Positions 1 to 64,000 of a DNA stretch of 64,000 nucleotides are shown here, one piece after another. The translations under genes and the position numbers were made by a program. How positions within the stretch are numbered: the stretch's first letter is position 1; the number at the start of each line of letters is the position of its first letter. The notes beneath the pieces were generated by a model. It was not told the origin of the DNA. It saw only the letters and a list, made by a program, of their open reading frames with translations, and searched no databases. Source of the stretch: Bacilli bacterium (GTDB lineage: Bacteria > Bacillota_I > Bacilli_A > RF39 > UBA660); assembly GCA_017409785.1 (NCBI GenBank), contig JAFQSD010000004.1, positions 48,663 to 112,662 of the forward strand. The letters run 5' to 3'.

Positions 1-2
1 CT

Positions 3-863
3 TTATTAATTCTTTCTTCCACGCTTCTTATCTGGCAAGGCCATGTTAAATTAGTATTTGGAGATTTAGCCTTACATTCAAAACATTCCTTAAGTTCTGA
101 TAATGTAATTCTTTCATTACGTACAAAAGGCTGGGATAAAATATTTGAACTAATTAAGGCTTATGCCTTACATTTCTTTACGTTCAAAGATAATATAACA
201 AATATTTTTATGTTGATAATAAATGCAGTCTTACTATTATTTTCAGTTACAGAAAAAGATAAAAAAGAACGTAAAAATATTCTTTTATTAACAGGAACTA
301 TGGATATTTTATATTTAATATATTATGGAGTAATAGGAGGAATGTATCTTTTCTCTATGCCATGGGAAGAAGCAATCGTTTTTGCTGGATATGAAAGATA
401 CATGACGACAATAACTCTAATTATAATAGGTATAGTTTTATTATATCTACTAGGTTATAGTGAAAGAAAAAACAATTATAAATTATTAATGATTCCAAGT
501 ATTATATTAATGTTAATACCATTATTTATTTTTAAAGGTAATACTAATGCTCTAATGGGGCAAGATTGGTATCAAGGTACAAAAGTAAATAGATATGATA
601 TGATTTTAGAAGAGTACAATATTAAGAAAACAACAGCCACATATTATATTTATTCACCATCTTCTAAAGATGATTTTAGTTACTTACATTTTGTATCTAA
701 ATATAAATTAAATAGTGGTAACGTAGAAATGATTTATTCTAAAGAAGACTTAAATTTAACAAATCCAGGGATTTTAATATTCTTTGATGAAGATAAAGAA
801 TTAATGAAAGAAGCCAAAGAAAAAGGTTGGATTAATAAAACAGAATTAATATATGAAAAATAG
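3..863 (+). CDS. polytopic membrane protein, N-terminus outside the window (polysaccharide-locus associated, function unknown)
   Basis: Frame 3 is open from nt 3 (LLILSSTLLIWQGHVKLVFGDLALH...) straight into ORF-track ORF 210..863, so the Met at 210 is probably internal. It has several hydrophobic helices followed by a soluble tail. The next gene starts 14 nt downstream. Confidence 0.5.
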   Translation, partial: LLILSSTLLIWQGHVKLVFGDLALHSKHSLSSDNVILSLRTKGWDKIFELIKAYALHFFTFKDNITNIFMLIINAVLLLFSVTEKDKKERKNILLLTGTMDILYLIYYGVIGGMYLFSMPWEEAIVFAGYERYMTTITLIIIGIVLLYLLGYSERKNNYKLLMIPSIILMLIPLFIFKGNTNALMGQDWYQGTKVNRYDMILEEYNIKKTTATYYIYSPSSKDDFSYLHFVSKYKLNSGNVEMIYSKEDLNLTNPGILIFFDEDKELMKEAKEKGWINKTELIYEK

Positions 864-877
864 AAATAGGTGATAAA

Positions 878-2158
878 ATGCATAAATATATAAAAGAAAA
901 TATTAGTAAATTATTAACAATATTTATCCTATTACAACCAGTCTTAGACTTAATCACAGGAGTTTGTGTTAATTTATTAAATATTAATATTACATTAGGT
1001 ATAATAATAAGAATTCTATTTCTTGGATTATTAATGTATACAACAGTATTTATTTACAAGAAAAAGTTTTCTTTATATACATATTTGGCTTTAGCCATAT
1101 ATTCAATATTATATTTAATAGGTATTATAATTTATAAAGATGGAGTAGTATTCTATGAACTACAAGGATTATTAAAAGCTATATACTTTCCAATTGTATT
1201 AGTATCTTTATATGATTTAAAAGATGAATATCAAGTATCAAAACAAACTTTATTTAAAACATTATTTATTTACTTAGTATTAATATTAATTCCAAATGCT
1301 TTAGGTTTAGGATTTGAAAGTTATAAAATAACAAAATCCGGAAGTTTAGGATTCTTTAATGCAGCAAATGAAATAAGTGGAATTATTTCTTTATTAACAC
1401 CAATTATGTTTTTAATAATAAAAGATTTAAAAAATAAAATATTAAAAGTTGTTTATGTATTAATCTATTTAATTGTAATATTAACAATAGGAACAAAAAC
1501 TCCTTTATTAACTTTATTAATTACAATAGGATTTACATATCTTTATTATATGATTCATTGTATAAAGAAAAAAACATATAAACCATTAGCAATAACAGGT
1601 ATAGCAATAGTAGTTGCCTTAAGTAGTTTATTATTAATTCTTCCAAAAACAAACTTTTATAAAAATATAAAAGTTCACTTAGACTATTTAGAAGTTGATA
1701 ATGTTTTTGAAATATTTCAAGAATACGAATTAGTTGATCACTTCATTTTTAGTCAACGTCTAACATTTCTAGATAACAAAAGTATCGACTATATAGAATC
1801 ATCAACATATGAAAAAATCTTTGGTATAGGTTATACTGAAAAAGGAGAACAAACAAAACTAATAGAAATGGATTATTTTGATATCTTCTTTAGTCATGGT
1901 ATTGTAGGTGCCATAATTATAATAGGAATATATCTATATATTTTATATAAAGTTCTATCTACCGATAGAAAAATAGATTTTGAAAACTATATGGTAAAAT
2001 TAAGTATTTTCTTAATACTACTTTTATCATTCTTTACTGGACATATCATAACAGCCCCAGCTGTATCCATAATTGCTGTAATATTAATATTAGATAATAT
2101 GAAAGTTCCAAAATTAAAGAAAAAAGGCAAGAAGAAAAAAATAAAAGAGGTGATATAA
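878..2158 (+). CDS. O-antigen ligase/polymerase (Wzy_C-like) family membrane protein
   Basis: 426 aa with about 10 or more TM helices. A central loop precedes TIGTKTPLLTLLITIGF. The late motif IEMDYFDIFFSHGIVG resembles the H-N-x-x-L...E-x-G-x-x-G end of Wzy_C proteins. RBS is aggtga. Confidence 0.6.
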   Translation: MHKYIKENISKLLTIFILLQPVLDLITGVCVNLLNINITLGIIIRILFLGLLMYTTVFIYKKKFSLYTYLALAIYSILYLIGIIIYKDGVVFYELQGLLKAIYFPIVLVSLYDLKDEYQVSKQTLFKTLFIYLVLILIPNALGLGFESYKITKSGSLGFFNAANEISGIISLLTPIMFLIIKDLKNKILKVVYVLIYLIVILTIGTKTPLLTLLITIGFTYLYYMIHCIKKKTYKPLAITGIAIVVALSSLLLILPKTNFYKNIKVHLDYLEVDNVFEIFQEYELVDHFIFSQRLTFLDNKSIDYIESSTYEKIFGIGYTEKGEQTKLIEMDYFDIFFSHGIVGAIIIIGIYLYILYKVLSTDRKIDFENYMVKLSIFLILLLSFFTGHIITAPAVSIIAVILILDNMKVPKLKKKGKKKKIKEVI

Positions 2159-3078
2159 TGCCAAAATTTAGTATTATCATTCCTGTCCATAATGTAGAAA
2201 AGTATTTAAAAAAATGCTTAGATAGCGTTATGAGCCAAACATATAAAAATTATGAAGTAATTGTTATTGATGATGGTTCAACTGATGATAGTAAAAAGAT
2301 TGCTAAAAAATATAAAGTAAATCTAATTGAAACAGAATTTGTTGGAGTAAGTGAAGCCAGAAATATGGCTATCAAAAAAGCTAAAGGTGATTACCTAGTA
2401 TTCTTAGATAGTGACGACTGGTGGGATGAAGAACTTTTAGAAAAACTAAATGAAAGTAGCGAAAATAATCCTGATTTAATTCGTTATCAAATGCGAACTG
2501 TAACTGATCAAGGAGAAATACATGATTATGAAGAGGAACCATTTGAAGGAAAAAAAGGAGAAGAAGCTTTCGAACTAGTAACTAAATTTCATTATGTAGA
2601 TGCAGCTTGCTGTTACGCTATAAAAAGAAGTTATTACGAAAAAGAAAACTTCAAATTTGCTAAAGGTAGAATTCACGAAGACTATGGCTTAATGCCATTA
2701 CTAATCATTAAAGCTAAAAAAGTAAATTGTCTTTCATATGTTGGATATAATTATTTCAGAAGAAGTGGAAGTATCATGACAAATGAAAATTATGATTGGA
2801 CAAAGAAAAAAGTAGAAGACTTTTTCTATCACTACAAATTTTTAATTAGTGAAATTAATAAAACAAAAGTTAATAGTAAATGTTTTAAAAGTTTTGCAGC
2901 TAACAGTATGATTTTAAAAATTTGTTCATTAAAAGGAAAAGATTATAAAAACTATAAAAAAGAGTTAAAAAAAGAAAAAGTATTTGATAATATTTTAACT
3001 GATACAACAGCAAGAAAAATAAAGAAAGTATTACTTCAAATATCACCAAAGTTATATTATAAAACTTTAGGAAAGTAG
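2158..3078 (+). CDS. family 2 glycosyltransferase
   Basis: N-terminus FSIIIPVHNVEKYLKKCLDSVMSQTYKNYEVIVIDDGSTDDS and the LDSDDWW (DxD) motif. The start overlaps the previous stop (ATAATG). Confidence 0.9.
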   Translation: MPKFSIIIPVHNVEKYLKKCLDSVMSQTYKNYEVIVIDDGSTDDSKKIAKKYKVNLIETEFVGVSEARNMAIKKAKGDYLVFLDSDDWWDEELLEKLNESSENNPDLIRYQMRTVTDQGEIHDYEEEPFEGKKGEEAFELVTKFHYVDAACCYAIKRSYYEKENFKFAKGRIHEDYGLMPLLIIKAKKVNCLSYVGYNYFRRSGSIMTNENYDWTKKKVEDFFYHYKFLISEINKTKVNSKCFKSFAANSMILKICSLKGKDYKNYKKELKKEKVFDNILTDTTARKIKKVLLQISPKLYYKTLGK

Positions 3079-3086
3079 GTGCTAAA

Positions 3087-4043
3087 ATGGCAGATATAAG
3101 TATAATAGTTCCAATCTATAATGCAGAAAAATTTATAAAAAAATGTGTTGATTCATTACTAAACCAAACAAAGAAAGAATTAGAATTCATTTTAATTAAT
3201 GATGGTTCTACAGATAAGACTCATGATATTTTAAAAACATATAAAGATAAAAGAATAAAATATTTTAAAAATAAAAATCAAGGAATTGGTAAAACAAGAA
3301 ACTTTGGTATTGAAAAAGCAACTGGAAAATATATTATCTTTATCGATAGTGATGATTATATTGAACCAACAACATGTGAAGAACTATATAATAAAGCTAT
3401 TAAAGAAAAAGCTGACGTAGTAGTTTGTGATTTCTTTAAAGTCTATGATGATGGAAGTATTGAAGATATTAATCTACCAAGTTTTAAAACATCAAAATTA
3501 AAAGATAATCCAAATATTTTAATAGATATTAACTTATCTCCTTGGAATAAAATTTATAGTACAAAACTAATTAAAGATAATAATATTCGTTTTGCTGAAG
3601 GAATAAAATATGAAGATGTTCCATTTGTTTCAGAAGCTCTTGATAGAGCAAATAAAATAGCTAAACTAGATAAGAAATTAAATTATTATGTAATCCATGG
3701 TAATAGTGAAACAACAGTAAGAGATAAAAGAATCTTTGATATTCTAAAAATAGTTGATATGATTAGAAAGTATTTTAAAAATAAAACTTATATGAATGAT
3801 ATTGTAGATAAACTAACAGTTAGAATTGTAACTAATTATAATATCCAACAAAGACAACAAAAAGATATTAAAGTGGGTATGGAATTTATTGATGATGCTT
3901 TTGCTTATTTAAAGAAAGAAGTACCAGACTATAAAGATAATAAATACTATGAAAATAGAAGTTTTTTAAAACGAACAATTGAAAAAAATAAACTATTTTC
4001 AAAACTATATTGTCGTCTATATCACATGATTAAAAAATCATAA
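3087..4043 (+). CDS. family 2 glycosyltransferase
   Basis: ISIIVPIYNAEKFIKKCVDSLLNQT...ILINDGSTDKT and the IDSDDY (DxD) motif. Confidence 0.9.
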   Translation: MADISIIVPIYNAEKFIKKCVDSLLNQTKKELEFILINDGSTDKTHDILKTYKDKRIKYFKNKNQGIGKTRNFGIEKATGKYIIFIDSDDYIEPTTCEELYNKAIKEKADVVVCDFFKVYDDGSIEDINLPSFKTSKLKDNPNILIDINLSPWNKIYSTKLIKDNNIRFAEGIKYEDVPFVSEALDRANKIAKLDKKLNYYVIHGNSETTVRDKRIFDILKIVDMIRKYFKNKTYMNDIVDKLTVRIVTNYNIQQRQQKDIKVGMEFIDDAFAYLKKEVPDYKDNKYYENRSFLKRTIEKNKLFSKLYCRLYHMIKKS

Positions 4044-4077
4044 GGTTATAAATTAAAATTTATAGCCTTTTTTTGTT
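4044..4077 (+). terminator. intrinsic terminator after the first glycosyltransferase block
   Basis: Hairpin ggttataaat-taaa-atttatagcc followed by a T7 run. Confidence 0.6.
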
Positions 4078-4202
4078 GAAAAATAAGCCAAAAGTTTTAC
4101 AAACATTTTTAGATATGTTAAAATTAAATTGTCTATTATCGATAATTCGTACAAAGGTAAAACTAAGATAATAGTTTTAAATTAGGGAAAGAGGTAGAAA
4201 AA

Positions 4203-5210
4203 ATGAAAAAAGACATATTTAAAGACAAGGTATTATTAATTACAGGAGGTACAGGATCATTTGGTAATGCTGTTTTAAGAAGATTCTTAGACAGTAGTTT
4301 AAAAGAAATTAGAATTTTCTCAAGAGATGAAAAGAAACAAGAAGATATGAGAATTCAATATAATAATGAAAAATTAAAATTCTATATCGGAGATGTTAGA
4401 AACTATAGAAGTATTGAAGATGCAATGGATGGAGTAGACTATGTATTCCATGCAGCAGCGTTAAAACAAGTTCCATCATGTGAATTCTTTCCAATTCAAG
4501 CAGTTGAAACAAACATTTTAGGAACAAACAATGTATTAGAAGCAGCAATTAATCACAATGTTAAAAAAGTTATCGTACTAAGTACAGATAAAGCAGCATA
4601 TCCAATCAATGCTATGGGTATGAGTAAAGCATTAATGGAAAAAGTAGCTGTAGCAAAAGGTAGAAACCTAAGAGATGACCAAACAGTTATTTGTAGAACA
4701 AGATATGGAAATGTTATGGCATCACGTGGTTCAGTAATTCCACTATTCTGTGACCAAATTGCTCAAGGAAAACCGCTAACAATTACAAATCCAGAAATGA
4801 CAAGATTTATGATGACTTTAGAAGATGCTGTAGACTTAGTAATTTACGCATTTGAAAATGGTAATCAAGGAGACTTATTCGTACAAAAAGCACCAGCTGC
4901 TACAATTGATGTATTAGCTCAAGCAGTAAAAGAATTAAAAAATTCAGATGCTCCAATTCAACATATTGGTTCACGTCATGGTGAAAAACTATATGAAGTA
5001 TTAGTAACTAAAGAAGAAATGATTGGTGCAGAAGATTTAGGAGATTATTTCAGAATCCCTGCTGATAACAGAAACTTAAATTACGCTAAATATGAAAACA
5101 ACGGAGATAAAAAGCTAGATACAGTTGAAGAATATAATTCACACAATACTAAGAGATTAGATGTTGAAGGAATGAAAAAACTATTATTAAAATTAGATTT
5201 ATTTAAGTAG
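4203..5210 (+). CDS. capE: UDP-N-acetylglucosamine 4,6-dehydratase/5-epimerase (CapE/FnlA type)
   Basis: Near-colinear with S. aureus Cap5E as I recall it: KVLLITGGTGSFGNAVLRRFLDSSLKEIRIFSRDEKKQ, VFHAAALKQVPSCEFFP, LSTDKAAYPINAMGMSKA, RYGNVMASRGSVIPLF. Confidence 0.9.
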   Translation: MKKDIFKDKVLLITGGTGSFGNAVLRRFLDSSLKEIRIFSRDEKKQEDMRIQYNNEKLKFYIGDVRNYRSIEDAMDGVDYVFHAAALKQVPSCEFFPIQAVETNILGTNNVLEAAINHNVKKVIVLSTDKAAYPINAMGMSKALMEKVAVAKGRNLRDDQTVICRTRYGNVMASRGSVIPLFCDQIAQGKPLTITNPEMTRFMMTLEDAVDLVIYAFENGNQGDLFVQKAPAATIDVLAQAVKELKNSDAPIQHIGSRHGEKLYEVLVTKEEMIGAEDLGDYFRIPADNRNLNYAKYENNGDKKLDTVEEYNSHNTKRLDVEGMKKLLLKLDLFK

Positions 5211-5217
5211 GTGAAAT

Positions 5218-6318
5218 ATGAAAGTACTAATTACTGGTTCTAATGGATTTATTGGAAAAAACTTAAGAACACATTTACAAGAAAAAGAAAATATTGAAAT
5301 CATCACTTATGATATTGATGATACATTTGAAAAGATTGAAAAAAATATTGATGACATTGAATTTATCTTCCATCTTGCTGGAGTAAATCGTCCTCAAACA
5401 CCAGAAGAGTTCTATCAAGGAAACTCTGATCTTACAAAGAAAATAGTAGATTTAATAAAAGATAAAAATATTCCATTATTAGTAACATCAACTATTCATG
5501 CAGATAAAGACAATGATTATGGAAAAAGCAAGAAAATTGCCGAAGAATATATTAAAGAAAATCTAAAGAATTATTATATTTATAGACTACATAATGTATT
5601 TGGAAAATGGTGTAGACCAAACTACAATTCTGTAGTTGCAACTTTCTGTCATAATATTGCAAATGATTTAGAAATTACAATTAATGATGAATCAACTGCT
5701 CTAGACTTAATTTATATTGATGATATTTGCTATGAATTCGAAAGATTATTAGCAGGTGAGAAACCTGGAGAAAAAGTAAAAGGAATTTGCTATATTAATC
5801 CACGTTACAATGTAACACTTGGATATATTGCAAAAAGATTATATGAATTCAAAGATAGTATGAATTCAATTTATGTTCCAAATACTGGGGATGACTTTAC
5901 TAAAAAGTTATATTCAACATATATTAGTTATTTACCAATGGAGAAAACTTATTGTTCAGCAACAAAGAATGTTGATGAAAGAGGAAGCTTTACAGAATTA
6001 GTAAGAACTAATGAATGTGGACAATTCTCAGTTTCATTTAGTAAACCAGGAATAGTAAGAGGAAATCACTATCACCATACAAAACTAGAAAGATTTATTG
6101 TTATTAAAGGAAAAGCAAAAATTGGTTTTAGAAGTGTAGTAGATGGATCATATTATGAATTTATCGTTGATGATTCAGACATCAAAGTAGTAACAATTCC
6201 AGTAGGATACACACACAATATTGAAAATATTGGTGATGACGAAATGATTTTAGCAATCTGGTGTAATGAATTATTTGATAAAGAAAAACCAGACACATAC
6301 TTTAAACCAGTAGCATAA
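5218..6318 (+). CDS. capF: UDP-2-acetamido-2,6-dideoxy-hexose reductase/epimerase (CapF/FnlB type, SDR N-domain plus cupin C-domain)
   Basis: MKVLITGSNGFIGKNL Rossmann start. The C-terminal cupin-like region has RGNHYHHTK...GYTHNIENIG. It sits between capE and capG homologs. Confidence 0.85.
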   Translation: MKVLITGSNGFIGKNLRTHLQEKENIEIITYDIDDTFEKIEKNIDDIEFIFHLAGVNRPQTPEEFYQGNSDLTKKIVDLIKDKNIPLLVTSTIHADKDNDYGKSKKIAEEYIKENLKNYYIYRLHNVFGKWCRPNYNSVVATFCHNIANDLEITINDESTALDLIYIDDICYEFERLLAGEKPGEKVKGICYINPRYNVTLGYIAKRLYEFKDSMNSIYVPNTGDDFTKKLYSTYISYLPMEKTYCSATKNVDERGSFTELVRTNECGQFSVSFSKPGIVRGNHYHHTKLERFIVIKGKAKIGFRSVVDGSYYEFIVDDSDIKVVTIPVGYTHNIENIGDDEMILAIWCNELFDKEKPDTYFKPVA

Positions 6319-6333
6319 CAGTAAAAAAGGAGA

Positions 6334-7461
6334 ATGAACATGGAAAAATTAAAAGTAATGGTTGTTGTAGGAACAAGACCAGAAATTATCAGATTATCAG
6401 AAGTAATCAAAGCAATTGATAAGTATTTTAATCTAGTATTAGTTCATACAGGACAAAACTATGATTATACACTTAATGAAATTTTCTTTAAAGAATTTGG
6501 TTTAAGAAAACCAGATTATTATCTAGATGCTCCTGGTAAGCATTTAGGAGAAACAGTAGGAAATATTATTTCTAAAACTTATGAAGTTATTCAACAAGAA
6601 AAACCAGATGCATTATTAGTATTAGGAGATACAAATAGTTGTTTAGCAGCATATTCTGCAAAAAGATTAAAAGTACCTATATTCCATATGGAAGCTGGTA
6701 ACAGATGTTTTGACTTTAATGTTCCAGAAGAAATTAATAGAAGAGTAGTTGATCATGTAAGTGATGTTAACTTAGCTTACACAGAAAATGCTAGACGTTA
6801 CTTAATTAATGAAGGAATTAAAAATGACTTCTTATATGTAACTGGTTCACCAATGAAAGAAGTTTTATTCAAGAATATGGATGGAATCAAAGCTTCAACT
6901 GCTTTAAAAGACTTAGGAATTGAAAAAGGAAAATACTTTGTAGTAAGTGCTCACAGAGAAGAAAATGTTGATATTCCTAAAAACTTCGAAAGTTTAATGA
7001 ATAGTTTAAATAAAGTTGCAGAAACATATCAAATGCCAATTATTTTCTCAACACATCCAAGAACTGCAAAGAGAATCAAGGAAAGTAAAATTAAACTTAA
7101 TCCATTAATCAGAAACTTAGAACCACTTGGATTCTTTGATTATGTAAATCTTCAAATGAATGCATATTGCGTACTTTCAGATAGTGGAACAATTCCAGAA
7201 GAAAGCGACATTTTAAACTTCCCTGGTATTTCAATGAGAACAAGTACTGAAAGACCAGAAGCATTAGATGCTGGAAGTATTGTACTAGGTGGTATTAATG
7301 AAAGAGACATTCTAAATGCAATTGAACTAGCAGTAAATGCTAAAGAAGAAAGATCAGAAAACCTAGTTAGAGATTATAAAGATACAAACGTATCACTAAA
7401 AGTAGTTAAAATCATTCAAAGCTACTATAATATCGTAAATATCAGAACATGGAAAAAATAA
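6334..7461 (+). CDS. capG: UDP-N-acetylglucosamine 2-epimerase, non-hydrolysing (CapG/FnlC type)
   Basis: VMVVVGTRPEIIRLSEVI, HTGQNYDY, VLGDTNS, HMEAGNRCFD, SDSGTIPEE. An alternative start exists at 6340. Confidence 0.9.
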   Translation: MNMEKLKVMVVVGTRPEIIRLSEVIKAIDKYFNLVLVHTGQNYDYTLNEIFFKEFGLRKPDYYLDAPGKHLGETVGNIISKTYEVIQQEKPDALLVLGDTNSCLAAYSAKRLKVPIFHMEAGNRCFDFNVPEEINRRVVDHVSDVNLAYTENARRYLINEGIKNDFLYVTGSPMKEVLFKNMDGIKASTALKDLGIEKGKYFVVSAHREENVDIPKNFESLMNSLNKVAETYQMPIIFSTHPRTAKRIKESKIKLNPLIRNLEPLGFFDYVNLQMNAYCVLSDSGTIPEESDILNFPGISMRTSTERPEALDAGSIVLGGINERDILNAIELAVNAKEERSENLVRDYKDTNVSLKVVKIIQSYYNIVNIRTWKK

Positions 7462-7484
7462 ATACTAAATAAGCGAGGTACATT

Positions 7485-8534
7485 ATGGGAAAATTAAAAG
7501 ACATTGCAAGAAAAATAAAAAATAAAGTATTTTATGCAAGTAAACAAGACTTAATAGATTCAAATAAACAATACCATGACTATATAAAACTATTAGAAAG
7601 AAAGTTATGGGAAAATAATGTAAATACTAATATTCTACTTTATGAATTACATCTTGCAAAAGGTATAAAAAAAGAAAATTTTAACCCTTTAGTTTCAATA
7701 ATAATACCTGTTTATAATGGAAGTAATTATTTAGAAGAAGCAATTAATTGTGCTTTAAACCAAACATATAAAAATATAGAAATCATAGTTGTAAATGATG
7801 GAAGTACAGATGATGGTAAAAGTAGAAGAATTGCTAAGAAATATTCTAAACAAATAAAATATTATGAGAAAGAAAATGGCGGAGTATCAACCGCCTTAAA
7901 CTATGGAATAAAAAAGATGACAGGCGATTATTTCGCCTGGCTTTCTCATGATGATTTAATCGAACCTAATCACATTGAAAAATTAGTAGAATATGTTTCT
8001 ATCAAAGGAAATGAAAAAACTATTCCATATTCAGCTTTCAAAATAATTGATGAAAATGATGTTATTAGAATTGATGAAACTATGTCAGCACAATTACATT
8101 GTTTTGACTACAAAACATCACTTTTAAAAAATGACTATACATTATTAAAAGGAGAAATAAATGGAGGAAGTGTTTTAATTCCAAAAGAAGCATTTGATAA
8201 ACATGGTTTATTTGCAGAAGACCAACGTATAACACAAGAAAGAGATATGTGGTCAAGACTAATTACAGAATATAAATTTGTATGTATTCCATATGATACT
8301 GCTATGATTAGAACACACTCTCAACAAGTAACAAATACTAATCCCAGAATAAAGATAGAATCTGATCAAAAAAATCTAGAAATTATCAAAGGAATTTCAG
8401 ATGAAAGAATAAAAAAACTAGAAATGAATAAACAATCATTTTATCAAGTTCTAAAAGCTCATTATAAAGAAAATTGTAATTATGAAATGGCTGAAGAAAT
8501 TCAAAAATTAATAGATGAAACAACTAACAATTAA
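7485..8534 (+). CDS. family 2 glycosyltransferase with a ~70-aa helical N-terminal extension
   Basis: VSIIIPVYNGSNYLEEAINCALNQTYKNIEIIVVNDGSTDD, WLSHDD, QQVTNTNP. It is a clear paralog of the N-domain of 10126..11910. Confidence 0.85.
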   Translation: MGKLKDIARKIKNKVFYASKQDLIDSNKQYHDYIKLLERKLWENNVNTNILLYELHLAKGIKKENFNPLVSIIIPVYNGSNYLEEAINCALNQTYKNIEIIVVNDGSTDDGKSRRIAKKYSKQIKYYEKENGGVSTALNYGIKKMTGDYFAWLSHDDLIEPNHIEKLVEYVSIKGNEKTIPYSAFKIIDENDVIRIDETMSAQLHCFDYKTSLLKNDYTLLKGEINGGSVLIPKEAFDKHGLFAEDQRITQERDMWSRLITEYKFVCIPYDTAMIRTHSQQVTNTNPRIKIESDQKNLEIIKGISDERIKKLEMNKQSFYQVLKAHYKENCNYEMAEEIQKLIDETTNN

Positions 8535-8548
8535 ATGGAGGGTTTGAC

Positions 8549-10117
8549 ATGAAAAAAATCAAGGTTCTTGAAGTAAATAACTACGACTTACCTGGAAAAA
8601 GATTTAATGGTTATGATATGATTCAAGATATTGCTGATGAGAATATTGATATAAAACAAGCAGTAATATATAAAGAATCAGATAATAAAAATGTCGTTAA
8701 AATTTTAAATAATCAGAATCATTACATTACTTATGAAACACTTGAAAGTGTTGAAAGAGAACAAGCAATTCATAATGTATTCTCAATTACAACACCATTA
8801 CTACATACAATGAAAGAATATCAAGAAGCAGATATCATTCATTTTCATATGTTTCATAATACAAAGTTATCAATATATGGATTAAAGAAAATTGCTTCAG
8901 AAAAGAAAGTTATTTTATCGATTCATGATCCATGGTTTTTAACAGGACGTTGTGTTCATTTTTATGAATGCAACAAATGGCAAAAAGGTTGTCAAAACTG
9001 CCATAATCTAAATAATATGTTTCCACTATTAAAAGATAATTGTTCCTCACTTTGGAACTTAAAAAAACAAACATTTGCTGATATAGATGTTGACTTAGTA
9101 TGCTCTAGTGATTGGATGCTAGATATGGTTAAATCTTCACCTATATTAAAAAATCAAACTAATCATAAAATTCCTCTAGGAATTGATTATAAAAAATTCT
9201 CATCAATTTCATATAAAGATGCAAGAAAAAAACTAGGTATTGAAGATGAAGAAATAGTTCTATTCTTCAGAGCGCAAAATGAATTTAAAGGAACCCCATA
9301 TATTGTAGAAGCAATGAAAATGCTAAATACAAAAAAGAAGATCACATTAATGACTTGTGATAATGAGGGATTAATAAATGATTTAGAAGGTAAATATAAA
9401 ATCATTGAATTAGGAAAACTAAAAGATAAAGAAATGATTTGTGCTATGAATGCCTGTGATATTTTCTTAATGCCTTCAATAGGAGAAAGTTTTGGTATGA
9501 TGGCTATTGAAGCTATGTCATGTGCTAAACCAGTAATTGTTTTTAATAATTCAGCATTACCTTCAGTAACACATGCACCAAAGTGTGGATATCTTGTAAA
9601 TGATAAAGATTCAACTGATTTAATGAAAGCCATTAAGTATTTATCAGAAAATGAAAAAGAAAGATTATCTCGTGGTAAGTTAGGTCAAAAAATTGTAAAA
9701 GAAGAATATGACATCAACGAGTATAATTCTAAAATAAAAGATTTATATATATCAGTTTCAAAAAGAAAACATAAAGTACCAGAACTACAAAAACTAACTG
9801 AGAATGATAATACAAATAAATTAAAAGCATACTTAAATAAATTAACAATCAGATTATTTGGTAATAATAAAAAAATAACAAAAGGTTTGCTTTATCAAAT
9901 TGATAAAACAAAATTAGATAAAGAACCAATCAAATATGATGATATAAATGTTCATATAATTCTAGAAGACTATATGACTAAATTAGAAAAAATAATAAAT
10001 ACAGAAAAAAACATCGTAAAGAGTAATAGCAAACTTAGAAGAATCGTCTTCTATCTAATACATGATAAACAAGCATTATTAGATAAGTTTTCACAAAGAT
10101 TTAAGAAGAAAGATTGA
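8549..10117 (+). CDS. GT-B fold (family 4-like) glycosyltransferase with a long helical C-terminal tail
   Basis: PSIGESFGMMAIEAMSCAKPVIVF matches the E-x-F-G...EAM signature of GT4 enzymes. About 130 aa of Lys-rich helical C-terminus follow. Confidence 0.75.
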   Translation: MKKIKVLEVNNYDLPGKRFNGYDMIQDIADENIDIKQAVIYKESDNKNVVKILNNQNHYITYETLESVEREQAIHNVFSITTPLLHTMKEYQEADIIHFHMFHNTKLSIYGLKKIASEKKVILSIHDPWFLTGRCVHFYECNKWQKGCQNCHNLNNMFPLLKDNCSSLWNLKKQTFADIDVDLVCSSDWMLDMVKSSPILKNQTNHKIPLGIDYKKFSSISYKDARKKLGIEDEEIVLFFRAQNEFKGTPYIVEAMKMLNTKKKITLMTCDNEGLINDLEGKYKIIELGKLKDKEMICAMNACDIFLMPSIGESFGMMAIEAMSCAKPVIVFNNSALPSVTHAPKCGYLVNDKDSTDLMKAIKYLSENEKERLSRGKLGQKIVKEEYDINEYNSKIKDLYISVSKRKHKVPELQKLTENDNTNKLKAYLNKLTIRLFGNNKKITKGLLYQIDKTKLDKEPIKYDDINVHIILEDYMTKLEKIINTEKNIVKSNSKLRRIVFYLIHDKQALLDKFSQRFKKKD

Positions 10118-10125
10118 GGTAAAGT

Positions 10126-11910
10126 ATGAGTACAAAAGTAACAATAATTATACCTGTATATAAAGGTAAAAAATATATGAGAGAAGCAATTGATAGTGCA
10201 CTTGCTCAAACTTATAAAAATCTAGAAATATTAGTTATTAATGATGGTAGTCCTGATAATGGTGCTACTGATAAAATAGCAAGATCTTATGGTGATAAAG
10301 TTCGCTATATTTATAAAGAAAATGGTGGAGTATCAACAGTACTTAACATGGCTTTAAAAGAAATGACAGGAGATTATTTCTCATGGCTTTCCCATGATGA
10401 TGTATATTATCCAGAAAAAATAGAAGAAGAAGTTAAGTATCTAGAAGAACATAACTTAGTTGGTAAGAAAGCCATACTATACTCAGATTACGATTTAATA
10501 GATAAAGATAGCATCTTAATTACAAAATCAATAAAACCACATAAAGAAACAGTTGAAAAACCAGAATATGCCTTATTAAGAGGACATATTAATGGAATAA
10601 CTTTATTAATTCCAAAAAGAGCATTTGATGAATGTGGAAACTTTGATGAAAAACTAAGATGTGCTCAAGATTATGAACTTTGGTATAGAATGATGAAAGC
10701 AGGATATGACTTTATTCATATTCCAAAAATATTAGCTAAATCAAGAGTTCATGAAAATCAAGTAACAAACACTAATCCAAAAGTAGAATCAGAAGGAAAT
10801 AAATTCTGGATTGATATTACAGATGATATTCCTTATGAAAGTAAAGTAAGACTTGAAGGTAGTGAATATAATTACTATAAAGAAATGGAAAAATTCTTAA
10901 GAGAAACTACATATAAAAAAGCAGCAGATCATTGCTTGAAAAAAACACATGAAATGGAAAAACAAGCAGAAAAACAAGTTCCAAAAACTAAAGTATCAGT
11001 AATTTTACCATTTTATAATAATATTGATTTAGTAGTTCGCTCAGTTAATTCAGTACTAGACCAAACACATAAAAACTATGAATTATTATTAATTAATAAT
11101 GGTTCAAAAGATGATATTAGTGAAATTGAAAATTTAATTAAGAAGAATAAACAAATTAAATTAATTAACCTTAAACAAAATAAAGGTGAATCTAATGCTA
11201 AAAATGTAGGTATTGATAATGCAAAAGGAGAATACATTGCATTCTTAGATTGTTATTCAGAATTTCTACCTACAAAACTAGAAGTTCAATTAAAACAAAT
11301 GCTAGCATCAAGTAGTAAAATAGGACATACGTCATACTATAAAACTACTTCAGACAAGAATGAAGTTATTAATACTGGTATAGAAAACGGTGATGTTGTT
11401 TCTAAAATTATTTGGTCATGTGAAATATCTCCATCAACAGTTATGGTTGATAGAAAATATATTGAAGAAAATAATATTCGCTTCGAAACAAAAAATGAAA
11501 CTGCAGGAGATGAATGTTTCTATCTAACAATTCTAGCAAATAATACATTATTAGGAATTGATGAAGCGCTATCAACAGTTCCTTCACAAAAAGAAGAACA
11601 AAGTACAGAAGAACAATTAGATAGACTAAAAAATATTATGCGTTTTGTTTTAAATAATTCAAAACTACAAAAGTATAACTATGAGTTAGCTGGTTTAGCA
11701 AATAATTATATTAAAACAGCAACAGCACTTTCAAAAGAAAATGCTGATGATGAAATTGGAGCATATATTGATAGCCCAACAAGTCAAAAAATAAAGAACT
11801 CTAAATTAGTTAAACTAACTAAAAGAACAATTTCTTCATTTAAAGATGATGGATTTAGAAGTACATTTAAAAAGATTCAAAGAAAAGTAAAAAATAAATT
11901 AAAAAAATAA
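10126..11910 (+). CDS. two-domain family 2 glycosyltransferase (tandem GT2 modules)
   Basis: Module 1: VTIIIPVYKGKKYMREAIDSALAQTYKNLEILVINDGSPD, WLSHDD. Module 2: VSVILPFYNNIDLVVRSVNSVLDQTHKNYELLLINNGSKDD, FLDC. Confidence 0.85.
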   Translation: MSTKVTIIIPVYKGKKYMREAIDSALAQTYKNLEILVINDGSPDNGATDKIARSYGDKVRYIYKENGGVSTVLNMALKEMTGDYFSWLSHDDVYYPEKIEEEVKYLEEHNLVGKKAILYSDYDLIDKDSILITKSIKPHKETVEKPEYALLRGHINGITLLIPKRAFDECGNFDEKLRCAQDYELWYRMMKAGYDFIHIPKILAKSRVHENQVTNTNPKVESEGNKFWIDITDDIPYESKVRLEGSEYNYYKEMEKFLRETTYKKAADHCLKKTHEMEKQAEKQVPKTKVSVILPFYNNIDLVVRSVNSVLDQTHKNYELLLINNGSKDDISEIENLIKKNKQIKLINLKQNKGESNAKNVGIDNAKGEYIAFLDCYSEFLPTKLEVQLKQMLASSSKIGHTSYYKTTSDKNEVINTGIENGDVVSKIIWSCEISPSTVMVDRKYIEENNIRFETKNETAGDECFYLTILANNTLLGIDEALSTVPSQKEEQSTEEQLDRLKNIMRFVLNNSKLQKYNYELAGLANNYIKTATALSKENADDEIGAYIDSPTSQKIKNSKLVKLTKRTISSFKDDGFRSTFKKIQRKVKNKLKK

Positions 11911-11916
11911 TACTAT

Positions 11917-11946
11917 GTAAAAAAGTACTATTAAGTACTTTTTTAC
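11917..11946 (+). terminator. intrinsic terminator after the glycosyltransferase block
   Basis: Perfect hairpin gtaaaaaagtac...gtacttttttac. Confidence 0.6.
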
Positions 11947-11989
11947 TTGTAAAGTAAAGACCATATATATAGTAACTAAATTAGTCAAA

Positions 11990-12019
11990 TTGACTATAAC
12001 AAACACAATATGATATAAT
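11990..12019 (+). promoter_or_regulatory. sigma-A type promoter for the ABC exporter genes
   Basis: TTGACT at 11990-11995, an 18-nt spacer, and extended -10 TGATATAAT at 12011-12019. Confidence 0.6.
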
Positions 12020-12053
12020 CAACGAGAGAGAATTTATAAAGAGAGGTATTATA

Positions 12054-12866
12054 ATGACAGCAATAAAGAACATAATGGCTAACTTTAAAAAATATAAATT
12101 TTTGATGGGTCAATTAATATTAAGAGATTTTAAAATAAAATATAAGAGATCAGTTTTAGGAGTTGTTTGGAGTTTATTATATCCAATCCTAATGATGTCT
12201 GTAATGGCATTAGTTTTCTCAAATATGTTTAGATTTCAAGTTGAGGGAACAAGTTATTTAGTATATTTATTAACAGGAATTATTATGTTCCAATACTTTA
12301 GTGAAGCATCAAACTTAGCAATGACATCAGTAGTTTATAACTTCCCATTAATTAATAAAATATATATCCCTAAATATATTTTCCCATTAGCAAAATGTTT
12401 ATTCGTAGGTATTAACTTTGTATTATCATTAATACCATGGTTCTTAATAATAATATTAACTCAATTTGGATTAGGTAATTATCCAGCATCAATTAATTTA
12501 TATTATTTAATATTACCACTTATCTTTTTATGTTTATTACTATTCACAGTAGGAATGGGATTCTTCTTATCATGTGTATCAGTATTCTTAAGAGATGTAT
12601 TTTATATTTATGGAATTGTATTAACAATTTGGCAATATTTCACACCAATATTCTATAGTATTGAAATTATTCCAGCAAAACTACAATTCTTATTTGAATT
12701 TAATCCGTTATATCAATACTTAACTGCAACAAGATCAATAGTATTATATGGACAATGTCCATCTGCATTAAACTTAATTCTATGTGTAGTATATGCATTA
12801 ATCGCAATGCTAGTAGGTTGTATTGTATTTAAGAAAAATCAAGATAAATTCATTTACTATATTTAG
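12054..12866 (+). CDS. ABC-2 type polysaccharide/teichoic-acid exporter permease (Wzm/TagG-like)
   Basis: 270 aa with six TM helices. The N-terminus YKFLMGQLILRDFKIKYKRSVLGVVWSLLYP is typical of ABC-2 permeases. The ATPase gene follows directly. Confidence 0.85.
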   Translation: MTAIKNIMANFKKYKFLMGQLILRDFKIKYKRSVLGVVWSLLYPILMMSVMALVFSNMFRFQVEGTSYLVYLLTGIIMFQYFSEASNLAMTSVVYNFPLINKIYIPKYIFPLAKCLFVGINFVLSLIPWFLIIILTQFGLGNYPASINLYYLILPLIFLCLLLFTVGMGFFLSCVSVFLRDVFYIYGIVLTIWQYFTPIFYSIEIIPAKLQFLFEFNPLYQYLTATRSIVLYGQCPSALNLILCVVYALIAMLVGCIVFKKNQDKFIYYI

Positions 12867-12881
12867 GAGAGGAGAAATAAT

Positions 12882-13619
12882 ATGATAAAATTAGAAAATA
12901 TTTCCATGAAATTTAATCTAGGAATTGAAAAGAATTATTCAATTAAAGAAGCATTTATTTCTATCTTCGATAAGAAACGTCGTCCAAAGAAAACAGACTT
13001 TTGGGCATTAAATGACGTATCATTTGAAATCAAACAAGGCGAAGTAATTGGACTAATTGGAAGTAACGGAGCTGGTAAAAGTACTCTATTAAAAGTAGTT
13101 AGTGGAGTTATGAAACCAACTAAAGGAAAAGTTACAGTAAATGGTCAAGTATCTCCAATGATTGAATTAGGAGCTGGATTTGACTTTGAACTAACAGCAA
13201 GAGAAAACATCTATTTAAATGGTGCCATTTTAGGATATTCAAAAAAATTCATTGATGAAAAATTTGATGAAATAGTTGAATTCTCTGAATTAAGAGATTT
13301 CTTAGATGCTCCTGTTAAAAACTTCTCATCAGGTATGATTGCAAAACTAGCATTCTCAATCGCAACAGTTGTTGATCCAGAAATCTTAATTGTTGATGAA
13401 ATTCTATCTGTAGGAGATATCAAATTCCAAGAAAAAAGTAAAAATAAAATGATGGAAATGATCAAAGGTGGAACAACAGTACTATACGTATCACACTCAT
13501 TAGAATCAATCGAAGAATTATGTGATAGAGTAGTATGGTTAGAACACGGTAAATTAATTAAGATTGGTAATACCAAAGAAATTTGTAAAGAATACTATAA
13601 AAAACAATTAAATAAATAA
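12882..13619 (+). CDS. ABC exporter ATP-binding protein (Wzt/TagH-like, no C-terminal carbohydrate-binding extension)
   Basis: Walker A GSNGAGKSTLLK, signature FSSGMIAKLAF, Walker B ILIVDE. It is only 245 aa. Confidence 0.9.
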   Translation: MIKLENISMKFNLGIEKNYSIKEAFISIFDKKRRPKKTDFWALNDVSFEIKQGEVIGLIGSNGAGKSTLLKVVSGVMKPTKGKVTVNGQVSPMIELGAGFDFELTARENIYLNGAILGYSKKFIDEKFDEIVEFSELRDFLDAPVKNFSSGMIAKLAFSIATVVDPEILIVDEILSVGDIKFQEKSKNKMMEMIKGGTTVLYVSHSLESIEELCDRVVWLEHGKLIKIGNTKEICKEYYKKQLNK

Positions 13620-13647
13620 AAGAGAACTAATTTAGTTCTCTTTTTTC
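13618..13647 (+). terminator. intrinsic terminator ending the polysaccharide locus
   Basis: agagaacta-att-tagttctct followed by T6. Confidence 0.7.
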
Positions 13648-13729
13648 AATTATGTGAAAATGTGGTGATATCTAGTAATTTTCACAATTTTGTGGTATGA
13701 TAAGCATATGTCGAGGAGATGATGTAATC

Positions 13730-14662
13730 TTGAGAAAATGCGTTATTATCATAAATCCCGAAAGTGGAAAGAAGAAAAAATTAAAAAATTATAATATATT
13801 TTATGACACATTAAGAAAATATGGTTACGATACTGAAATAATATTTACCAAAAGAAAAGGTCATGCTACTGAAATTGTTCAAGAATTAGACAAGAATATT
13901 GACCTTGTTATCAGCGCCGGAGGAGACGGAACACTAAATGAAGTTGTAACTGGTAACATGCAAAGAAAACACAAACTATTAATAGCTAATCTACCTTTAG
14001 GTACAACTAATGATGTAGGTAATATGTATGGTTATACAAAAGATATTAAAAGTAATCTAGAAATATTATTAGAAGGAAAACCTAAAAAGATTGATGTTTG
14101 CTATATTAATGATACTGCTTTTGTATATGTAGCTTGTTTAGGAGACTACATTGATATGGCTTACAATACACCACGACAATTAAAGAAAAAATATGGAAAA
14201 CTTGCTTATATTTTATATGGATTAAAACAATTAAGACCTAAAATTCATTCTTATAACATAAAATATAAAGTAAATGGTAGAGAGCATGAAGGAAAATATT
14301 CATTCTTCTTTATCACTAATTCATCACGTGTAGCAGGAGTTTCTGATATTTATTATGATGTTAAACTAGATGATAATAAATTTGAAGTAGCTTTCGCAGA
14401 TGTCAAAAACTACCGAGATTTAGTAAAGATGTTTATATTAATGAATGTTGTAGATATTAAAGATATTCCAGGAATAACATATTACAAAACAAATAATTTA
14501 GAAATTGAATTTTATGATAATCCTAAAACATCATGGTGTGTTGATGGAGAAGAATATACAAATCCAGTACACAAATATAAATTTAGGGTAGAAAAAGACA
14601 TGAAAATGTTAATGCCTAGAAAAAATATTAAAGAATTATTTGAAGAGGAAAATGTTGAGTAA
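13730..14662 (+). CDS. dagK: diacylglycerol/lipid kinase family protein (DagK/YegS-like)
   Basis: IIINPESGKKK and SAGGDGTLNEV motifs. The ORF-track ATG at 13697 lies inside a TGGTATGAT extended -10-like element, so I prefer the TTG at 13730. The start is uncertain. Confidence 0.75.
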   Translation: MRKCVIIINPESGKKKKLKNYNIFYDTLRKYGYDTEIIFTKRKGHATEIVQELDKNIDLVISAGGDGTLNEVVTGNMQRKHKLLIANLPLGTTNDVGNMYGYTKDIKSNLEILLEGKPKKIDVCYINDTAFVYVACLGDYIDMAYNTPRQLKKKYGKLAYILYGLKQLRPKIHSYNIKYKVNGREHEGKYSFFFITNSSRVAGVSDIYYDVKLDDNKFEVAFADVKNYRDLVKMFILMNVVDIKDIPGITYYKTNNLEIEFYDNPKTSWCVDGEEYTNPVHKYKFRVEKDMKMLMPRKNIKELFEEENVE

Positions 14663-15476
14663 TATGAAAAAAGTAAAAAAGGAAAAGAAACCAAGTTTTA
14701 CTAAGAGACTATTAGAAGGAAAAGAAAAATCCACAATCATAACTTACTTAGTATTACGTCTATTAGTAATAGTTTGTATGGTTGGACAAGCTATGCATAA
14801 AAACTGGGAAAATGTATTTTTATGTATGTTAACACTAGTAATGTTCACAGTACCAACACTATTAGAAAAAAAACTTAAAATAGATTTTCCATCTACTTTA
14901 GAAATTATTGTATATTTATTCATTTTTGCTGCAGAAATATTAGGTGAAATTCAAAACTTCTATGGAATATTTGAAACATGGGACACAATGCTACATACGT
15001 TAAATGGGTTTCTCTGCGCAGCAGTAGGATTCTCACTTATCGATATAATCAATAGAGAGGAAAGATTTAATATTAAATTATCTCCATTATTTCTATCGTT
15101 AGTAGCATTCTGTTTCTCAATGACAGTAGGAGTTATGTGGGAATTCTTCGAATTCACCGCAGATAGATACTTCTTATTTGATATGCAAAAAGATAGAGTA
15201 GTAGATGTAGTTTCCTCAGTATCATTAAATGATAAAAATGAAAATAAAGTTGAAATAATAGATAATATAGATAAAACAATAATCTATACAAAAGATAATG
15301 AACAAATAGTAATTGAAGATGGCTATTTAGAATTAGGAGTAATTGATACAATGAAAGATTTATTTGTAAACTTCATTGGAGCAGTAGTATTTTCAATATT
15401 TGGTTTTCTCTATGTAATAAATAGAGAAAAATATAAAGGATTAGAGAAAATAATTCCTAGAGTAAAAAGAGATTAA
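14640..15476 (+). CDS. integral membrane protein, unknown function
   Basis: 278 aa with about 5 TM helices and a soluble insert. Alternative starts at 14652 and 14664 avoid overlap with dagK. Confidence 0.5.
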   Translation: MKRKMLSNMKKVKKEKKPSFTKRLLEGKEKSTIITYLVLRLLVIVCMVGQAMHKNWENVFLCMLTLVMFTVPTLLEKKLKIDFPSTLEIIVYLFIFAAEILGEIQNFYGIFETWDTMLHTLNGFLCAAVGFSLIDIINREERFNIKLSPLFLSLVAFCFSMTVGVMWEFFEFTADRYFLFDMQKDRVVDVVSSVSLNDKNENKVEIIDNIDKTIIYTKDNEQIVIEDGYLELGVIDTMKDLFVNFIGAVVFSIFGFLYVINREKYKGLEKIIPRVKRD

Positions 15477-15536
15477 TATAATTTCTTTTTTTATCAAATG
15501 TGATATCATATTAGATAGAATAAGAGGTAGTTGTAA

Positions 15537-16208
15537 ATGAAGAAAGTAAATAAAGAAAAGACGGAGAAAAAATTAACTATAAAATTAATACTATGTATTG
15601 TATATTTAATAGTTATAACAATTTTATTTGTCTGTTCATACCAACTTTTCCAATCCAAATATAGTGCTAAACCTTGGGGAGAAGTTGAAAGTGTAGATGA
15701 ATATTCATATATCAATGTATCCAGAATGTCAGAAAAATTCGCTTATTATGAAAAAGAAAATATAGGAATTCACTTTGTAATAGAAAAAGAATCAACTGGA
15801 GTATGGCATACATATTTAATCGCAATTGATGAAAATGATTATGATAAATATAAAGAAATAATTGACTATACATATGAACGAACAAAAGAAGAACCAAAAC
15901 CATTAAAAGTATATGGTTATCCAGAAATAATTAAATCAGACCTAAAAGGTTTAGCTATAAAAAATATAGTTAATTTCGTACCAGCAGAAAATGAAGTAAC
16001 CATTACAGAAGATAACTTTGAAACATATTTAACTAATAGTTACTTAGATACAACTAAAGAAAAACAAGATTATTTTAGTATCATTTTATTTATAACACTA
16101 ATCTTATTATTTATTATGATAGCTTTATTCTTATTCACAGTATTTGATAAGAATAAAGTAATAAGTTTACCAAAAGTAAAAAAAGAAAAACTAAATAATA
16201 AAAACTAA
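15537..16208 (+). CDS. hypothetical protein with N- and C-terminal TM anchors
   Basis: 223 aa. It has one hydrophobic helix near each end and no recognisable catalytic motif. Confidence 0.45.
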   Translation: MKKVNKEKTEKKLTIKLILCIVYLIVITILFVCSYQLFQSKYSAKPWGEVESVDEYSYINVSRMSEKFAYYEKENIGIHFVIEKESTGVWHTYLIAIDENDYDKYKEIIDYTYERTKEEPKPLKVYGYPEIIKSDLKGLAIKNIVNFVPAENEVTITEDNFETYLTNSYLDTTKEKQDYFSIILFITLILLFIMIALFLFTVFDKNKVISLPKVKKEKLNNKN

Positions 16209-16250
16209 TAAATTCCATATATCCTCATATACTACTAAAAGGAGGAATAT

Positions 16251-17489
16251 ATGGAATTTTTTGAATTAACAGAAAAAGAATATCAAAACTACTGGGAAAA
16301 TCATCCATTAAAAACTTTTCTATCTTCTATAGAAATAGGTAAACTAAGACAAAAAAGAAACTGGAATGTTAATTATGTAGGAATAAAAGAAAATAATAAT
16401 ATATATGGCGCAGCCATGCTTTTAAGTAAGAAAAAACATCTTAACAAATACGAATTCTATAGTCCTAGAGGATTCTTAATAGACTATAATAATAAAGAAT
16501 TATTAGACTTCTTTACCAAAGAAATTATTAAATATATAAAAAATAAAAATGGCTATATATTAAGAATAGACCCATATATCATTAATAAAGAAAGAGATAT
16601 AAATGGAGATATAGTTGAAAATGGACAAGACAATAAAATGATTATAGAACACCTAAATAACTTAGGTTTTAATAAAATTAAAACATCCAAGAACGAACAA
16701 GTATCATGGATGTTTTCATTAGATTTAGCTGGTAAAACAGAAGAACAAATTTTAAATGAAATGAAACCAAATACTAGAAATATAATAAAAAAAGTAGAGA
16801 AAAATGGCATTCGAATAAAAGAACTAGAATTTAATGAATTACCAGTATTTAGTGATATTCTAAATAAAACAGCAAAAAGAAAAGATTTTCATCCACGAAG
16901 TATAGAATATTATGAAGATATGTATAATCTTTTTCATCATAAAAATGAAGTTAAGTATTATATAACTGAATTAAATATAAATGAATATGTCGAAATACTA
17001 ACCAAAGATCTAGCAGAAAAACAAGAAAAACTAAAATCTAAAAATATGAAAAAAACTAGAAGAGAAGAATTAGAAAAAGATATCCAAACAATAGAAAGAA
17101 AAATAAAAGAAGCAAAAGATATAAAAGATAAAACAAAAAGTGATATAATAACTTTATCAGGATCTATGTTTATGTTCATTAAACCAGAAATAGTATACTT
17201 ATCAAGTGGTAACTATGAAGAATACTTAAAGTTTAATTCACAGTATCTCTTACAATGGGAAGTAATAAAGTATGGATTAAACAATGGTTATAAAAAACAT
17301 AACTTTTATGGTATCCCAGAAAATATAAATAACCATCCTGATAATTATGGTATTTATGAATTTAAAAAGGGTTTTAATGGATATGTTGAGGAATTAATAG
17401 GAGAGTATGAACTACCAATTACAAATTACTATTACTTACATAAATTATTCCAAAAGCTCAAGGAGGTAAAATATGCATTACACTTATAA
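16251..17489 (+). CDS. FemAB-family peptidoglycan interpeptide-bridge aminoacyltransferase
   Basis: 412 aa. The N-terminus FFELTEKEYQNYWENHPLKTFLSSIEIGKLRQKRNW is typical, there is a central coiled-coil insert (KDLAEKQEKLKSKNMKK...), and the C-terminus has YEFKKGFNG. Confidence 0.85.
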   Translation: MEFFELTEKEYQNYWENHPLKTFLSSIEIGKLRQKRNWNVNYVGIKENNNIYGAAMLLSKKKHLNKYEFYSPRGFLIDYNNKELLDFFTKEIIKYIKNKNGYILRIDPYIINKERDINGDIVENGQDNKMIIEHLNNLGFNKIKTSKNEQVSWMFSLDLAGKTEEQILNEMKPNTRNIIKKVEKNGIRIKELEFNELPVFSDILNKTAKRKDFHPRSIEYYEDMYNLFHHKNEVKYYITELNINEYVEILTKDLAEKQEKLKSKNMKKTRREELEKDIQTIERKIKEAKDIKDKTKSDIITLSGSMFMFIKPEIVYLSSGNYEEYLKFNSQYLLQWEVIKYGLNNGYKKHNFYGIPENINNHPDNYGIYEFKKGFNGYVEELIGEYELPITNYYYLHKLFQKLKEVKYALHL

Positions 17490-17721
17490 AACAAAAGGAA
17501 CATGTTCTACACAAATTGATTTCGATATCAAGGATAATAAAATATATAATGTTGAATACACAAGAGGTTGTAATGGGAATCTAAAAGCAATTGCTTCACT
17601 AGTAGAAGGACAAGAAGTAGATGAAGTAATAAAAAAATTAAGTGGTATTACTTGTGGATTTAAAAATACATCTTGTGGTGATCAACTAGCAAAAGCACTA
17701 GAAGAAATAAAAGTAAAATAG
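17473..17721 (+). CDS. TSCPD-domain protein (TIGR03905-like)
   Basis: 82 aa: YKTKGTCSTQIDFDIKDNKIYNVEYTRGCNGNLKAIASLVEGQEVDEVIKKLSGITCG...SCGDQLAKAL. It overlaps the femAB stop by 17 nt. Confidence 0.75.
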   Translation: MHYTYKTKGTCSTQIDFDIKDNKIYNVEYTRGCNGNLKAIASLVEGQEVDEVIKKLSGITCGFKNTSCGDQLAKALEEIKVK

Positions 17722-17743
17722 TACTTTACACACCACAAATATA

Positions 17744-17877
17744 TGTTATAATGAATTCATCAACGGACTTACCATATGCTGATGAATAGACAATTTGGAC
17801 GATAATTTATATTTTTAGGTAAGAAAAATATATCTATTCGGGAATACTTTGCGAAAGCAAGGTATTCCCTTTTTTTT
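17744..17877 (+). ncRNA. candidate small RNA (promoter to terminator unit of about 120 nt, no credible ORF)
   Basis: Extended -10 TGTTATAAT at 17744-17752 with TTTACA 16 nt upstream. Internal hairpin tatattttt/aaaaatata. Strong terminator gggaatac-tttgcgaaagcaa-gtattccc plus T8 at 17840-17877. CTTACC (17768-17773) is complementary to GGTAAG (17818-17823). Confidence 0.4.
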
Positions 17878-17965
17878 GTCCCTAAAGGAGGTGTTATCAA
17901 AATAAATATTTAATTAAAACAAAAAAACAATAAACAAAAATAAAAAAAAGGAAGGAGAAAGAAAT

Positions 17966-18901
17966 ATGAAAAATGAAATAATAATATTTGAAGATCAAAA
18001 TGTAAAATTAGAAGTAAATATGAAAGATGAGACAGTATGGTTAAACCAAGAACAAATTAGCATACTTTTTGGTAAGGCAAAATCAACTATAAATGAACAT
18101 ATAAAAAATATTTATAGTGAAGGAGAATTGATAGAAGAAGAAACGTTAAGTAAATTCGGAAATTCCGAATTAAGCACTAAACCAACAAATTATTACAATT
18201 TAGATGTAATTATAAGTGTAGGCTATAGAGTAAAGTCACAACGAGGAATCGCATTTAGAAAATGGGCAACAAAAGTATTAAAAGATTACATGATGAAAGG
18301 ATATGCAGTAAATAAACAACGACTTGAGTATCTAGAAAAAACAGTTAAATTAATAGATATTGCCAATAGAATGGATGATAGGCTAGAAAGTAATGAAGCT
18401 AAAGAAATACTAAGAGTAATTGGTACTTATTCTAAAGCCCTTAATGTCTTAGATGATTATGATCATCGTACTTTACAAAAGTTAAAAGGGAAAAATAGTA
18501 ATCTAAGAATAGAATATAATGAATGTTTAGAGGTAATAAACAAATTACGTTTTAACGAAGAAAGTGATTTATTTGCCTTAGAAAAAAATAAAGGACTTGA
18601 ATCTATAATCAACAATATTTATCAAACTTTTGGTGGACAAGAAGTATATCCATCCATAGAGGAAAAAGCTGCTAATTTTATTTATATGATAGTAAAAAAC
18701 CATGTTTTTATTGATGGAAATAAACGTATAGCAGCAACACTATTTATATATTTTCTACAATTCTATAACATACTTTATATAAATGAAAAACAAGTCATTG
18801 ATAATAATACATTAGTTGCTTTAACACTTTTAATAGCAGAATCAAATCCAAAAGAAAAAGATATAATAGTTGATTTAATAATGAACTTCCTTACAAATTA
18901 A
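17966..18901 (+). CDS. RhuM/Fic/DOC family protein (RhuM-like N-domain fused to a Doc-type Fic domain)
   Basis: N-domain YYNLDVIISVGYRVKSQRGIAFRKWATKVLKDYMMKGYAVN is the RhuM signature. The C-domain NHVFIDGNKRIAATLF matches the Fic/Doc core H-x-F-x-D-G-N-K-R. Confidence 0.75.
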   Translation: MKNEIIIFEDQNVKLEVNMKDETVWLNQEQISILFGKAKSTINEHIKNIYSEGELIEEETLSKFGNSELSTKPTNYYNLDVIISVGYRVKSQRGIAFRKWATKVLKDYMMKGYAVNKQRLEYLEKTVKLIDIANRMDDRLESNEAKEILRVIGTYSKALNVLDDYDHRTLQKLKGKNSNLRIEYNECLEVINKLRFNEESDLFALEKNKGLESIINNIYQTFGGQEVYPSIEEKAANFIYMIVKNHVFIDGNKRIAATLFIYFLQFYNILYINEKQVIDNNTLVALTLLIAESNPKEKDIIVDLIMNFLTN

Positions 18902-18972
18902 AAAGAATAGTTTAGTTTTACCAATATTTTTGATATAATTAATTTGAATTATTTTAAAGGTAGGCGAACGAT

Positions 18973-20637
18973 ATGAAATACGATATTTGTGTCTTTGGAG
19001 GATGTGCTCTAGACCAATTTTATTATAAAAGTGAAAAGGGAGAAATCCCAGAATGTCCATCTCTAGTTTTACCAGGTGGAAAAGGTTCTAACCAAGCAGT
19101 AGCAGCAGCTCGTGCAGGAGCTAAAGTTACAATGGTTAGTCGTTTAGGAAAAGATTCAATTGGCCAAAGAATATTAGAAAACCTTGTATACAACAACATT
19201 ACTACAAATAATATTGAAGTAGTAGATGGTTTAAGTAATGATTATGCCAAAATTGTTATTGATGAAAAGACTAAAGATAATGATATTGAAAGATTTGCAG
19301 GAGCAATAGATAGTTTTACTCCAGATATCATTGATCGATATAAAAAAGTATTTCTTCAATCAAAAATGATAGTTGCACAACTAAAAGTACCAAAAGAAGT
19401 AAGTGTTGAATTAATTAACTTCTGCTTTGACAATAATGTCCCATTAATATTAACTCCTTGTCGTCCACAAAGATTAGTAATATCTGAACCAGGAAATAAG
19501 GATTTACTTGATAAGATTACATACATAACTGCTAATAAAAAAGAATGTGAAACAATTTTTGAAACAACAGATATCGATTCTTGTCTAGCAATGTATCCTA
19601 ATAAATTAATCGTAACATTAGGTCCTGATGGAGTAGCATATCATGATGGAGAGAAAGTGGTTAGAATTCCTGCTATTGAAGTTGATAGAGTAGAAGATAC
19701 AACAGGAGCAGGAGATACATTTAATGGAAACTTTGCGGCATCTTTAATTAAAGGATATACAATTTATGAATCAGTAGTAAAAGCTCAATACGCATCAAGT
19801 ATGAAAATTAGAGTAAAAGGTGCTCAAGATGGAATGCCTTATGAAGAAGAATTAGAAAAATACATGATGAATTATTATCTTGATGATCATAATTACACAA
19901 GAGAATTTGATCTAGCATATAATGCTATCGAAGATGCAACATCAACTATTAATAAAAAGAATTTAGTAAAAATTAAATTCCGCGAAAAAGCAGATTCAAC
20001 ATTCGTTACAGAATCAGACCTAATCGTTGAAAAATTATTAATTGACCATATTAGAGATAGTTTCCCTGATGACAATTTTGTTACAGAAGAATTCAATAAC
20101 GAAAATGCAATTCAAAATCGTACATGGATAATTGATCCGATTGATGGAACTGCTCACTATATGAAAAAGTCAATTTTCTGGGGAATTCAATTAGCATTTG
20201 TAGATAAAGGAGAAATTCAATTCTCAATTATGTATTTACCAAAATTAGATGAAATGTTTTATGCAATAAAAGGTAAAGGTGCATATCTAAATCATAAAAA
20301 GATTAACTTGGGAAATACAGTACCACTAAATCAAAGTACAATTGAATTCTGTGGTTCTTGTCATAAAAAGTTCTATGAAAAACAACGTATTTTTGAAAAG
20401 TTATTAAATAACCCAGTTCATCCAGCAAACTTTATGCATATTAACGCATGTTGTTTTGCTTTCTCAAACCTTTTAACAGGAAGAACAAATACTCTTGTGT
20501 TATCTACAACAAAACCATGGGATATTATTCCAGGTGTATTTATGACACAAGAAGCAGGATTAAAACAATTCTCAATTACTGGATTAACTGTATATTCGAA
20601 TACAGAAGATATTGAAAAATTCATTTTAGAAGACTAA
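18973..20637 (+). CDS. fusion protein: PfkB-family sugar kinase (N) plus inositol-monophosphatase-family phosphatase (C)
   Basis: N-domain: GGKGSNQAVAAARAGAKV and DTTGAGDTFNG (PfkB motifs). C-domain: VTESDLIVEKLL, EEF, WIIDPIDGTAHY, WD (IMPase motifs). It is a single 554-aa frame. Confidence 0.8.
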   Translation: MKYDICVFGGCALDQFYYKSEKGEIPECPSLVLPGGKGSNQAVAAARAGAKVTMVSRLGKDSIGQRILENLVYNNITTNNIEVVDGLSNDYAKIVIDEKTKDNDIERFAGAIDSFTPDIIDRYKKVFLQSKMIVAQLKVPKEVSVELINFCFDNNVPLILTPCRPQRLVISEPGNKDLLDKITYITANKKECETIFETTDIDSCLAMYPNKLIVTLGPDGVAYHDGEKVVRIPAIEVDRVEDTTGAGDTFNGNFAASLIKGYTIYESVVKAQYASSMKIRVKGAQDGMPYEEELEKYMMNYYLDDHNYTREFDLAYNAIEDATSTINKKNLVKIKFREKADSTFVTESDLIVEKLLIDHIRDSFPDDNFVTEEFNNENAIQNRTWIIDPIDGTAHYMKKSIFWGIQLAFVDKGEIQFSIMYLPKLDEMFYAIKGKGAYLNHKKINLGNTVPLNQSTIEFCGSCHKKFYEKQRIFEKLLNNPVHPANFMHINACCFAFSNLLTGRTNTLVLSTTKPWDIIPGVFMTQEAGLKQFSITGLTVYSNTEDIEKFILED

Positions 20638-20653
20638 TATTTGGAGGTAGTGT

Positions 20654-22474
20654 ATGAAAAAATATATCAATGAAGACTTAATTAAAATATTAATAAGTAT
20701 AATCTTATTTATAGTTTCCTTATTTATTGAGGCTGCAGAAGTAAACTTAGCATTACTCGCAATTTCATATGCTATCATAAGTACTGGAATATATATAAAT
20801 GCTTATCACCACGTAAAGAAAAAAATATTCTTTGATGAAAACTTGCTTATGATTATTGCCACACTATGTGCTTTTGCCATCGGTAGTAATGAAGAAGCAG
20901 TAATGGTTATGTTATTATTCCATATTGGAGAATATTTATCTGATTTGGCAGTAAATAACAGTAAAAAATCAATTACAAAATTAATGGACTTAAGAGTAGA
21001 AAAAGCAAATAAATTAATAAATGGTGAAATAGTAGAAGTAGATATTAAAAAAGTTGAAGAAGATGATTTATTACTTGTTAAGCCAGGAGAAAAAATACCA
21101 TTAGATGGTATTGTAATAGAAGGAGAGTCACATCTAGATACATCATCATTAACAGGAGAATCAAAACCAAGAAAAGTATCAATTAATGATAAAGTCATAA
21201 GTGGTTGTATAAATAAAGATAATATTCTAACTATTAAAGCAACATCTACGTATAAAACATCAACAGCATCTAAAATAATAGATATTATTGAAAAATCTTC
21301 TTCTAAGAAAGCTGAAACAGAAAAATTTATTACAAAGTTTTCTAAGGTGTACACACCTATAATAGTTGTATGTGCAATACTTCTTGTAGTAATTCCAACA
21401 CTTCTTGGACAAGAATTTAATACATGGTTATATAGAGCCTTAGTATTCTTAGTAACTTCTTGTCCATGTGCTTTAGTAATTTCTATTCCTCTAGCATATT
21501 TTTGTGGAATAGGTAAGGCATCACGTGAAGGAATATTAATAAAAGGTAGTAAAGAATTAGAAAACTTAGAAAACCTAGATTACATAATTTTTGATAAAAC
21601 AGGTACAATAACAGAAGGCGTGTTCGAAGTAACAGAAATCTATACAGTAGATATAAAAGAAAATAAATTACTTCAAATTGCTGCTTCTGCCGAAGAATAT
21701 TCACTTCATCCAATTGCAACTGCAATAAAAGAAAAAAATGAATCTAAACTTTTACCAGTAGAAAAATATAAAGAAATTAGTGGTAAAGGAATATCCTGCG
21801 AAGTAGATGGAAAAAAAGTATTAATTGGTAATGAACAATTATTAAAAGATAATAAAGTAATGACTCTACCAGTTTCAGAAAACTCATCAATTGTTCATAT
21901 CGCAATTGATAAAGAATATGCAGGATATATTGTAATATCTGATAAAGTTAAGAAGAGTAGTTCACATATTATAAAACTATTAAAATATATAAATAAAGAT
22001 TTAGTAATACTATCTGGAGATATCGAATCAACTGTTAAAAAAGTTGCCAAAAAAGTAGGTATTAATAATTACTTCGCATCACTTCTTCCAGAAGATAAAG
22101 TAAACAAAGTAAAAGAATACAAGAAAGAAGGAAAAGTTCTTTTTGTAGGTGATGGAGTAAATGATGCTCCTGTATTAAAAATATCTGACATTGGTGTATC
22201 TATGGGACAAGTTGGTAGTGATGCTGCAATTGAAGCAAGTGATATGGTTATCATGAAAGATGACTTATCTAAAATAGAAACTGCAATTAAAATCGCAGCT
22301 TATACCAAAAAGAAAGTTAAGCAAACAATGACTTTTGCACTACTAATAAAATTTGTAATATTAATACTTGGTGCTTATGGAATAAGTACTATCTGGATGG
22401 CAGTATTTGCCGATGTAGGAGTAACATTCCTATGTATTTTAAACGTTCTAACTATCATGTGGAAAAAATTTTAA
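20654..22474 (+). CDS. heavy-metal translocating P1B-type ATPase (Cd/Zn/Co-like), no N-terminal metal-binding domain
   Basis: SCPCALVISIPLA (CPC), FDKTGTITEG, GDGVNDAP, TGES. The protein begins directly with TM helices. Confidence 0.9.
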   Translation: MKKYINEDLIKILISIILFIVSLFIEAAEVNLALLAISYAIISTGIYINAYHHVKKKIFFDENLLMIIATLCAFAIGSNEEAVMVMLLFHIGEYLSDLAVNNSKKSITKLMDLRVEKANKLINGEIVEVDIKKVEEDDLLLVKPGEKIPLDGIVIEGESHLDTSSLTGESKPRKVSINDKVISGCINKDNILTIKATSTYKTSTASKIIDIIEKSSSKKAETEKFITKFSKVYTPIIVVCAILLVVIPTLLGQEFNTWLYRALVFLVTSCPCALVISIPLAYFCGIGKASREGILIKGSKELENLENLDYIIFDKTGTITEGVFEVTEIYTVDIKENKLLQIAASAEEYSLHPIATAIKEKNESKLLPVEKYKEISGKGISCEVDGKKVLIGNEQLLKDNKVMTLPVSENSSIVHIAIDKEYAGYIVISDKVKKSSSHIIKLLKYINKDLVILSGDIESTVKKVAKKVGINNYFASLLPEDKVNKVKEYKKEGKVLFVGDGVNDAPVLKISDIGVSMGQVGSDAAIEASDMVIMKDDLSKIETAIKIAAYTKKKVKQTMTFALLIKFVILILGAYGISTIWMAVFADVGVTFLCILNVLTIMWKKF

Positions 22475-22513
22475 AGGAGGAAGAATAATATTTTATTCTT
22501 CTTTGGTGTTTAT

Positions 22514-23704
22514 ATGAAGAAAAAAATAATAATAATTGTCATAATTACATTAGTATTAATTTCCATGATTATAGGTGGTATTTTCTTCTATAATAAATGG
22601 AGAATAGCTAATGCTAAAATATTAGTGGAACTAAATGATAACCTACAAGTTGAAGTATATAGTGAAAGTAAATTATCTGACTTTATAAAATCAATAAATG
22701 GTAAGATTCAAGATGATTTTACTATTAATACTGAAAAGGTAGGGAAGAAACCAATTAATTTTAAATATATAAATGATGATAATATAGAAGTTTCATATTC
22801 ATTTGAAATAGAAGTTGTTGATACAAAAGCTCCATATATTTTCTCTTCAAGTTCATTGTCAGTAACAAAAGGTTATTCTGGAAACTTAGCTGAAGAACTA
22901 TTTTGTGGTGATAATTATGATGATGTACCAGTCTGTGAAATTACGGGAACATATAATGCTAATGTGCCAGGAACATACCCTCTAACATTTACAGGAAAAG
23001 ATTCATCTGGAAATGTTTCAACAACTAATTTTAATTTGATTGTAAAAGAAAAGTCATCAACAACAGCTTCTTCAACATATCAAAACTTTTCCGATATAGT
23101 TGCCAAACATAAAACTGAAAATACTAAGATAGGTTTAGATGTATCTAAATGGCAAGGAGACATAAACTTCCAACAAGTAAAAGACGCTGGAGTAGAATTT
23201 GTTTTTATAAGAATTGGAACTCAAAAAGGAATTGGTGGAGAATATGTTATTGATCCAAAATTTGAACAAAATATAAAAGGATTCCAAAGTGTTGGAATCC
23301 CTGTTGGAGTATATTTTTATACTTATGCTAATAGTAATAAAGCATCACTTGCTGATGCTAAATGGGTTATAGAAAACTTAAAACCATACAAGATAGAATT
23401 ACCAGTAGTATTTGACTGGGAAAACTGGTCTTTCTATCAAGAATTTGATAAAAGTTTCTATAACCTAACACAAATGGCTAATACATTTCTAAGTACTATA
23501 GAAAAAGCAGGCTATAAAGCCATGCTATACAGTAGTAAAAATTATCTAGAAAATGTCTGGTTTGAAACAAACTATCCAGTATGGCTAGCTCATTATACAG
23601 AAAAAACTACATATCAAGGAAAATATGATGTATGGCAATTATGTAGTAATGGAAGAGTTCCAGGAATAAAAGGAAACGTTGATATAAATGTTATGTATAA
23701 TTAA
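22514..23704 (+). CDS. membrane-anchored GH25 muramidase (lysozyme) with Ig-like middle domain
   Basis: N-terminal TM helix, a beta-rich region (TGTYNANVPGTYPLTFTGKDSSGN), then the GH25 core IGLDVSKWQGDINFQQVKDAGVEFVFIRIG...DVWQ. Confidence 0.85.
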   Translation: MKKKIIIIVIITLVLISMIIGGIFFYNKWRIANAKILVELNDNLQVEVYSESKLSDFIKSINGKIQDDFTINTEKVGKKPINFKYINDDNIEVSYSFEIEVVDTKAPYIFSSSSLSVTKGYSGNLAEELFCGDNYDDVPVCEITGTYNANVPGTYPLTFTGKDSSGNVSTTNFNLIVKEKSSTTASSTYQNFSDIVAKHKTENTKIGLDVSKWQGDINFQQVKDAGVEFVFIRIGTQKGIGGEYVIDPKFEQNIKGFQSVGIPVGVYFYTYANSNKASLADAKWVIENLKPYKIELPVVFDWENWSFYQEFDKSFYNLTQMANTFLSTIEKAGYKAMLYSSKNYLENVWFETNYPVWLAHYTEKTTYQGKYDVWQLCSNGRVPGIKGNVDINVMYN

Positions 23705-24399
23705 ATATACTTTAATATCTTCACAATATGATTACCACTCTTAGTAGTTTTAATAATTCCAATATATTTAAACTTACCAATCTTTCTTATACTAAAAGTA
23801 TCATTTTCTTTTAACGTATAAGAAAGATTTTTTAATAGTTCATTATTTAATAAAATTTCTTTATCTTTAACTTTCTCCTTAATCACGGCACGACTAGTGC
23901 CAGATAAATGAGATACAATTGTATCTATTCTTTCACTAGATACAATTAATTCAAGTTCTTCATAAGCACGTTCATAATCTTTTAAATAATCAAGATCTAA
24001 TTCAATAAGTTCAATTTTACTATTACGAACTTTAGTAAAATTCATTTCAAAATAATTTTGAAAAAGTTTTAAAATATAAATAAAATATCTACCATCATTA
24101 AGAATAATATCTCCATACATTTCTTTACTAATATTTAAAGAATACATTGTACCTAAAATATCTTGATGACGTAATTCATTAGAACATTTAATTTCATATA
24201 ATAAAACTTCGGGTTCTCGATCTAAATAATAAATTATCTTTTCGCTATCTCGGTTAGGAGAAAAAACATTAAGTCTGTTTTTTCCAAACTTTCTTTTAAC
24301 CTCTTTGGCTTCACTTAAATCTAAAAAGAAAGTTGGTTGACCATTATCAAGTCTAGTTACATTCTTTTGAATCTCATACATAAAATACCTCTTAAACAC
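23701..24399 (-). CDS. ylmH: YlmH-like S4-domain RNA-binding protein
   Basis: Colinear with B. subtilis YlmH as I recall it: LRHQDILGTMYSLNISKEMYGDIIL, SSERIDTIVSHLSGTSRAVIKEKVKDKEILLN, and a C-terminal S4-like tail. Confidence 0.65.
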   Translation of the reverse strand: MFKRYFMYEIQKNVTRLDNGQPTFFLDLSEAKEVKRKFGKNRLNVFSPNRDSEKIIYYLDREPEVLLYEIKCSNELRHQDILGTMYSLNISKEMYGDIILNDGRYFIYILKLFQNYFEMNFTKVRNSKIELIELDLDYLKDYERAYEELELIVSSERIDTIVSHLSGTSRAVIKEKVKDKEILLNNELLKNLSYTLKENDTFSIRKIGKFKYIGIIKTTKSGNHIVKILKYI

Positions 24400-24445
24400 T
24401 CGCTATTATATCAAATAAAATGTTATAATTAAAGTGGTGATTATA

Positions 24446-24844
24446 ATGAAAGTAATAACTGTAAAGCAACCATTCGCAACACTTATAGCAGAAGGTCTAA
24501 AAGAATATGAATTTAGAACATGGAGAACTAAATTTAGAGGTGATATTTTAATACATGCCGGTAAGGGAATAGATAAAAAGGCTATGGAAAGATATAAACA
24601 TTTAAATTTAGATTATCCATCAGGAAAAATAATAGCAAAAGCAACTATCACAGACTGTGTTTATGTAGATGATAATTTAAAAGAAGAATTACAAGAAAAA
24701 GATCCATTAGTATATTATGGTATACTTCAAAAAGATAGTGATTGGGATGGTTATGGATTTAAATTAGAAAACATAGAAAAGATAGAACCAATAGAAATAA
24801 ATGGAAAACTAAGTCTATGGGACTATGATTATAAAGACGAGTAA
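24446..24844 (+). CDS. ASCH domain protein
   Basis: MKVITVKQPFATLIAEGLKEYEFRTWRTKFRGDILIHAGK. The ATG at 24446 has RBS gtggtga, and the extended -10 TGTTATAAT lies just upstream, so the GTG at 24434 is unlikely. Confidence 0.7.
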   Translation: MKVITVKQPFATLIAEGLKEYEFRTWRTKFRGDILIHAGKGIDKKAMERYKHLNLDYPSGKIIAKATITDCVYVDDNLKEELQEKDPLVYYGILQKDSDWDGYGFKLENIEKIEPIEINGKLSLWDYDYKDE

Positions 24845-24858
24845 TCGTCTTTTTTTTG
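24833..24858 (+). terminator. intrinsic terminator after the ASCH gene
   Basis: agacga-gtaa-tcgtct followed by T8. Confidence 0.7.
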
Positions 24859-24879
24859 TAAACATAAATTGTGGAAAAC

Positions 24880-24906
24880 TTGACAAAGAGGTGGGGGGGG
24901 TACAAT
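24880..24906 (+). promoter_or_regulatory. promoter of secreted paralog A with a G8 homopolymer in the spacer
   Basis: TTGACA (24880-24885), a 15-nt spacer aagaggtGGGGGGGG, and TACAAT (24901-24906). The G8 run is at 24893-24900. Confidence 0.55.
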
Positions 24907-24931
24907 TTTACTAGAATAGGAGTTGCAGAAA

Positions 24932-25615
24932 ATGGAAAAATCAAGAAAAACTAAAGTTTTATTAATTATTGCATTAGTATTAGCAATAACAGGAATGTCT
25001 TTAGGATTTGCAGCTTTCTCATCAACTTTAACTATCTCATCAAGTGCGACTGTAACACCTAATAGTGATGATTTTAACCTTACGATATATGGTATTAGTG
25101 ATTATGTGGCTTGGGGAGATTTTCTAAATAGTTTAGACTTTTCACTTCTTTCTACTACAATATCTTCTCCAACACTTAACCCTACATCATCGTCGGCCGA
25201 AACAACTGCTACAACAGCAATTATAAATAATGATACAATGACATTATCAAATATAAGTGTAACATTCTCAAAGCCAAGTATAGAAACAGCTAATTATTAT
25301 TTTGTACTAAAAAACACAGGAAAATATACTGCATATATGAATTTAAATGAAAGTGAAATAGGAGAATTATGTACATGGGAAGAAAATACAACGGAAAGTT
25401 TAGCAGAACAAGCATGTAATTCTATATATTGGAATATATATACCATAGATAATCAGGGAAATCAAATAGAATTCGGCACAAGTCCAATATTACCAAATGA
25501 TTGGCAAATGCTATTGATTGAATTCAAATATCCAGAGGGTTCAGTCTTACCAGATGGAAATATTAAATATGAAGTAAGAGAATTAAAACTCCCATATACG
25601 ACAACACCACAATAA
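24932..25615 (+). CDS. secreted protein with SipW/TasA-type (camelysin-like) signal peptide, paralog A
   Basis: MEKSRKTKVLLIIALVLAITGMSLGFAAFSSTLTISSSATV. RBS AGGAG lies 9 nt upstream of the ATG at 24932; the ORF-track TTG at 24923 is unlikely. The mature part is beta-rich and Thr/Ser-rich. Confidence 0.7.
   Translation: MEKSRKTKVLLIIALVLAITGMSLGFAAFSSTLTISSSATVTPNSDDFNLTIYGISDYVAWGDFLNSLDFSLLSTTISSPTLNPTSSSAETTATTAIINNDTMTLSNISVTFSKPSIETANYYFVLKNTGKYTAYMNLNESEIGELCTWEENTTESLAEQACNSIYWNIYTIDNQGNQIEFGTSPILPNDWQMLLIEFKYPEGSVLPDGNIKYEVRELKLPYTTTPQ
24968..25060 (+). repeat. paralogous 5' coding segment, copy A (signal peptide region)
   Basis: About 93 nt, roughly 85-90 percent identical by eye to 27541..27633. 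Confidence 0.8.
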
Positions 25616-25641
25616 AAACACCAATTAGGTGTTTTTATTTT
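25614..25641. terminator. bidirectional terminator between convergent genes
   Basis: aaaaacacc-aatta-ggtgttttt, flanked by A-runs and T-runs. Confidence 0.7.
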
Positions 25642-26086
25642 ATAAAAATTCTTTAATTTCTTCTACGTATTCTTCTTGCATATCTACATATTCTTTCATG
25701 ATTTCTTTTACATTAGGATCTTCATCTTTTTGATTAATAAGTCTTCTTCCTTCAATAATTCCCATATTTAATCCCTGAAGTAACATCTCTGCAAGTTTTG
25801 AATCACTTCCATCATTCATAGTTCGCATTTGAATACCAGACCATGTCATAACTTTATTCATCGCATTTGTTTCATGAGGATCATCATCACTATATTTATC
25901 ATATACTTTATTAATTCTTTCTTCTAAGTCCTCATATTCTTCTAGTAAATCTTCACAAACTTTTTTAAATTTTTTATCTTCAATTTTTTCTAAGATAAAT
26001 TTAACTGCATCACTTCCCATACAACAACCTTTATTTAATTCATCTAAAATATCAATATTATTTTCTTCTTTCATAATTCCCTCCAT
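25640..26086 (-). CDS. hypothetical acidic all-helical protein (possibly four-helix-bundle/ferritin-like)
   Basis: 148 aa, Glu/Asp/Lys-rich helices. I could not place a catalytic motif. Start MEGIMKEEN or the internal MKEEN. Confidence 0.4.
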   Translation of the reverse strand: MEGIMKEENNIDILDELNKGCCMGSDAVKFILEKIEDKKFKKVCEDLLEEYEDLEERINKVYDKYSDDDPHETNAMNKVMTWSGIQMRTMNDGSDSKLAEMLLQGLNMGIIEGRRLINQKDEDPNVKEIMKEYVDMQEEYVEEIKEFL

Positions 26087-26179
26087 TTATAGTATTTACA
26101 CAATTTACAAAAAAATACATTTATAAAATATTAAAAAAAAACAATTATGATATACTTAAGTAAAGTAGAGGAGAAGACT

Positions 26180-26638
26180 ATGAAAAAGAAAATATTACTA
26201 GTTTTATTATTAATTGGAACATTATTTATAACAGGATGTACTGCGAAAGAAAAATTAGAACCAAATAATTTTAAAAAAATTATGGAGAAAAAAGAATTTG
26301 TTGTAGTAGATAACACAGGAATTGCTTTATCTGAAATTGGAAATGTTGAATTAAGCTATACCGCATCTCCGCAAGACCAACGATATACAATTGAATATTA
26401 TTCATTTGATGGAGAAGTATCTGCCCAAGGATTCTATGCTAAGAAACAAGCTGAATTAGGTTCAACAGGTTCACAAGTATATACAGAACTAAATCTTGGA
26501 AATTATTCAAAATATACAATGATTTATAATGGAAAATTCACTGCTATATCACGTGTTTCTAACACAGCTGTCTATGTAACAGCCGACAAAATATATGAAG
26601 AAGAAATAAAACAATTATTATTGGATATTGGTTACTAA
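26180..26638 (+). CDS. lipoprotein
   Basis: MKKKILLVLLLIGTLFITGC has the lipobox L-F-I-T-G-C. RBS GAGGAG precedes the ATG at 26180, and the extended -10 TGATATACT at 26148-26156 covers the ORF-track start. Confidence 0.7.
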   Translation: MKKKILLVLLLIGTLFITGCTAKEKLEPNNFKKIMEKKEFVVVDNTGIALSEIGNVELSYTASPQDQRYTIEYYSFDGEVSAQGFYAKKQAELGSTGSQVYTELNLGNYSKYTMIYNGKFTAISRVSNTAVYVTADKIYEEEIKQLLLDIGY

Positions 26639-26700
26639 AAAGACTCAACTTGACAAATGTATAAAATACGCATATCATATTAACGAATGGAGTTGATATT

Positions 26701-27375
26701 ATGGAATTAACTAATCCTTTATATAAAAATATGGGAGCACACGTTGTTGATACTATTTTTACAATTGATAAAGGTAGAATTAAAGTCCTTTTAATTAAAA
26801 GAAATAACGAACCATATAGAGGAAGTTGGGCTTTAGTAAGTGGAGCTATGTATAATAATGAACTTATTGAAACTGCAGCTTTACGTGAATTAAAAGAAAA
26901 AACAAATATCTCAGATATTGAATTAACTTTTATAGGGGTAGATGATGATACTGATAGATCACCACTATTAAGAATGTTTGCTTTTATTCATATCGGTCTT
27001 GTTGATTTTCAAAATATAAAATTTTTAAAAGAAACAGAAAAAACAATGGATGCAGATTGGTTTGACATTAATGATATTCCAGAACTTGCTTATGACCACA
27101 ATAAGATTTTAGATTATGCTATTGAAAAATTAAAAACAATGATTAATTCATCAAATATTTTAAAAAGAATTTATCCTAATGGATTTACAATCCCAGAAAT
27201 TCATAAAGTTTATGAATCAACATTAGGAGTAGAAATAGATAGACGTAACTTTAGAAAAAAACTTCTAACTCAAAAAATAATTCTTGATACAAATGAAACA
27301 ATAACTTTTGAAGGTAAGAAGCCAGCCAAAAAATATATATTTAATGATGAATTACCAGATAAAAAATTATTCTAG
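26701..27375 (+). CDS. NrtR-like regulator (Nudix-fold N-domain plus winged-helix C-domain)
   Basis: Nudix-like GSWALVSGAMYNNELIETAALRELKEKTN. The C-terminal segment FTIPEIHKVYESTLGVEIDRRNFRKKL is typical of the NrtR wHTH. Confidence 0.65.
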   Translation: MELTNPLYKNMGAHVVDTIFTIDKGRIKVLLIKRNNEPYRGSWALVSGAMYNNELIETAALRELKEKTNISDIELTFIGVDDDTDRSPLLRMFAFIHIGLVDFQNIKFLKETEKTMDADWFDINDIPELAYDHNKILDYAIEKLKTMINSSNILKRIYPNGFTIPEIHKVYESTLGVEIDRRNFRKKLLTQKIILDTNETITFEGKKPAKKYIFNDELPDKKLF

Positions 27376-27405
27376 AGAAGAACTTAAATTGTTCTTCTTT
27401 TTTTG
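27376..27405 (+). terminator. intrinsic terminator after the nrtR-like gene
   Basis: agaagaac-ttaaatt-gttcttct followed by T6. Confidence 0.7.
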
Positions 27406-27449
27406 ACAAAAACTAATATTAAAATAATGTAAAGTAAGACTAAGGAAAG

Positions 27450-27478
27450 TTGAAAAAAAACGTATAGAAAGGTACAAT
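27450..27478 (+). promoter_or_regulatory. promoter of secreted paralog B (A8 tract at the -35/spacer junction)
   Basis: TTGAAA (27450-27455) with an A8 run, a 17-nt spacer, and TACAAT (27473-27478). The architecture matches paralog A. Confidence 0.55.
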
Positions 27479-27504
27479 TATATTATAGAATTGGGGAAAT
27501 TAAT

Positions 27505-28371
27505 ATGGAAAGAAATAGACAAACAAAAATGATTACCATTATTGCATTAGTGATAGCCGTAGCAGGAATGTCTTTAGGATTTGCAGCATTTTCATCAACA
27601 TTAACTATTTCATCAAGTGCAACAGTTGCACCAGATAGTTCAAACTTTAAAGTTGGATTTTATGCCAGCACAACGTCTACTTTAGCAAGTGAAGCTCAAG
27701 ATCATGTTTATCCAAGTACAAATGGAAGTGCTAGTGCTACTTCACTATATATATCAGAAGGAACTACATCAATTTCTGGATTAAAAGCCAACTTTACCGC
27801 ACCGGGAGAATCAGTTACTTATAGTTTTTATGTTGGGAATAGTGGAGAGTATGATGCTTATTTAAGAGCAATTAACTTTAATAATGTAACTGGAGCAAGT
27901 TCAAATAAAGTTTGTACTGCTGGAACAGATGCAACTGATTCTTTAGTACAAGCTGCATGTAATGATATTTCAATTAGTGTAAATGTTCATGATATAACAG
28001 CAACATCTACAAGTTCCAGTATATCAGGTAAAGTATTATACAAAAAAACATTTGCACCAATTACAATAACTATTGAATATGCTGCAAATGGAAATAGAGC
28101 AGATGGACCATTCTCAGTATCTTTTGGAGATATTTCTATAGATTATAGTACTATTGACAATAATGTAAATACAATAACCTTTACAATTAACGATGAAATA
28201 TATTACGCCGAACAAGGAATGACTCATCTGGATTGGTTTGAAAGTTCATATAATACGTTGTATGATGATATAACAATATTGTTCTGTGATGGTGAAAATA
28301 AAATAATTAATGAAACCGATGTTCTTATAAATAACGAAGAATATTATCTTGGTGATTCATACTGCATTTAA
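27505..28371 (+). CDS. secreted protein with SipW/TasA-type signal peptide, paralog B
   Basis: MERNRQTKMITIIALVIAVAGMSLGFAAFSSTLTISSSATV, followed by a divergent beta-rich mature region. Confidence 0.7.
   Translation: MERNRQTKMITIIALVIAVAGMSLGFAAFSSTLTISSSATVAPDSSNFKVGFYASTTSTLASEAQDHVYPSTNGSASATSLYISEGTTSISGLKANFTAPGESVTYSFYVGNSGEYDAYLRAINFNNVTGASSNKVCTAGTDATDSLVQAACNDISISVNVHDITATSTSSSISGKVLYKKTFAPITITIEYAANGNRADGPFSVSFGDISIDYSTIDNNVNTITFTINDEIYYAEQGMTHLDWFESSYNTLYDDITILFCDGENKIINETDVLINNEEYYLGDSYCI
27541..27633 (+). repeat. paralogous 5' coding segment, copy B
   Basis: Matches 24968..25060. Confidence 0.8.
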
Positions 28372-28374
28372 AAT

Positions 28375-28403
28375 AAAAAGAATGCTAACTAAGCATTCTT
28401 TTT
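28375..28403. terminator. bidirectional terminator between convergent genes
   Basis: aaaaagaatgct-aacta-agcattcttttt. It overlaps the stop of the minus-strand M16 gene. Confidence 0.7.
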
Positions 28404-29639
28404 ATTTTGTATAATTGTTACTGTACTATGTGATAGATCTAAAGACTTAATAGTCTCAACAAAATCCTCATAACTAAATTCTTCTATATCACTAACTGTA
28501 TCAGGATATGGATAATTAAACTCTACTATATTACTTACAAAAGGCATAACAGTATCTACTAAATTTTCACTACGAAGTACAATCTTTAAAATAGTATCTT
28601 TTTTATCAATTTCAAATATCTCTTCATTAAAAGTATTAAGTTTCAAACAAGTATCCTTTATACGTTTTTCTAATTCTTTAGAATTATTACTATAAGATCC
28701 AATTGATATTAAAACAAAGCCATCAATCATAAAGTCACTACAAGAAAGAGTAGTAGTAATTATTTTATCTTCAACTAAACTCTTATAAAGTGGAGAAGTC
28801 ATTCCAAAACACATATCAAAGAAATAGTGTAAATAGAAATCTAATTTTAATCTTTCCTTAACAGTAAATTTACTTAGATTAACTTTATAAGTAACTTCAG
28901 TGTAATCTTCTCCAGTAGGAAACTCTAAAATATCTCTTTCTTTAATTACTTCATCTTTTTCATTAACTTGTATTAATTTCATATCACAACTTTTAATATC
29001 TAATTCATTGTAAATATTTTCTATAAGTTTTAACACTTTATCTTTATCAAAACTTCCTGCGATTACAATAAACTGATTACTAGGTTGATAAAATGCTTTA
29101 TAACAAGTCATAACATCTTCTAAAGTAGTATTAGAAACTTCTTCTAATGTTCCCCCAATACTTCTAACTTTAATATTTTCTAAACAGTTATTTAATGTCA
29201 TTTGATTAGAATGATAAAATTTATTATCCATACGTCCTTTTATTTCTTGAAGAATTGGTTTCTTAATTTTTTCTAATCTTTCTTCGTTAAATACAGGAGC
29301 ATAGATTCCTCTAATCATTGTTTCAATTCCAAATTCAACGTCTTCGATTGCTTCAAAATAATACTTGGTCATATTGTAATAAGTTGAAGCATTTGTTGCC
29401 ATTTGTTTTTCTCCAAGTAATTTTAAAAAGTTACCTCTTGCATTTTCTTCAACAATATAATGTTCTAGTATATGAGCAACACCATCTTGTATATGATATT
29501 CTTTACCATCTAATAAAAAATCTTTTGTCTTACCACCAAATAAAGTTACATGTTGAAATAAAGTAGAGTGTCTTCTTTTATCAGAGTACAAATAAATAGT
29601 TAATCCATTATCTAATTTAATAGTTTCTATATTATTCAT
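28389..29639 (-). CDS. M16 (pitrilysin/insulinase) family zinc peptidase, catalytic subunit
   Basis: Inverted zincin motif GVAHILEHYIVEE (HxxEH). I take the start at MNNIETIKLDNGLTIY (29639), which overlaps the stop of the upstream partner by 8 nt. Confidence 0.8.
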   Translation of the reverse strand: MNNIETIKLDNGLTIYLYSDKRRHSTLFQHVTLFGGKTKDFLLDGKEYHIQDGVAHILEHYIVEENARGNFLKLLGEKQMATNASTYYNMTKYYFEAIEDVEFGIETMIRGIYAPVFNEERLEKIKKPILQEIKGRMDNKFYHSNQMTLNNCLENIKVRSIGGTLEEVSNTTLEDVMTCYKAFYQPSNQFIVIAGSFDKDKVLKLIENIYNELDIKSCDMKLIQVNEKDEVIKERDILEFPTGEDYTEVTYKVNLSKFTVKERLKLDFYLHYFFDMCFGMTSPLYKSLVEDKIITTTLSCSDFMIDGFVLISIGSYSNNSKELEKRIKDTCLKLNTFNEEIFEIDKKDTILKIVLRSENLVDTVMPFVSNIVEFNYPYPDTVSDIEEFSYEDFVETIKSLDLSHSTVTIIQNKKNA

Positions 29640-30897
29640 GATCTTCCTCCTCAATAAAGTAAATTGTATCAAGTTTGAATCTTTCCACAAATTTAGAAAT
29701 ATCTTCAGCACTAACACTTAATGCTTCTTTATAACTATCTTCCATATTTTTATCAATATCTAATGTTTCTAATACAACATCATTTAATAAAGTAAATTTA
29801 TCATCTAAACTCTTAATTAATGAAACACGTCTACGTTCTTTAATGTTTTCTAAATAGTCACGAATCTTATTTGGATCTTTAATATCTTCCATAACTTCTT
29901 TAATCTTCTCAATAACAATATCTTTATTTTTCTTATTGATATAGGCAGTAACTTCAAAAACACCAAATCTTAAATAAGCAAGTGCTTTAGAAGAATAAAC
30001 TAAATCATTTTCATCTCTTAATTTTTTATTAAGCATTCTAGAAGATAGGGAAGTAAGTAGTCCTCTAACTAAACTTAACTTTGTAAAATCATCTTCACTC
30101 ATATCTTTAATCTTATAGTAGAATGAAACAGATGAATCCTTAAAGTTTTTCTTTTCTTCAACATAATTAACATCATTTTCTCCAACACTTAAGAAATGAC
30201 TATATCTTTTTTCTATTACTTCAACATTAGATAAATTTTTATAAAGATACTTATCAGCCAAAGTGTTTATTTTTTTCTCATCAACATTTCCAAAAATAAA
30301 TACTGCAGGATGATATGCATTAATAACTTCTTTATATAATTCATATAAATTTTGTGGATTAATTTCATCTAATTGATATCTATGATTCTCAATAGTCCTT
30401 GATAAAATTCCTTCATCATCAATTAATTCTAATCCTTTAACAGCTTGGTATGGTCTAAGATTCTTCATCGCATTTTCAATACTCATATCAAGATTCTTCT
30501 TTTCGCGTTCCACTTCAAATGCATCAAATCCATTATCAATAACTTTAGGGTTATAAATCATTTCTTGAAAAAACTCAAATTGTTCTTCTAAATTATCAAA
30601 CCCTAATGCTTCTGTATCAGGAATAATCATACTAAAACATAAACACATATTTGTTCCAACAGTCATCTTCGTACAACTAGTATTCAATATGTATTTCTTT
30701 TTTCTATTCTTTTGAAATTCTTCTTCAGTATGATATGTATTATTCATATACATTAATAAATTAGGTAGAATAGAAAACTTAGTTAAATTTTCTTCATCAT
30801 CATAATATGGGAATAATACTCTAACAATTATTGTCTGAAAATCTTTATTCTTAATTATTACCGGTCTTTTAGGTATCTTTAATTCCATATACTTCAC
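29632..30897 (-). CDS. M16 family peptidase-like protein, non-catalytic partner (no HxxEH)
   Basis: 421 aa with M16-like length and context. It is translationally coupled to 28389..29639 and I saw no HxxEH motif. Confidence 0.65.
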   Translation of the reverse strand: MKYMELKIPKRPVIIKNKDFQTIIVRVLFPYYDDEENLTKFSILPNLLMYMNNTYHTEEEFQKNRKKKYILNTSCTKMTVGTNMCLCFSMIIPDTEALGFDNLEEQFEFFQEMIYNPKVIDNGFDAFEVEREKKNLDMSIENAMKNLRPYQAVKGLELIDDEGILSRTIENHRYQLDEINPQNLYELYKEVINAYHPAVFIFGNVDEKKINTLADKYLYKNLSNVEVIEKRYSHFLSVGENDVNYVEEKKNFKDSSVSFYYKIKDMSEDDFTKLSLVRGLLTSLSSRMLNKKLRDENDLVYSSKALAYLRFGVFEVTAYINKKNKDIVIEKIKEVMEDIKDPNKIRDYLENIKERRRVSLIKSLDDKFTLLNDVVLETLDIDKNMEDSYKEALSVSAEDISKFVERFKLDTIYFIEEEDHE

Positions 30898-30913
30898 CTC
30901 TAATAAAATTATA

Positions 30914-30943
30914 GCAAAAAGAAAAGGACTAGTAAAAGTCCTA
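30914..30943 (-). terminator. intrinsic terminator after trkH
   Basis: On the minus strand: aggact-tttact-agtcct followed by TTTTCTTTTT. Confidence 0.55.
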
Positions 30944-32356
30944 TTTCTTTAAATCACTAAATAATACCATCATAGGAAGTATCTCTAATCTTCCAAGTAA
31001 CATTCCAATTGATAAAACAATTTTTGATAATATACTAAAGTCTGCAAAATTAGAAATATCAAAGCATAAACCAACGTTAGCAAAAGTAGTAAAAGTAGCA
31101 TTAACAGCTTGACTAAAATTAACCTTATCAAAACTTACTATAAACATTATTACTACTATAAATATTGCATACAGAAGTAAATATAAACATGTACTTCTAA
31201 CTGTATCTTCATCAACTTTCTTACCTTCAAAAGTAATTGTTCTAACACTACTAGGATGAATTGCTTTTAATAATTCACGTTTAATAGTTTTTAATAAAAT
31301 AACAAGTCTTGATATTTTAAATCCTCCACATGTACTACCAGCACAAGCACTTATTAACATCAAAACTAACATTAAAATTCTTGCTGCTGTAGGATAAACA
31401 TTTATATCTCCAACAGCAAAGCCTGTACTTGTCATAATTGAACTTACATGGAAGAATGATTCTGTGAATGCTTGACCTAAATTTTTAAACATACTCATAG
31501 TATTAATAAATATAAACAAAACTGAGAAAACAAATATCATAATATAAGCTTTCAATTCTTCACTTTTTAATGCATTCTTTACATCTTTCATTATAATCAA
31601 GAAATATATATTAAAATTAACTCCAAATAAGAACATAAATATTGCAACTACATATTTATTGAATGTAGAAAAAGTTGCCGCACTTGAATTTAATGTAGCG
31701 AATCCACCAGTACCTGCTGTAGAAAATGCAGTTAATAAACTATCAAAAAATGGTAAACCGCCAATTATTAATAGAATTATTTCTATAACAGTAAGACCGA
31801 TATAAATGCCATATAAATAGAATAATGTTTTTTTTATTCCTGGAACCAATTTTGCAACACTTGGACCAGGCATCTCTGCTTTTAATACATGCATAGACTT
31901 ATCATTATTAGCTAGAGGTATAACAGCCATAACAAAGGCTAAAACTCCCATACCACCAATAAAGTGCATAAATGAACGCCAAAACAAAATGCTTTTATCA
32001 AGAACTTCAACATCTTTAAATATTGTTGCACCTGTTGTTGTTAGCCCTGAAACAGCTTCGAATAATGCATCAATCAAACTAGAAGAATTACTAATCCATA
32101 AAGGAAGTGCACCAATAATACTAATTATTATCCAAGCTAAGGCAACTATAATAAATCCATCTTTAGCATATAATGTTTTATTATTTAATTTAATTGAATT
32201 AAGTAAACTCCCAATTCCTAAACTAATAATAGCTGGAATAAAGAAAGGAATAACGCTTTCTTTATAAATAATTGCAACTATCATTGGTAACATCATTAAT
32301 ACTGCAAATGCAATTAAATCATTAAAAATATATTTATATATTAACTTATTCTTCAT
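30941..32356 (-). CDS. trkH: TrkH/KtrB family potassium uptake membrane protein
   Basis: 471 aa and polytopic. It has repeated selectivity-filter-like segments (SGLTTTGAT, TAGTGGFAT, MTSTGFA) and lies directly downstream of trkA. Confidence 0.85.
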   Translation of the reverse strand: MKNKLIYKYIFNDLIAFAVLMMLPMIVAIIYKESVIPFFIPAIISLGIGSLLNSIKLNNKTLYAKDGFIIVALAWIIISIIGALPLWISNSSSLIDALFEAVSGLTTTGATIFKDVEVLDKSILFWRSFMHFIGGMGVLAFVMAVIPLANNDKSMHVLKAEMPGPSVAKLVPGIKKTLFYLYGIYIGLTVIEIILLIIGGLPFFDSLLTAFSTAGTGGFATLNSSAATFSTFNKYVVAIFMFLFGVNFNIYFLIIMKDVKNALKSEELKAYIMIFVFSVLFIFINTMSMFKNLGQAFTESFFHVSSIMTSTGFAVGDINVYPTAARILMLVLMLISACAGSTCGGFKISRLVILLKTIKRELLKAIHPSSVRTITFEGKKVDEDTVRSTCLYLLLYAIFIVVIMFIVSFDKVNFSQAVNATFTTFANVGLCFDISNFADFSILSKIVLSIGMLLGRLEILPMMVLFSDLKK

Positions 32357-32359
32357 AAA

Positions 32360-33712
32360 CTACCTCAAAATATCATTGATATCTCTTATCTTGTCATTTG
32401 TATCAATAACAACAATAATATCATTTTCTTTAATTTCATCATTACCAGTAGGGAATATAATATTTCTACCACGCATAATTGCAATAATTAATGCACCATC
32501 TATAAAGTCTATGTCTCTAATTCTTGTATTAAGTGCTTTAAAATCATCTTTAACATTAAATTCTAACATTTCAAATAAGTCACTATTAATTTTATAAATA
32601 GCTTCACAACTACTTCTATCACTATTTTGCATTGCTCTAATATATTTAACAATATGATGAGTAGCAATCTTATGTGGAGTAATAACAGTATCGATATGAG
32701 TCTTCTCAACAATACCATCTAAATTTATATGATTAATCTTTGTAATAATCTTAGGAACATTTTGCATAGCAGCAAACATTGAATATACAATATTTTCTTC
32801 ATCTATACTTGTAAGCGCAACAAATGCATCACAAGATTCAATTCCTTCTTCGAATAATACATTTTGATCAGACACATCACCATTTATAATTAATGCATCT
32901 GGTAATTTTTCACTTAATACCTCACATCTTTCAGGATTAATTTCAATAATCTTTACATGCATTCCCATATCAATTAAACTTTTAGCTAAATAAATTGCAG
33001 TGTTAGAACCACCACTTATAATAACTTTCTTAGTTTTTTCTTGAATTAATTCAGATGATATTAAGAATTTATTAATAGATTTATTAGTTCCACTAACAAA
33101 AATAGTATCATTAGCTTGTAACTTAGTATTACCACTAGGTACAATTACTTTTTTATCTCTTTCAATAGCACTAATAATTAAATCTTTTACTTTTTTAGAT
33201 ATACTATTAACAGTAACCTTATCTAAAGGACTATTTTCTTTTACTTTAAATGACACTAACTGAACTCTTCCTTTTAAAAATGTAGTAGCATCCATAGCAC
33301 TAGGAATACTTAAAGCTCTAGCTATTTGATTAGCAGTTAATGCCTCTGGGTTTATAAGCATTGATAAACCCAACTCATCTTTTAATAAGTTAACTGAATT
33401 TGAATATTCAGGAGTTCTAATTCTAGCAATTGTATTCTTAGCTCCTAATTTTTTACCAAGTAAACTACACATTACATTTTGTTCATCATGTTGCATAACA
33501 CTTATTAATAAATCAGCATCTTTAATTCCAGCTTCAGTTAATACATTAGCATCAAGTCCACTACCTAAAATATAATTAACATCTTCATTATTAATAACAT
33601 CCATACTAGTAGTAAAATCAGTATCAACTAATGTAACTTCATTACCATCTTTTACTAAGTTTTTAACAAGGTATTCTCCTAATTTACCAATACCAACAAT
33701 AATTATCTTCAT
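32360..33712 (-). CDS. trkA: Trk system potassium uptake protein TrkA (two RCK modules)
   Basis: MKIIIVGIGKLGEYLVKNLVKDGNEVTLVD, and a second Rossmann segment VIISGGSNTAIYLAKSLIDMGMHVKIIE. Confidence 0.9.
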   Translation of the reverse strand: MKIIIVGIGKLGEYLVKNLVKDGNEVTLVDTDFTTSMDVINNEDVNYILGSGLDANVLTEAGIKDADLLISVMQHDEQNVMCSLLGKKLGAKNTIARIRTPEYSNSVNLLKDELGLSMLINPEALTANQIARALSIPSAMDATTFLKGRVQLVSFKVKENSPLDKVTVNSISKKVKDLIISAIERDKKVIVPSGNTKLQANDTIFVSGTNKSINKFLISSELIQEKTKKVIISGGSNTAIYLAKSLIDMGMHVKIIEINPERCEVLSEKLPDALIINGDVSDQNVLFEEGIESCDAFVALTSIDEENIVYSMFAAMQNVPKIITKINHINLDGIVEKTHIDTVITPHKIATHHIVKYIRAMQNSDRSSCEAIYKINSDLFEMLEFNVKDDFKALNTRIRDIDFIDGALIIAIMRGRNIIFPTGNDEIKENDIIVVIDTNDKIRDINDILR

Positions 33713-33851
33713 TTAATATCACCATAACTAATTATAACAAACATCCAATAATTATTCATTATAAAAAATAATTGTTGTACAAGATAAATATTTTTATTGT
33801 ATAATTAATTAAAGAGTACATTTATATAAGATAACTAAGTAGGTGTAGTAA

Positions 33852-34379
33852 ATGAAAAAAATCTATATTATTTTAACTTATACAGGAACAATCCTTTCTA
33901 AAATAGTAAAGATATATACAAGAAGAGAGTATTCTCATGTATCTATATCTTTAAATGAAGATCTAACTAAAATGTATAGTTTTGGAAGATTAAATCCTTA
34001 TAATCCATTTAGTGGAGGATTTGTTCATGAAGAAATAGATAAAGGAACATTTAAAAGATTTAAGAAAACTAAAACAAAAATTTATTCATTAGAAATATCA
34101 GAAGAACAGTATGAAAAATTAGAAAGTATTATTGAACAAATGCAAGCTAAGAAAAATCTATACAAATTTAATGTTATTGGACTATTAGGAATAATGTTAA
34201 ATGTAAAAATAAAAAGAGAAAAGTATTTCTACTGTGCTGAATTTGTTAAATATGTCTTAGAACAATCACAAGTTTTAGAGTTACCAGAACTAGTAAAACC
34301 AGAAGACTTTGAAAACGTATCTGGTATATCTGAAATATATAGGGGAGTACTAAGAGAATATCGTATTGAAGATAATTAG
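33852..34379 (+). CDS. hypothetical protein, possibly YiiX/YaeF-type permuted papain-like hydrolase
   Basis: 175 aa. YSHVSISL and YFYCAEFV are arranged like the His...Cys order of permuted NlpC/P60-type enzymes. The assignment is weak. Confidence 0.35.
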   Translation: MKKIYIILTYTGTILSKIVKIYTRREYSHVSISLNEDLTKMYSFGRLNPYNPFSGGFVHEEIDKGTFKRFKKTKTKIYSLEISEEQYEKLESIIEQMQAKKNLYKFNVIGLLGIMLNVKIKREKYFYCAEFVKYVLEQSQVLELPELVKPEDFENVSGISEIYRGVLREYRIEDN

Positions 34380-34408
34380 AAGATATATAACATATCTTCT
34401 TTTTTTTA
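34378..34408 (+). terminator. intrinsic terminator
   Basis: agaagatat-ataac-atatcttct followed by T7. Confidence 0.7.
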
Positions 34409-34460
34409 CCTAGATTTGTTATAATAAAATATAGATATATCATTAATAGGAGGATTTATT

Positions 34461-35003
34461 ATGAATGAAAATTACATAATACTACATGGTAGTTTTGGTT
34501 CAGCAACAGGAAATTGGTTTCCCTGGCTAAAAGAGCAACTAGAACTTAAAGGAAAATCAGTTGTTGTACCACAAATGCCAGTAGGAGTAGGAATTCAAAA
34601 TTATGATAACTGGGCAAATGAATTTTCTAAGTTAACAATTAATGAAAATACAACAATTATTGCTCACAGTATTGCACCAATATTTGTCTGTAAATATTTA
34701 ATTTTAAATAAAGTAAAAGTAAAAAAATTAATTTTTGTCTGTGGATTTAATAATTACTTAGGAATAGATAAAGACTTTGATTCAGTAAATGAACCAATGT
34801 ACATTACTAATTATCAAGATATAAAAAATTACTGTAATAATATAGTTTGTTATTATTCGGATAATGATCCATATGTAAAGTTTGAAGTAGAAAAAGAATT
34901 TGCTGATGCAATTGCTAACCAGCAATATGTCATAGCAAACGCTGGTCATATCAATGCAGAAACAGGCTATACAGAGTTTACAGAAATATTAAATGAATTA
35001 TAG
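34461..35003 (+). CDS. small alpha/beta serine hydrolase (YdeN/RBBP9-like)
   Basis: YIILHGSFGSATGNWFPWLKEQLE, the nucleophile elbow AHSIA, and a late NAGH. Confidence 0.6.
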   Translation: MNENYIILHGSFGSATGNWFPWLKEQLELKGKSVVVPQMPVGVGIQNYDNWANEFSKLTINENTTIIAHSIAPIFVCKYLILNKVKVKKLIFVCGFNNYLGIDKDFDSVNEPMYITNYQDIKNYCNNIVCYYSDNDPYVKFEVEKEFADAIANQQYVIANAGHINAETGYTEFTEILNEL

Positions 35004-35012
35004 GAGAAACAT

Positions 35013-36035
35013 ATGTTAATTAAAGTTTTAATATTAGTTTTATTGATAGGAATAAATGGAATATTTTCAGCTACAGAAATAGCCTTCTTATCATTAAATA
35101 AATATAAATTAAATAAAGAGGTAAAAAAAGAAAATAAGAAAGCCAAGAAAATAGTAAGTCTACTAAATGACTCATCAACATTCTTATCAGCTATTCAAGT
35201 AGCTATAACTTTATCAGGCTTTCTAGCTAGTGCTTTTGCTGCAGATAGCTTTGCTAGTGAAATAGCAAGTTATATGGAAGTATCATTTATCTCAGAAGCA
35301 GCCCTAACAAATATTTTAATTGTTGTAATTACAATTATTCTTTCATACTTTACTTTAGTATTTGGAGAATTAGTACCTAAAAAGATTGGTTTAGCTAATC
35401 CAGAAAAAATATCATATGCTATGGTAGGTGTAATTTGTTTTGTAATAACATTCTTTAAACCATTCATCTTAATTTTAAAGGCATCAACTAATTTAATTGA
35501 AAAATTACTAAAAATTAAACCTCAAAAAGAAGAAGTAGAAGATGAATTAAAAGATACAATAGTTGATTCTAACTTAGAAGAACTTGAAAAGAAAATGTTA
35601 TTAAAAGTATTTGAGTTTAATGATGTAACTATTAAAGATGTAATGACTAAAAAAGAAAAAGTTGTTTACATCGATGTAAATGATTCAAAAGAAACTGTTG
35701 CTAATAAAGTACGTAAATCTAAATTCACAAGATTCCCTGTTATTAAAGGTGAAAAAGTTCTAGGAATCATCAACATCAAAGATGTAATTTTAGATTCTGA
35801 TCGAGAAAAAGAATATAGTGTTTATAGATACTTAAGAAAAGTAGAAAAATTAGATGCAAAAACTATTATTGATGATGCATTCTTATTATTAAATGGAAAC
35901 TATGAAGCCATGGCTATTGTAAAAGAAAATGGTGAATATATTGGAATTGTTACTGTAGAAGATATACTAGAACACATAGTTGGAAATGTATTTGATGAAT
36001 ATGATATGCAAGAAGAAGTAAAAAAGGATAACTAA
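35013..36035 (+). CDS. CNNM/hemolysin-family membrane protein (DUF21 plus CBS pair, no CorC_HlyC tail)
   Basis: N-terminus INGIFSATEIAFLSLNK and GELVPKKIG, followed by two CBS-like repeats. Confidence 0.75.
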   Translation: MLIKVLILVLLIGINGIFSATEIAFLSLNKYKLNKEVKKENKKAKKIVSLLNDSSTFLSAIQVAITLSGFLASAFAADSFASEIASYMEVSFISEAALTNILIVVITIILSYFTLVFGELVPKKIGLANPEKISYAMVGVICFVITFFKPFILILKASTNLIEKLLKIKPQKEEVEDELKDTIVDSNLEELEKKMLLKVFEFNDVTIKDVMTKKEKVVYIDVNDSKETVANKVRKSKFTRFPVIKGEKVLGIINIKDVILDSDREKEYSVYRYLRKVEKLDAKTIIDDAFLLLNGNYEAMAIVKENGEYIGIVTVEDILEHIVGNVFDEYDMQEEVKKDN

Positions 36036-36505
36036 TGGATATCTTTGAATTATTAAACGAATTAAATATCAACTATGAAGTAATATCACATCAAGCAGTA
36101 TCTACAGTAGAAGAAGCAAAGCATCTAGAAAATATGATTGAAGGAATAGGTTGTAAAAACTTATTTCTTACAGATAAAAAAGGAAAGTATTTCTTATTTA
36201 CACTTTATGAAGATAAGAAAGCAAATCTAAAGGAACTAGCAAAACAACTAAATGTTTCTAAATTATCATTTGCTAGTTTCGAAGATTTAAAAGAAATTTT
36301 AAATCTAGAACCAGGGAGTGTAACTCCCTTAAGTATCATTAATGATAAAGATAATAAAGTTACATTAGTAATTGATGAAGACATTATTACAGAAAAAATA
36401 TTAGTACATCCAAATACTAATACTAAGACAATGTCTATTAATTTTAAAGATATAGAAAAAATCTTTAACTATACAAACCATAAATACATTATATATAAGG
36501 ACTGA
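36035..36505 (+). CDS. YbaK/ProX-type aminoacyl-tRNA trans-editing domain protein
   Basis: ELNINYEVISHQAVSTVEEA, CKNLFLTDKKGKYFL, LNLEPGSVTPLSIIND. Confidence 0.75.
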   Translation: MDIFELLNELNINYEVISHQAVSTVEEAKHLENMIEGIGCKNLFLTDKKGKYFLFTLYEDKKANLKELAKQLNVSKLSFASFEDLKEILNLEPGSVTPLSIINDKDNKVTLVIDEDIITEKILVHPNTNTKTMSINFKDIEKIFNYTNHKYIIYKD

Positions 36506-36509
36506 TTAT

Positions 36510-36821
36510 ATGGACTTAAAAGATCAATTTAAATATTTAGTTGGTGGTTATTATGGCATAACATTTATGGATGATTATCCATTAAAAGTTTATGTTTTAA
36601 AGGATATCGAAAACTACATTAAAGATTTTATTGAAATAAACCCAATTGATAATTTTAATTACAAAGAAGAAGCAAAAAAGTATGAAGAAGAATTAACAGA
36701 AATAACTAAGTTACAAGATGCATTATTAGTTCTAAATAAGATAAATGCTTCAATGGAACTAGTCTTACTTGTAAAAAAACGTCTAAAAAAATTAAATCAA
36801 CAAAAAAATAATCTTTTATAG
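36510..36821 (+). CDS. hypothetical protein
   Basis: 103 aa with no recognisable motif. It is tightly packed between neighbours. Confidence 0.4.
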   Translation: MDLKDQFKYLVGGYYGITFMDDYPLKVYVLKDIENYIKDFIEINPIDNFNYKEEAKKYEEELTEITKLQDALLVLNKINASMELVLLVKKRLKKLNQQKNNLL

Positions 36822-36870
36822 ATAATAAATATGTGTTAGAATTAAAATGAATAGAATAGGGAGTGATTAT

Positions 36871-37539
36871 ATGACTGAAAATAAATATATATGTTCAAAT
36901 CGTTCAAAAGATTACAAGAAACACATTGAAAAGATAATTCAAGAGTCAAAAAAAGAAATTCTAGATTTTTTTGAAGTTAAAGATGATGGAAGATTTAACT
37001 ATACAATTTATGTATATGATACAATTGAAGCACTAAAAAATGGACTACATGCTAGAGGATTTAAAGATGATCCTGAATATATGTGTGCTTGTTTTAAAGA
37101 TGAAGATAAATCTTTAAATTTTTATGAGCCGGTAGAAGAAGAATCAGAAAATGAATGGACAAAAGAAGAATATGACTTAGTAATATTCCATGAATTAATT
37201 CATGCTGTTGAACACACAATTTATGGTGAACAACCAGAATGGTTAAGTGAGGGAATAGCTAAATACCTAGATGGAACATACTCACAAGGTATTAAGTTCT
37301 TATTACAAAATTATATTAATAATCTTCCAATCCCAGAAATGCGTGAGTTAGAAGAAGAATTTGGCTTCCATGATTATGATAGTTATGACTACGCATACAT
37401 CATGGTAAGTTATTTAATAGAAACTATGGGTAAAAAACGTTTCCTAAAATTCCTACACAATGCTCATGAGGTAACAGAATTAAGTAAAAATCTTCTTGAA
37501 AAATCAATAAAGTATTATGAGGAGTACTTTGCTGAATAA
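36871..37539 (+). CDS. putative soluble zinc metallopeptidase (HExxH)
   Basis: VIFHELIHAVEH. Start taken at MTENKY with RBS gggag. The stop overlaps the next start (TAATG). Confidence 0.5.
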   Translation: MTENKYICSNRSKDYKKHIEKIIQESKKEILDFFEVKDDGRFNYTIYVYDTIEALKNGLHARGFKDDPEYMCACFKDEDKSLNFYEPVEEESENEWTKEEYDLVIFHELIHAVEHTIYGEQPEWLSEGIAKYLDGTYSQGIKFLLQNYINNLPIPEMRELEEEFGFHDYDSYDYAYIMVSYLIETMGKKRFLKFLHNAHEVTELSKNLLEKSIKYYEEYFAE

Positions 37540-46423: not shown

Positions 46424-49354
46424 ATGAACTTTGAAATATTATTAAGTAAATTATTAAGACTGCCACTAAATAAAGCGTTAGATATATATAATGAGTATCT
46501 AAAAAATAATCAAGATAACTTTGCTAATAATTTACGCGCCTCAAACTTACTTATGGAAAAAACACAAACAAGAAAAAGAATTAAAGATGAATGTTTTGAA
46601 ACTGCACTTATGGCTTTGGCTTTCATGTCACAAAAGAAGAACCAATTAGCGGATATGATGCTTGAAGAGACAAAGCCATACCCTATGATTGTTTGGATGG
46701 AAGTAATAGGAGAAATGGATGATGAAGGAATAAAAGGTGTATTAAAAAATTATGCAGATAAATTACCTCCTCCAATAATTGAGACATTAATTTTAAATTT
46801 ATCAGAGTCAAAGCAAGCAGTAGCAATAAATAAGTATAAAAATAGATTGGATTCAAAAAGTGAAATGTTTTATTCATTTTATTTATGTTTATCTAAAGAA
46901 GCACAACAAGAACTTGATAGACTGACTAATAAAGCTGTAAAAGTAAATCCACTACTACAATTGAGTGATCAAGAACCGTCTCAAATAAAAAAAAGCTTAA
47001 TTGTAAATAAAGAATTATATAAAGAGATTCCAATGGATGATATTATTGAAGTTCTTTTATTAAATGTAAATTCATCAGAAGATATTTTTGACATATTAAA
47101 GACTTATGAAGATAGACAAACAGAAATATCTGATATGCGATTTAAATTATTAGTTGGTAGACTAAAAGTATTATTAAATGAAGAAACATATAACCATAGA
47201 TTTGAAAATGCAGAAGAAATATTTAATAAACTAAAATCTCGTTTTAAAAGATTAGGTTTAAAAGACTCACTTGCTATCTTAGATGCCAAAGTAGATGGTT
47301 ATTATTCTTGTGAACATGGTAATGAAATAATTTATGAATTTTTAGATATTGCATATGAAAACGAAAACCTAAGAGACTTTGTAAATGAAAAAACAATCTC
47401 AGCACTGGTTGAAAGATTTGTAAATGATTGCAGAAGTAAAGAATATACAGTTGAAGACTTCCGAAGATTAGTTGAAAAAACTACAACGACTAAGCCTTAT
47501 AAGTTAATAAAAGATGATTATATTGAAGCAATAATTGCCTGTGGTTCATTAATGAAAAACCACATAATATCAGATCAAGATCCTCATTTTTTAGAATTAC
47601 GTAGAAGATTTATTTCTATGCTAAATGATCAAGTAGAAAAAGATGGAACTTTAACAGAAGAAGTTAATTTCAATGGATTATTCTATCGTTTAATAAAAGG
47701 TAGTGTTGATTTTGATAAGGTCTTTAATACTAAAACATATAAAGGCTTAATATATCTAACAAAATCTGGACGAGTATTTAATAATCCAGACTTGATCACA
47801 AAATATTTATCAGACGAGCAAATAAGAAAATTAGATATATCACCAGTTCTACATTTAAAGAAAGAGCTAATTAATGAAGCTAATAGAAAACATAAAGAAG
47901 TAAAGCCTAATAGTGAATTAGATCCTCGCTATGCAGTATCAGATTTTAAAGAAAGAATGATGCTTCAATTACTTTGTTATTTTGGTGAAACTAGAGCAAG
48001 ACATATTATCAAATCAGCTATGAAACCAACTAGAATGGAAAACATTTTTGATAGTCTTAATTACAAAGATATTAAGATTGATGAAAATGGTAAACCAATT
48101 GTAAATCAAGAATTAGTTGATTTCTTATTCGGAAGAGGTAGTGTAGCAGAAAAGAACACAGTTATGAATAGAATAATTCGAGAAGAATTATTAGATTTCG
48201 GAAGATTTGTTCCTGAAATATGTAATAACTACGAAGAGGTAAAAAAAGCTTGTCATGGAATTATAACTGTAAAAAGAGCAATGGCTCATTTTGAAGATAT
48301 AGTTCTTCCTATTGAGTTAAAACCAAATGAACGAGAATTTAAACCGGCATTAAAAGAAATGCGTATTACTAAAGAAGATACTTTAGCCAAGGGAGTTTCC
48401 TTATGTCATGATGCCAAAAAAAGAACATCATCAACTATACCAAAAGTAAAAGGAAAATTAGGAGACTTTACATATGAAATACTAGATGTAAAAGATCCGT
48501 TTGCTTTAGCGGTAGGATACTTATCACATTGTTGTTTTGTTGTTGATGGTATTTCATATTCAGCATTAAAACATTCAATGCAATCTGTAAACGGAAGAAC
48601 ATTTGTTGTTTATCATAAAGGCAAATTTTTAACACAAAGTTGGATGTGGAGAAATGGCGATGTTGTTTGTTTCGACAGTGTTGAATCAGGAAGTAGTATT
48701 CATGGTGCCTACAATGATGATATAAAATTAGTAGATGTCTACAAACATGTCGCGGATGAAATAATGGATATTTCAAAATGTAATGAAACGGATGCAGAAA
48801 GAGTTAAAGTAGTCACAGTAGGGGCATCAGATTATATCTTCAAAGGACTACCACAAGTCGAAGGAAAAGTTCCAAGACCACAAGAAAGAGATGTATATGT
48901 TTACGATTCATCAACGCAAGGAATTCTTGCAGGAGAAATGCCTAAAAAGCCAAATTATGATCCTGTATCAATTAGATACAAAGACCCAAGAAAAAGAGTG
49001 CATAAGTTCTTAAGTATTGAAGAAGCAGATGTTGATGATTTAGATGAAGCATTATTAAAACTACAATCAATTAAATATGAGTCTACTGGTAGTGAAGAAG
49101 TAGAAGATATTACTACAATGAACCAACTATTTGTTGGCCAAGACTGGTATATAAAAACAACAAAAGATGGCACTGTCGAAGTAGAAATATTAGGTGAGGA
49201 AGATGCTTCACTTGAAGAATGTAAACGATATGCTGAACTGTTAGGAATAGAATTTGAAATGGAACACAAAGAATTAAATGATGGTTACCAATTATCAAAA
49301 GACGATGTAGTAAAACAGCTACGAAAGACAAAATTAGAAAGTAGGAGGGGATAA
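46424..49354 (+). CDS. large hypothetical protein (orphan): about 650-aa helical N-region plus Cys-containing C-terminal globular module
   Basis: 976 aa. I saw no Walker A, HExxH, DEAD or nuclease motif. The C-module is FALAVGYLSHCCFVVDGISYSALKHSMQSVNGRTFVVYHKGKFLTQSWMWRNGDVVCFDSVE. It is faintly reminiscent of PcfJ-like domains, from memory and at low confidence. Confidence 0.55.
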   Translation: MNFEILLSKLLRLPLNKALDIYNEYLKNNQDNFANNLRASNLLMEKTQTRKRIKDECFETALMALAFMSQKKNQLADMMLEETKPYPMIVWMEVIGEMDDEGIKGVLKNYADKLPPPIIETLILNLSESKQAVAINKYKNRLDSKSEMFYSFYLCLSKEAQQELDRLTNKAVKVNPLLQLSDQEPSQIKKSLIVNKELYKEIPMDDIIEVLLLNVNSSEDIFDILKTYEDRQTEISDMRFKLLVGRLKVLLNEETYNHRFENAEEIFNKLKSRFKRLGLKDSLAILDAKVDGYYSCEHGNEIIYEFLDIAYENENLRDFVNEKTISALVERFVNDCRSKEYTVEDFRRLVEKTTTTKPYKLIKDDYIEAIIACGSLMKNHIISDQDPHFLELRRRFISMLNDQVEKDGTLTEEVNFNGLFYRLIKGSVDFDKVFNTKTYKGLIYLTKSGRVFNNPDLITKYLSDEQIRKLDISPVLHLKKELINEANRKHKEVKPNSELDPRYAVSDFKERMMLQLLCYFGETRARHIIKSAMKPTRMENIFDSLNYKDIKIDENGKPIVNQELVDFLFGRGSVAEKNTVMNRIIREELLDFGRFVPEICNNYEEVKKACHGIITVKRAMAHFEDIVLPIELKPNEREFKPALKEMRITKEDTLAKGVSLCHDAKKRTSSTIPKVKGKLGDFTYEILDVKDPFALAVGYLSHCCFVVDGISYSALKHSMQSVNGRTFVVYHKGKFLTQSWMWRNGDVVCFDSVESGSSIHGAYNDDIKLVDVYKHVADEIMDISKCNETDAERVKVVTVGASDYIFKGLPQVEGKVPRPQERDVYVYDSSTQGILAGEMPKKPNYDPVSIRYKDPRKRVHKFLSIEEADVDDLDEALLKLQSIKYESTGSEEVEDITTMNQLFVGQDWYIKTTKDGTVEVEILGEEDASLEECKRYAELLGIEFEMEHKELNDGYQLSKDDVVKQLRKTKLESRRG

Positions 49355-49355
49355 T

Positions 49356-50045
49356 ATGTTAATTGCTGAAAATATAAAACAACATTTAGCAGAAGCAACA
49401 ATATCAGGAAGAAGATATTATGAAGAACATCCTGAATGTCGTATTCATCATGAAGTTGCAGAATTAATCCCTGATGACATAGATGTTGATAATCTAATCA
49501 TTGCTTATAAAATATGTTTAGATAATTATGAAAAACATCAAGGAAACGTTTTACCATTTATTGCAACTATTCCTCAGTATGTTCGTAAAGGTACTACGCA
49601 AGAATTTGCTAAAGAATTTAGAAAAAAATATATTACAGATATTCTTGGACTACCACCACAACCAGAACTAGAAACAGACTATGGCTATGTAGAAACTGAA
49701 CCATATGTAATAGATATTTCTAATAAAAATAAATATGCCGTACTAGCAGCACTATATAACTATTCAACACCTTATGGTATGGGATTTGCTCAATATGATC
49801 CATATGCATGGGATGAAGAAATTGGTAAACTTGCATTTGAAAAATTTGGTGAAGTATTAGCTGACGGTTCTATTTTCTTTGGCTGGGTTCAAGGGCGACT
49901 AATGCGCTGTAAGTTTAAAGATAATTTAGTTTATGTTGAAGCATACAATCGTGAAAACATTGATGGACTAGGTCAATTAGCAGTAAGTTCTGTACCTAAT
50001 CTAAATCAAAAAGAAAAGCCTATTCAAAAAGTAAAAAAAGATTAA
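49356..50045 (+). CDS. hypothetical protein (orphan), translationally coupled to the 976-aa gene
   Basis: 229 aa. RBS aggagggg lies inside the end of the upstream gene, with 1 nt between its stop and this start. Conserved-looking block: YAVLAALYNYSTPYGMGFAQYDPYAW...FGWVQGRLMRCKF...YNRENIDGLG. Confidence 0.55.
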   Translation: MLIAENIKQHLAEATISGRRYYEEHPECRIHHEVAELIPDDIDVDNLIIAYKICLDNYEKHQGNVLPFIATIPQYVRKGTTQEFAKEFRKKYITDILGLPPQPELETDYGYVETEPYVIDISNKNKYAVLAALYNYSTPYGMGFAQYDPYAWDEEIGKLAFEKFGEVLADGSIFFGWVQGRLMRCKFKDNLVYVEAYNRENIDGLGQLAVSSVPNLNQKEKPIQKVKKD

Positions 50046-50075
50046 TAATATGATATACTAAAAATGGTGAATAAA

Positions 50076-50702
50076 ATGATTAATCAAGACATCAAAAAAT
50101 ATATAGAAAAAAATATCTATCCAGAATATCAAAAAAATGATAGTGGTCATAACATAGACCACATTAAATATGTTTTAGAAAGAAGTTTAAAGTTTGCTAA
50201 AACAGTTCCAGATATTAATCTAGACATGGTATATGTAATTGCAGCATTTCATGATATTGGTCATCATATAGATGCTAAAAACCATGAACAAGTATCTTCA
50301 GAAATACTGGAAAAAGATGAATTCATCAAAGATTATTTTACAAAAGATGAACTTAAAACAATGGTAGAAGCAGTAGTTGATCACAGAGCTAGTTTAGAGT
50401 ATATTCCACGTTCAATTTATGGAAAAATAGTCTCATCAGCAGATAGAAATACTGATATAGATATTCCTCTAAAACGTACATATTCTTATCGTTTAGAGCA
50501 TTTTCCAAATGCTACATTAGATGAAATCATTGAAGAATCACGTCAACATATTATTGATAAGTTTGGTTCAAATGGCTATGCCAAAGATAAAATATATTTT
50601 GAGGATGAAGATTATAATAATTTCTTAAAAGAAGTAGAATTATTCGCAGAAGATAAAGAACTTTTTAGAAAAAGATTTATTGAAGTAAATAATATTAAAT
50701 AA
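50076..50702 (+). CDS. HD-domain phosphohydrolase (YpgQ/YedJ-like)
   Basis: SGHNIDHIKYV, AAFHDIGH, SADR. TGATATACT at 50051-50059 favours the MINQD start at 50076 over 50064. Confidence 0.7.
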   Translation: MINQDIKKYIEKNIYPEYQKNDSGHNIDHIKYVLERSLKFAKTVPDINLDMVYVIAAFHDIGHHIDAKNHEQVSSEILEKDEFIKDYFTKDELKTMVEAVVDHRASLEYIPRSIYGKIVSSADRNTDIDIPLKRTYSYRLEHFPNATLDEIIEESRQHIIDKFGSNGYAKDKIYFEDEDYNNFLKEVELFAEDKELFRKRFIEVNNIK

Positions 50703-50718
50703 CAAAGTAGGTGATACA

Positions 50719-51318
50719 ATGTCCAAAATAAGTAATGTCCTAACTTTTATGCAATACTTAAGTACAGGTAAAAAATATAGTATTCAAGAATTATCTGAAA
50801 AATTAGAAGTATCACCACGTATGATTAGAGTCTATAAAGAAGAACTAGAAAAAGCAGGAATTTATGTAGATACAATAATGGGTCCATATGGAGGATATGT
50901 CTTAAATCAATCTATTAGAATGCCTGTTAGAAAATTTAAAAAGAAAGATTATGAACTACTAGAAAAATATATCAGTGAAGAAAAAGATTTAGATAGAAAA
51001 GAAAAATTAATTCTATTAAAAGATAAGATTCAAGGAGTATATGCAGGTAGTAAACAAGAAGCACGTGAGTTAAATCTAAAAGATGAAACTCAAAGTAAAT
51101 ATAATTTACTAACACGTGCCATCAAAGAAAGAAAAAAAGTAAAAATATTATATTATTCTTATAATAAAGGAGAAAATGAAAGAGTCATATGTCCAGCAGA
51201 AATGTTTTTATTTCAAGATGGTTGGTATGTCGCAGCATTCTGTCTTGTAAAGAATGATATCCGTCATTTTGAATTAAAAAGAATAATAAAATATGAATTA
51301 TTAAATGAAACTTTTTAA
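50719..51318 (+). CDS. HTH plus WYL domain transcriptional regulator
   Basis: N-terminal HTH YSIQELSEKLEVSPRMIRVYKEELEKAGIYV. The C-terminal WYL-like segment is KVKILYYSYNKGENERVICPAEMFLFQDGWYVAAFC. Confidence 0.7.
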   Translation: MSKISNVLTFMQYLSTGKKYSIQELSEKLEVSPRMIRVYKEELEKAGIYVDTIMGPYGGYVLNQSIRMPVRKFKKKDYELLEKYISEEKDLDRKEKLILLKDKIQGVYAGSKQEARELNLKDETQSKYNLLTRAIKERKKVKILYYSYNKGENERVICPAEMFLFQDGWYVAAFCLVKNDIRHFELKRIIKYELLNETF

Positions 51319-51328
51319 GTAGACTAAA

Positions 51329-51375
51329 TACTTCCTACTCAAGTGCTACTATGTACTTGAAAGGAAGTGTTTTTT
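51329..51375 (+). terminator. intrinsic terminator whose 3' arm contains the only RBS-like sequence for the next gene
   Basis: acttcct..tcaagt-loop-acttga..aggaagt, then gT7. The next ATG is at 51377. Confidence 0.6.
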
Positions 51376-51376
51376 T

Positions 51377-52300
51377 ATGAAACCAAACATGCATGATAAT
51401 TTTAAATTACTTGAAGAAAGAGTATTAGACTCTTTAGAAAAAACAGACTTAGAAAGGATTAAATATCATCTAGAAAGAATAAAAACACCAACGATAACAA
51501 CAGGAGTAGGTGGTTCAAGTGTAGCAAGTAATTTTGCAGCTAAAGTACTAAGTACCAAGAATGGTATAATAGCAGAACACCAAGAACCACGTGATATGTT
51601 ATATAAGCCACTACAAGGATATGACAATGTATTAGCTTGTAGTTATGGTGGAAGAAACTATGGAGTAAAAACATCATTTGCCAATGATTTAAATAAGTAC
51701 TTACTATCAAGAAATATATCTGATAATGAAGGAGTAAATAATTTAACTTATGATGCTTCTTTACCGGATGAAGATAGTTTTATCTCATTAGCCGCAACAC
51801 TTATGCCAATGAGTGTAATGCTAGCATATTATAATGATAATGATATTTCAGTAATAAAAGAAATTTTAGAAACAGCAAGAAAATATAATGTTAATATAGA
51901 TAAAGTATATGAAATATTAACTGGCTATGACACATCAACTGCATCAATCTATTTAGATTCAACTTTGGCTGAAGCGGGATTAGCATCACCTGTGGTTCAT
52001 GATAAATATTCAATGTGTCATGGTAGAACAACTCTCTCATACCATCATGACCACTCCTTAATTCATCTAGATAGAGGTACCGAATTAGATAAACTATATA
52101 AAGAGGAACTACCACAATATTACAACGGAGTAATAACTCTTGAGGGTAAGTTTGATGATCCAATAGTGGATGACTTTTATCTAACATATCAAGCAATGCT
52201 TTTATCAAAAGCAATGGCAGAATCTAAGGGTAGAGACCTATCTAGAATGGCATATTCCCCAGCAGTAAAAAAACTATATCGCTATAGTGGCGAAATGTAG
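51377..52300 (+). CDS. hypothetical protein with SIS-fold-like N-region
   Basis: TGVGGSSVASNFAAKVLSTKNGIIAEH...YDNVLACSYGGRN resembles the SIS G-x-G-x-S...A and S-x-S-G pattern. The assignment is weak. Confidence 0.45.
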   Translation: MKPNMHDNFKLLEERVLDSLEKTDLERIKYHLERIKTPTITTGVGGSSVASNFAAKVLSTKNGIIAEHQEPRDMLYKPLQGYDNVLACSYGGRNYGVKTSFANDLNKYLLSRNISDNEGVNNLTYDASLPDEDSFISLAATLMPMSVMLAYYNDNDISVIKEILETARKYNVNIDKVYEILTGYDTSTASIYLDSTLAEAGLASPVVHDKYSMCHGRTTLSYHHDHSLIHLDRGTELDKLYKEELPQYYNGVITLEGKFDDPIVDDFYLTYQAMLLSKAMAESKGRDLSRMAYSPAVKKLYRYSGEM

Positions 52301-52305
52301 TAAAA

Positions 52306-52334
52306 TTGACAATTATACTAAACTATGTTATAAT
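52306..52334 (+). promoter_or_regulatory. near-consensus sigma-A promoter of the ABC exporter leader
   Basis: TTGACA (52306-52311), a 17-nt spacer, and TGTTATAAT (52326-52334). Confidence 0.75.
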
Positions 52335-52402
52335 CTAGCCGTAGTAAATCAATTCGACCATTCGCGTTTTACTACCAGACAAACCTAGAGTTTGAAGGAA
52401 TA

Positions 52403-52447
52403 ATGAAGAGCCTTAAGAATCTCCTCATGAATGGCAAAAAACCGTAA
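52403..52447 (+). CDS. candidate 14-codon leader peptide (MKSLKNLLMNGKKP)
   Basis: gaagga lies 3-4 nt upstream of the ATG. The ORF lies in the 5' arm of the downstream terminator and ends Lys-Lys-Pro-stop. Confidence 0.4.
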   Translation: MKSLKNLLMNGKKP

Positions 52448-52497
52448 GCAAAATTATGGTTGTTTTTGCTAATTCATGAAAGGAGGTTCTTTTTTTG
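52417..52497 (+). terminator. leader terminator/attenuator upstream of the ABC exporter
   Basis: Long hairpin: gaatctcctcatgaat (52417-52432) pairs with attcatgaaaggaggttc (52472-52489). The inner stem is gcaaaaaacc/ggttgtttttgc. T8 follows. Confidence 0.65.
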
Positions 52498-52534
52498 ATA
52501 CAACCAGACAATTATATAAAAAGGAGAGAAGTAT

Positions 52535-54220
52535 ATGAAGTTATTTAAAGAAGTAATAAAAAACAATTTAAAATTAATGATAGTTTATTTTATACTTGGA
52601 ATAACATTTACATTCTTGGGGCTATATGCCACAAATTATTTTCAAGTAATAATTGACTCATTTGGAACAAATGAAATAACACTAGGAATGATAATATTTT
52701 ATGGAATAGTTTTATTAATAAATGCCATCATTGGATACATTGACAACTATCCAGACAGAGTTTTATTTAACAAACTTTATTTAGAATTCAAAAAGCAATC
52801 TATGAAAAAACTAAAGACAATAGATTATCAAGAATATCAAAAAATAGGAACAGGGAGATTATCACAACAAGTAGAAGAGGGTGCAACAGCAGCAAGAGAT
52901 GCAATCTATTTCTTCTGGTTAAAGTTACTAAGGGAACTTTTACCAGGGGCTATTATAAGTTTATTCTTCATAGGTAGAATTGAGTTCAAAGTGTTATTAA
53001 TAGTTTTAATTGGATACATATTTGTAATCATCCTAACAAACATTGTTCTAAAGGTTCTATACAATTTAAAAGAAAAAATAAACATCAATCAAGAGTTATT
53101 AAATAAACATTTAATTCGTGGTTTCATGGAATTAGTAGTTTTTAGAACTAACAAAAAGTATGATGTTGAATTAGAAAAAATAGATCTAGAAATAACTGAC
53201 ATTACTAAAGGAAAAACTAAAATAAAATTAGTTCATGAAATATTTTTCACAGCTTTTGAAATTCTAGTTACAATAATCAAAATAATAATGTTAGTATATG
53301 CAGTTATTTCAAAAAATCTGACAATAGGTGAAATAGTAGTTTTAATAACTCTATTAGGCAAAGCCTATGAACCAATTGCAATATTCAATGTTGAATACAT
53401 AGACTACAAATTAAACATAGTATCATTAAAACGCTATTTAGAATTCTTAGATTTACCAGATGTTTCAAATATGTATGAAGGAAAAACATTAAAAAATATT
53501 TCTGGTAATGTAGTCTTAAATGATGTAACATTTGCCTACAAAGAAAAACAAGTGCTAGAAAATATTAATCTTGAAATAAAAGAAAATTCAACTGTCGCAT
53601 TTGTTGGTGAAACAGGAAGTGGAAAGTCAACAATCATAAAATTAATTGCTGGACTAATAAAACCTCAATCAGGAAATGTATTAATAGATAATAAAGATCT
53701 AACTAAAATAAAATTAGATTCATACTATGATTACTTATCTTATTTATCACAAGATTCACCTATCTTTGACGGAACGCTAAAAGAAAACATTGTTTTTGAC
53801 AAAAATGTATCAGATGAGAAAATAATAGAAGTATTAAAACTTGTTGAATTAGAAAAGTTTTATTCAAAATTAAAAAATGGTTTAGAGACTGAACTAGGAG
53901 AAAAAGGAATCTTAATTTCTGGAGGAGAACGTCAAAGAATAGCTCTTGCGAGACTTTTCTTTGATGATTCAAAAATAATAATTTTAGATGAAGCAACATC
54001 AGCAATGGACAACATAACAGAAGAAAAAGTAATGAATTCAATCATGAAAAAACTAGAAAATAAAACTTTCATCATAATTGCTCATCGACTAAACACAATA
54101 AGGAATGTAGATAAAATCTTTGTTCTAAGAAATGGCTCAATAACTGACACAGGGACATACAAATCATTACAAAAAAATAGTGAATATTTCGAAGAACTAT
54201 CATTGAAAAAAGTAAACTAA
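52535..54220 (+). CDS. ABC exporter, fused permease-ATPase half-transporter (multidrug/peptide exporter type)
   Basis: Six N-terminal TM helices, Walker A GETGSGKST, signature LSGGERQR and Walker B IIILDEATS. Confidence 0.9.
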   Translation: MKLFKEVIKNNLKLMIVYFILGITFTFLGLYATNYFQVIIDSFGTNEITLGMIIFYGIVLLINAIIGYIDNYPDRVLFNKLYLEFKKQSMKKLKTIDYQEYQKIGTGRLSQQVEEGATAARDAIYFFWLKLLRELLPGAIISLFFIGRIEFKVLLIVLIGYIFVIILTNIVLKVLYNLKEKININQELLNKHLIRGFMELVVFRTNKKYDVELEKIDLEITDITKGKTKIKLVHEIFFTAFEILVTIIKIIMLVYAVISKNLTIGEIVVLITLLGKAYEPIAIFNVEYIDYKLNIVSLKRYLEFLDLPDVSNMYEGKTLKNISGNVVLNDVTFAYKEKQVLENINLEIKENSTVAFVGETGSGKSTIIKLIAGLIKPQSGNVLIDNKDLTKIKLDSYYDYLSYLSQDSPIFDGTLKENIVFDKNVSDEKIIEVLKLVELEKFYSKLKNGLETELGEKGILISGGERQRIALARLFFDDSKIIILDEATSAMDNITEEKVMNSIMKKLENKTFIIIAHRLNTIRNVDKIFVLRNGSITDTGTYKSLQKNSEYFEELSLKKVN

Positions 54221-54258
54221 TATGTTACTATTAAATTGCAAGGAAACTTGTACAAAAA

Positions 54259-54292
54259 AAGGATACATTTGAGTGCCTCAAACGTATTCCTT
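54259..54292 (-). terminator. minus-strand-oriented terminator (serves the convergent sORF transcript)
   Basis: On the minus strand: aaggaatacgtttgag-gca-ctcaaatgtatcctt followed by T7. Confidence 0.55.
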
Positions 54293-54309
54293 TCTTGGAA
54301 CATAAGGAT

Positions 54310-54343
54310 GAGTCTAACTTATGTTAGACTCTGTTTTTATTTT
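54310..54343 (+). terminator. plus-strand terminator of the ABC exporter gene
   Basis: gagtctaac-ttat-gttagactc followed by tgTTTTTaTTTT. Confidence 0.65.
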
Positions 54344-54414
54344 AGAAGTAATAATATCACAACTAATAATAGAAGGAGTATTATGGAGTATAAAGAACAT
54401 TCTCTTTTACTCAT
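54337..54414 (-). CDS. 25-aa hydrophobic peptide, type I toxin-like (MSKRECSLYSIILLLLLVVILLLLK)
   Basis: Not in the ORF track because it is too short. Near-perfect SD AAAGGAGGTG lies 6 nt upstream of the ATG. The peptide is a single TM helix with a charged N-terminus and a C-terminal Lys. Confidence 0.45.
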   Translation of the reverse strand: MSKRECSLYSIILLLLLVVILLLLK

Positions 54415-54680
54415 AATAATCACCTCCTTTCTTGAATTTCTCCAAGAAAGAAAACATTCCTAAATGTATCCGAAAACGTATGTTATCAACCTCAAAATGA
54501 AATGACAAACTGCCAAATATTAAAATTAAGAGAATTATGAATATAGAAAAATCAGTCATATTAGGCTGATTTTTTCTTTCTATAAAAAAACTATCTTTAA
54601 ATAACTAAAATATTAATAAACTAATATTCTAAAATAAACAATTATGATATAATGTAGTCTACTAAGAAAGAGGTGTTCAT

Positions 54681-55625
54681 ATGAAAGTGTTATTATTCAC
54701 TCACAAAAATGATATTGATGGTATGGGAAATGCCATATTAGCTCAACTTGCTTTTGATGAAGTTAATTATGTTTTATGCGGAACATTTGACTTAACAGAT
54801 TTAGTTGAAAAATACTATAAAGATGGAAGTATTTATGATTACGATCGAGTATATGTTACAGATTTATGTTTACAAGATCCAATTCTTTCAAAGATAGCTC
54901 AAGATGAAAAAATATCTAAAAAAATTCAAGTATTTGATCATCACAAAACGTTTGCAGAACCAAAGTATACAAATCATCCATTCATAACAGTGCAATTAGA
55001 AAATGAAAAAGGTCTATGTTGTGGAACAAGTATTTTCTATAATCACTTATTACAAGAAGGACTACTTGCCTCAGACAACCAAGCAATTGCCGAATTTGTT
55101 GAATTAACAAGACAACATGATACATGGGAATGGAGAAATATATATAATAATGAAAAGTCTCGTGAATTATCAATTCTATTTGATGCTCTAGGTTGTGATG
55201 GCTATATTTCATTAATGACTGAAAAATTAAGAAATAAAGAAACAAAAGTTTTTGATTATGATTCTATGGAAAGAACTTTAATTGATAATCGTAAACAGCA
55301 AATAGCTGAGAAATGTAAATTCTATGCAGATAGAATTCATTATAGAGAAATATTAGGAATGAAAGCAGGAATTGTTTTTATAACATATGAATACCGAAAT
55401 GAACTTGCTGAATATTTTAGAGAAAATAAATTTGATATGGACTTTACAATGATGATTGCTTTTGATCCAGGTGTAGTAGCATATAGAAGTGTTAAAGAAG
55501 GAGTACATGTTAGACCAGTAGCTGAACTATTTGGTGGTAAAGGTCATGAAAAAGCAGCTACTAATCCAATAACTGATGAAATGTTAACTGAAATATTAAA
55601 AATATTAACAGAAGAAAAGAAATAA
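54681..55625 (+). CDS. DHH family phosphoesterase
   Basis: FTHKNDIDGMGNA (DxD), FDHHKT (DHH), GGKGHEKAA (the GGGH-like motif of DHHA1). Extended -10 TGATATAAT lies at about 54642. Confidence 0.75.
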   Translation: MKVLLFTHKNDIDGMGNAILAQLAFDEVNYVLCGTFDLTDLVEKYYKDGSIYDYDRVYVTDLCLQDPILSKIAQDEKISKKIQVFDHHKTFAEPKYTNHPFITVQLENEKGLCCGTSIFYNHLLQEGLLASDNQAIAEFVELTRQHDTWEWRNIYNNEKSRELSILFDALGCDGYISLMTEKLRNKETKVFDYDSMERTLIDNRKQQIAEKCKFYADRIHYREILGMKAGIVFITYEYRNELAEYFRENKFDMDFTMMIAFDPGVVAYRSVKEGVHVRPVAELFGGKGHEKAATNPITDEMLTEILKILTEEKK

Positions 55626-55660
55626 TAGTGTGATATAATAAAAAAGAATAGAGGTGACTT

Positions 55661-56554
55661 ATGAAAAATATAAATAATGGAGCAGAATTCTTAAACTTAG
55701 TATTTAAGGATATGACTGACTCAATAAAGTCAAAATCAAACGAACCATCAAAAAGAATTACAGAATATTTAGAAAGACTTGAAAGAATCCATGGAGAAGC
55801 ATTAACTGATGAACGTAAACTAGAAGCATTAAAAGCATTCTACTATGACAAATACATAATTAAGTCTTTACCAGAAAGTTACATTAAATATCGTAAGGGA
55901 TATTTTCATGATTTAGGTTTAGTAGACAAAGAAGAATTAACAGAAGAAGATTTAGGCTTAGTATTAGGATGTATAAAATATGAACAAAGAAAGTCATTAG
56001 ATAATTGGTTAGATTATTTGTTTGATCCAAGTAATAATCAACCAACTTGGTTTAAATATTATGTCTTTCAAGGAATATCTAAAGTAGGTGTATTTTATCC
56101 AATATTAGGTGATTTTACAAAAAGAAGTGCTTCAACAACAGCTCCATTTATTCCTGTAGAACCAGAAGTTATTAATAATATGTATTCACTAGTTTCTAAA
56201 GTTTTAGATAGTGAACCTCTTACTCCAGAAGAACAAGAAATAACTGCTCATGGTTTAAACTTTAGAAATCTTTATAGTAATTTATATACAAAAGGAAAGA
56301 AGAAAGTATCACAATCACAACTTATAGATGATGATGTTCCAGTACACGAAGGACCAGCAATACCAGATTATAATTCATCTGATTCAAGTGCTAATGTATA
56401 TCAAAATCATCAAACAGATGAAAATGGAGTACATATAGGTTCTGCCATACCGGATTATAATTCATCAAGTTATGACTTCGATTCAATACCTCAAGAAGAT
56501 GATGATTTTTTTCTACCTCCATTCGAAGAAGAAAAACCAGCATTTAAAAAATAA
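55661..56554 (+). CDS. hypothetical protein with duplicated C-terminal AIPDYNSS motif
   Basis: 297 aa. VHEGPAIPDYNSSDSS and VHIGSAIPDYNSSSYD lie about 30 aa apart, followed by an acidic tail. Confidence 0.45.
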   Translation: MKNINNGAEFLNLVFKDMTDSIKSKSNEPSKRITEYLERLERIHGEALTDERKLEALKAFYYDKYIIKSLPESYIKYRKGYFHDLGLVDKEELTEEDLGLVLGCIKYEQRKSLDNWLDYLFDPSNNQPTWFKYYVFQGISKVGVFYPILGDFTKRSASTTAPFIPVEPEVINNMYSLVSKVLDSEPLTPEEQEITAHGLNFRNLYSNLYTKGKKKVSQSQLIDDDVPVHEGPAIPDYNSSDSSANVYQNHQTDENGVHIGSAIPDYNSSSYDFDSIPQEDDDFFLPPFEEEKPAFKK

Positions 56555-56563
56555 GGAGATAAA

Positions 56564-57436
56564 ATGACAAAAGTATATTTCACAAAAATTTTAGAACCAC
56601 AAAGTTTAGTAAACATATATAATAAATTAGGAGTAGAATTAACTGGTAATGTAGCTGTAAAACTACACTCTGGTGAAGAAGGTAATCAAAACTACTTAAA
56701 ACCAGAATTTGTTAAAGAATTGATTAATTATGTAAATGGTACAGTAGTAGAATGTAACACTGCTTATCCAGGTAAAAGAAATACTACCAAGAAACATGAA
56801 AAATTAATGGAGAAACATGGTTGGAGTAAATACTTCAATGTAGACATTTTAGATAAAGAACAAGAACTGGTTTTATATAATGAAAATGGAAAAATTATTA
56901 AAAAGAACATTGTAGGAAAAAATATGGAAAACTATGATTCAATGCTAGTTCTTTCACATTTTAAAGGACATCCTATGGGAGGCTTTGGAGGAGCATTAAA
57001 AAATATGTCTATTGGTCTTGCCTCAAGTAAAGGAAAAAAATATATCCATACTGGTGGTAAAGAAAAAAGCACTTATTTAGATTTATTTAGTGCAGACCAT
57101 GACTCATTCCTAATGGCTATGGGTGATGCTTGCAAAACAATAACAGATTACTACAAAGATAAGATTATTTATATAAATGTAATGGTAAATATGTCAGTAG
57201 ACTGTGATTGTTGTGCTAAAGCTAAAGATCCATGTATGCAAGATATTGGAATTCTAGCATCAACTGATCCAGTAGCCTTAGACCAAGCTTGTATTGATTT
57301 AGTTTATAATTCTACCGATCCAGGAAGAGATGAACTTGTAGAAAGAATAGAATCAAAAAATGGTTTATTAACTATTAAAGCCTCAGAAGAACAAGGTGTA
57401 GGTTCAAGAGAATATGAACTTATAAATATAGACTAA
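56564..57436 (+). CDS. DUF362-like protein with Cys cluster
   Basis: VAVKLHSGEEGNQNYLKPEF, SHFKGHPMGGFGGALKNMSIGLAS, VDCDCCAKAKDPC. Confidence 0.5.
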   Translation: MTKVYFTKILEPQSLVNIYNKLGVELTGNVAVKLHSGEEGNQNYLKPEFVKELINYVNGTVVECNTAYPGKRNTTKKHEKLMEKHGWSKYFNVDILDKEQELVLYNENGKIIKKNIVGKNMENYDSMLVLSHFKGHPMGGFGGALKNMSIGLASSKGKKYIHTGGKEKSTYLDLFSADHDSFLMAMGDACKTITDYYKDKIIYINVMVNMSVDCDCCAKAKDPCMQDIGILASTDPVALDQACIDLVYNSTDPGRDELVERIESKNGLLTIKASEEQGVGSREYELINID

Positions 57437-57462
57437 AACAGGAAAAAAATTCCTGTTTTTAT
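57435..57462 (+). terminator. intrinsic terminator after the DUF362 gene
   Basis: aaaacagga-aaaaaat-tcctgtttt followed by T-rich sequence. Confidence 0.6.
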
Positions 57463-57502
57463 ATTTTTATAGTATAATAAAAATGAATTGTTGGAGGTAC
57501 CT

Positions 57503-58639
57503 ATGAATAAAGAAATATATTTTGATAATAATGCCACAACTAAAGTAGATGAATCAGTACTAAATGAAATGTTACCATATCTAAAAGAACAATATGGTAA
57601 TCCGAGTAGTACATACTCATTTGGCAAAAATATAAAAGATAAAATTACTAATATTAGAAAGAACATTGCCAAACTTATAAACGCAGATTATCAAGAAATA
57701 ATCTTCACAAGTTGTGCAAGTGAAAGTAATACAACTGCAATTATGAATGCAGTAAAATCTAATCCAAATAAAAAACATATTATAACTACTAAAGTAGAGC
57801 ATGCATCTATTCTTGAAACATGTAAACACCTAGAAAAAGAAGGATATAGAATTACTTACTTAAATGTTGATAGTCAAGGAAAATTAGATTTAAAAGAATT
57901 AGAAAGTTCTATTACTGAAGATACATTATTGATTTCAATAATGATGGCCAACAACGAATTAGGTAATATTTACCCAATAAAAGAAATAGGACAAATAGCT
58001 AAAAACAACAATATTTTATTTCATTGTGATGCGGTGCAGGCCATAGGTAAAGTAATAGTTGATGTTAAAGAAATGAATATAGATACTTTATCTTTATCAG
58101 GTCATAAAATTCATGCTCCAAAAGGAATAGGTGTTTTATACGTAAAAAAAGACATAGAATTTAATCCTTTAATATTTGGACATCAAGAAAACAATCGTCG
58201 TGGAGGAACAGAGAATGTTCCATATATCATTGCTATTGGTAAAGCAATAGAAAACATATTAAATGATCCAGAATCAAATATAAACATAAAGAAACTACGA
58301 GATGACTTAGAACAAAAAATTATAACTAATATAGAAGACGTTAAAATATATGGAGATAAAGAAAATAGATTACCCAATACATTAAATGTTGCTTTCAAAG
58401 GAGTAAATGCAGAAGAATTATTATTAATGCTAGAATCATTTAATATTTTTGTTTCAACTGGTTCAGCTTGCAATTCTGAATTAGCAGAACCATCACATGT
58501 ATTAGTTGCATGTAATGCAGACTTAGAAAACTATAGCCCAATTAGAATAAGTTTAGGAAAATATAATACTGAAGAAGAAATTGATTTCTTCTTAAAAAGA
58601 TTAATAACAATAGTAAATATGATTAGAAGGAGAAAATAA
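57503..58639 (+). CDS. nifS: NifS/IscS-type cysteine desulfurase (class V aminotransferase)
   Basis: IYFDNNATTKVDESVLNEMLPYLKEQYGNPSS, LSLSGHKIHAPKGIGVLYV (PLP lysine), STGSACNS (catalytic Cys loop). Start at MNKEIY after ggagg. Confidence 0.85.
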   Translation: MNKEIYFDNNATTKVDESVLNEMLPYLKEQYGNPSSTYSFGKNIKDKITNIRKNIAKLINADYQEIIFTSCASESNTTAIMNAVKSNPNKKHIITTKVEHASILETCKHLEKEGYRITYLNVDSQGKLDLKELESSITEDTLLISIMMANNELGNIYPIKEIGQIAKNNNILFHCDAVQAIGKVIVDVKEMNIDTLSLSGHKIHAPKGIGVLYVKKDIEFNPLIFGHQENNRRGGTENVPYIIAIGKAIENILNDPESNINIKKLRDDLEQKIITNIEDVKIYGDKENRLPNTLNVAFKGVNAEELLLMLESFNIFVSTGSACNSELAEPSHVLVACNADLENYSPIRISLGKYNTEEEIDFFLKRLITIVNMIRRRK

Positions 58640-58640
58640 A

Positions 58641-59246
58641 ATGCCAGTAGTAGTAAATTTTAAAATATGTGATAATGCTAAAGAATGTGGTGGAGTAGCA
58701 GTATGCCCAACAGGAGCCTATACATATGATGAAGAAAAAGAAACAATTGTAATTGATAATGACAAATGCATTTCTTGTGGATTATGTGAAAGAGAATGTC
58801 CAATAGGTGCAATTATGGTTGCAAAGACCAAAGAAGAGTATGAAAAAATAAAAGAAGAAGTGGATAATGATCCACGTACAACAAAAGATTTATTTGTAGA
58901 TCGCTATGGAGCAGCACCACTATCAGAATTCTTTATGATTGAAGAAACCGATATAGAAGAAAAAACTAAAAGTCAAGGACTAACTCTAATAGAATTCTAC
59001 AACGATGATTCAATTCAATGTTTATTAAAATCTATTCCGATTAAAGAACTAACAAATTCTTTCCCAAAAGACACTTTGTTTTATAAAGTTGATGTTACAG
59101 AAGAAACAATGAATAAATATTCTATTGAAGAATTACCTGCATTACTAGTATTTAAAAATAAAGAACTTTTAGGAAAAATTGATGGTTACTTTGAAAATGA
59201 TCATAAAGAAGAATTAATAAGTAAATTAGCTGAATTTATTAAATAA
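58641..59246 (+). CDS. fusion of a 2x[4Fe-4S]-type ferredoxin domain and a thioredoxin-fold domain without CxxC
   Basis: CDNAKECGGVAVCPTGA and CISCGLCERECPIGA. The C-half LIEFYNDDSIQC...LPALLVFKNKELLGKIDG is thioredoxin-like but lacks the redox CxxC. It starts 1 nt after the nifS stop. Confidence 0.6.
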   Translation: MPVVVNFKICDNAKECGGVAVCPTGAYTYDEEKETIVIDNDKCISCGLCERECPIGAIMVAKTKEEYEKIKEEVDNDPRTTKDLFVDRYGAAPLSEFFMIEETDIEEKTKSQGLTLIEFYNDDSIQCLLKSIPIKELTNSFPKDTLFYKVDVTEETMNKYSIEELPALLVFKNKELLGKIDGYFENDHKEELISKLAEFIK

Positions 59247-59248
59247 TA

Positions 59249-59280
59249 TGTTATAATATGAAACATTTAGGGGGATTCAT
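59249..59280 (+). promoter_or_regulatory. extended -10 promoter plus short leader (module P3)
   Basis: TGTTATAAT at 59249-59257, then atgaaacatttaggggga before the ATG at 59281. It shares a 17-nt identical stretch (atgttataatatgaaa plus context) with P1. Confidence 0.55.
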
Positions 59281-60075
59281 ATGAGCAAATTATATATTCA
59301 AAATTTAGCACCAATAATAACAGAGCGTTGCAATTTAAAATGTATGCATTGTATGCGTGGAACTGCAACATCAAAGGATATGAAAGATGAAGTTATAGAA
59401 CAACTAGGCCAAATAGATTCAATAGGAAATATAACTATCTGTGGAGGAGAACCTACTTTAGCTTTACCTACATTAGAAAAGTTACTAACATTTATTGTGG
59501 ACAATCATATTGGATTAGACACTCTAACAATGACAATAAATGGTACAAACTATAGTGAAGAATTATTAAGATTATTAGATTATATTGATGAATATATTCC
59601 TAAAAGAAAATATGATGTAAACGCTTTCTTTGGTATATCAAAAGATCCATTTCATGTAAGAGAATTAAAAGATAGAGGTCAAATTGATACATATGTAGAT
59701 AATGTAACTAAATATGTTGAAAGTCCACATTTTCTAGAATATCGTGAAATAGATAAAAAACTATTTAGAGAGGGTAGAGCAGAATCACTTGATCCAAGAA
59801 TTACTATACCTCTAAATCCATGGCCAATAATTTATACATATTTAAAAGAACATGATGTAACAGAAGTGGGACCATTAGTAGCAATTAACCCAGATGGAAT
59901 AGTTACTGAATGTGATGCTTCTTTAGAACATCAAAGAACATTATATAATTATGGAAATATTTTAGAAGAAGATTTAGAGTTAATTATAAAAAGAGTAGGA
60001 GAAGAAGTATCTCCAAGAACATGGTATAGAAAAACTGGAAAAATAATAAAAAAACAAATTAATTACAACAAGTAA
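59281..60075 (+). CDS. small radical SAM protein, unknown substrate
   Basis: ITERCNLKCMHCMRG (CxxxCxxC) and ICGGEPTL (SAM-binding GGE). It is 264 aa with no SPASM-type extra Cys cluster. Confidence 0.7.
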   Translation: MSKLYIQNLAPIITERCNLKCMHCMRGTATSKDMKDEVIEQLGQIDSIGNITICGGEPTLALPTLEKLLTFIVDNHIGLDTLTMTINGTNYSEELLRLLDYIDEYIPKRKYDVNAFFGISKDPFHVRELKDRGQIDTYVDNVTKYVESPHFLEYREIDKKLFREGRAESLDPRITIPLNPWPIIYTYLKEHDVTEVGPLVAINPDGIVTECDASLEHQRTLYNYGNILEEDLELIIKRVGEEVSPRTWYRKTGKIIKKQINYNK

Positions 60076-60119
60076 AGATATCAAAATTTGCAAAAACAAT
60101 AAACTTATGTTATAATTAA

Positions 60120-60345
60120 GCCAGTTAATTAAAAGACGACTCATTCAAAGTAATTATTTTATAATGTTTTATAGAGAGTTTGTGGTTATGTGGAAACAAA
60201 CAAAAATAAAATAATGAATTACAAGTGATGATTTTAATCGGAGAAGTCCGTTATCAAAATAAGGTAATAAACTATTATTACAAATAAAGGTGGTACCACG
60301 AGCATTTCGTCCTTTTGGATGAAGTGCTCTTTTTATTTTCAAAGG
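60120..60345 (+). promoter_or_regulatory. T-box riboswitch leader (Tyr specifier) for tyrS
   Basis: Promoter TGTTATAAT at about 60107. AGAGAG box (tatagagagtt). Candidate specifier UAC followed by A at 60220-60223. T-box aaataaaGGTGGTACCACGagc at 60283-60304. Terminator gagcatttcgtcc-tttt-ggatgaagtgctc plus a T-run. Confidence 0.85.
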
Positions 60346-60356
60346 AGGTGATTTGT

Positions 60357-60455
60357 ATGGATAGTGACTATTACTATTATTACTTTGATGATTGTAATTT
60401 AATTAACTATACAAATTATTTAGGAGGAAATAAAAATGAAAAAGAAATTATTTGA
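60357..60455 (+). CDS. candidate 32-codon Tyr-rich upstream ORF (MDSDYYYYYFDDCNLINYTNYLGGNKNEKEII)
   Basis: Perfect SD AAAGGAGGTGA lies 6 nt upstream. It has five consecutive Tyr codons and 7 Tyr in total. The frame runs across the tyrS SD and ATG and stops 17 nt into tyrS. Confidence 0.35.
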   Translation: MDSDYYYYYFDDCNLINYTNYLGGNKNEKEII

Positions 60456-61674
60456 TATTCTCAAAGAAAGAGGATACATAAAAGATTTAACACACGAACA
60501 AGAAATTATTGATTTATTGAATGGAGAACCATTTACATTTTACTTAGGAATTGATCCGACAGCAGATAGTCTACATATTGGTCATTTCTTTGCCTTAACA
60601 ATGTTTAGATGGTTACAAGATTTTGGACACAAAGGTATTGTCTTAGTTGGAGGAGCAACAGCCCTAATAGGAGATCCGACTGGAAAAAGTGATATGAGAA
60701 AAATGTTATCAAAAGAAGAAGTTGCTCACAACAAAGCTGAAGTAAAAGAATTAGTAAAACGTTTTGTAAAAACAGATGGAGATAATCCTGCAATTATTGT
60801 AGATAATGCAGATTGGATTTCTGATAAGAATTACATAGACTTTATGAGAGACATTGGAGTACACTTCAATGTCAACAATATGCTCCAAGCAGATTGTTAC
60901 AAAAAACGTCTAGAAAATGGTGGATTAACATTCCTAGAAATGGGCTACATGTTAATGCAAGCATTTGACTTTGTACATCTAAATAAAGAATTTGGTTGTA
61001 AACTACAAATAGGTGGTTCAGACCAATGGGGTAATATTATTGCTGGAGTAGACTTATCTAGAAAAATAGGATTTAGTGAAGGTAAAAAAATAGACCCATT
61101 ATTTGGTTTAGTATGTCCATTACTAATAAAAGCAGATGGAGAAAAAATGGGTAAAACAGCAACAGGTACACTATGGGTATCTAGAGATAAAACATCTACA
61201 TTTGAATTTTTCCAAGCATGGATGAATTCATTTGATGAAGATGTTGAAAGAAGTTTATCTTTCTTCACAAGAATGGAAATAGAAGATATAAAAGAACTTT
61301 GCAAAAAAGATATTAGAGAAGCAAAAAAACTTCTGGCTTTCGAAGTAACAAAATTAGTTCATGGTGAAGATGAAGCTATTAAAGCCAGAAAAACATCAGA
61401 AGAACTATTTAGTAATAAAGGTATTTCTGATAACATGCCAAGTATAACTTTATCTAAAGATAAATTAGATATTAATATAGTCGACTTATTAGTAGAAACA
61501 AATCTAGTAACATCTAAATCTGAAGCAAGAAGACTAATAGAACAAAATGGTATAAGTATAAATCAAATAAAAGTAAATAGTGTTAATGATTTAATAACAA
61601 AAGAAAGTTTAACTGAAAACTTTATAATTATTCAAAAAGGTAAAAAAGTATTTTTAAAAGTTATATTTGAATAA
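60436..61674 (+). CDS. tyrS: tyrosine--tRNA ligase
   Basis: GIDPTADSLHIGH (HIGH), KMGKT (KMSKS variant), and a C-terminal S4 domain (SKSEARRLIEQNGISIN). Confidence 0.95.
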   Translation: MKKKLFDILKERGYIKDLTHEQEIIDLLNGEPFTFYLGIDPTADSLHIGHFFALTMFRWLQDFGHKGIVLVGGATALIGDPTGKSDMRKMLSKEEVAHNKAEVKELVKRFVKTDGDNPAIIVDNADWISDKNYIDFMRDIGVHFNVNNMLQADCYKKRLENGGLTFLEMGYMLMQAFDFVHLNKEFGCKLQIGGSDQWGNIIAGVDLSRKIGFSEGKKIDPLFGLVCPLLIKADGEKMGKTATGTLWVSRDKTSTFEFFQAWMNSFDEDVERSLSFFTRMEIEDIKELCKKDIREAKKLLAFEVTKLVHGEDEAIKARKTSEELFSNKGISDNMPSITLSKDKLDINIVDLLVETNLVTSKSEARRLIEQNGISINQIKVNSVNDLITKESLTENFIIIQKGKKVFLKVIFE

Positions 61675-61687
61675 ATATAAATAATAT

Positions 61688-61800
61688 TGTATGATTATAT
61701 ACAAGGAGGAGATAGTATGAAGAAAACGAACATTTCAATTCAAACTATCTCTTTTATTTTCTAGACTTATTATTCCCTTAGGATAATAAGTCTTTTTTTA
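61688..61800 (+). promoter_or_regulatory. leader unit upstream of pyrH: extended -10, 15-codon sORF, terminator
   Basis: TGTATGAT at 61688-61695. SD AAGGAGGAG. sORF 61717..61764 encodes MKKTNISIQTISFIF. Hairpin agacttattat-tccctta-ggataataagtct starts at the sORF stop codon and is followed by T7. Confidence 0.5.
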
Positions 61801-61811
61801 TAGGAGGATAT

Positions 61812-62516
61812 ATGAAATATAAAAGAATATTATTAAAATTAAGTGGAGAATCATTAGCTGGTTCTAAAGGAACAGGAATAGATTTTGATAAAGTATTAGA
61901 TGTTTGTAGAGAAATTACTGAAGTTGCTAAAAAAGGAGTAGAAGTAGCTATAGTGGTTGGTGGAGGAAACTTCTGGAGAGGAAGAAGTAATCAACAAATG
62001 GATAGATGTACATCTGACTATATTGGTATGCTAGGAACTACAATGAATGCACTGGCAATAGGAGATGCTTTTAAACAATTAAATCAACCTGTAAGAGTTC
62101 AAACAGGAGTAGAAATGCGACAAATAGCAGAATACTATATCAAAGATAGAGCAATCAAACATCTAACTAATAATAGAGTTGTAGTATTTGGTTGTGGAAC
62201 TGGTTCACCATTCTTTTCAACTGATACAGCAGCTGCCCTAAGAGCGGCAGAAATAAATGCAGATGCCCTTTTAAAAGCAACAAACGTAGATGGAATCTAT
62301 ACAAAAGATCCAAAGAAATATGAAGATGCTGAAAAGATAGATGAAATAACATATATGGAAGTATTAAATAAAAAACTAAATGTCATGGATACAACAGCAA
62401 CATCACTATGTATGGATAATAATATTCCAATCATAGTATTTGATATAAATACAAACGGTAATTTAAAAAAAGTAGTAGAAGGTAAAAAGATAGGAACTAT
62501 TGTAGAAAACAAATAA
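61812..62516 (+). CDS. pyrH: UMP kinase
   Basis: YKRILLKLSGESLAG, VVGGGNFWRG, GTGSPFFSTDTAAALRA. Confidence 0.95.
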   Translation: MKYKRILLKLSGESLAGSKGTGIDFDKVLDVCREITEVAKKGVEVAIVVGGGNFWRGRSNQQMDRCTSDYIGMLGTTMNALAIGDAFKQLNQPVRVQTGVEMRQIAEYYIKDRAIKHLTNNRVVVFGCGTGSPFFSTDTAAALRAAEINADALLKATNVDGIYTKDPKKYEDAEKIDEITYMEVLNKKLNVMDTTATSLCMDNNIPIIVFDINTNGNLKKVVEGKKIGTIVENK

Positions 62517-62549
62517 CTTTCATGATATATTAAAAACAGGAGTGATACT

Positions 62550-63176
62550 ATGGAAAATAAAAATATATCTGAAACAAAACAAAAAACAAAATTTAATCCA
62601 GGAAGTATCTTATTACTTATAGGATTATTATTAATAGCAGTAGGAGTAGCTTTAACAACCTTTGTACCACAAGAAGAACCAAATACTGAAACACCAAACC
62701 AACCTTCAGAAGAAACTCTTCCAGAAACAGAAACTGAAGTAGGGCAATTAATTGAACTTTCAAAAGAAACTGAAGAAATAACATATGATGAGAATCTACG
62801 TATTAAATTTATTGGAACAAAGAGTTCTGATATGGAAAATGCTTATAAATATAAAGCAGAGATTTATTTAAATGGAGAACTATTAAGTCATAATTTCTAC
62901 ACAGGACAAAATATTTATTCAAGTAATTATGGTGCGTATGTAAAAATTTATAAACTAGAGGGAACATATATTATAAGTTCATTTATTGCTAAACAATGTA
63001 ATGGAAATGATGTTTTAGTATTTACTTCTGATAAAACAGAGATGACTCCATACTTAGATGTGACTTTAGGTGTTGACCAAGAAAATAGTAAATACACTAT
63101 TTCTAAATGTGGTGATTGCATGGATGTAACAACATGCCAAGAAAAGACACTAGAAGTACCAAAATTGACAAAATAA
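62550..63176 (+). CDS. hypothetical membrane-anchored extracellular protein
   Basis: One N-terminal TM helix (ILLLIGLLLIAVGVALTTF), a Pro/Glu/Thr linker, then a globular domain with 4 Cys. Confidence 0.5.
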   Translation: MENKNISETKQKTKFNPGSILLLIGLLLIAVGVALTTFVPQEEPNTETPNQPSEETLPETETEVGQLIELSKETEEITYDENLRIKFIGTKSSDMENAYKYKAEIYLNGELLSHNFYTGQNIYSSNYGAYVKIYKLEGTYIISSFIAKQCNGNDVLVFTSDKTEMTPYLDVTLGVDQENSKYTISKCGDCMDVTTCQEKTLEVPKLTK

Positions 63177-63187
63177 ACAAACTATTA

Positions 63188-63480
63188 TATAATTAGAACC
63201 ATCACAAAACCAGTGCGAGGAAGAAGTAGAAAAGTAAAAGCATTTTAGAGAACTCTGTTAGGTGAAAAAGAGGATGTAATGACTTTTTGAACATGGCCCT
63301 CAAGGGTGAATGGCTGAAACTTTAGTAAGTCATTACAGGTGTGCCTGTTACAGCACAAGCCTATAACTATGCAAAAGACATAAGTAGGTTAGCGAGTTTA
63401 GTACAGTAATGCACTATTAAATAAGAGTGGTAGCGTGATATATATTCACCTCTTAGGATTTTTTCCTAAGAGGTTTTTTG
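63188..63480 (+). promoter_or_regulatory. T-box riboswitch leader (probable Met specifier) for metG
   Basis: -10 TATAAT at 63188-63193. AGAGA box (ttttagagaac). Stem I gtaatgact/agtcattac. Candidate specifier AUG at 63293-63295. T-box agaGTGGTAGCGTGat at about 63424-63438. Terminator acctcttagga-ttttt-tcctaagaggt plus T6. Confidence 0.8.
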
Positions 63481-63503
63481 TTTATAAGAAAGGAAGGGAT
63501 ACA

Positions 63504-64000
63504 ATGAAGAATATATTAATAGGAATATCTTGGCCATTTGCAAACGGAGATTTGCATATAGGCCATGCAGCAAGTAGTTTGCCAGGAGATGTTATCGCAA
63601 GATATCATCGATTAAAAGGAAATAATGTAATATTAGTATCAGGGAGTGATTGCCATGGCACTCCAATTGATGTTAAAGCATTACAAGAAAACAAAAGTGC
63701 CAAAGAAATAGTCGATCTTTGTCATGAAAATTTTACAAGAGACTGGAAAAATCTAGGAGTAAGTTTTGATCTCTATAACAGAACAGATGATGAATACCAT
63801 AAAAACTTTGTAAAAAAACAATTTAAAAAATATTATGAATATGGTTATCTTTATGAACAACAAGAAGAACAACTATTCTGTAGTCATTGTAATTTATTTT
63901 TAGCTGATCGTTACATAGTAGGAGTATGTCCGAAATGTGGTTCTAATATTAAAGGAGATGAATGTGAGAAATGTGGAAGTCTTTTAGAAATAAAAGATGT
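63504..64000 (+). CDS. metG: methionine--tRNA ligase, C-terminus outside the window
   Basis: It is not in the ORF track because it runs off the end. MKNILIGISWPFANGDLHIGHAASSLPGDVIARYHRLKGNNV (HIGH), GSDCHGTPI, and zinc knuckles CSHC...CPKCG...CEKCG. Confidence 0.9.
   Translation, partial: MKNILIGISWPFANGDLHIGHAASSLPGDVIARYHRLKGNNVILVSGSDCHGTPIDVKALQENKSAKEIVDLCHENFTRDWKNLGVSFDLYNRTDDEYHKNFVKKQFKKYYEYGYLYEQQEEQLFCSHCNLFLADRYIVGVCPKCGSNIKGDECEKCGSLLEIKD

Follow-up and report, generated by a model that had tools for sequence, protein, structure and literature searches.

For the porA gene of Neisseria meningitidis, work by van der Ende in 1995 reportedly found expression to be lowered or abolished when a shorter tract leaves a spacer of 15-16 nt. 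That a homopolymer may control the length of the promoter spacer is described as established for fetA and porA in PMC5320596, and Table 1 and Fig. 1 of that paper, citing van der Ende 1995 and Carson 2000, present a Neisseria fetA tract that differs between strains, from C10 to C14. Analogous behavior is summarized for mycoplasmas in PMC10502178: in Mycoplasma hyorhinis, each vlp gene is switched on or off as the poly-A tract in its promoter gains or loses bases (citing Citti and Wise 1995), and in Mycoplasma mycoides TA repeats in the promoter spacer control the variable surface protein Vmm (citing Persson 2002). According to a recent review, phase variation has to be confined to a single locus, to be reversible and to reach a minimal rate, with variants detectable without selection at roughly 1e-5 or more (PMC11868660). 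Slower homopolymer changes are classed in section 6 of the same paper as 'mutation-prone adaptive variation', and the 7C tract of N. meningitidis siaD, homopolymer indels of M. tuberculosis and the 8C/7C tract of group A Streptococcus mga are described there as mutation-prone with an adaptive effect, yet short of phase variation.

Here, we describe a real, non-random and naturally length-polymorphic poly-G promoter spacer which, judged from sequence comparison, is a credible candidate contingency locus with a mechanism of known kind. It lies in a 64-kb stretch of DNA, hereafter the window, from uncultured low-GC Bacilli of the ruminant gut (records MBQ2910505.1, the XIEF21 scaffolds and the water-deer colon MAG JAGARQ01), upstream of a gene for an uncharacterised protein, gene A (Table 1). 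The protein combines an N-terminal signal or anchor helix and an invariant GFAAFS motif with a beta-sandwich domain, and its AlphaFold model has a pLDDT of 88. Profile searches of gene A and its paralog, gene B, returned no Pfam, NCBIfam or PDB-sequence match, and a Foldseek comparison of gene A with the PDB gave no assignment. The family is nonetheless a large one, with 2141 clusters at 50% identity recovered by profile search at E <=1e-3 and 604 at E <=1e-30, and the matches listed by homology search all derive from metagenomes or MAGs. The N-termini of the A and B proteins are almost identical, consisting of a basic stretch, a hydrophobic helix and GMSLGFAAFSSTLTISSSATV. The leader of gene A, MEKSRKTKVLLIIALVLAITGMSLGFAAFSS, is without cysteine and hence without a lipobox. 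The lipoprotein at the locus is encoded by a neighboring open reading frame (26147-26638), and an NrtR-like NUDIX/winged-helix regulator is encoded between the two paralogs. An open reading frame further downstream, considered as a MutS candidate (38311-40947), turned out to be AdhE.

Table 1. Features of the gene A locus, of its paralog and of the homopolymers used for comparison (positions within the window).
Feature	Position	Strand	Remarks
Intrinsic terminator of the upstream ASCH-domain gene	24833-24857	+	stem-loop 24833-24852, T8 tail 24850-24857 (terminator scan); tail used as control, lengths 8, 7 and 6 between strains
-35 hexamer TTGACA	24880-24885	+	read from sequence
Promoter spacer, 15 nt	24886-24900	+	aagaggtGGGGGGGG (AAGAGGT + G8)
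G8 homopolymer	24893-24900	+	length-polymorphic element; 3' end of spacer, abuts -10; states 10, 9, 8, 6 and interrupted forms
-10 hexamer TACAAT	24901-24906	+	25 nt from ATG
Ribosome-binding site AGGAG	24918-24922	+	9 nt from ATG; read from sequence
Gene A	24932-25615	+	227-aa secreted or membrane-anchored protein, uncharacterised family (translation)
Control A7, intergenic	26109-26115		constant within species
Control A9, intergenic	26133-26141		lengths 9; 8 in same-species contig L004; 6 in divergent species L003
Control A7, coding	26273-26279		constant
Paralog B promoter TTGAAA-17-TACAAT	27450-27478	+	ordinary comparator, no switch
Gene B	27505-28371	+	288 aa, paralog of gene A (31% identical, E = 2e-31)

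The regulatory region of gene A is limited upstream by the terminator of the ASCH-domain gene, with the promoter element placed directly after it and the start codon at 24932. Of the two hexamers, TTGACA matches the consensus and TACAAT comes close to it. A 61-aa open reading frame on the minus strand (24759-24944, with a TTG start) runs across the terminator and the 3' end of the ASCH gene; we treated it as spurious. The sequence-only reading had proposed a promoter in which TTGACA and TACAAT are separated by 15 nt with eight G between the elements, and the sequence indeed reads so at 24880-24906. Also its statement that this is the only long G/C homopolymer holds throughout the window, where no other G or C run of six or more is present, the next-longest being two G5 and one C5. 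At a window GC content of 27.3%, the expected number of G runs of at least eight is about 0.02, under an independent-base model and a first-order Markov model alike, and the combination TTGACA-N14-19-TACAAT occurs once as compared to 0.21 expected. The run thus displays what is looked for in a slippage tract, being an uninterrupted homopolymer of sufficient length for slipped-strand mispairing and over-represented relative to genome composition, and in silico it falls within the -35/-10 spacer of the predicted promoter of gene A. The promoter is absent from the list produced by our promoter scanner because the scanner accepts 16-18 nt spacers only. Between the terminator and the ribosome-binding site, inspection of the sequence revealed no alternative hexamer pair; a TAGAAT at 24912-24917 is without a -35 partner at 16-18 nt. 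A search of 24300-27600 against Rfam matched no family, leaving a riboswitch or leader RNA unsupported.

Paralog B serves as a comparator. Its promoter, TTGAAA-17-TACAAT, is real, as the sequence-only reading had maintained, but the A8 run, which that reading had likened in position to the G tract, is found at 27453-27460, where it overlaps the -35 hexamer, and it is not conserved in the divergent species represented by contig L003. Since the G tract abuts the -10 hexamer, the A8 run is no counterpart of it. The look-up of paralog B matched the window's own contig only, and the A8 comparison accordingly relates to L003 alone. More generally, TTG followed by five to eight A is a recurrent form of the -35 element among promoters of the family, and it is length-invariant in eight orthologous human-gut loci.

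We then turn to the length of the tract in other assemblies. By look-up of exact proteins and a single scan for a DNA pattern, we obtained 17 additional assemblies of the gene A locus, in each of which gene A has the ASCH gene on one side and a conserved gene of 144 aa on the other. The look-up of the ASCH protein used its 132-aa form; databases start this gene later than the 136-aa open reading frame. Scanning a genome collection for the promoter pattern gave a single match, L003, and the exact pattern of the window's promoter allele had no match in JGI metagenomes. The -10 hexamer TACAAT is invariant in 18/18 assemblies of the locus, and the -35 hexamer TTGACA is kept in all but one (L005, with TTTACT, on a contig at 3x coverage). 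Two promoter alleles are present, and both share the two hexamers despite different spacer sequences. Allele 1 is TTGACA-AAGAG[G/A]T-Gn-TACAAT and exists with G8 and a 15-nt spacer (the window, on the same contig as L001, L093 and L105, as well as L096, L098 and L099), with G9 and 16 nt (L002, L095, L100, which is the same as L101, L003 and L102), and with G10 and 17 nt (L006, L007, L008 and L009). Allele 2, TTGACA-GGAATAAGT...-TACAAT, has a spacer that is unrelated to that of allele 1 (GGAATAAGTAGAGGGGGG, 18 nt). Its spacers measure either 18 nt, with G5-G6 or interrupted runs, or 19 nt with G10 (L094 and L097); the 3' part of the 18-nt forms reads AGAGGGGGG (L004, L010, L012 and L104), AGAGGAGGG (L011) or GGAGGGGGA (L103), and the low-coverage L005 contig carries TTTACT...GGTTGG, likewise with 18 nt.

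Over 1271 bp, L002 is set apart from the window by two substitutions (0.16% divergence) and by one extra G, giving G9, and in a 3.6-kb comparison with L006 (1.7% divergent) indels are confined to the G tract and the T tail of the terminator. In L003 and L102, on a background divergence of about 10% (100/949 positions), promoter and leader are nearly unchanged and the tract is G9. The sequence-only reading had suggested that gain of one or two G would bring the spacer to 16-17 nt, and had held that a tract of invariant length across strains would speak against a switch. Orthologous promoters do carry variable tracts, with G8, G9 and G10 in otherwise unchanged flanks; the length varies in one-G steps that take the spacer from 15 to 16 and 17 nt, and this natural series supports the tract as a candidate slipped-strand switch. 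Furthermore, the difference in length between near-identical assemblies with identical flanks assigns the variation to a single locus, which is the one of the three hallmarks of phase variation in PMC11868660 that is seen here. In Logan, which was assembled on k=31 de Bruijn graphs cleared of singleton k-mers (PMC12424806), contig L099 stops right behind the eighth G. In a graph of this kind the position is the branch point between G8 and G9-or-longer alleles, which hints at length heterogeneity within a sample.

Such differences might in principle be sequencing or assembly errors, as poly-G is error-prone on some Illumina chemistries, low-coverage contigs do exist in the set (L005 at 3x) and one contig ends within the tract. 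However, contigs of one clade agree in length across assemblers and studies: G8 is shared by all four contigs with 0/950 upstream differences, and G10 by all four of the L006 clade, with the caveat that several samples were taken in one study and are perhaps not independent. The lengths also co-segregate with linked SNPs, and G9 is recovered both in L100, a contig at 65x coverage, and in L101, the Logan assembly of another run. Given this agreement, which extends to different assemblers and to a contig at 65x, we hold an artefact to be a very improbable source of the length series.

The promoters of the wider family, assessed in 80 loci from metagenomes (247 kb in total), place gene A in context. 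In strong family promoters the most frequent spacer length is 17 nt, 18/23 fall within 16-18 nt, and the distance from the -10 hexamer to the ATG is 21-31 nt in 16 of the same 23, a range that includes the 25 nt of gene A. Two distant homologs have the same layout and the same distance to the ATG, with TTGACA-18-TACAAT in L049 and TTGACA-17-TACAAT in L045. Moreover, the sole A/T runs of at least 11 in these 247 kb are four poly-T tracts (T13 in L061 and in L089, T14 in L080 and T17 in L063), each situated 50-55 nt upstream of a family gene and between a TTG and a -10 box, the latter being GATATTATAAT in L061, L063 and L089, and TATCAT in L080. The inferred spacers of the poly-T loci are 16, 16, 17 and 19 nt, and a tract-less sibling, L086, has TTGAAA-17-TATAAT. 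While the flanks of the four loci are unrelated, a promoter/5' leader cassette of about 90 nt and the region coding for the signal peptide are common to them, and the mature regions are divergent. On the basis of these comparisons, a homopolymer in the promoter spacer appears to have arisen at least twice in the family, which counts against the G tract being a pure accident.

These data also bear on whether spacing is what matters. It could be argued that the hexamers do not form a functional promoter, or that the G-rich block is the site of a regulator or a DNA structural element, with its length being of importance in another way than through the distance between the hexamers. A G-rich block is indeed found beside TACAAT in all alleles, even where it is interrupted, which could reflect a sequence-specific requirement, and the NrtR-like gene between the paralogs offers a conceivable regulator. 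On the other hand, TTGACA and TACAAT are kept across unrelated spacers and recur in the same layout in L049 and L045, and neither another hexamer pair nor an Rfam element is found in the regions searched. We consider a role other than spacing improbable, and the two hexamers presumably constitute the active promoter of gene A.

The gene downstream of the tract is strongly diversified. Alleles at the syntenic position of gene A are 82-89% identical in their first 45 residues and 25-35% in the mature domain, and the L003 ortholog of gene A is 39% identical in the mature protein, as compared to 77% for the ortholog of paralog B. Conversely, the promoter of paralog B in L003 has diverged normally, unlike that of gene A. 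The promoter region is in addition mosaic: strains with allele 2 are 27% divergent from the window across 24885-24981, and their gene body is nearly identical to that of the window (0-1 differences per 100 bp). The joining of divergent mature regions to a shared, conserved promoter/leader cassette is the arrangement known from vlp-type families. As judged from these alignments, gene A shows the pattern that diversifying selection and frequent recombination would leave on a surface or secreted protein, and it is genes of this kind that are usually placed under contingency control.

A more demanding alternative is that the tract is mutation-prone without being an evolved switch. It would then have originated by chance, or through A-to-G changes in a G-rich spacer, and would mutate at a modest rate, with strains fixing different promoter strengths or carrying neutral polymorphism. 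With about 0.02 expected per 64 kb, a genome of 1.5-2 Mb could conceivably contain one G8 by chance. The other long runs of the same 3.6 kb served as control homopolymers, and the T8 tail and the A9 vary too; the G tract has the most states among the homopolymers of the region, yet it is not categorically different. In allele 2, the intermediates GGAGGGGGA, AGAGGAGGG and AGAGGGGGG together with G10 fit a stepwise build-up and decay of the run. Tract length is also clade-specific and stable within near-identical contigs. As a rough inference, some 2-4 length changes over a strain tree of few-percent divergence correspond to a rate on the order of 100x the per-site substitution rate, a range that section 6 of PMC11868660 assigns to non-phase-variable, mutation-prone loci. 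A consensus length that is stable within clones implies either a modest mutation rate or selection holding each state; very fast unselected switching would be expected to make the consensus converge on one mode, and the clade-specific lengths count against it.

Several observations are less readily accommodated by a tract that merely mutates. It has remained uninterrupted and of similar length across a species divergence of about 10%, over which the paralog B promoter diverged. Much longer poly-T tracts (13-17) have independently evolved in a distant branch of the family, where they occupy the same place in the promoter, and the G tract is tied to a gene under obvious diversification. At the fine scale, L002 and the window are 0.16% divergent and already unlike in tract length, and L099 breaks at the tract. 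Weighing both sides, we regard a mutation-prone tract that is no evolved switch as rather unlikely, albeit as the alternative that deserves to be taken most seriously.

We favor, as the probable reading, that the G tract is a slippage-prone spacer element of a sigma-A/sigma-70-type promoter and that it acts, in the manner of the porA, fetA and vlp tracts, as a contingency or 'volume-control' locus at the level of transcription. In this mechanism, gain or loss of a single G by replication slippage would alter the distance between the -35 and -10 hexamers, to 15 nt with G8, 16 nt with G9 and 17 nt with G10. Promoter strength would follow the spacer, with 17 nt being optimal and 15 nt poor, a step that we infer from the general behavior of sigma-70/sigma-A, from the 17-nt mode of the family and from the porA, fetA and vlp precedents. 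Tract length would in this manner alter expression, and transcription of this hypervariable secreted or surface protein would be heritably set from low or off (15 nt) via intermediate (16 nt) to full (17 nt), with switching that is presumably frequent and reversible. The window strain is then predicted to be low or off, and the L006 clade to be full-on.

A wider interpretation is that the gene A family as a whole is a previously unrecognised system of phase and antigenic variation, with a conserved cassette, repeated homopolymer switches (poly-G, and poly-T of 13-17) and mature domains recombined between strains. We advance this only tentatively and consider it doubtful. Were it correct, the subunits may be filament proteins of the TasA-like or archaeal-thread-like type, amounting to a phase-variable surface fiber in commensal Firmicutes; profile searches for a TasA/camelysin, archaeal bundling-pilin or thread-subunit identity returned no match to Pfam Peptidase_M73, TasA or a PDB sequence.

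To our knowledge, repeat-mediated phase variation has been documented nearly entirely in cultured pathogens, and studies of phase variation in gut commensals have focused on invertible promoters. The mechanism itself would be unsurprising to a specialist. What the present locus contributes is a naturally occurring set of spacers with G8, G9 and G10, read straight from metagenome assemblies of uncultured Bacilli of the ruminant gut and preceding a gene with a mature domain that is swapped between strains. If the tract controls expression, repeat-based contingency loci operate in uncultured commensal Firmicutes, and such loci can be found by comparison of assemblies. The work also draws attention to a very large uncharacterised family of secreted proteins, which likely forms a point of contact with host, phage or community that is under diversifying selection.

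How the locus relates to the described systems can be specified further. The closest resemblance is to the poly-G of N. meningitidis porA and the poly-C of Neisseria fetA/frpB, as in all three a G/C homopolymer that varies between strains is positioned between the -35 and -10 elements. In porA and fetA, however, single-nucleotide changes step the transcript level, and both rate and effect have been measured, whereas the present length series comes from assemblies. Moreover, PorA and FetA are outer-membrane proteins of Gram-negative pathogens, and the product here is an uncharacterised secreted beta-sandwich protein of uncultured low-GC Bacilli.

With vlp, the family shares a multigene composition, a conserved promoter and leader, divergent mature domains and homopolymer spacers (poly-G, with poly-T in a subgroup). 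Vlps are on the other hand lipoproteins with in-frame tandem repeats and size variation, while gene A is without a lipobox cysteine and without repeats; none of the latter were found in genes A and B, and vlp-type size variation is for this reason rejected. A poly-A is present in the promoter of each vlp gene, as opposed to a tract in only some members here, and there is no sequence homology between the two. Vmm is similar in that repeat length changes within a spacer, in a low-GC Mollicute, but its repeat is a dinucleotide rather than a homopolymer.

Finally, the tracts of siaD, M. tuberculosis and mga resemble the G tract in being short homopolymers with a raised but modest rate of change, in agreement with the clade-stable lengths at the G tract. 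Those tracts are nevertheless intragenic, and tracts of the siaD type are expected by chance in GC-rich genomes. The G tract of gene A, in contrast, resides in a promoter spacer, is a compositional outlier at 27% GC and belongs to a kind of element that recurs in its family.

Gene A, which encodes a secreted or membrane-anchored protein, is a hypervariable locus. Between strains with near-identical flanks, its mature domain retains only 25-35% identity (window 24932-25615 compared with the assemblies L094, L095, L100, L102, L103, L104 and L003:2850-3560), while in the same comparison the leader is 82-89% identical and the protein length ranges from 227 to 241 aa. In L003, the ortholog of gene A is 39% identical to that of the window, as compared to 77% for paralog B. 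Two further genes are located between the paralogs (see the table). Elsewhere in the window, an ORF of 976 aa (46424-49354), for which a Pfam search returned no match, is preceded by one of the two G5 runs of the window, placed inside its ribosome-binding site AAGGGGGATATATATG.

The promoter and 5' coding region of gene A (24788-24981) are mosaic. Strains with allele 2, the promoter version with the same hexamers and a different spacer, diverge from the window by up to 27% across this segment (L004, L010-L012), while the remainder of their gene A is almost identical to it. L003 displays the reverse pattern, and these opposite patterns thus imply recombination, with breakpoints in the vicinity of the promoter and leader. 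L005 (L005:270-405; ERZ28436101 NODE_59725) has 36 differences from L004, of which 9 fall within the 24 nt that cover the -35 hexamer and spacer, and the changes there are mostly G-to-T. The coverage of this contig is 3x, and the changes represent either real decay of the promoter or low-coverage error.

For the poly-G tract of the gene A spacer, a single Logan contig (L099:1-1039, SRR14556527) hints at the situation within a sample, as it stops exactly behind the eighth G. In a de Bruijn assembly with k=31, the paths of G8 and of longer alleles separate at this position, and the contig end is therefore a possible sign of tract heterogeneity within the sample. Two other runs serve as neutral homopolymer controls, namely the T tail of the terminator (24850-24857), with T8, T7 or T6 depending on the strain, and an intergenic A9 (26133-26141), with a length of 9 or 8.

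Features between the paralogs and in promoters of the distant subgroup
Feature	Position	Location
Small lipoprotein, lipobox LFITGC	26147-26638	between paralogs A and B
NrtR-like NUDIX and winged-helix regulator	26701-27375	between paralogs A and B
Poly-T, 13 nt	L061:1947-1959	between TTG and -10 box
Poly-T, 13 nt	L089:1266-1278	between TTG and -10 box
Poly-T, 14 nt	L080:1960-1973	between TTG and -10 box
Poly-T, 17 nt	L063:1943-1959	between TTG and -10 box

Within the wider protein family, eight loci (L013, L022, L078, L085, L087, L088, L091 and L092) carry the 3' terminal part of a second family-like gene, with the C-terminus ...DG.F.V.FGDI.L.YS..D, just ahead of the family gene at a distance of about 110 nt, demonstrating that tandem arrays of family genes without promoters of their own exist. 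A distant subgroup, recognized by the N-terminus MKNKQG[IL]TIA..., is represented by four loci with unrelated flanks that share a promoter and leader cassette of about 90 nt. This cassette houses the poly-T tracts, which are the only A/T runs of at least 11 nt in 247 kb of family loci.

Follow-up and report, generated by a model that had tools for sequence, protein, structure and literature searches.

A leader RNA with a covarying pseudoknot and a competing terminator, a probable riboswitch-type ON switch, upstream of an ABC exporter gene and other putative detoxification genes of uncultured bacteria

Genes for export or detoxification are controlled by ON-type riboswitches such as the fluoride (crcB) and guanidine-I (ykkC) motifs: pairing in the ligand-stabilised aptamer takes the 5′ arm away from a terminator, and the genes that are then switched on serve to expel or alter the toxic ligand. 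The leader RNA that we describe here shares this genetic logic with both, but its aptamer architecture and sequence are different, and it has no Rfam match. The mepA (guanidine-IV) motif is a transcriptional ON switch in front of an efflux pump, and it resembles the present motif in that the loop of a 5′ hairpin is predicted to pair over a long range with terminator sequence, excluding the full terminator (bioRxiv 10.1101/2020.10.21.349134). The two differ in the partner of this loop (P1 loop), which is the terminator apical loop in mepA and the terminator 5′ arm (GAAUGG) in the present motif, and in the additional antiterminator helix, P3, of the latter; their sequences are unrelated, and Rfam scans gave no real family match. 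The associated genes are likewise different, being MepA/MATE-like and others known from the guanidine classes for mepA (bioRxiv 10.1101/2020.10.21.349134), while here they encode a methyltransferase, an ABCB exporter and a small nucleotidyltransferase.

In Bacillus subtilis, induction of bmrCD depends on translation of bmrB, and the bmrB-bmrCD leader has in common with the present one an intrinsic terminator, alternative stem-loops, an overlapping small ORF (sORF) and an ABC multidrug exporter (PMC4191407). Unlike bmrB, however, the ORF of the present leader varies in frame and length among homologues and is not always present, and the conserved, covarying parts include the loop of the 5′ hairpin and a pseudoknot outside any ORF. 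The aminoglycoside leader of integrons exerts its control at the level of translation, and whether it is a riboswitch is disputed. Direct drug sensing has been proposed for this aac/aad leader RNA of class 1 integrons (the “aminoglycoside riboswitch”), and it lies, like the present motif, before genes for drug-modifying enzymes including nucleotidyltransferases (PMC7588185). In contrast to the integron leader, the present motif is terminator-based, backed by covariation and located in metagenome-assembled genomes (MAGs) of uncultured Bacilli, Firmicutes and Clostridia; the two sequences were compared via Rfam only, with a negative result.

A leader at the same position is also found before homologous ABC exporters of 42–49% identity in Eisenbergiella, two Lachnospiraceae MAGs and a Clostridium isolate (L007–L010). 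These leaders have alternative hairpins, with a T-run clearly following the second hairpin in L009 alone, and they carry a Shine-Dalgarno sequence (SD) and a frame-conserved sORF (..RG..SVQ(L/P)..). Their sequence is unrelated to the present motif, the covariance model of which found no match in them, and they are candidates for a true leader-peptide attenuator.

The present leader lies in a 64,000-nt stretch of DNA that was analysed as a whole (the window), and all features given below are on its + strand. A sigma-A-type promoter at 52306–52334 comprises a −35 element (TTGACA, 52306–52311), a 17-nt spacer and an extended −10 element (TGtTATAAT, 52326–52334). It matches the consensus at 12 of 12 positions, with the TG extension, and is the sole such site between 51000 and 55000, which confirms the consensus promoter with a 17-nt spacer noted in the preliminary description of this locus. 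Transcription is predicted to start at ~52341, the first base of the P1 hairpin, placing P1 at the predicted 5′ end of the transcript; a −10-like hexamer ends 5–7 nt upstream of P1 in 48 of 50 homologous leaders, and a −35-like hexamer is additionally present in 42 of the 50. The regulated gene (52520–54220) consists of an SD, AAAGGAGAG, at 52520–52528 and a CDS at 52535–54220 for a 561-aa ABCB-type exporter half-transporter. Its ABC_tran and ABC_membrane domains agree with the earlier assignment as an ABC half-transporter, and its best PDB sequence matches are ABCB1/ABCB4. When folded, the 201-nt leader reached −50.2 kcal/mol (z = −4.5), with none of 200 shuffles as stable; the leader region exceeds chance expectation. 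Covariance model R1 detected one copy of the motif in the window, at 112 bits, and no second copy, the runner-up match scoring 13.6 bits.

For the leader comparisons we used 50 non-redundant homologues in MAFFT alignments that were not fitted to structure. Most of the homologous sequences came from a DNA pattern that fixes CATTCGCG and ATGAATGGCAAA, and the invariance of these blocks in the pattern-found set is uninformative because the search itself fixed them. The P1 hairpin (52341–52375) pairs GUAGUAAA (52341–52348) with UUUACUAC (52368–52375) and encloses a conserved 19-nt loop, UCAAUUCGACCAUUCGCGU (52349–52367). On the MAFFT alignments ~95% of P1 cells were paired and seven of the eight pairs changed on both sides; de novo, RNAalifold recovered P1 alone from the alignment, and neither P3 nor the other helices. 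Within the loop, UUCG(A/C)CCAUU has what we take to be a short resemblance to part of 23S rRNA helix 92.

The P1 loop also contains the 5′ strand of the pseudoknot, CCAUUC (52358–52363), which is complementary to GAAUGG at 52429–52434, a strand located directly 3′ of P3 and also within the terminator 5′ arm. All cells of this pairing (100%) were paired, two of its six pairs changed on both sides, and the states observed were CCAUUC:GAAUGG (the majority), UCAUUC:GAAUGG, UUAUUC:GAAUGA (L166–L168) and UUAUUC:GAAUAA (L164). Since the pseudoknot covariation was seen only in loci found via proteins, it is not a product of the search pattern. The P2 hairpin (52380–52394; CAAAC/GUUUG in the window) is variable in length and sequence; most variants do have a hairpin here, but owing to the length variation just 69% of its cells were paired on the MAFFT alignment, and as judged from the alignments P2 is the weakest element of the fold. 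The purine-rich joiner J2/3, AAGGAAUA (52395–52402), is conserved in alignments A1, A2 and A5. Joined to the first AU of P3, it makes up an RRUAAU motif that is kept in most subtypes (GAAUGGU in L065, UUAGCAAU in L166).

The predicted antiterminator helix, P3 (52403–52428), pairs AUGAAGAG (52403–52410) with CUCCUCAU (52421–52428), and its loop, CCUUAAGAAU, carries a conserved AGAAUC. Four of its eight pairs changed on both sides, as in AUAGAAAA/UUUUCUAU, AUGACGGA/UCCGCAU and AUAAAGAA/UUCUUUAU. P3 is the local minimum-free-energy structure in most variants, and it is weak, at −2.7 kcal/mol in the window. With all helices considered together, 93% of cells were paired, compared with 30–54% when the partners were slid by 1–3 columns, and none of 500 shuffles reached the observed covariation values. 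The isolated aptamer was no more stable than shuffles (z = 0.05). Given this value, the weakness of P3 and the recovery of only P1 by RNAalifold, the support for P3 and the pseudoknot comes from covariation and not from energy.

The segment 52421–52434 forms the centre of the terminator 5′ arm or, alternatively, supplies both the P3 3′ strand and the pseudoknot strand, and this shared strand covaries three-way, with the 5′ strand of P3 as well as with the terminator 3′ arm. Because 52421–52434 is common to both, the compact fold and the terminator are mutually exclusive; what had earlier been named the 5′ arm indeed proved to be this contested strand. The leader has two features expected of a riboswitch, a covarying structured domain and an expression platform built in part from the same strand. 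Sequence comparison establishes conservation, together with covariation in P1, P3, the pseudoknot and the terminator, and it indicates that the conserved feature is an RNA structure and its nucleotides, with no reading frame.

The intrinsic terminator (52417–52496) is predicted as an interrupted hairpin at 52417–52489, with a 5′ arm at 52417–52443, an apical region at 52444–52457 and a 3′ arm at 52458–52489, followed by U7 at 52490–52496; as in other intrinsic terminators, a stable hairpin stands directly before a U-tract. It folds as one continuous hairpin of −33.9 kcal/mol, the base of which is formed by the two arms already recognised in the preliminary description, GAATCTCCTCATGAAT from 52417 and ATTCATGAAAGGAGGTTC at 52472–52489. 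The T-run reported after the hairpin is present too, although it has seven Ts and not eight. This hairpin, with ~31 interrupted pairs versus the 20 that a simple terminator scan counts, was missing from the output of that scan. A regular expression for the 3′ arm and T-tract matched 48 of the 50 homologous leaders, with hairpins of −23.6 to −41.2 kcal/mol, and the leaders that it missed (L063 and L140) show, on reading, an identical GGAGGTT arm as well as a tract rich in T. In alignment A1, the terminator pairs at columns 107/176 and 108/175 show covariation that involves the very strand engaged in P3. In most subtypes the 3′ arm includes a near-perfect SD-like AAAGGAGG, which is not kept in high-GC variants, where the arm reads GCCGGAAGA.

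Past the U-tract lies a conserved element, A′ (ACAACCA, 52500–52506), complementary to UGGUUGU at 52457–52463, which makes up the 3′ side of the upper part of the terminator stem. Between the two, the longest perfect complement averaged 6.81 nt, against 4.97 ± 0.20 nt with partners permuted among leaders, a mean that none of 2000 permutations reached, and the pairing covaries, e.g., UGGUUGC/GCAACCA in L040.

At protein-derived ABC loci of 58–86% identity the motif was present in 14 of 14, by reading in L001–L006 and L013 and by covariance model in L162–L168, and it was also found at L161, the locus of a p158 homologue of 70% identity; from its presence at these loci we conclude that the motif is conserved beyond the protein. 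Covariance model R1 found no copy before ABC homologues of ≤49% identity or before p158 homologues of 51–54% identity. The latter p158 homologues instead share their operons with genes for TipAS, a kinase and a GNAT protein. Among at least 93 classifiable loci, a pattern-biased sample, the gene after the motif encoded a methyltransferase in at least 55 cases, an ABC exporter in at least 27, p158 in at least 10 and HAM1 in at least one (a HAM1 NTPase downstream of the motif was seen once among the matches listed), and within that biased sample the gene set may be read as one of detoxification or efflux. The motif was directly upstream, on the same strand, at every locus, with the gene start ~70–115 nt past the conserved block. 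No regulator gene is conserved beside the leader, and the upstream neighbours differ among loci.

The downstream units preceded by the motif are single genes for an efflux pump, a SAM methyltransferase and an ANT(2″)/LnuA-like nucleotidyltransferase. The last of these, p158, was assigned by fold search as an ANT(2″)-Ia/LnuA/MenT-like nucleotidyltransferase (model pLDDT 90.5) and has a weak Pfam match to PF10706; a PDB sequence search with p158 returned only spurious matches to de novo TIM barrels, which we discarded. The fold of the methyltransferase model, which is of low confidence (pLDDT 68), is nearest to small-molecule methyltransferases and hints that the motif-associated enzyme is of this type. 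NCBIfam named none of the associated proteins above its cutoffs. Carriers of the motif include low-GC Bacilli as well as ~53% GC leader variants, before unrelated genes; the contigs come from uncultured Bacilli, Firmicutes and Clostridia MAGs, repeatedly from human-gut and rumen metagenomes, and no match to the leader was found by BLAST among PLSDB plasmids or INPHARED phages.

Known RNA classes did not account for the leader. Rfam 15 returned only chance miRNA and snoRNA matches for the window leader at E ≤ 10 (E ≥ 0.34) and nothing at E ≤ 0.1 for seven related loci, including high-GC, subtype-B and HAM1 variants; there was no match to mepA/guanidine-IV, ykkC, crcB or T-box at the leader, and at the gathering threshold the only match in the whole window was a T-box at 60127–60317. 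This negative scan supports the earlier remark that no known riboswitch core was matched. LicT/SacY RAT, ANTAR, PyrR and T-box targets were rejected by reading the sequence against their consensuses: the leader is without the GGAUUGUUACUG half of RAT, tandem hexaloop hairpins or a specifier/T-box sequence. The only RAT-like string in the window is “GGCAAAA..CC,” which is conserved no further than GGCAAA. A literature search with incomplete coverage, which included PMC11109978, found no description of the motif, and an earlier account outside Rfam is possible.

We propose that the leader at ~52341–52506 probably represents an uncatalogued family of structured cis-regulatory RNAs that act as riboswitch-type transcriptional ON switches, and its best reading is as a new orphan riboswitch-like class absent from Rfam. 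On this proposal, the nascent RNA would form the 5′-terminal P1, the variable P2 and the weak P3, and CCAUUC in the P1 loop would pair with GAAUGG directly 3′ of P3 to give the pseudoknot, so that the P3 3′ strand and the pseudoknot strand would compete with the very stable terminator. By default, P3 alone would lose this competition and transcription would stop at ~52496, and for that reason the exporter would be off. Under induction, an effector would stabilise the P1-P3-pseudoknot fold and leave the terminator 3′ arm partnerless, allowing read-through into the ABC exporter gene. The idea of a conditional-terminator leader controlling the exporter, put forward in the preliminary description, is supported. 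As effector we infer a small molecule to which the RNA binds directly, and it is probably a toxic or xenobiotic compound, because the same RNA stands before single-gene units for efflux, for a small-molecule-type SAM methyltransferase and for an ANT(2″)/LnuA-like enzyme. Bolder, and more tentative, is the suggestion that the motif is a natural riboswitch that directly binds a gut or rumen antibiotic or xenobiotic and switches a distributed resistance regulon of ABCB-type efflux, methylation and nucleotidylation.

The preliminary description had placed the sensor elsewhere, in a ribosome on the 14-codon sORF at 52403–52447 (MKSLKNLLMNGKKP-stop). This sORF is present in the window and spans P3, the pseudoknot strand and the terminator 5′ arm, an overlap typical of attenuators; a ribosome on it would cover the 5′ arm and cause read-through, and translation inhibitors would induce the exporter, as for bmrB-bmrCD. 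In line with such a mechanism, the sORF has an SD-like AGGA (only 3 nt from the AUG), AUG and SD-like sequence are kept in 28 of 28 leaders of the window's subtype, the regulated genes have a resistance-like appearance, and the frame-conserved sORF in the leaders of the distant homologues L007–L010 means that control of this kind exists in the wider exporter family. Across the 50 leaders, however, the conserved block is read in differing frames: the first ATG over it falls in frame 0 in 28, in frame 1 in 16 and in frame 2 in five, and is absent in one. The leader ORFs range from 2 to ≥43 codons, and seven of them stop after 2–4 codons, short of the terminator arm. The combination of SD-like sequence and AUG is essentially confined to the frame-0 subtype, the SD-like sequence being absent in 15 of 16 frame-1 and in all five frame-2 leaders, and ORFs outside that subtype stop at anywhere from 2 to >43 codons. 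Among leaders of the window's subtype, codons of the P3 loop accept K-to-W and K-to-R changes and even a stop (L061 and L063, both frame 0, in which the ORF ends at codon 5). Neither start and SD nor frame and peptide are conserved among the 50, and the Lys-Lys-Pro-stop ending, which had been taken for a slow-termination signal, occurs only in the window and L001. Moreover, a ribosome-based mechanism leaves the conserved P1 loop and its covarying pseudoknot with GAAUGG unexplained, and the AUG and AGGA fall within P3 and J2/3, where nucleotides are conserved for RNA reasons. The sORF that overlaps the terminator arm can be a by-product of the conserved RNA sequence and not a functional leader peptide. 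Absent ORF conservation in the homologous leaders, which the preliminary description had itself listed among the refuting observations, already largely refutes a leader peptide, and we regard ribosome-mediated attenuation as very improbable. Some translation of the sORF may nonetheless occur in the window's subtype (28 of 50 leaders), with its SD-like AGGA and AUG, and could modulate an RNA fold that remains the primary switch, e.g., by ribosomes unfolding P3 and the pseudoknot. All 28 frame-0 leaders do keep AGGA-N3-AUG; yet the same nucleotides are conserved as RNA (RRUAAU(G/A)A) in most subtypes lacking the ORF, the 3-nt spacing from SD to AUG is poor, and L061 and L063 stop at codon 5, so that we consider this combination quite improbable.

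The structural evidence applies equally to a different effector, because covariation cannot tell which effector binds: a trans-acting RNA-binding protein or another macromolecule (30S subunit, tRNA) could stabilise the P1-loop/P3/pseudoknot fold, with the RNA binding no small molecule. The SD-like AAAGGAGG on the terminator 3′ arm would suit such a factor, but it is lost in the high-GC variants, and RAT, ANTAR, PyrR and T-box features are absent on reading the sequence, in agreement with Rfam. No conserved regulator gene sits beside the leader, where the neighbours differ in every lineage, and a self-contained sensor fits better with a motif that occurs in low-GC Bacilli and in ~53% GC variants before unrelated genes; we judge a factor-dependent antiterminator to be unlikely. 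That the leader does not regulate at all is highly improbable; its hairpin would then be a constitutive terminator with some leakage, or it would form the 3′ end of a ~156-nt stable sRNA with a trans function. Stable sRNAs typically have the make-up expected of the terminated product, which would begin with a hairpin and end in a terminator, but the constant position of the motif upstream of a same-strand gene, the covariation of an alternative helix (P3 and pseudoknot) that competes for the terminator arm, and the conserved element past the U-tract all argue against a lack of regulation, and any trans role of the terminated RNA may come on top of its cis role.

If a direct RNA switch is confirmed, the motif would add a class to the orphan riboswitches, one whose ON architecture is clear, whose pseudoknot is supported by covariation, and in which one RNA controls three kinds of detoxification- or resistance-type genes. 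An antibiotic-like xenobiotic could thereby gain its first natural RNA sensor with good support, and, should the RNA in fact bind an antibiotic, this would be antibiotic sensing by RNA, without ribosome or protein. The covariance model offers a marker for inducible resistance-like genes in metagenomes, and the leader itself is a possible inducible expression element. The identity of the ligand would tell which compound these uncultured Bacilli and Clostridia must expel or modify.

The 561-aa ABCB-type exporter half-transporter gene at 52535-54220 (+), which is monocistronic in the ORF map, is preceded by a perfect 12/12 sigma-A-type promoter (TTGACA at 52306-52311, a 17-nt spacer and TGtTATAAT at 52326-52334; +), as the preliminary description had stated, and this is the sole 12/12 promoter with a TG extension within 51000-55000. 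The 14-codon leader ORF (sORF) it had reported is likewise present at 52403-52447 (+). Both terminator arms that it quoted make up the base of a single long, interrupted hairpin at 52417-52489 (+; -33.9 kcal/mol), followed by a run of seven T, not eight, at 52490-52496 (+). For the 201-nt leader the folding energy is -50.2 kcal/mol, with z = -4.5 relative to dinucleotide shuffles. Genes for an HD-domain protein and a WYL/HTH regulator (50064-51318) lie two and three genes 5′ of the leader, and at two related loci, L165 and L166, HD-domain genes lie directly 5′ of it. Terminator-like hairpins cluster 3′ of the exporter gene at 54263-54575 (54310-54331 and 54546-54575, +; 54456-54421 and 54287-54263, -), and a 75-aa TTG ORF there (54236-54463), for which we found no family match, is probably not a gene.

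A search at the protein level, covering one genome per species, yielded seven related exporter loci at 58–86% identity, from uncultured Bacilli, Firmicutes and Clostridia of goat, sheep, water deer, rumen and human gut. All seven leaders shared long, near-identical nucleotide blocks, while the proteins fell to ~60% identity. We also scanned metagenome DNA with a pattern drawn from two of the leader blocks (CATTCGCG N50-75 ATGAATGGCAAA), which returned at least 120 stretches; among the matches listed, 108, including the window and the seven protein-derived loci, were judged real by an AATT feature in the loop of the first hairpin (P1), and ~20 were chance matches. Since both blocks are invariant by construction, this set was used only for parts outside them, and the loci found via proteins alone (the window, L001-L006, L013, L161 and L162-L168) formed the unbiased set. 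The motif was present in every protein-derived locus with DNA available, by sequence reading in L001-L006 and L013 and by covariance model in L161 and L162-L168, and a covariance model search found it absent from ABC homologues at ≤49% identity. The contig of another related locus, L058, carries two promoter and leader copies (L058:1867-1966 and L058:6352-6480), the second of which ends at GAATG, without a terminator, before a nucleoside 2-deoxyribosyltransferase gene; the copies are separated by a methyltransferase gene followed by genes for RhuM, NERD and a metallophosphatase, an arrangement that suggests an insertion or duplication event.

Covariation was counted on MAFFT alignments, which were not structure-fitted. 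Compensatory changes were found in 7/8 pairs of P1 (52341-52348 with 52368-52375) and in 4/8 pairs of a further hairpin, P3 (52403-52410 with 52421-52428), which also occurs as whole-helix variants (AUAGAAAA/UUUUCUAU, AUAAAGAA/UUCUUUAU and AUGACGGA/UCCGCAU). The hexamer CCAUUC in the P1 loop (52358-52363) complements GAAUGG directly 3′ of P3 (52429-52434), forming a pseudoknot in which all cells are paired and two of the six pairs show two-sided changes. This pair is invariant by design in the pattern-selected set, and its variation is visible in protein-derived loci, where pairing is kept (UUAUUC/GAAUAA in L164, UUAUUC/GAAUGA in L166-L168); several leaders have UCAUUC/GAAUGG. Taken together, P1, P3 and the pseudoknot had 93% of cells paired, compared with 30–54% when partners were slid by 1–3 columns, and their covariation was reached by none of 500 shuffles. 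The intervening hairpin, P2, varies in length and is the weakest element of the fold. In 48/50 leaders the -10 hexamer ends 5–7 nt 5′ of the first P1 base, indicating that the transcript begins with P1. The conserved unit of the leader is the RNA fold and not the sORF.

The preliminary description had proposed that a ribosome on the sORF blocks the terminator. In 50 non-redundant leaders, however, the first ATG over the conserved block lay in frame 0 in 28, frame 1 in 16 and frame 2 in 5, and was absent from one; ORF length ranged from 2 to >43 codons, and in seven leaders the ORF stopped after 2–4 codons, short of the terminator arm. The Lys-Lys-Pro-stop ending occurred only in the window and L001, and a transcript starting at P1 leaves no space for an ORF upstream. 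Absence of sORF conservation in orthologous leaders, which the preliminary description had named as grounds for refutation, is what these leaders show. The outline of an attenuator holds, while the leader-peptide mechanism is unsupported, and purely leader-peptide attenuation is very improbable. We also consider it quite improbable that sORF translation modulates an RNA switch in the window's subtype alone. An SD-like sequence is found solely in the frame-0 subtype, where it coincides with the conserved segment joining P2 and P3, 3 nt from the AUG, and the P3-loop codons of the window's subtype accept a stop (L061, L063) as well as Lys-to-Trp and Lys-to-Arg changes. A different conserved leader precedes more distant exporter homologues (42–49% identity) in Eisenbergiella, two Lachnospiraceae MAGs and a Clostridium isolate (L007:2770-3000, L008:2840-3000, L009:2830-3000, L010:2810-3000). 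With an SD, a frame-conserved sORF (..RG..SVQ(L/P)..) and alternative hairpins (CTCAGTACAG/TGTACTGAGG and GTACAGTTG/CAACTGTAC, the T-run after the second being clear only in L009), it matched no Rfam family and is a candidate for a genuine leader-peptide attenuator.

The terminator 5′ arm has at its centre the P3 3′ strand and the pseudoknot strand (52421-52434), and terminator pairs of this shared strand covary too (columns 107/176 and 108/175 of one MAFFT alignment); its nucleotides are therefore under selection for two alternative pairings. A regular expression for the 3′ arm and T-tract matched 48/50 leaders, with hairpins of -23.6 to -41.2 kcal/mol; the two misses, L063 and L140, by reading share the GGAGGTT arm and have a tract rich in T. 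That the element is a non-regulatory terminator or an sRNA seems extremely improbable. P3 alone is weak in the window (-2.7 kcal/mol), the isolated 98-nt domain was no more stable than shuffles, and RNAalifold recovered P1 alone. From the weakness of P3 and of the isolated domain, we concluded that transcription would terminate by default and that read-through would need a factor stabilising the P1-P3-pseudoknot fold. A trans-acting protein or other macromolecule as this factor would be compatible with the covariation, but we rate it unlikely, because no regulator gene is conserved beside the leader in the neighbourhoods of the protein-derived ABC loci and variants of the motif with ~53% GC precede unrelated genes. 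The arrangement resembles that of ON-type transcriptional riboswitches, the closest described analogue being guanidine-IV (mepA), in which the P1 loop contacts the terminator loop (bioRxiv 10.1101/2020.10.21.349134).

In the window (52472-52489) and in L036, L055, L077 and L086, the terminator 3′ arm includes an ATG (cATGAAAGGAGG) and a near-perfect SD-like AAAGGAGG; in several cases an ORF (MKGGSF...) starts at this ATG and continues in frame into the downstream gene, probably as a by-product of the stem sequence. Most leaders also carry, 0–9 nt past the U-tract, a 7–10-nt segment perfectly complementary to the upper terminator stem on its 3′ strand, which we call A' (ACAACCA at 52500-52506 in the window, +, pairing with 52457-52463). 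This pairing covaries (UGGUUGU/ACAACCA, UGGUUGC/GCAACCA, UGUGAUUG/CAAUCACA, GUGGUA/UACCAC and UUGGUAUUUU/AAAAUACCAA), and the longest complement averaged 6.81 nt versus 4.97 ± 0.20 nt with permuted partners (0/2000); in high-GC variants the downstream segment pairs instead with the lower 3′ arm. As A' is present only in read-through RNA, it has no part in the termination decision. It may prevent the ~30-bp hairpin from forming again in the mRNA, or it may expose the SD-like sequence.

In agreement with the earlier statement that no known riboswitch core is present, cmscan with Rfam 15, run at permissive thresholds, returned nothing beyond chance miRNA and snoRNA hits for the leader in the window and no hit for its high-GC, subtype-B and HAM1-associated variants. 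At gathering threshold, the leader was unmatched and the sole Rfam match of the whole window was an unrelated T-box leader (RF00230, 60127-60317, +; 93.1 bits, gathering score 93). Our covariance model of the aptamer, R1, hit 52339-52440 with 112 bits; its second-best match in the window reached 13.6 bits. We found no match to the leader in PLSDB plasmids or INPHARED phages, and no description of the motif in the literature, including the survey PMC11109978, a partial coverage that makes this absence of evidence only.

Among the matches listed, 93 loci had a classifiable gene directly 3′ of the leader. It encodes a SAM methyltransferase at 55 of them, the exporter described here at 27, p158 (a protein of 158 aa) at 10 and a HAM1/RdgB NTP pyrophosphatase at one. 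At most loci the next same-strand ORF of ≥70 aa starts well past the end of the first gene, so these appear to be single-gene units. The p158 query received no Pfam assignment; family members weakly matched nucleotidyltransferase families, including the aminoglycoside 2''-adenylyltransferase family PF10706, and its confident model (pLDDT 90.5) matched the folds of ANT(2'')-Ia, LnuA, MenT1 and TM1012 (TM 0.6–0.7). Two p158 homologues at 51–54% identity, L156 and L159, are without the leader, in tight operons with genes for a TipAS antibiotic-recognition domain protein, an AAA_18/dNK-like kinase, a GNAT acetyltransferase and peptide deformylase. The methyltransferase (~253 aa, class I SAM) was poorly modeled (pLDDT 68), and its best fold matches, small-molecule methyltransferases such as TmtA, GtmA, RebM, TleD and BioC, ranked ahead of rRNA methyltransferases, which is a mere hint of a small-molecule type. 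That a single RNA sensor would govern efflux, methylation and nucleotidylation suggests that its signal is a toxic small molecule. The description that fits the element best is that of a new class, an orphan riboswitch-like ON switch, whose ligand is probably a xenobiotic.

Follow-up and report, generated by a model that had tools for sequence, protein, structure and literature searches.

What does the minus strand encode in the gap that separates an ABC exporter gene from the gene for a DHH phosphoesterase, within the 64-kb stretch of DNA analyzed here (the window)? The original prediction, made from the letters alone, was a type I toxin-antitoxin (TA)-like locus convergent with the exporter; every sequence feature that it named was found in its place, above chance level. 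Our comparison of the window with related loci (numbered L003, L014, and so on) makes it somewhat probable that positions 54203-54576 form a self-contained, insulated type I TA-like cassette, a candidate family whose toxicity and antisense RNA are predicted from sequence. The sequence features, their conservation, and covariation in one hairpin are direct observations; we infer that both strands are transcribed, that the peptide is toxic, and how repression works, and a new type I TA family is a plausible verdict.

If confirmed, this would be a new type I toxin family recognized by its anatomy, not by homology. The host lineage consists of uncultured, small-genome gut Bacilli in which RNA regulation is little known, and the ORF, at 78 nt, is under the usual gene-caller cutoff. 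The practical reach would be modest, as type I TA systems are numerous, the distribution is very narrow, and the hosts are uncultured.

A Conserved 25-Codon sORF with a Predicted Transmembrane Helix

The sORF occupies 54337-54414 on the minus strand (ATG at 54414-54412, stop TAA at 54339-54337) and comprises 25 codons plus the stop, specifying the peptide MSKRECSLYSIILLLLLVVILLLLK. The 25-aa peptide has a GRAVY of 1.79, and 14 of the 15 residues in its best window are hydrophobic, which places it inside the rule of Fozo et al. 2010 for toxin peptides (at least 10 of 15 residues hydrophobic, 16 to 70 aa; PMC2887945). It likewise has the features of a small hydrophobic toxin, being <70 aa with one predicted transmembrane helix. 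Apart from one artifact inside a T-box leader, it is the only intergenic, Shine-Dalgarno (SD)-preceded hydrophobic sORF in the 64-kb window.

The sORF as originally predicted was borne out when we checked its conservation in relatives. Intact homologs in MAGs of related uncultured gut Bacilli encode six distinct peptides, each of 25 codons, and this length is constant despite a 40% nucleotide difference between the window and copy L003_A and indels in both UTRs. Among the six variants, M-x-KRE, I11, I12, and the C-terminal K are invariant, changes in the helix replace one hydrophobic residue with another, and none contains Pro, Gly, or Trp; pN/pS is 0.3-0.6. Judged by these comparisons, the sORF is a real, conserved, framed, SD-driven gene. 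Two overlapping frames fared differently. The 75-aa plus-strand ORF at 54236-54463, already suspected to be spurious, is so indeed: its frame is interrupted by stop codons in L014, L029, L030, L003, and L031, and a 50-aa minus-strand ORF at 54407-54559 was rejected as it shows no conservation among relatives.

Placement of the peptide in the Fst/TxpA/Ldr class did not survive. It has no HMM match (Pfam/NCBIfam, E ≤ 1) to the Fst/Ldr superfamily (Fst, Ldr, SprA1, Lpt) and is without the (A)PxxxG(C) motif, the Trp that follows the transmembrane segment, and the charged C-terminal tail. Searches of Pfam, NCBIfam, PADLOC, and PHROGs gave no toxin-family match and no similarity to TxpA/BsrG/BsrE/YonT, Hok/Gef, Ibs, ShoB, TisB, or other catalogued families; a search of the PDB returned nothing beyond nonsignificant compositional similarity to designed channels rich in Leu (best E = 0.28). 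The peptide ends in a single Lys (YK in L003_A), whereas type I toxins usually carry polar, charged, or aromatic residues clustered at the C terminus; IbsC, ShoB, and DinQ are known exceptions to this rule (PMC8309996).

The SD of the sORF mRNA Is Predicted to Be Sequestered

The putative promoter of the sORF mRNA (TTGTCA-17 nt-TGaTAACAT, with an extended -10; 54480-54508, minus strand) was identified by a promoter scan and by conservation, the pattern TTGnnn-17 nt-TGnTAAYAT being retained in alignments of all intact copies (7/7). Because promoter-like matches in this AT-rich DNA are not enriched over shuffles (10 found versus 8.2 expected), the promoter evidence is one of positional conservation only.

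A perfect SD had been claimed, and the match is longer than was claimed. The SD AAAGGAGGTG lies 6 nt 5' of the ATG, and the extended SD AGAAAGGAGGTGAT (54419-54432, minus strand) is complementary over 14 nt to the 3' tail of 16S rRNA. The canonical Firmicute tail served as the reference, and the window holds no 16S gene.

The SD-sequestering hairpin that had been proposed is present as well. It was detected by scanning, folding, and conservation as CUUUCUUGGA-GAAA-UUCAAGAAAG (54427-54450, minus strand), in which the arms CTTTCTTGGA (54450-54441) and TTCAAGAAAG (54436-54427) enclose a GAAA loop and form 10 bp over the 5' half of the SD. The hairpin is kept in all intact versions, with 100% of cells paired in seven sequences and GC↔GU swaps at two adjacent pairs. 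SD sequestration in the modeled mRNA is therefore conserved, and restricted translation is predicted. The 220-nt mRNA model folds at -75.4 kcal/mol (z = -7.3), a stability equaled by none of 200 shuffles. A candidate helix that would sequester the start codon (54412-54421/54376-54385, inverted repeat I7) was set aside, as it is only 84% paired and decays in relatives.

Convergent Terminators and a Predicted Antisense RNA

Terminator-like sites exceed expectation at this locus (4 found versus 0.1 expected in shuffles), and the two back-to-back terminators of the original prediction are conserved. The minus-oriented one, H3 (GGAAUACGUUUGAG-GCA-CUCAAAUGUAUCC followed by U7; 54254-54290), was found by scanning (54287-54263 plus T-run) and folding as the intrinsic terminator of the sORF mRNA; across copies its stem is invariant and its loop hypervariable. 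The plus-oriented one, H2, with its U-run (54310-54343; scan match 54310-54331 plus T-run), covaries: four unrelated stem sequences occur among the copies, with four pairs changed on both sides, and a plus-strand U-run always follows. This U-run is the complement of the final Lys codon of the sORF, its stop codon, and AAAAC. At the distal edge of the cassette, a bidirectional terminator (A-run/hairpin/T-run; 54546-54575, not assigned to either strand) was found in the terminator scan and would insulate the cassette toward the DHH gene; a hairpin with differing stems (CAG/CTG versus TAG/CTA) occupies the same position in L014, L017, L018, L020, L022, L029, and L031.

On the plus strand, a promoter-like site (TTGAAA-17 nt-TGtTACTAT; 54203-54231) gave scan matches at the same place in the window, L003, and L014, and the pattern TTGAWA-17-TGtTACKAT is conserved across lineages 5' of H2. 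In the window's clade, this putative sRNA promoter shares sequence with the final codons and stop codon of the ABC exporter gene. In L003, L014, L029, and L030 it is noncoding and lies 3' of the exporter's own terminator, and because it lies beyond that terminator it would define a separate small transcription unit. Promoter and terminator together predict an antisense sRNA of ∼105 nt with three hairpins (54238-54343, plus strand), complementary to the entire 3'UTR and the final codons of the sORF mRNA. The sRNA model folds at -34.7 kcal/mol (z = -5.2), and the same architecture folds in nine copies. The convergent antisense RNA anticipated for this site is thus a concrete and conserved prediction, marked by the plus-strand promoter-like site and the covarying terminator. 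The other source of antisense that had been suggested, an exporter 3'UTR overlapping the sORF 3' end, is expected in the window's own clade: here the private terminator of the exporter has been lost, so that its 3'UTR, too, would have to extend into the cassette in antisense.

Through a direct repeat, TCCTTTCTTG (D2), the predicted sRNA matches the SD region over 12-13 nt; its trans pairing with the 5'UTR and SD is no better than chance (31/500 shuffles). Rfam returned only noise for 53900-54900 at E ≤ 10, with no known antitoxin RNA matched, and the T-box alone for the whole window at the gathering threshold.

Complementarity between the mRNA Ends

The 3'UTR carries a mimic of the SD, CCAAGAAAGG (54289-54298, minus strand), which repeats the SD region in direct orientation (D2) and is a perfect partner of the anti-SD CUUUCUUGG (inverted repeat I3). 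It is invariant in the nine of nine copies that retain the 3' module, and in L028, where the ORF is deleted, the junction falls exactly in this repeat. The mRNA also begins with a motif, GGATACATTT (54462-54471, minus strand), that lies around the predicted transcript start and nearly repeats the terminator stem's 5' arm. The motif (54471-54462) perfectly complements AAATGTATCC (54270-54261; inverted repeat I5), and the partners of the 5'-3' helix in the mRNA are GGAUACAUUU and AAAUGUAUCC. A second complement, unnoticed in the original prediction, links 54441-54453 with 54287-54299 (13 nt, 92%; I3) and is collinear with the 10-nt helix. Perfect complements of at least 10 nt between the 5'UTR and 3'UTR arose by chance in 44 of 5000 mononucleotide shuffles.

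The 10-nt complementarity had been read as a hok-like pairing that keeps the mRNA inert. Its presence, perfection, and conservation stand; the hok-like role finds no support in predicted folding. The pairing is absent from the minimum free energy (MFE) fold and competes with the terminator hairpin, whose 3' arm supplies its 3' partner. Folds in which it is enforced reach -69.4 and -68.0 kcal/mol versus -75.7 kcal/mol for the MFE, about 6-8 kcal/mol worse. Aligned copies show zero compensatory changes in the 5'-3' helices and one uncompensated mismatch, an A>C change in the 5' motif of L018 that breaks the pairing. Energy and the absence of covariation led us to reject a ground state with hok-like fold-back.

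Identity between the window and L003_A is unevenly spread: 100% in the 5' motif, 91% in the linker and H3, and 81% in the SD hairpin, versus 60% in the ORF, 32% in H2, and 20% in the spacer neighboring the 5' motif. This mosaic points to constraint at the RNA level.

The Cassette Is an Insertion in a Narrow Clade

As judged from the aligned loci, the cassette is an insertion between the exporter and DHH genes in a narrow clade of uncultured gut Bacilli; more distant relatives have an empty site of ∼50 nt (49-51 nt in L026 and L027), and there the exporter operon is unchanged. Together the loci make up a natural allele series: besides intact copies and a tandem duplicate, it takes in relics left with the putative antitoxin alone, two nested deletions of the ORF at internal repeats, and the empty sites. 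The tandem duplicate occurs in one genome, L003, as copies L003_A and L003_B. Deletion relics without the ORF account for four of about ten lineages; the ORF is therefore dispensable. Two relics, L003_B and L031, keep the antisense module with no translatable ORF, and wherever the ORF is intact an intact 3' antisense module is present. Among the features that Fozo et al. 2010 used as criteria for finding new type I loci (PMC2887945), tandem duplication, presence/absence polymorphism, and similarity extending past the ORF ends are all seen here. The series also offers a ready test set for the action of a 3'-overlapping antitoxin and for the role of the SD mimic in the 3'UTR.

The family is seen at one chromosomal locus. 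BLAST of the cassette against plasmids and phages gave no match, and pattern scans of viral contigs found none; a pattern scan of metagenomes gave three loci: L014, the single true relative, and L015 and L016, which are chance matches within GC-rich coding DNA.

Comparison with Known Type I Systems and a Proposed Mechanism

In its layout the cassette resembles bsrG/SR4, txpA/RatA, and yonT/SR6 of Bacillus subtilis, which also combine a small hydrophobic peptide, a convergent antisense of ∼100 nt (here predicted) whose portion nearest its terminator overlaps the 3' end of the toxin mRNA, and a toxin SD sequestered by mRNA structure. Control by a 3'-overlapping antisense is documented for bsrG/SR4 (PMC8309996), and SR4 is described as both triggering RNase III cleavage and tightening SD sequestration (PMC8309996; PMC5848175). 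There is no sequence relation to these systems, however; the peptide is 25 aa rather than 38-59, has no polar tail, and is encoded off prophage, and the 3'UTR additionally holds the SD mimic and the complement of the mRNA 5' end.

Convergent transcription (in the cassette, predicted) with shared or adjacent terminators is common to the cassette, par/Fst-RNAII of Enterococcus, and sprA1/SprA1AS of Staphylococcus, as are repeats through which the antitoxin can match both the 3' end and the region where translation starts. SprA1AS is a cis-encoded antitoxin that pairs with the sprA1 ribosome-binding site (PMC8309996), whereas here the trans pairing of sRNA and SD does not exceed chance. With hok/sok it shares an mRNA whose two ends complement each other (a perfect 10-nt match and the collinear 13-nt helix), with strictly conserved partners. 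In hok, though, the pairing belongs to a stable full-length fold, Sok acts at the 5' end via mok, and 3' trimming activates the mRNA; in the cassette, the pairing competes with the terminator stem outside the MFE and, should the inner helix form, would free rather than block the SD, the antisense lies at the 3' end, and no mok-like overlapping frame is found. A very short, near-purely aliphatic peptide and tandem duplication in one intergenic region recall Ibs/Sib, ShoB, and zor-orz of E. coli, loci that show presence/absence polymorphism in intergenic length between strains (PMC2887945). These differ in phylum and antisense geometry (Sib fully overlaps ibs) and have no sequence similarity to the cassette.

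By analogy, we propose that the minus strand would yield an mRNA of ∼220 nt for the 25-residue single-helix membrane peptide, its exceptionally strong SD kept shut by the upstream anti-SD hairpin. The plus strand would yield the ∼105-nt sRNA, bounded by the promoter (54203-54231) and the terminator (54310-54343), and in the window's clade the read-through 3'UTR of the exporter would span the same stretch; both RNAs would be fully complementary to the 3'UTR and last codons. As in bsrG/SR4 and txpA/RatA, a duplex at the 3' ends may lead to RNase III cleavage of the mRNA and to retention of the SD-closed fold. A plausible addition is that 5'-3' pairing (of the mimic CCAAGAAAGG with the anti-SD, and of AAAUGUAUCC with the mRNA 5' end) would pull the anti-SD off the SD, which an sRNA occupying the 3'UTR would prevent.

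Carried to its full extent, this scheme becomes an undescribed type I TA family, native to uncultured gut Bacilli with reduced genomes, that works as a three-way RNA switch. The anti-SD would pair either with the SD (OFF) or with the SD mimic in the 3'UTR (ON), a second helix, joining the very 5' end to the terminator's 3' arm, would aid the ON state, and the sRNA, and in some lineages the 3'UTR of the exporter mRNA, would repress by occupying the 3'UTR decoy rather than at the ribosome-binding site. We consider this full version rather unlikely; if it were true, toxin release would be coupled to transcription of the exporter.

Alternative Explanations

A genuine but nontoxic small membrane protein (a modulator or accessory subunit), translated behind a structured leader, with H2 as the exporter or read-through terminator and no dedicated antisense, has a minor but appreciable chance of being correct. 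It would suit a conserved, framed sORF with no toxin-family match and a cassette that always adjoins the same exporter, which in the window's clade has no other terminator; H2 could just stop exporter read-through, and promoter-like matches show no enrichment over shuffles. Yet H2 and the promoter-like site persist in L003, L014, L029, and L030, where the exporter has its own terminator, the exporter operon is unaltered in the genomes that have no cassette (L026, L027), the 3'UTR is conserved more than the ORF, and a tandem duplicate and antisense-only relics are unexpected for an ordinary accessory protein. That the sORF is not translated at all, the ORF being incidental and the region, with its convergent and divergent neighbors, no more than a set of terminators and insulators or a gene for an sRNA, we find improbable. 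A hairpin-dense region in which RNA motifs are more conserved than the ORF, and in which the final codon and stop serve also as the H2 U-tract, speaks for it. A 14-nt SD at ideal spacing argues against it, as does an ORF of exactly 25 codons in every intact copy despite nucleotide divergence and UTR indels, its helix hydrophobicity kept through substitutions; moreover, empty-site genomes get by with one terminator in about 50 nt.

The TA-like reading was also set against two proposals that we rejected. Precursors of SHP pheromones have a charged N terminus and a hydrophobic C terminus and are similar to the sORF peptide in size and shape; with an ABC exporter and a WYL/HTH regulator close by, one might imagine a secreted SHP/Rgg- or PrgQ-like signaling peptide that leaves through the adjacent transporter and is sensed by a neighboring regulator. 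It is highly improbable: the neighbors of 307 and 199 aa have no match to an Rgg/RRNPP-type regulator in Pfam or NCBIfam, neighbors and exporter are kept in the empty-site genomes, and the sORF is convergent with the exporter rather than cotranscribed with it, the exporter itself having no peptidase domain match. Just as hard to credit is the remnant of a MITE-like nonautonomous mobile element with the inverted repeats as its transposition ends, a reading suggested by the insertion of the cassette relative to empty sites, the inverted repeats inside it, and another of 20 nt (80%) near its two edges (I1). The cassette occupies one locus only, with no further copy in the 64-kb window or the related loci compared, apart from the L003 tandem duplicate, and no target-site duplication was seen. 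By inspection, the edge repeat is unconserved in relatives, and the internal repeats lie 3' of the conserved promoter, where they coincide with the SD and terminator elements.

A Conserved 25-Codon ORF between the Exporter and Phosphoesterase Genes

The cassette at 54203-54576 lies between an ABC exporter gene and a DHH phosphoesterase gene and carries, on the minus strand, a small ORF (sORF) of 25 codons. Direct reading places its ATG at 54414, with AAAGGAGGTG 6 nt upstream, and its TAA stop at 54339-54337; the encoded peptide is MSKRECSLYSIILLLLLVVILLLLK. Scored against the canonical Firmicute 16S 3' tail (the 64-kb window contains no rRNA), the Shine-Dalgarno (SD) match reaches AGAAAGGAGGTGAT, with 14 complementary nt. 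A hairpin is formed by CTTTCTTGGA in the 5'UTR (54450-54441) and TTCAAGAAAG (54436-54427), with a GAAA loop between them. Pattern scanning finds a promoter-like site with an extended -10 (TTGTCA-17-TGaTAACAT, 54508..54480, minus strand), and folding of the modeled 220-nt transcript gives z = -7.3. Apart from a T-box leader artefact, no other hydrophobic sORF of the 64-kb window is both intergenic and preceded by an SD. Each element of the original prediction (start codon and SD, ORF, SD hairpin, and 10-nt complementarity between the 5' and 3' ends) is present on the minus strand on direct reading.

Using the flanking DHH and exporter genes, we gathered the intergenic region from eleven lineages; the relatives are MAGs of ruminant and other gut origin, recorded as Bacilli bacterium, uncultured Mycoplasma sp. 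or Candidatus Coprovivens. The window itself matches a metagenome-assembly scaffold (L001) identically. Besides the window, intact cassettes encode MSKRECSLYSIIILLLLVVILLLLK (locus L017), MNKRESSLYSIIFLLLLVVILLLLK (L018), MSKREHSLHFIIFLLLLVVIILLLK (L014), MSKRENSLYSIIFLLLLVVIILLLK (L029/L030) and MTKRENAQFIIILLLFIIILTLLYK (L003_A, identical to L023-25), and the ORF is exactly 25 codons long in every one. Between the window and L003_A, 40% of the ORF nucleotides are different, with indels in both UTRs; substitutions in the helix are L/I/V/F exchanges, and pN/pS is 0.3-0.6. The fixed length, the conservative exchanges and the pN/pS values argue that the sORF is a real gene under moderate purifying selection rather than an accident. 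The frame, on whose conservation the original prediction depended, is kept. The 75-aa plus-strand ORF that it suspected to be spurious is indeed so, being interrupted by stops in five relatives. A 50-aa minus-strand ORF (54407-54559; MTDFSIFIILLILIFGSLSF...), which begins within the distal hairpin and crosses the sORF promoter and 5'UTR, was also judged spurious, since it lacks an SD and L017, L018 and L014 have nothing corresponding to it.

Opposed Terminators and a Predicted Antisense RNA

Pattern scanning recovered both of the back-to-back terminators proposed originally, one on the minus strand (54287..54263 plus U-run) and one on the plus strand (54310..54331 plus U-run), as well as a further hairpin at 54546..54575; four terminator-like sites were found against 0.1 expected from shuffles. 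Conservation across the cassette is mosaic: identity between the window and L003_A is 100% in the 5' motif GGATACATTT, 91% in the linker and terminator stem, 81% in the SD hairpin, 60% in the ORF, 32% around the first 3' hairpin (H2, 54310..54343) and 20% in the 5' spacer. Among the seven intact sequences pairing in the SD hairpin is 100%, two neighboring pairs showing GC<->GU swaps, and four pairs of H2 are altered on both sides. Over all copies H2 has four unrelated stems (GAGUCUAAC/GUUAGACUC, GAGUCUAGU/ACUAGACUC, CUGAACC/GGUUCAG and UUUGAACUCAAC/GUUGAGUUUAAG); the terminator hairpin of the sORF mRNA (H3, 54254..54290) is invariant in its stem and hypervariable in its loop. A U-run never follows H2 on the minus strand and always does so on the plus strand; this plus-strand U-run is complementary to AAAAC together with the stop codon and last Lys codon of the sORF. 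H2 is thus a predicted plus-strand terminator, at which plus-strand transcripts would stop exactly at the sORF end.

A predicted promoter for such a transcript (TTGAAA-17-TGtTACTAT, 54203..54231, plus strand) lies ~80 nt upstream of H2 and recurs in pattern scans of L003 and L014; its hexamers are kept in all intact lineages, and the 6-9 nt past the -10 vary. Since scans of this AT-rich DNA show no enrichment of promoter-like matches in general, positional conservation is the basis for predicting it. The site follows the exporter's own terminator in L003, L014, L029 and L030, which argues that promoter and H2 delimit a separate predicted antisense unit of ~105 nt. Modeled at 54238-54345, this sRNA has three hairpins (z = -5.2), an architecture into which nine copies fold, and it would be fully complementary to the mRNA 3'UTR and the last codons. 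The two ORF-deleted lineages carry substitutions in the extended -10 TG and the sRNA 5' hairpin that are seen in no intact lineage, weak evidence, from one clade, that constraint on this region depends on the presence of the ORF. A ~34-nt deletion in the window's clade has taken out the exporter's terminator hairpin (window 54203-54220 vs L003 3332-3379) and the exporter ORF end (...SLKKVN*) falls inside the predicted sRNA promoter; with that terminator deleted, the exporter 3'UTR must, on sequence grounds, also run antisense into the cassette.

Within the sORF, a weak plus-strand promoter-like match (TTTAGA/TTTAAA-18-AATAAT) occurs at window 54341-54370, L014 524-553 and L003 3865-3894. A second antisense RNA, over the start codon, SD and 5'UTR, could result from this match and the plus-oriented hairpin at 54546-54575; its recurrence may only reflect the coding sequence.

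Complementarity between the mRNA Ends

The 5' motif (54471-54462) is the perfect complement of AAATGTATCC (54270-54261), forming a 10-nt inverted repeat (I5). The repeat finder returned two further features that the original prediction had missed: a collinear 13-nt inverted repeat (54287-54299 vs 54441-54453, 92%) and a 10-nt direct repeat, TCCTTTCTTG (54288-54297 and 54425-54434), by which the 3'UTR holds a copy of the SD region. A perfect UTR-to-UTR complement of at least 10 nt arose in 44/5000 shuffles. Both helices are conserved (98.8% of cells paired) and, being invariant, provide no covariation for or against pairing; an A>C change in the L018 5' motif is uncompensated. In the 10-nt helix the 5' motif would pair with the 3' arm of the terminator stem, and the helix is absent from the minimum free energy (MFE) fold of the mRNA model (-69.4 kcal/mol with it enforced, -68.0 with both helices, -75.7 for the MFE). 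Were the inner helix to form, the anti-SD would leave the SD, so that in this model the long-range fold would open, not block, translation. This is the opposite of hok, and the proposed hok-type pairing of an inert mRNA is not borne out by an invariant helix lying outside the MFE.

The anatomy fits another arrangement, we infer, in which the local hairpin would keep the SD closed in the ground state, the SD mimic in the 3'UTR could compete for the anti-SD, and the antisense RNA would cover that mimic. The direct repeat makes 12-13 nt of direct sRNA-to-SD pairing possible; overall sRNA pairing to the SD region was not above shuffled controls (31/500).

Insertion, Duplication and Decay of the Cassette

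In the more distant L026 and L027, which share the exporter-DHH synteny, the spacer is just 49-51 nt and contains one terminator. Comparison of the loci marks the cassette as a decaying insertion. L003 has a tandem pair, in which copy A is intact and copy B is without promoter, 5'UTR and start codon; what remains of B is the ORF's 3' part with the linker and both hairpins. In L031 an independent 5' truncation spares six codons at the ORF end along with the 3' module; the ORF and first hairpin are missing from L028, with the deletion junction exactly in the CAAGAAAGGA direct repeat (SD region vs 3'UTR), and a larger deletion in L022 lies between GGATACATTTG and GGAATACGTTTG. An intact ORF without the 3' module was found in none of the lineages collected. 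Tandem duplication in one intergenic region, presence/absence polymorphism and similarity reaching past the ORF are properties used for finding type I loci (Fozo et al. 2010, PMC2887945), and this locus shows all three.

One lineage (L022 4187-6686 and L019 1-2412, same contig; L028 3129-4363) has three genes, ~3.7 kb, between the cassette remnant and the DHH gene, encoding a 232-aa protein, a 615-aa DUF87/TrwB-like ATPase and an AraC/GyrI-like regulator. These genes may belong to an integrated conjugative or mobile element; in the genomes that carry them the sORF is deleted. At L030 3500-3706 (contig end, assembly ERZ27236846), the distal bidirectional hairpin is broken by foreign sequence, perhaps the end of an insertion sequence or an assembly break. 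Close to the cassette edges (54205-54224 and 54557-54576) lies a 20-nt, 80% inverted repeat (I1); it is by inspection unconserved among relatives and probably reflects chance in low-complexity sequence.

Relation to Known Systems and Alternative Explanations

The candidate cassette shares its architecture with the 3'-overlapping type I systems of Firmicutes, which include bsrG/SR4, txpA/RatA, yonT/SR6 and sprA1/SprA1AS (PMC8309996; PMC5848175); SprA1AS acts on the RBS of sprA1 (PMC8309996). The peptide has no match in Pfam, NCBIfam, PADLOC or PHROGs and just non-significant compositional matches in the PDB, to designed Leu-rich channels; Rfam has no antitoxin RNA match at the locus. None of the Fst/Ldr signatures is present, the peptide lacking Pro, Gly, Trp and a charged tail. 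Membership in the Fst/TxpA/Ldr class is thus not upheld, and the peptide appears to belong to no catalogued family. No copies on plasmids, phages or viral contigs were found in the collections scanned, within which the family is confined to one locus in one narrow clade. The sequence observations behind the original prediction are confirmed; their interpretation is partly supported, the known toxin class and the hok analogy having failed. On balance we lean toward reading the locus as a candidate for a new family of type I toxin-antitoxin systems, whose predicted antitoxin RNA would overlap the toxin mRNA at its 3' end.

The main rival, a non-toxic small membrane protein with H2 serving exporter termination only, is appreciably less probable: it leaves unexplained why H2 and the promoter are conserved even where the exporter has its own terminator, and why antisense-only relics exist. 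That the sORF is not translated is improbable: both the 14-nt SD and a frame fixed at 25 codons speak against it. We give still less credence to a pheromone precursor, for which no Rgg-type partner was found among the neighboring proteins and the neighbors are independent of the cassette, and equally little to a MITE relic, of which no dispersed copies were found in the window or the loci collected.

Neighboring Features

Ahead of the cassette, a conserved gene string (49356-54220, plus strand) encodes a 229-aa protein, a 212-aa HD-domain protein, a 199-aa HTH+WYL regulator (PADLOC WYL, E = 1.4e-30), a 307-aa protein with no family match and the 561-aa ABC exporter. The string is retained in genomes without the cassette; WYL regulators are frequently found alongside defence systems. 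A T-box leader (60127-60317, plus strand; Rfam RF00230, 93.1 bits, gathering score 93) lies upstream of the tyrosyl-tRNA synthetase gene, and the leader also gives rise, on the opposite strand (60234-60305), to an artefactual "hydrophobic sORF" of 21-23 aa.

Follow-up and report, generated by a model that had tools for sequence, protein, structure and literature searches.

The usual view of T-boxes is that these RNAs sense the ratio of charged to uncharged tRNA unaided, and the step by which an uncharged tRNA at the specifier leads to terminator readthrough is established. To our knowledge, rtpLP marks the single T-box that is backed by a leader peptide of cognate codons, and it is seen as a tryptophan peculiarity of Bacillus. 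In B. subtilis rtpLP-rtpA, a T-box is joined by a leader peptide of cognate codons through which translation is controlled (PMC2311275; Chen and Yanofsky 2003, 2004, as cited in passages of PMC10327191 and PMC4027176), so that the combination of T-box and leader peptide, which the initial annotation of the DNA considered here had taken to be undescribed, has a precedent.

A comparable arrangement precedes tyrS, the gene for tyrosyl-tRNA synthetase (TyrRS), in the window, that is, the whole 64-kb stretch of DNA that was analysed. As in the at operon, a T-box controls transcription (Trp there, Tyr here), the interval from T-box to structural gene holds a short ORF with cognate codons in a row, which by analogy would control translation here, and the charging of one tRNA would be sensed in tandem at two levels. 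The hallmarks of the rtpLP-rtpA type, namely a Shine-Dalgarno sequence (SD) belonging to the upstream ORF (uORF) itself, consecutive codons cognate to the T-box, and an end on or next to the downstream ribosome-binding site (RBS), are all found here. The two differ in amino acid (Tyr, not Trp), in target (the synthetase itself, whereas rtpA, anti-TRAP, is a regulator of TRAP), and in the length of the leader ORF, which has 24-49 codons across the leaders found here and 10 in rtpLP. The cognate run lies at codons 4-9, the uORF usually ends within the downstream gene, and a conserved long hairpin together with a helix between U-tract and RBS surrounds it; we know of no such feature in rtpLP. Because the amino acid, the length, and the host gene are different, homology to rtpLP is not expected, and the resemblance is one of logic only.

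Other known systems share single aspects of this arrangement. In the translational attenuation of erm and cat genes, such as that of the ermC leader, the leader ORF likewise lies within an RNA structure, an early stalled ribosome is proposed to remodel that structure and expose the downstream RBS, and the stalled ribosome may also stabilise the mRNA. Unlike in ermC, the signal here would be the missing charged tRNA at cognate codons instead of an antibiotic and a specific nascent peptide, the structure would be a two-state rod (open or closed) instead of a swap from 1:2/3:4 to 2:3, and masking of the downstream RBS is partial in the predictions and absent in some leaders. As in trpL, pheL, hisL, and the E. 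coli pheST leader, a short ORF carries a codon run for the relevant amino acid and ribosome speed is the signal; the pheST leader, too, serves an aminoacyl-tRNA synthetase gene. In contrast to trpL-type attenuation, there is no terminator or antiterminator 3' of the uORF; the sole terminator is that of the T-box, upstream, and therefore the uORF cannot act on transcription termination. The T-box family (RF00230) as described has no coding component, and in the translational T-boxes of Actinobacteria the SD is sequestered directly in the T-box fold, not via a uORF. A limited literature search found neither a Tyr leader peptide of tyrS nor a uORF after a tyrS T-box.

Layout of the tyrS leader

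In its upstream half, the element consists of an ordinary Tyr T-box and the terminator that belongs to it (Table 1). The match to RF00230 is full-length (1-219), its score standing against a curated gathering score of 93; the GGUGGUACCACG motif is present, followed by the intrinsic terminator, and the specifier, whose sequence context recurs in relatives including L181, encodes the amino acid of the regulated gene. On the + strand, no further promoter-like site was found in the terminator-to-tyrS interval and no terminator-like site from 60357 to tyrS, the hairpin at 60346-60421 having no trailing U-tract.

Table 1. Features of the tyrS leader region, in window coordinates
Feature	Start	End	Strand	Basis
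Promoter-like site (TTGCAA-17-TGnTATAAT), drives the T-box leader	60088	60116	+	promoter-like sequence match
T-box leader RNA (RF00230), 93.1 bits	60127	60317	+	Rfam
Specifier codon UAC (Tyr), in GAA-U-UAC-A specifier loop (60216-60223)	60220	60222	+	Rfam alignment and sequence
T-box intrinsic terminator, 13-bp stem (60300-60329), then U-tract TTTTTATTTT	60300	60339	+	folding and terminator scan
P0 5' strand (terminator U-tract), predicted to pair with 3' half of tyrS SD and spacer (60426-60436)	60330	60340	+	folding
uORF SD AAAGGAGGTGA, 11 nt, strongest SD in the window	60341	60351	+	sequence
P1 5' arm (3' part of uORF SD, spacer, AUG)	60346	60360	+	folding and alignment
uORF, 32 codons plus TGA (60453-60455), ATG 60357, translation MDSDYYYYYFDDCNLINYTNYLGGNKNEKEII	60357	60455	+	ORF translation
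Apical stems P2/P3, Tyr-run codons paired with FDDC codons	60362	60405	+	folding
Five Tyr codons (TAT TAC TAT TAT TAC), uORF codons 5-9, proposed stall site	60369	60383	+	sequence
P1 3' arm (CUAUACAAAUUAUUU), ending one base 5' of tyrS SD	60407	60421	+	folding; compensatory changes
tyrS SD AGGAGG	60422	60427	+	sequence
P0 3' strand (last GG of tyrS SD and spacer to A of AUG)	60426	60436	+	folding
tyrS, tyrosyl-tRNA synthetase, 412 aa (Pfam tRNA-synt_1b and SYY C-terminal/S4)	60436	61674	+	ORF and Pfam

The uORF begins directly after the Tyr T-box terminator, and its peptide, which starts MDSD-YYYYY and has 7 Tyr in all, carries the Tyr run about 40 nt 5' of the tyrS SD. Its frame crosses both the SD and the ATG of tyrS and overlaps the start of the gene by 20 nt, in the +1 frame. 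The coordinates, the SD, the Tyr content, the frame, and the stop had been given in this form by the initial annotation, and all were confirmed. The Tyr run and the SD are not due to chance, since this is the only run of at least five Tyr across the six frames of the 64 kb, where first-order Markov simulations expect 0.05 (TAY)x5 runs per window, and the 11-nt SD is found once on the + strand of the window. An alternative code with TGA read as Trp, which would erase the stop of the uORF, was rejected: in 49 tiling ORFs, TGA occurs 0 times in frame and 1133 times out of frame, and it is thus a true stop in the host organism. Exact look-up placed the uORF peptide itself on 45 contigs and a related peptide on 204, the existing annotation of the small ORF being 'unknown' or 'hypothetical protein'. 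TyrRS has just 5 Tyr in its 412 residues; Tyr makes up 5.2% of the window's proteins.

Conservation and variants among relatives

Among 80 species-level relatives, whose genomes were picked by TyrRS homology only, 23 carry the uORF (SD, ATG, MD(S)D, and Tyr run) between a Tyr T-box terminator and tyrS, and with metagenomes, the number of distinct uORF leaders comes to 69. The refutation set beforehand, absence or frame disruption of the uORF in close relatives, therefore fails on this evidence, and the initial view that the uORF is no accident of AT-rich DNA is borne out by the conservation of these four elements across relatives. The SD AGGAGGTG is unchanged in 21 of the 21 aligned relatives and ATGGAT is also unchanged, the Tyr run begins at codon 4 or 5 in every relative with the uORF, and each leader has 3-6 consecutive Tyr codons. 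From the SD to codon 20, identity is 95-100% in most close relatives, as against 55-70% at the third codon positions of tyrS. Some relatives have tyrS leaders without a uORF.

The uORF crosses the tyrS SD in 62 of 65 standard leaders; those that do not cross it in the standard way are L166 (premature stop), L183 (rearranged), and the type fused in frame. Relative to the tyrS ATG, stops lie at -7, +7, +10, +13, +19 (the commonest), +27, +45, and +76. With respect to tyrS, each of the three frames is used for the end of the uORF, and the C-terminal tail of the peptide is wholly different among relatives, which is evidence, on comparison of the sequences, that the translation of the uORF and not its peptide product is probably what matters. 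In fused variants (L025, L030, L113, L152, L155, L178, L186, and L181), the Tyr-run ORF is in frame with the downstream gene. The uORF cassette also precedes a different TyrRS subtype, where the uORF still crosses the new start, and a Tyr-T-box-controlled gene for a beta-eliminating lyase (tyrosine phenol-lyase-like; L181). The Tyr codons are cognate to the T-box specifier and to the regulated gene, be it TyrRS or, in L181, a Tyr-metabolism gene.

A uORF behind the terminator as a generic habit of every host T-box is ruled out by the Met T-box at 63204-63456 of the window, which has none, although the idea is partly true for valS in relatives. In other genomes, loci L045-L073 (set B) show a classical Tyr-leader attenuator layout upstream of tyrS, which is a different element.

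A conserved hairpin and a predicted U-tract:RBS helix

What the initial annotation overlooked is a conserved hairpin that is predicted to lock the uORF start and to mask the tyrS RBS in part. Its architecture, with P1 at the base and the apical stems P2/P3, occurs in the minimum free energy (MFE) structure of each leader tested and also in the divergent loci L165 and L181, and its folding z-score is -4.0 alone and -7.6 with the terminator; in short fused variants (the L025 type), the large hairpin is mostly absent. Across 64 distinct sequences, which limit the test by being very similar, mutually related, and in part aligned to the model, paired cells make up 91.8% and 10 pairs show compensatory change, a number matched by 0 of 500 shuffles (4.8 +/- 1.1 compensatory pairs). 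With the first 20 genomes only, there were 2 such pairs, equalled or beaten by 43 of 500 shuffles. Compensatory changes from G-C to A-U in pairs of the P1 3' arm are seen in L018, L092, and L165. A search of Rfam gave no family besides the T-box over the uORF hairpin, even at the E-value threshold. The Tyr run forms one strand of an apical stem, and its conservation could be partly structural.

The second helix, P0, has at least 9 bp in the MFE structure of 65 out of 65 leaders tested, and its partners covary, matched strands giving -6.65 and mismatched ones -6.14 kcal/mol (permutation p about 0.0005). Rich in A and U, P0 is the sort of helix that could easily arise in a genome of 27% GC.

In folding predictions, the tyrS RBS takes 7.6 +/- 1.7 kcal/mol to open when the leader is free and 4.15 +/- 1.3 kcal/mol when a ribosome footprint is placed at the first Tyr codon, the latter alongside 3.7 kcal/mol in relatives without the uORF, and the uORF's own RBS costs 15.3 +/- 2.2 kcal/mol to open in the folded leader. 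Masking of the tyrS RBS would be partial and modest: the value for the window, 8.6 kcal/mol, is about one standard deviation above that of the window's other genes (5.1 +/- 3.5). It is weak or absent, with no relief by a stall, in L005 (2.4), L172 (2.5), and L199 (5.3 kcal/mol), and L165 gains no relief either (8.1 free and 7.8 kcal/mol stalled). In the simple footprint model, a stall relieves the masking at the first or second Tyr codon only.

A proposed translational attenuator layered on the T-box

The best reading of the uORF is a leader-peptide sensor of Tyr-tRNA. With moderate confidence, we interpret it as a translated leader ORF that would sense Tyr-tRNA(Tyr) as a translational attenuator acting after the T-box, which would make tyrS expression depend on tRNA(Tyr) charging being read twice in succession. 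The analysis shows the features of the sequence, which are conserved, and a predicted structure; from these we infer uORF translation, ribosome stalling on the uORF, and the sign of the effect.

The proposed sequence of events has four steps. Uncharged tRNA(Tyr) would pair with the UAC specifier and let RNA polymerase pass the terminator, after which a ribosome would load on the very strong SD of the uORF before the 3' arm of the hairpin is made. If charged tRNA(Tyr) is scarce, this ribosome would stall when the first Tyr codon (codon 5) reaches the A site and would still cover the start region of the uORF, which is the P1 5' arm, so that P1 would be blocked; without P1, the weak P0 helix between the U-tract and the tyrS SD and spacer would lose its support, leaving the tyrS RBS open for repeated synthesis of TyrRS, which has few Tyr codons of its own. 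If charged tRNA(Tyr) is adequate, the ribosome would cross the SD and AUG of tyrS and terminate 17-19 nt into the gene, and the leader would then fold up as a rod, with the uORF start locked and the tyrS RBS masked in part, such that transcripts that have leaked through or outlived starvation would be poorly translated. As the initial annotation had it, ribosomes passing or terminating there may also occlude the site transiently, adding to this effect.

Alternative explanations

Occlusion could also be the whole mechanism, as initially proposed and as in rtpLP: ribosomes completing the uORF would block the initiation region of tyrS, stalls at the Tyr run would free it, and the hairpin would have no regulatory part. 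The crossing of the tyrS SD in 62 of 65 standard leaders and the position of the Tyr run, some 40 nt 5' of that SD and thus outside the footprint of a stalled ribosome, fit this explanation, which has an experimental precedent in rtpLP (PMC2311275), yet it leaves the conservation of synonymous sites and the conserved, covarying hairpin unexplained. A steady stream of occluding ribosomes is also unlikely when the RBS of the folded uORF is predicted to be locked (15 kcal/mol); the stop position varies among leaders; and in the fused variants ribosomes from the upstream ATG would make the downstream protein and hence not repress it. We regard pure occlusion as unlikely.

The opposite sign of control is conceivable, in that a ribosome terminating on the overlap could re-initiate at tyrS. 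In such positive coupling, the strong SD of the uORF would recruit ribosomes, whose passage unwinds the leader and which then re-initiate at tyrS, or read through if fused, so that more TyrRS is made, and the Tyr run would tie this boost to residual Tyr-tRNA or sense nothing. A general hypothesis of re-initiation between leader and gene has been published (PMC4833913) and lends this explanation support, as do the overlap geometry and the strong tyrS SD, which fit termination followed by re-initiation, the in-frame fused variants, which resemble its end point, and the valS T-box leader of relatives, which also has a uORF with a strong SD and no clear cognate run. What makes it quite improbable is that TyrRS synthesis would drop just when the T-box raises transcription, and that the depletion of Tyr in TyrRS (5/412) suggests selection for translation in Tyr scarcity. 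Simple loading moreover needs neither the length (3-6 codons) nor the position (codon 4 or 5) of the Tyr run, both kept in every lineage, and the Met T-box of the same genome does without a uORF.

More improbable still is an element that works as RNA only, the rod hairpin being a site of processing, stability, or protein binding, with the ORF and its Tyr codons an untranslated by-product of an A/U-rich stem of UAU and UAC. Conservation at the nucleotide level, synonymous sites included, is what such an element would display, and the 3' half of the uORF SD, the AUG, and the Tyr run all lie within helices, the changes in run length being explicable by trinucleotide slippage. Against this, SD, ATG, MDSD, and Tyr codons survive in L025-type leaders that lack the large hairpin, and AUG and SD are invariant though their pairing partners vary. 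The codons, furthermore, fit the T-box specificity, the enzyme, and the Tyr-metabolism gene of L181, and the frame across the tyrS SD stays open despite several independent indels.

In Bacillus, ribosomes that stall on erm leaders stabilise the mRNA, and the processing of T-box leaders takes place close to the terminator. A ribosome held up at the Tyr run, near the 5' end of the read-through or processed transcript, could block 5'-to-3' or endonucleolytic decay, as in ermC, and prolong the life of the mRNA without more initiation. The direction of regulation and the sequence features would be those of the attenuator, and the stall site is near the 5' side of the message; left unexplained are the P1 3' arm that abuts the tyrS SD and the complementarity between the U-tract and the tyrS spacer, and as the main function we give stabilisation slightly less credence than an RNA-only element. 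The effect may run alongside the attenuation instead of replacing it.

Least credible of all is that the uORF encodes a small protein or a RiPP precursor, e.g., a substrate of the upstream enzyme (59281-60075), whose gene has a CxxxCxxC radical-SAM motif and a match to Pfam Radical_SAM, even though the peptide contains Tyr and Cys and gene callers called it a protein: a precursor for this neighbour is ruled out by synteny, the radical-SAM gene adjoining the uORF in the same species (L001) only and at no other of about 200 loci, the uORF instead goes with the T-box and with tyrS, the peptide lacks conservation in its C-terminal third, which switches frame among relatives, and its conserved middle coincides with the arms of RNA helices.

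Implications

Beyond the attenuator reading at tyrS, the locus can tentatively be seen as a portable two-checkpoint cassette for tyrosine-related genes, in which the T-box would be followed by a 'pioneer-round' leader ORF that the hairpin locks once it is transcribed; only the first co-transcriptional ribosome would test for charged tRNA(Tyr), its stall keeping the downstream RBS open, and the cassette would have been moved between, or retained before, the genes for two subtypes of TyrRS and a gene similar to that for tyrosine phenol-lyase. If this is true, tyrS would be the first aminoacyl-tRNA synthetase gene under both a T-box and a cognate-codon leader peptide, with a structural design not described for rtpLP.

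In practical terms, the annotation of the small ORF should read leader peptide, and the leader of about 110 nt makes a compact test system for combining ribosome-based and RNA-based tRNA sensors, with natural variants on offer that range from 3-6 Tyr codons, three stop frames, and in-frame fusions to a swapped gene and relatives lacking the uORF. The conserved Tyr version stands before a synthetase gene across an entire clade of gut Bacilli that are uncultured and have small genomes, and it suggests that double-checking tRNA charging, at transcription and again at translation, is a recurring solution.

Tyr-rich leader ORF between the T-box and tyrS

The full-length T-box upstream of tyrS is assigned to Tyr because its specifier loop reads GAA-U-UAC-A. 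Between its terminator and tyrS lies the upstream ORF (uORF) described in the initial annotation, which starts behind the Shine-Dalgarno (SD) sequence AAAGGAGGTGA and comprises 32 codons, MDSDYYYYYFDDCNLINYTNYLGGNKNEKEII, with seven Tyr in total, five of them consecutive. Its frame, as was also proposed, runs over both the tyrS SD and the tyrS ATG before ending at TGA. Chance in AT-rich DNA, a doubt raised at the outset, does not adequately account for it: nowhere else in the window, whichever of the six frames is read, do five or more Tyr stand together; Markov simulations put the expectation for (TAY)x5 at 0.05 per window; and the 11-nt uORF SD occurs once on the + strand. TGA is a genuine stop in the source organism, with none in frame and 1133 out of frame in 49 tiling ORFs. 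It is an uncommon stop in the window, ending 2 of the 49 long ORFs (TAA, 36; TAG, 11).

Of the 412 residues of TyrRS itself, 5 (1.2%) are Tyr, compared with 5.2% across the window's 49 long ORFs, a paucity that fits an enzyme needed during Tyr-tRNA scarcity. A second T-box in the window, with the specifier AUG (Met), is missed by the default Rfam search because its score lies below the gathering score of 93; no uORF follows it, the terminator leading straight to the metS SD. The genes 5' of the Tyr T-box encode a class-V aminotransferase/cysteine-desulfurase-like protein, a ferredoxin-thioredoxin fusion, and a 264-aa radical-SAM protein, none of which, radical-SAM included, is linked to the tyrS leader in the other species compared.

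Positions of leader features and neighboring elements in the window
Feature	Position	Basis
Genes 5' of the Tyr T-box	57488-60075	
Promoter-like site	60088-60116	simple scan
Tyr T-box, full-length	60127-60317	Rfam, 93.1 bits
T-box terminator, then TTTTTATTTT	60300-60329	simple scan
P0, U-tract with last GG of tyrS SD and spacer	60330-60340 with 60426-60436	folding prediction
uORF SD	60341-60351	sequence reading
P1, 3' part of uORF SD, spacer and AUG with 3' arm	60346-60360 with 60407-60421	folding prediction
uORF ATG	60357	sequence reading
Tyr run	60369-60383	translation
tyrS SD, AGGAGG	60422-60427	sequence reading
tyrS ATG	60436	sequence reading
TyrRS	60436-61674	
uORF stop, TGA	60453-60455	sequence reading
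Met T-box	63204-63456	92.3 bits
metS ATG	63505	

Conservation across relatives

A TyrRS protein scan with one genome per species gave 80 loci. L001-L020 and L034 (TyrRS 73-98% identical) share with the window the SD, ATG, MD(S)D, and a run of 4-6 Tyr codons past the T-box terminator, and their uORF crosses the tyrS SD; the closest is L001, an uncultured Bacilli MAG from deer colon with a TyrRS 98% identical to the window's. AGGAGGTG and ATGGAT are invariant in the alignment of 21 leaders. L025 and L030 (66-69% identical) have a shorter form, and in L021-L024, L026-L029, and L031-L033, the tyrS SD lies directly 3' of the T-box terminator, without a uORF. Among the relatives compared, the uORF was neither absent from nor frame-disrupted in the close ones, which had been named as the observation that would count against it. 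The short form reads MD(S/G)(D/E)YYY plus about 11 codons (e.g., L025 2938-2992), with YDY replacing YYY in L030, and largely lacks the large hairpin described below.

Adding metagenomes by pattern scan brought the distinct T-box and uORF leaders to 69, a set that was selected by SD, ATGGAT, and three Tyr codons and therefore informs on other leader variation, not on those three features. The window peptide has exact matches on 45 contigs, and public gene callers predict the peptide, labeled just 'unknown' or 'hypothetical' (e.g., CCX36478.1). Most relatives keep 95-100% identity over the stretch of leader between the SD and codon 20, against 55-70% at tyrS third codon positions; the uORF is thus conserved at the nucleotide level, pointing to RNA structure. 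The uORF is a genuine, conserved feature that almost certainly has a function.

Predicted structure and RBS accessibility

The window leader is predicted to fold as a long hairpin (z = -4.0), in which the 3' arm of helix P1 ends one base 5' of the tyrS SD and the Tyr run forms one strand of the apical stem, P3. Helix P0 is seen once the terminator is included (z = -7.6). The same architecture is the minimum-free-energy fold in every standard leader tested and appears in the folds of the divergent L165 and L181. Covariation on 20 genomes gave no clear signal at that sample size. With 64 distinct sequences in a covariance-model alignment, 91.8% of hairpin cells were paired (45-59% in slid controls) and 10 compensatory pairs were observed against 4.8 +/- 1.1 when shuffled (0 of 500 shuffles), values that have to be read with the sequences being kin and the alignment being fitted to the covariance model. 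For P0, matched U-tract/RBS partners gave -6.65 kcal/mol and mismatched ones -6.14 kcal/mol (permutation p about 0.0005), a signal probably owed to few independent events; at a genomic GC of 27%, A/U-rich complementarity arises easily.

Predicted opening cost, the free energy of exposing the RBS from -16 to +2
RBS and state	Opening cost (kcal/mol)
tyrS, window, free leader	8.6
tyrS, window, ribosome footprint at first Tyr codon	4.35
tyrS, window, footprint at second Tyr codon	7.1
tyrS, window, footprint at later Tyr codons (simple model)	8.6, without relief
tyrS, 64 leaders, free	7.6 +/- 1.7
tyrS, 64 leaders, stall at first Tyr codon	4.15 +/- 1.3
tyrS, relatives without uORF	3.7
45 other window genes	5.1 +/- 3.5
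uORF's own RBS, folded leader	15.3 +/- 2.2

By these costs, the tyrS site is only moderately masked, and in some leaders (L005 and L172) the predicted masking is absent. The uORF start site is modeled as locked once the 3' arm is present, which suggests that uORF initiation is mainly co-transcriptional. The short, length-conserved MDSD prefix would, in the same model, put a ribosome stalled at the first Tyr codon over the P1 5' arm.

Proposed mechanism and alternatives

What the data establish are the sequence features with their conservation, together with a predicted structure that has some covariation. From these we infer, with confidence evenly divided, a translational attenuator layered on the T-box, and with it uORF translation, ribosome stalling, and the direction of the effect. 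Once the T-box has been read through, a pioneer ribosome would load on the uORF, and a stall at the first Tyr codons would keep P1, and thereby P0, open and the tyrS RBS accessible. Completed uORF translation would allow the rod fold, in which the uORF start is locked and the tyrS RBS partly masked, and transient ribosome occlusion of the tyrS start may add to repression.

Occlusion as the sole mechanism, by ribosomes crossing the tyrS start, is unlikely. Seven short-type leaders (L025, L030, L113, L152, L155, L178, and L186) have their Tyr-run ORF joined in frame to tyrS and followed by a second SD and ATG, hence two possible starts; ribosomes initiating upstream would themselves make TyrRS, which is hard to reconcile with pure occlusion. 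Positive coupling of tyrS to the uORF, or re-initiation (compare PMC4833913), is considered quite improbable. Of 65 leaders, 62 have a uORF that crosses the tyrS RBS (the L166 uORF stops prematurely), and the variety of frames and stops argues that this crossing is needed and a precise stop position is not. The distance between the uORF and tyrS ATGs is mostly 73, 76, 79, 82, 85, or 88 nt (+1 frame), frame 2 uORFs stop at +27 or +45, and the frame 0 uORF of L003 ends with TAA on the SD spacer. The TGA that ends the uORF in most relatives comes from the tyrS codons TTT-GAT in the +1 frame.

Because the frame varies, the C-terminal tails of the peptide are unrelated between relatives, which speaks for translation itself, and not its product, being what matters. 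An element working as RNA only, to which the nucleotide-level conservation might be ascribed, is held to be very improbable; stabilization of the mRNA by a stalled ribosome, possibly additive with the attenuator, is at least as doubtful, and a functional peptide or RiPP precursor is scarcely credible.

The leader in other gene contexts

A near-identical uORF leader also precedes a different TyrRS subtype of 395-396 aa (L089, L091, L095 (e.g., 793-2087), L110, L158, and L184), which is 36% identical to the window's TyrRS overall and about 70% in the C-terminal S4-like domain. The uORF crosses this start too, stopping at +7, +10, or +13, and, judged from sequence, the arrangement looks like a recombinational catalytic-domain swap behind a kept leader. 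In L181 (3399-5237), from a higher-GC organism, a 45% GC leader with a Tyr-specific T-box (107 bits, specifier UAC) continues with SD and ATG, and MDPDYYY and a further 18 codons lead in frame into a gene of the Pfam Beta_elim_lyase family that resembles tyrosine phenol-lyase or tryptophanase. Speculatively, T-box induction of this lyase under Tyr starvation would be sensible if the enzyme runs synthetically. In L086 (2280-2610), the first 12 uORF codons (MDSDYYYYYFDD) keep their frame into an unrelated coding sequence that includes ADYKIPQVMR and may resemble a queuosine-salvage (DUF2419-like) protein; this locus is probably a rearrangement or chimeric assembly.

Related leaders and precedent

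Post-terminator uORFs are suggested to recur in the clade by the valS leaders of three relatives, L188 (457-800), L119, and L120, in which a strong SD and a conserved uORF of 12 codons, MKFIFKGDYVRV or MKYKIWGDHGRV, come directly after the terminator of a Val T-box (specifier GUA, 109.7 bits); this uORF has 1-2 Val codons only and stops about 45-50 nt 5' of the valS SD. In twelve Clostridia-like genomes (L045 (2710-2995), L046, L051, L052, L057, L063, L065, L066, L068, L070, L071, and L073; TyrRS about 60% identical), Rfam gives no T-box upstream of tyrS at its gathering threshold. Their leaders carry a promoter, an SD, and a 15-codon ORF, M..LFA..SYYYYYI*, followed by 1:2, 2:3, and 3:4+U-tract pairings, and farther on by another terminator-like hairpin and another conserved small ORF (MFFRKTYALMGV-like). 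This is a classical Tyr leader-peptide transcription attenuator, of which a limited literature search found no earlier description. The uORF of the window, in contrast, is not one because a terminator is absent downstream of it, a simple scan of the + strand between the T-box terminator and tyrS giving no promoter-like or terminator-like sites. It resembles ermC-type translational attenuation through predicted features only.

The initial annotation took the combination of the two sensors to be undescribed, which was wrong because the logic of a T-box with a cognate leader peptide is in print for rtpLP-rtpA, the Trp system of B. subtilis (PMC2311275; Chen & Yanofsky, Science 2003 and Mol Cell 2004, as referenced in PMC10327191 and PMC4027176). 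In contrast to rtpLP, the system here concerns Tyr and targets the synthetase itself; its ORF, which is longer and in most cases stops within the gene that follows, is enclosed by a conserved locking hairpin. Neither a Tyr leader peptide for tyrS nor a uORF after a tyrS T-box was found in a limited literature search. Rather than a new principle, the uORF would be a neat, testable second example that generalizes tandem sensing of tRNA charging.
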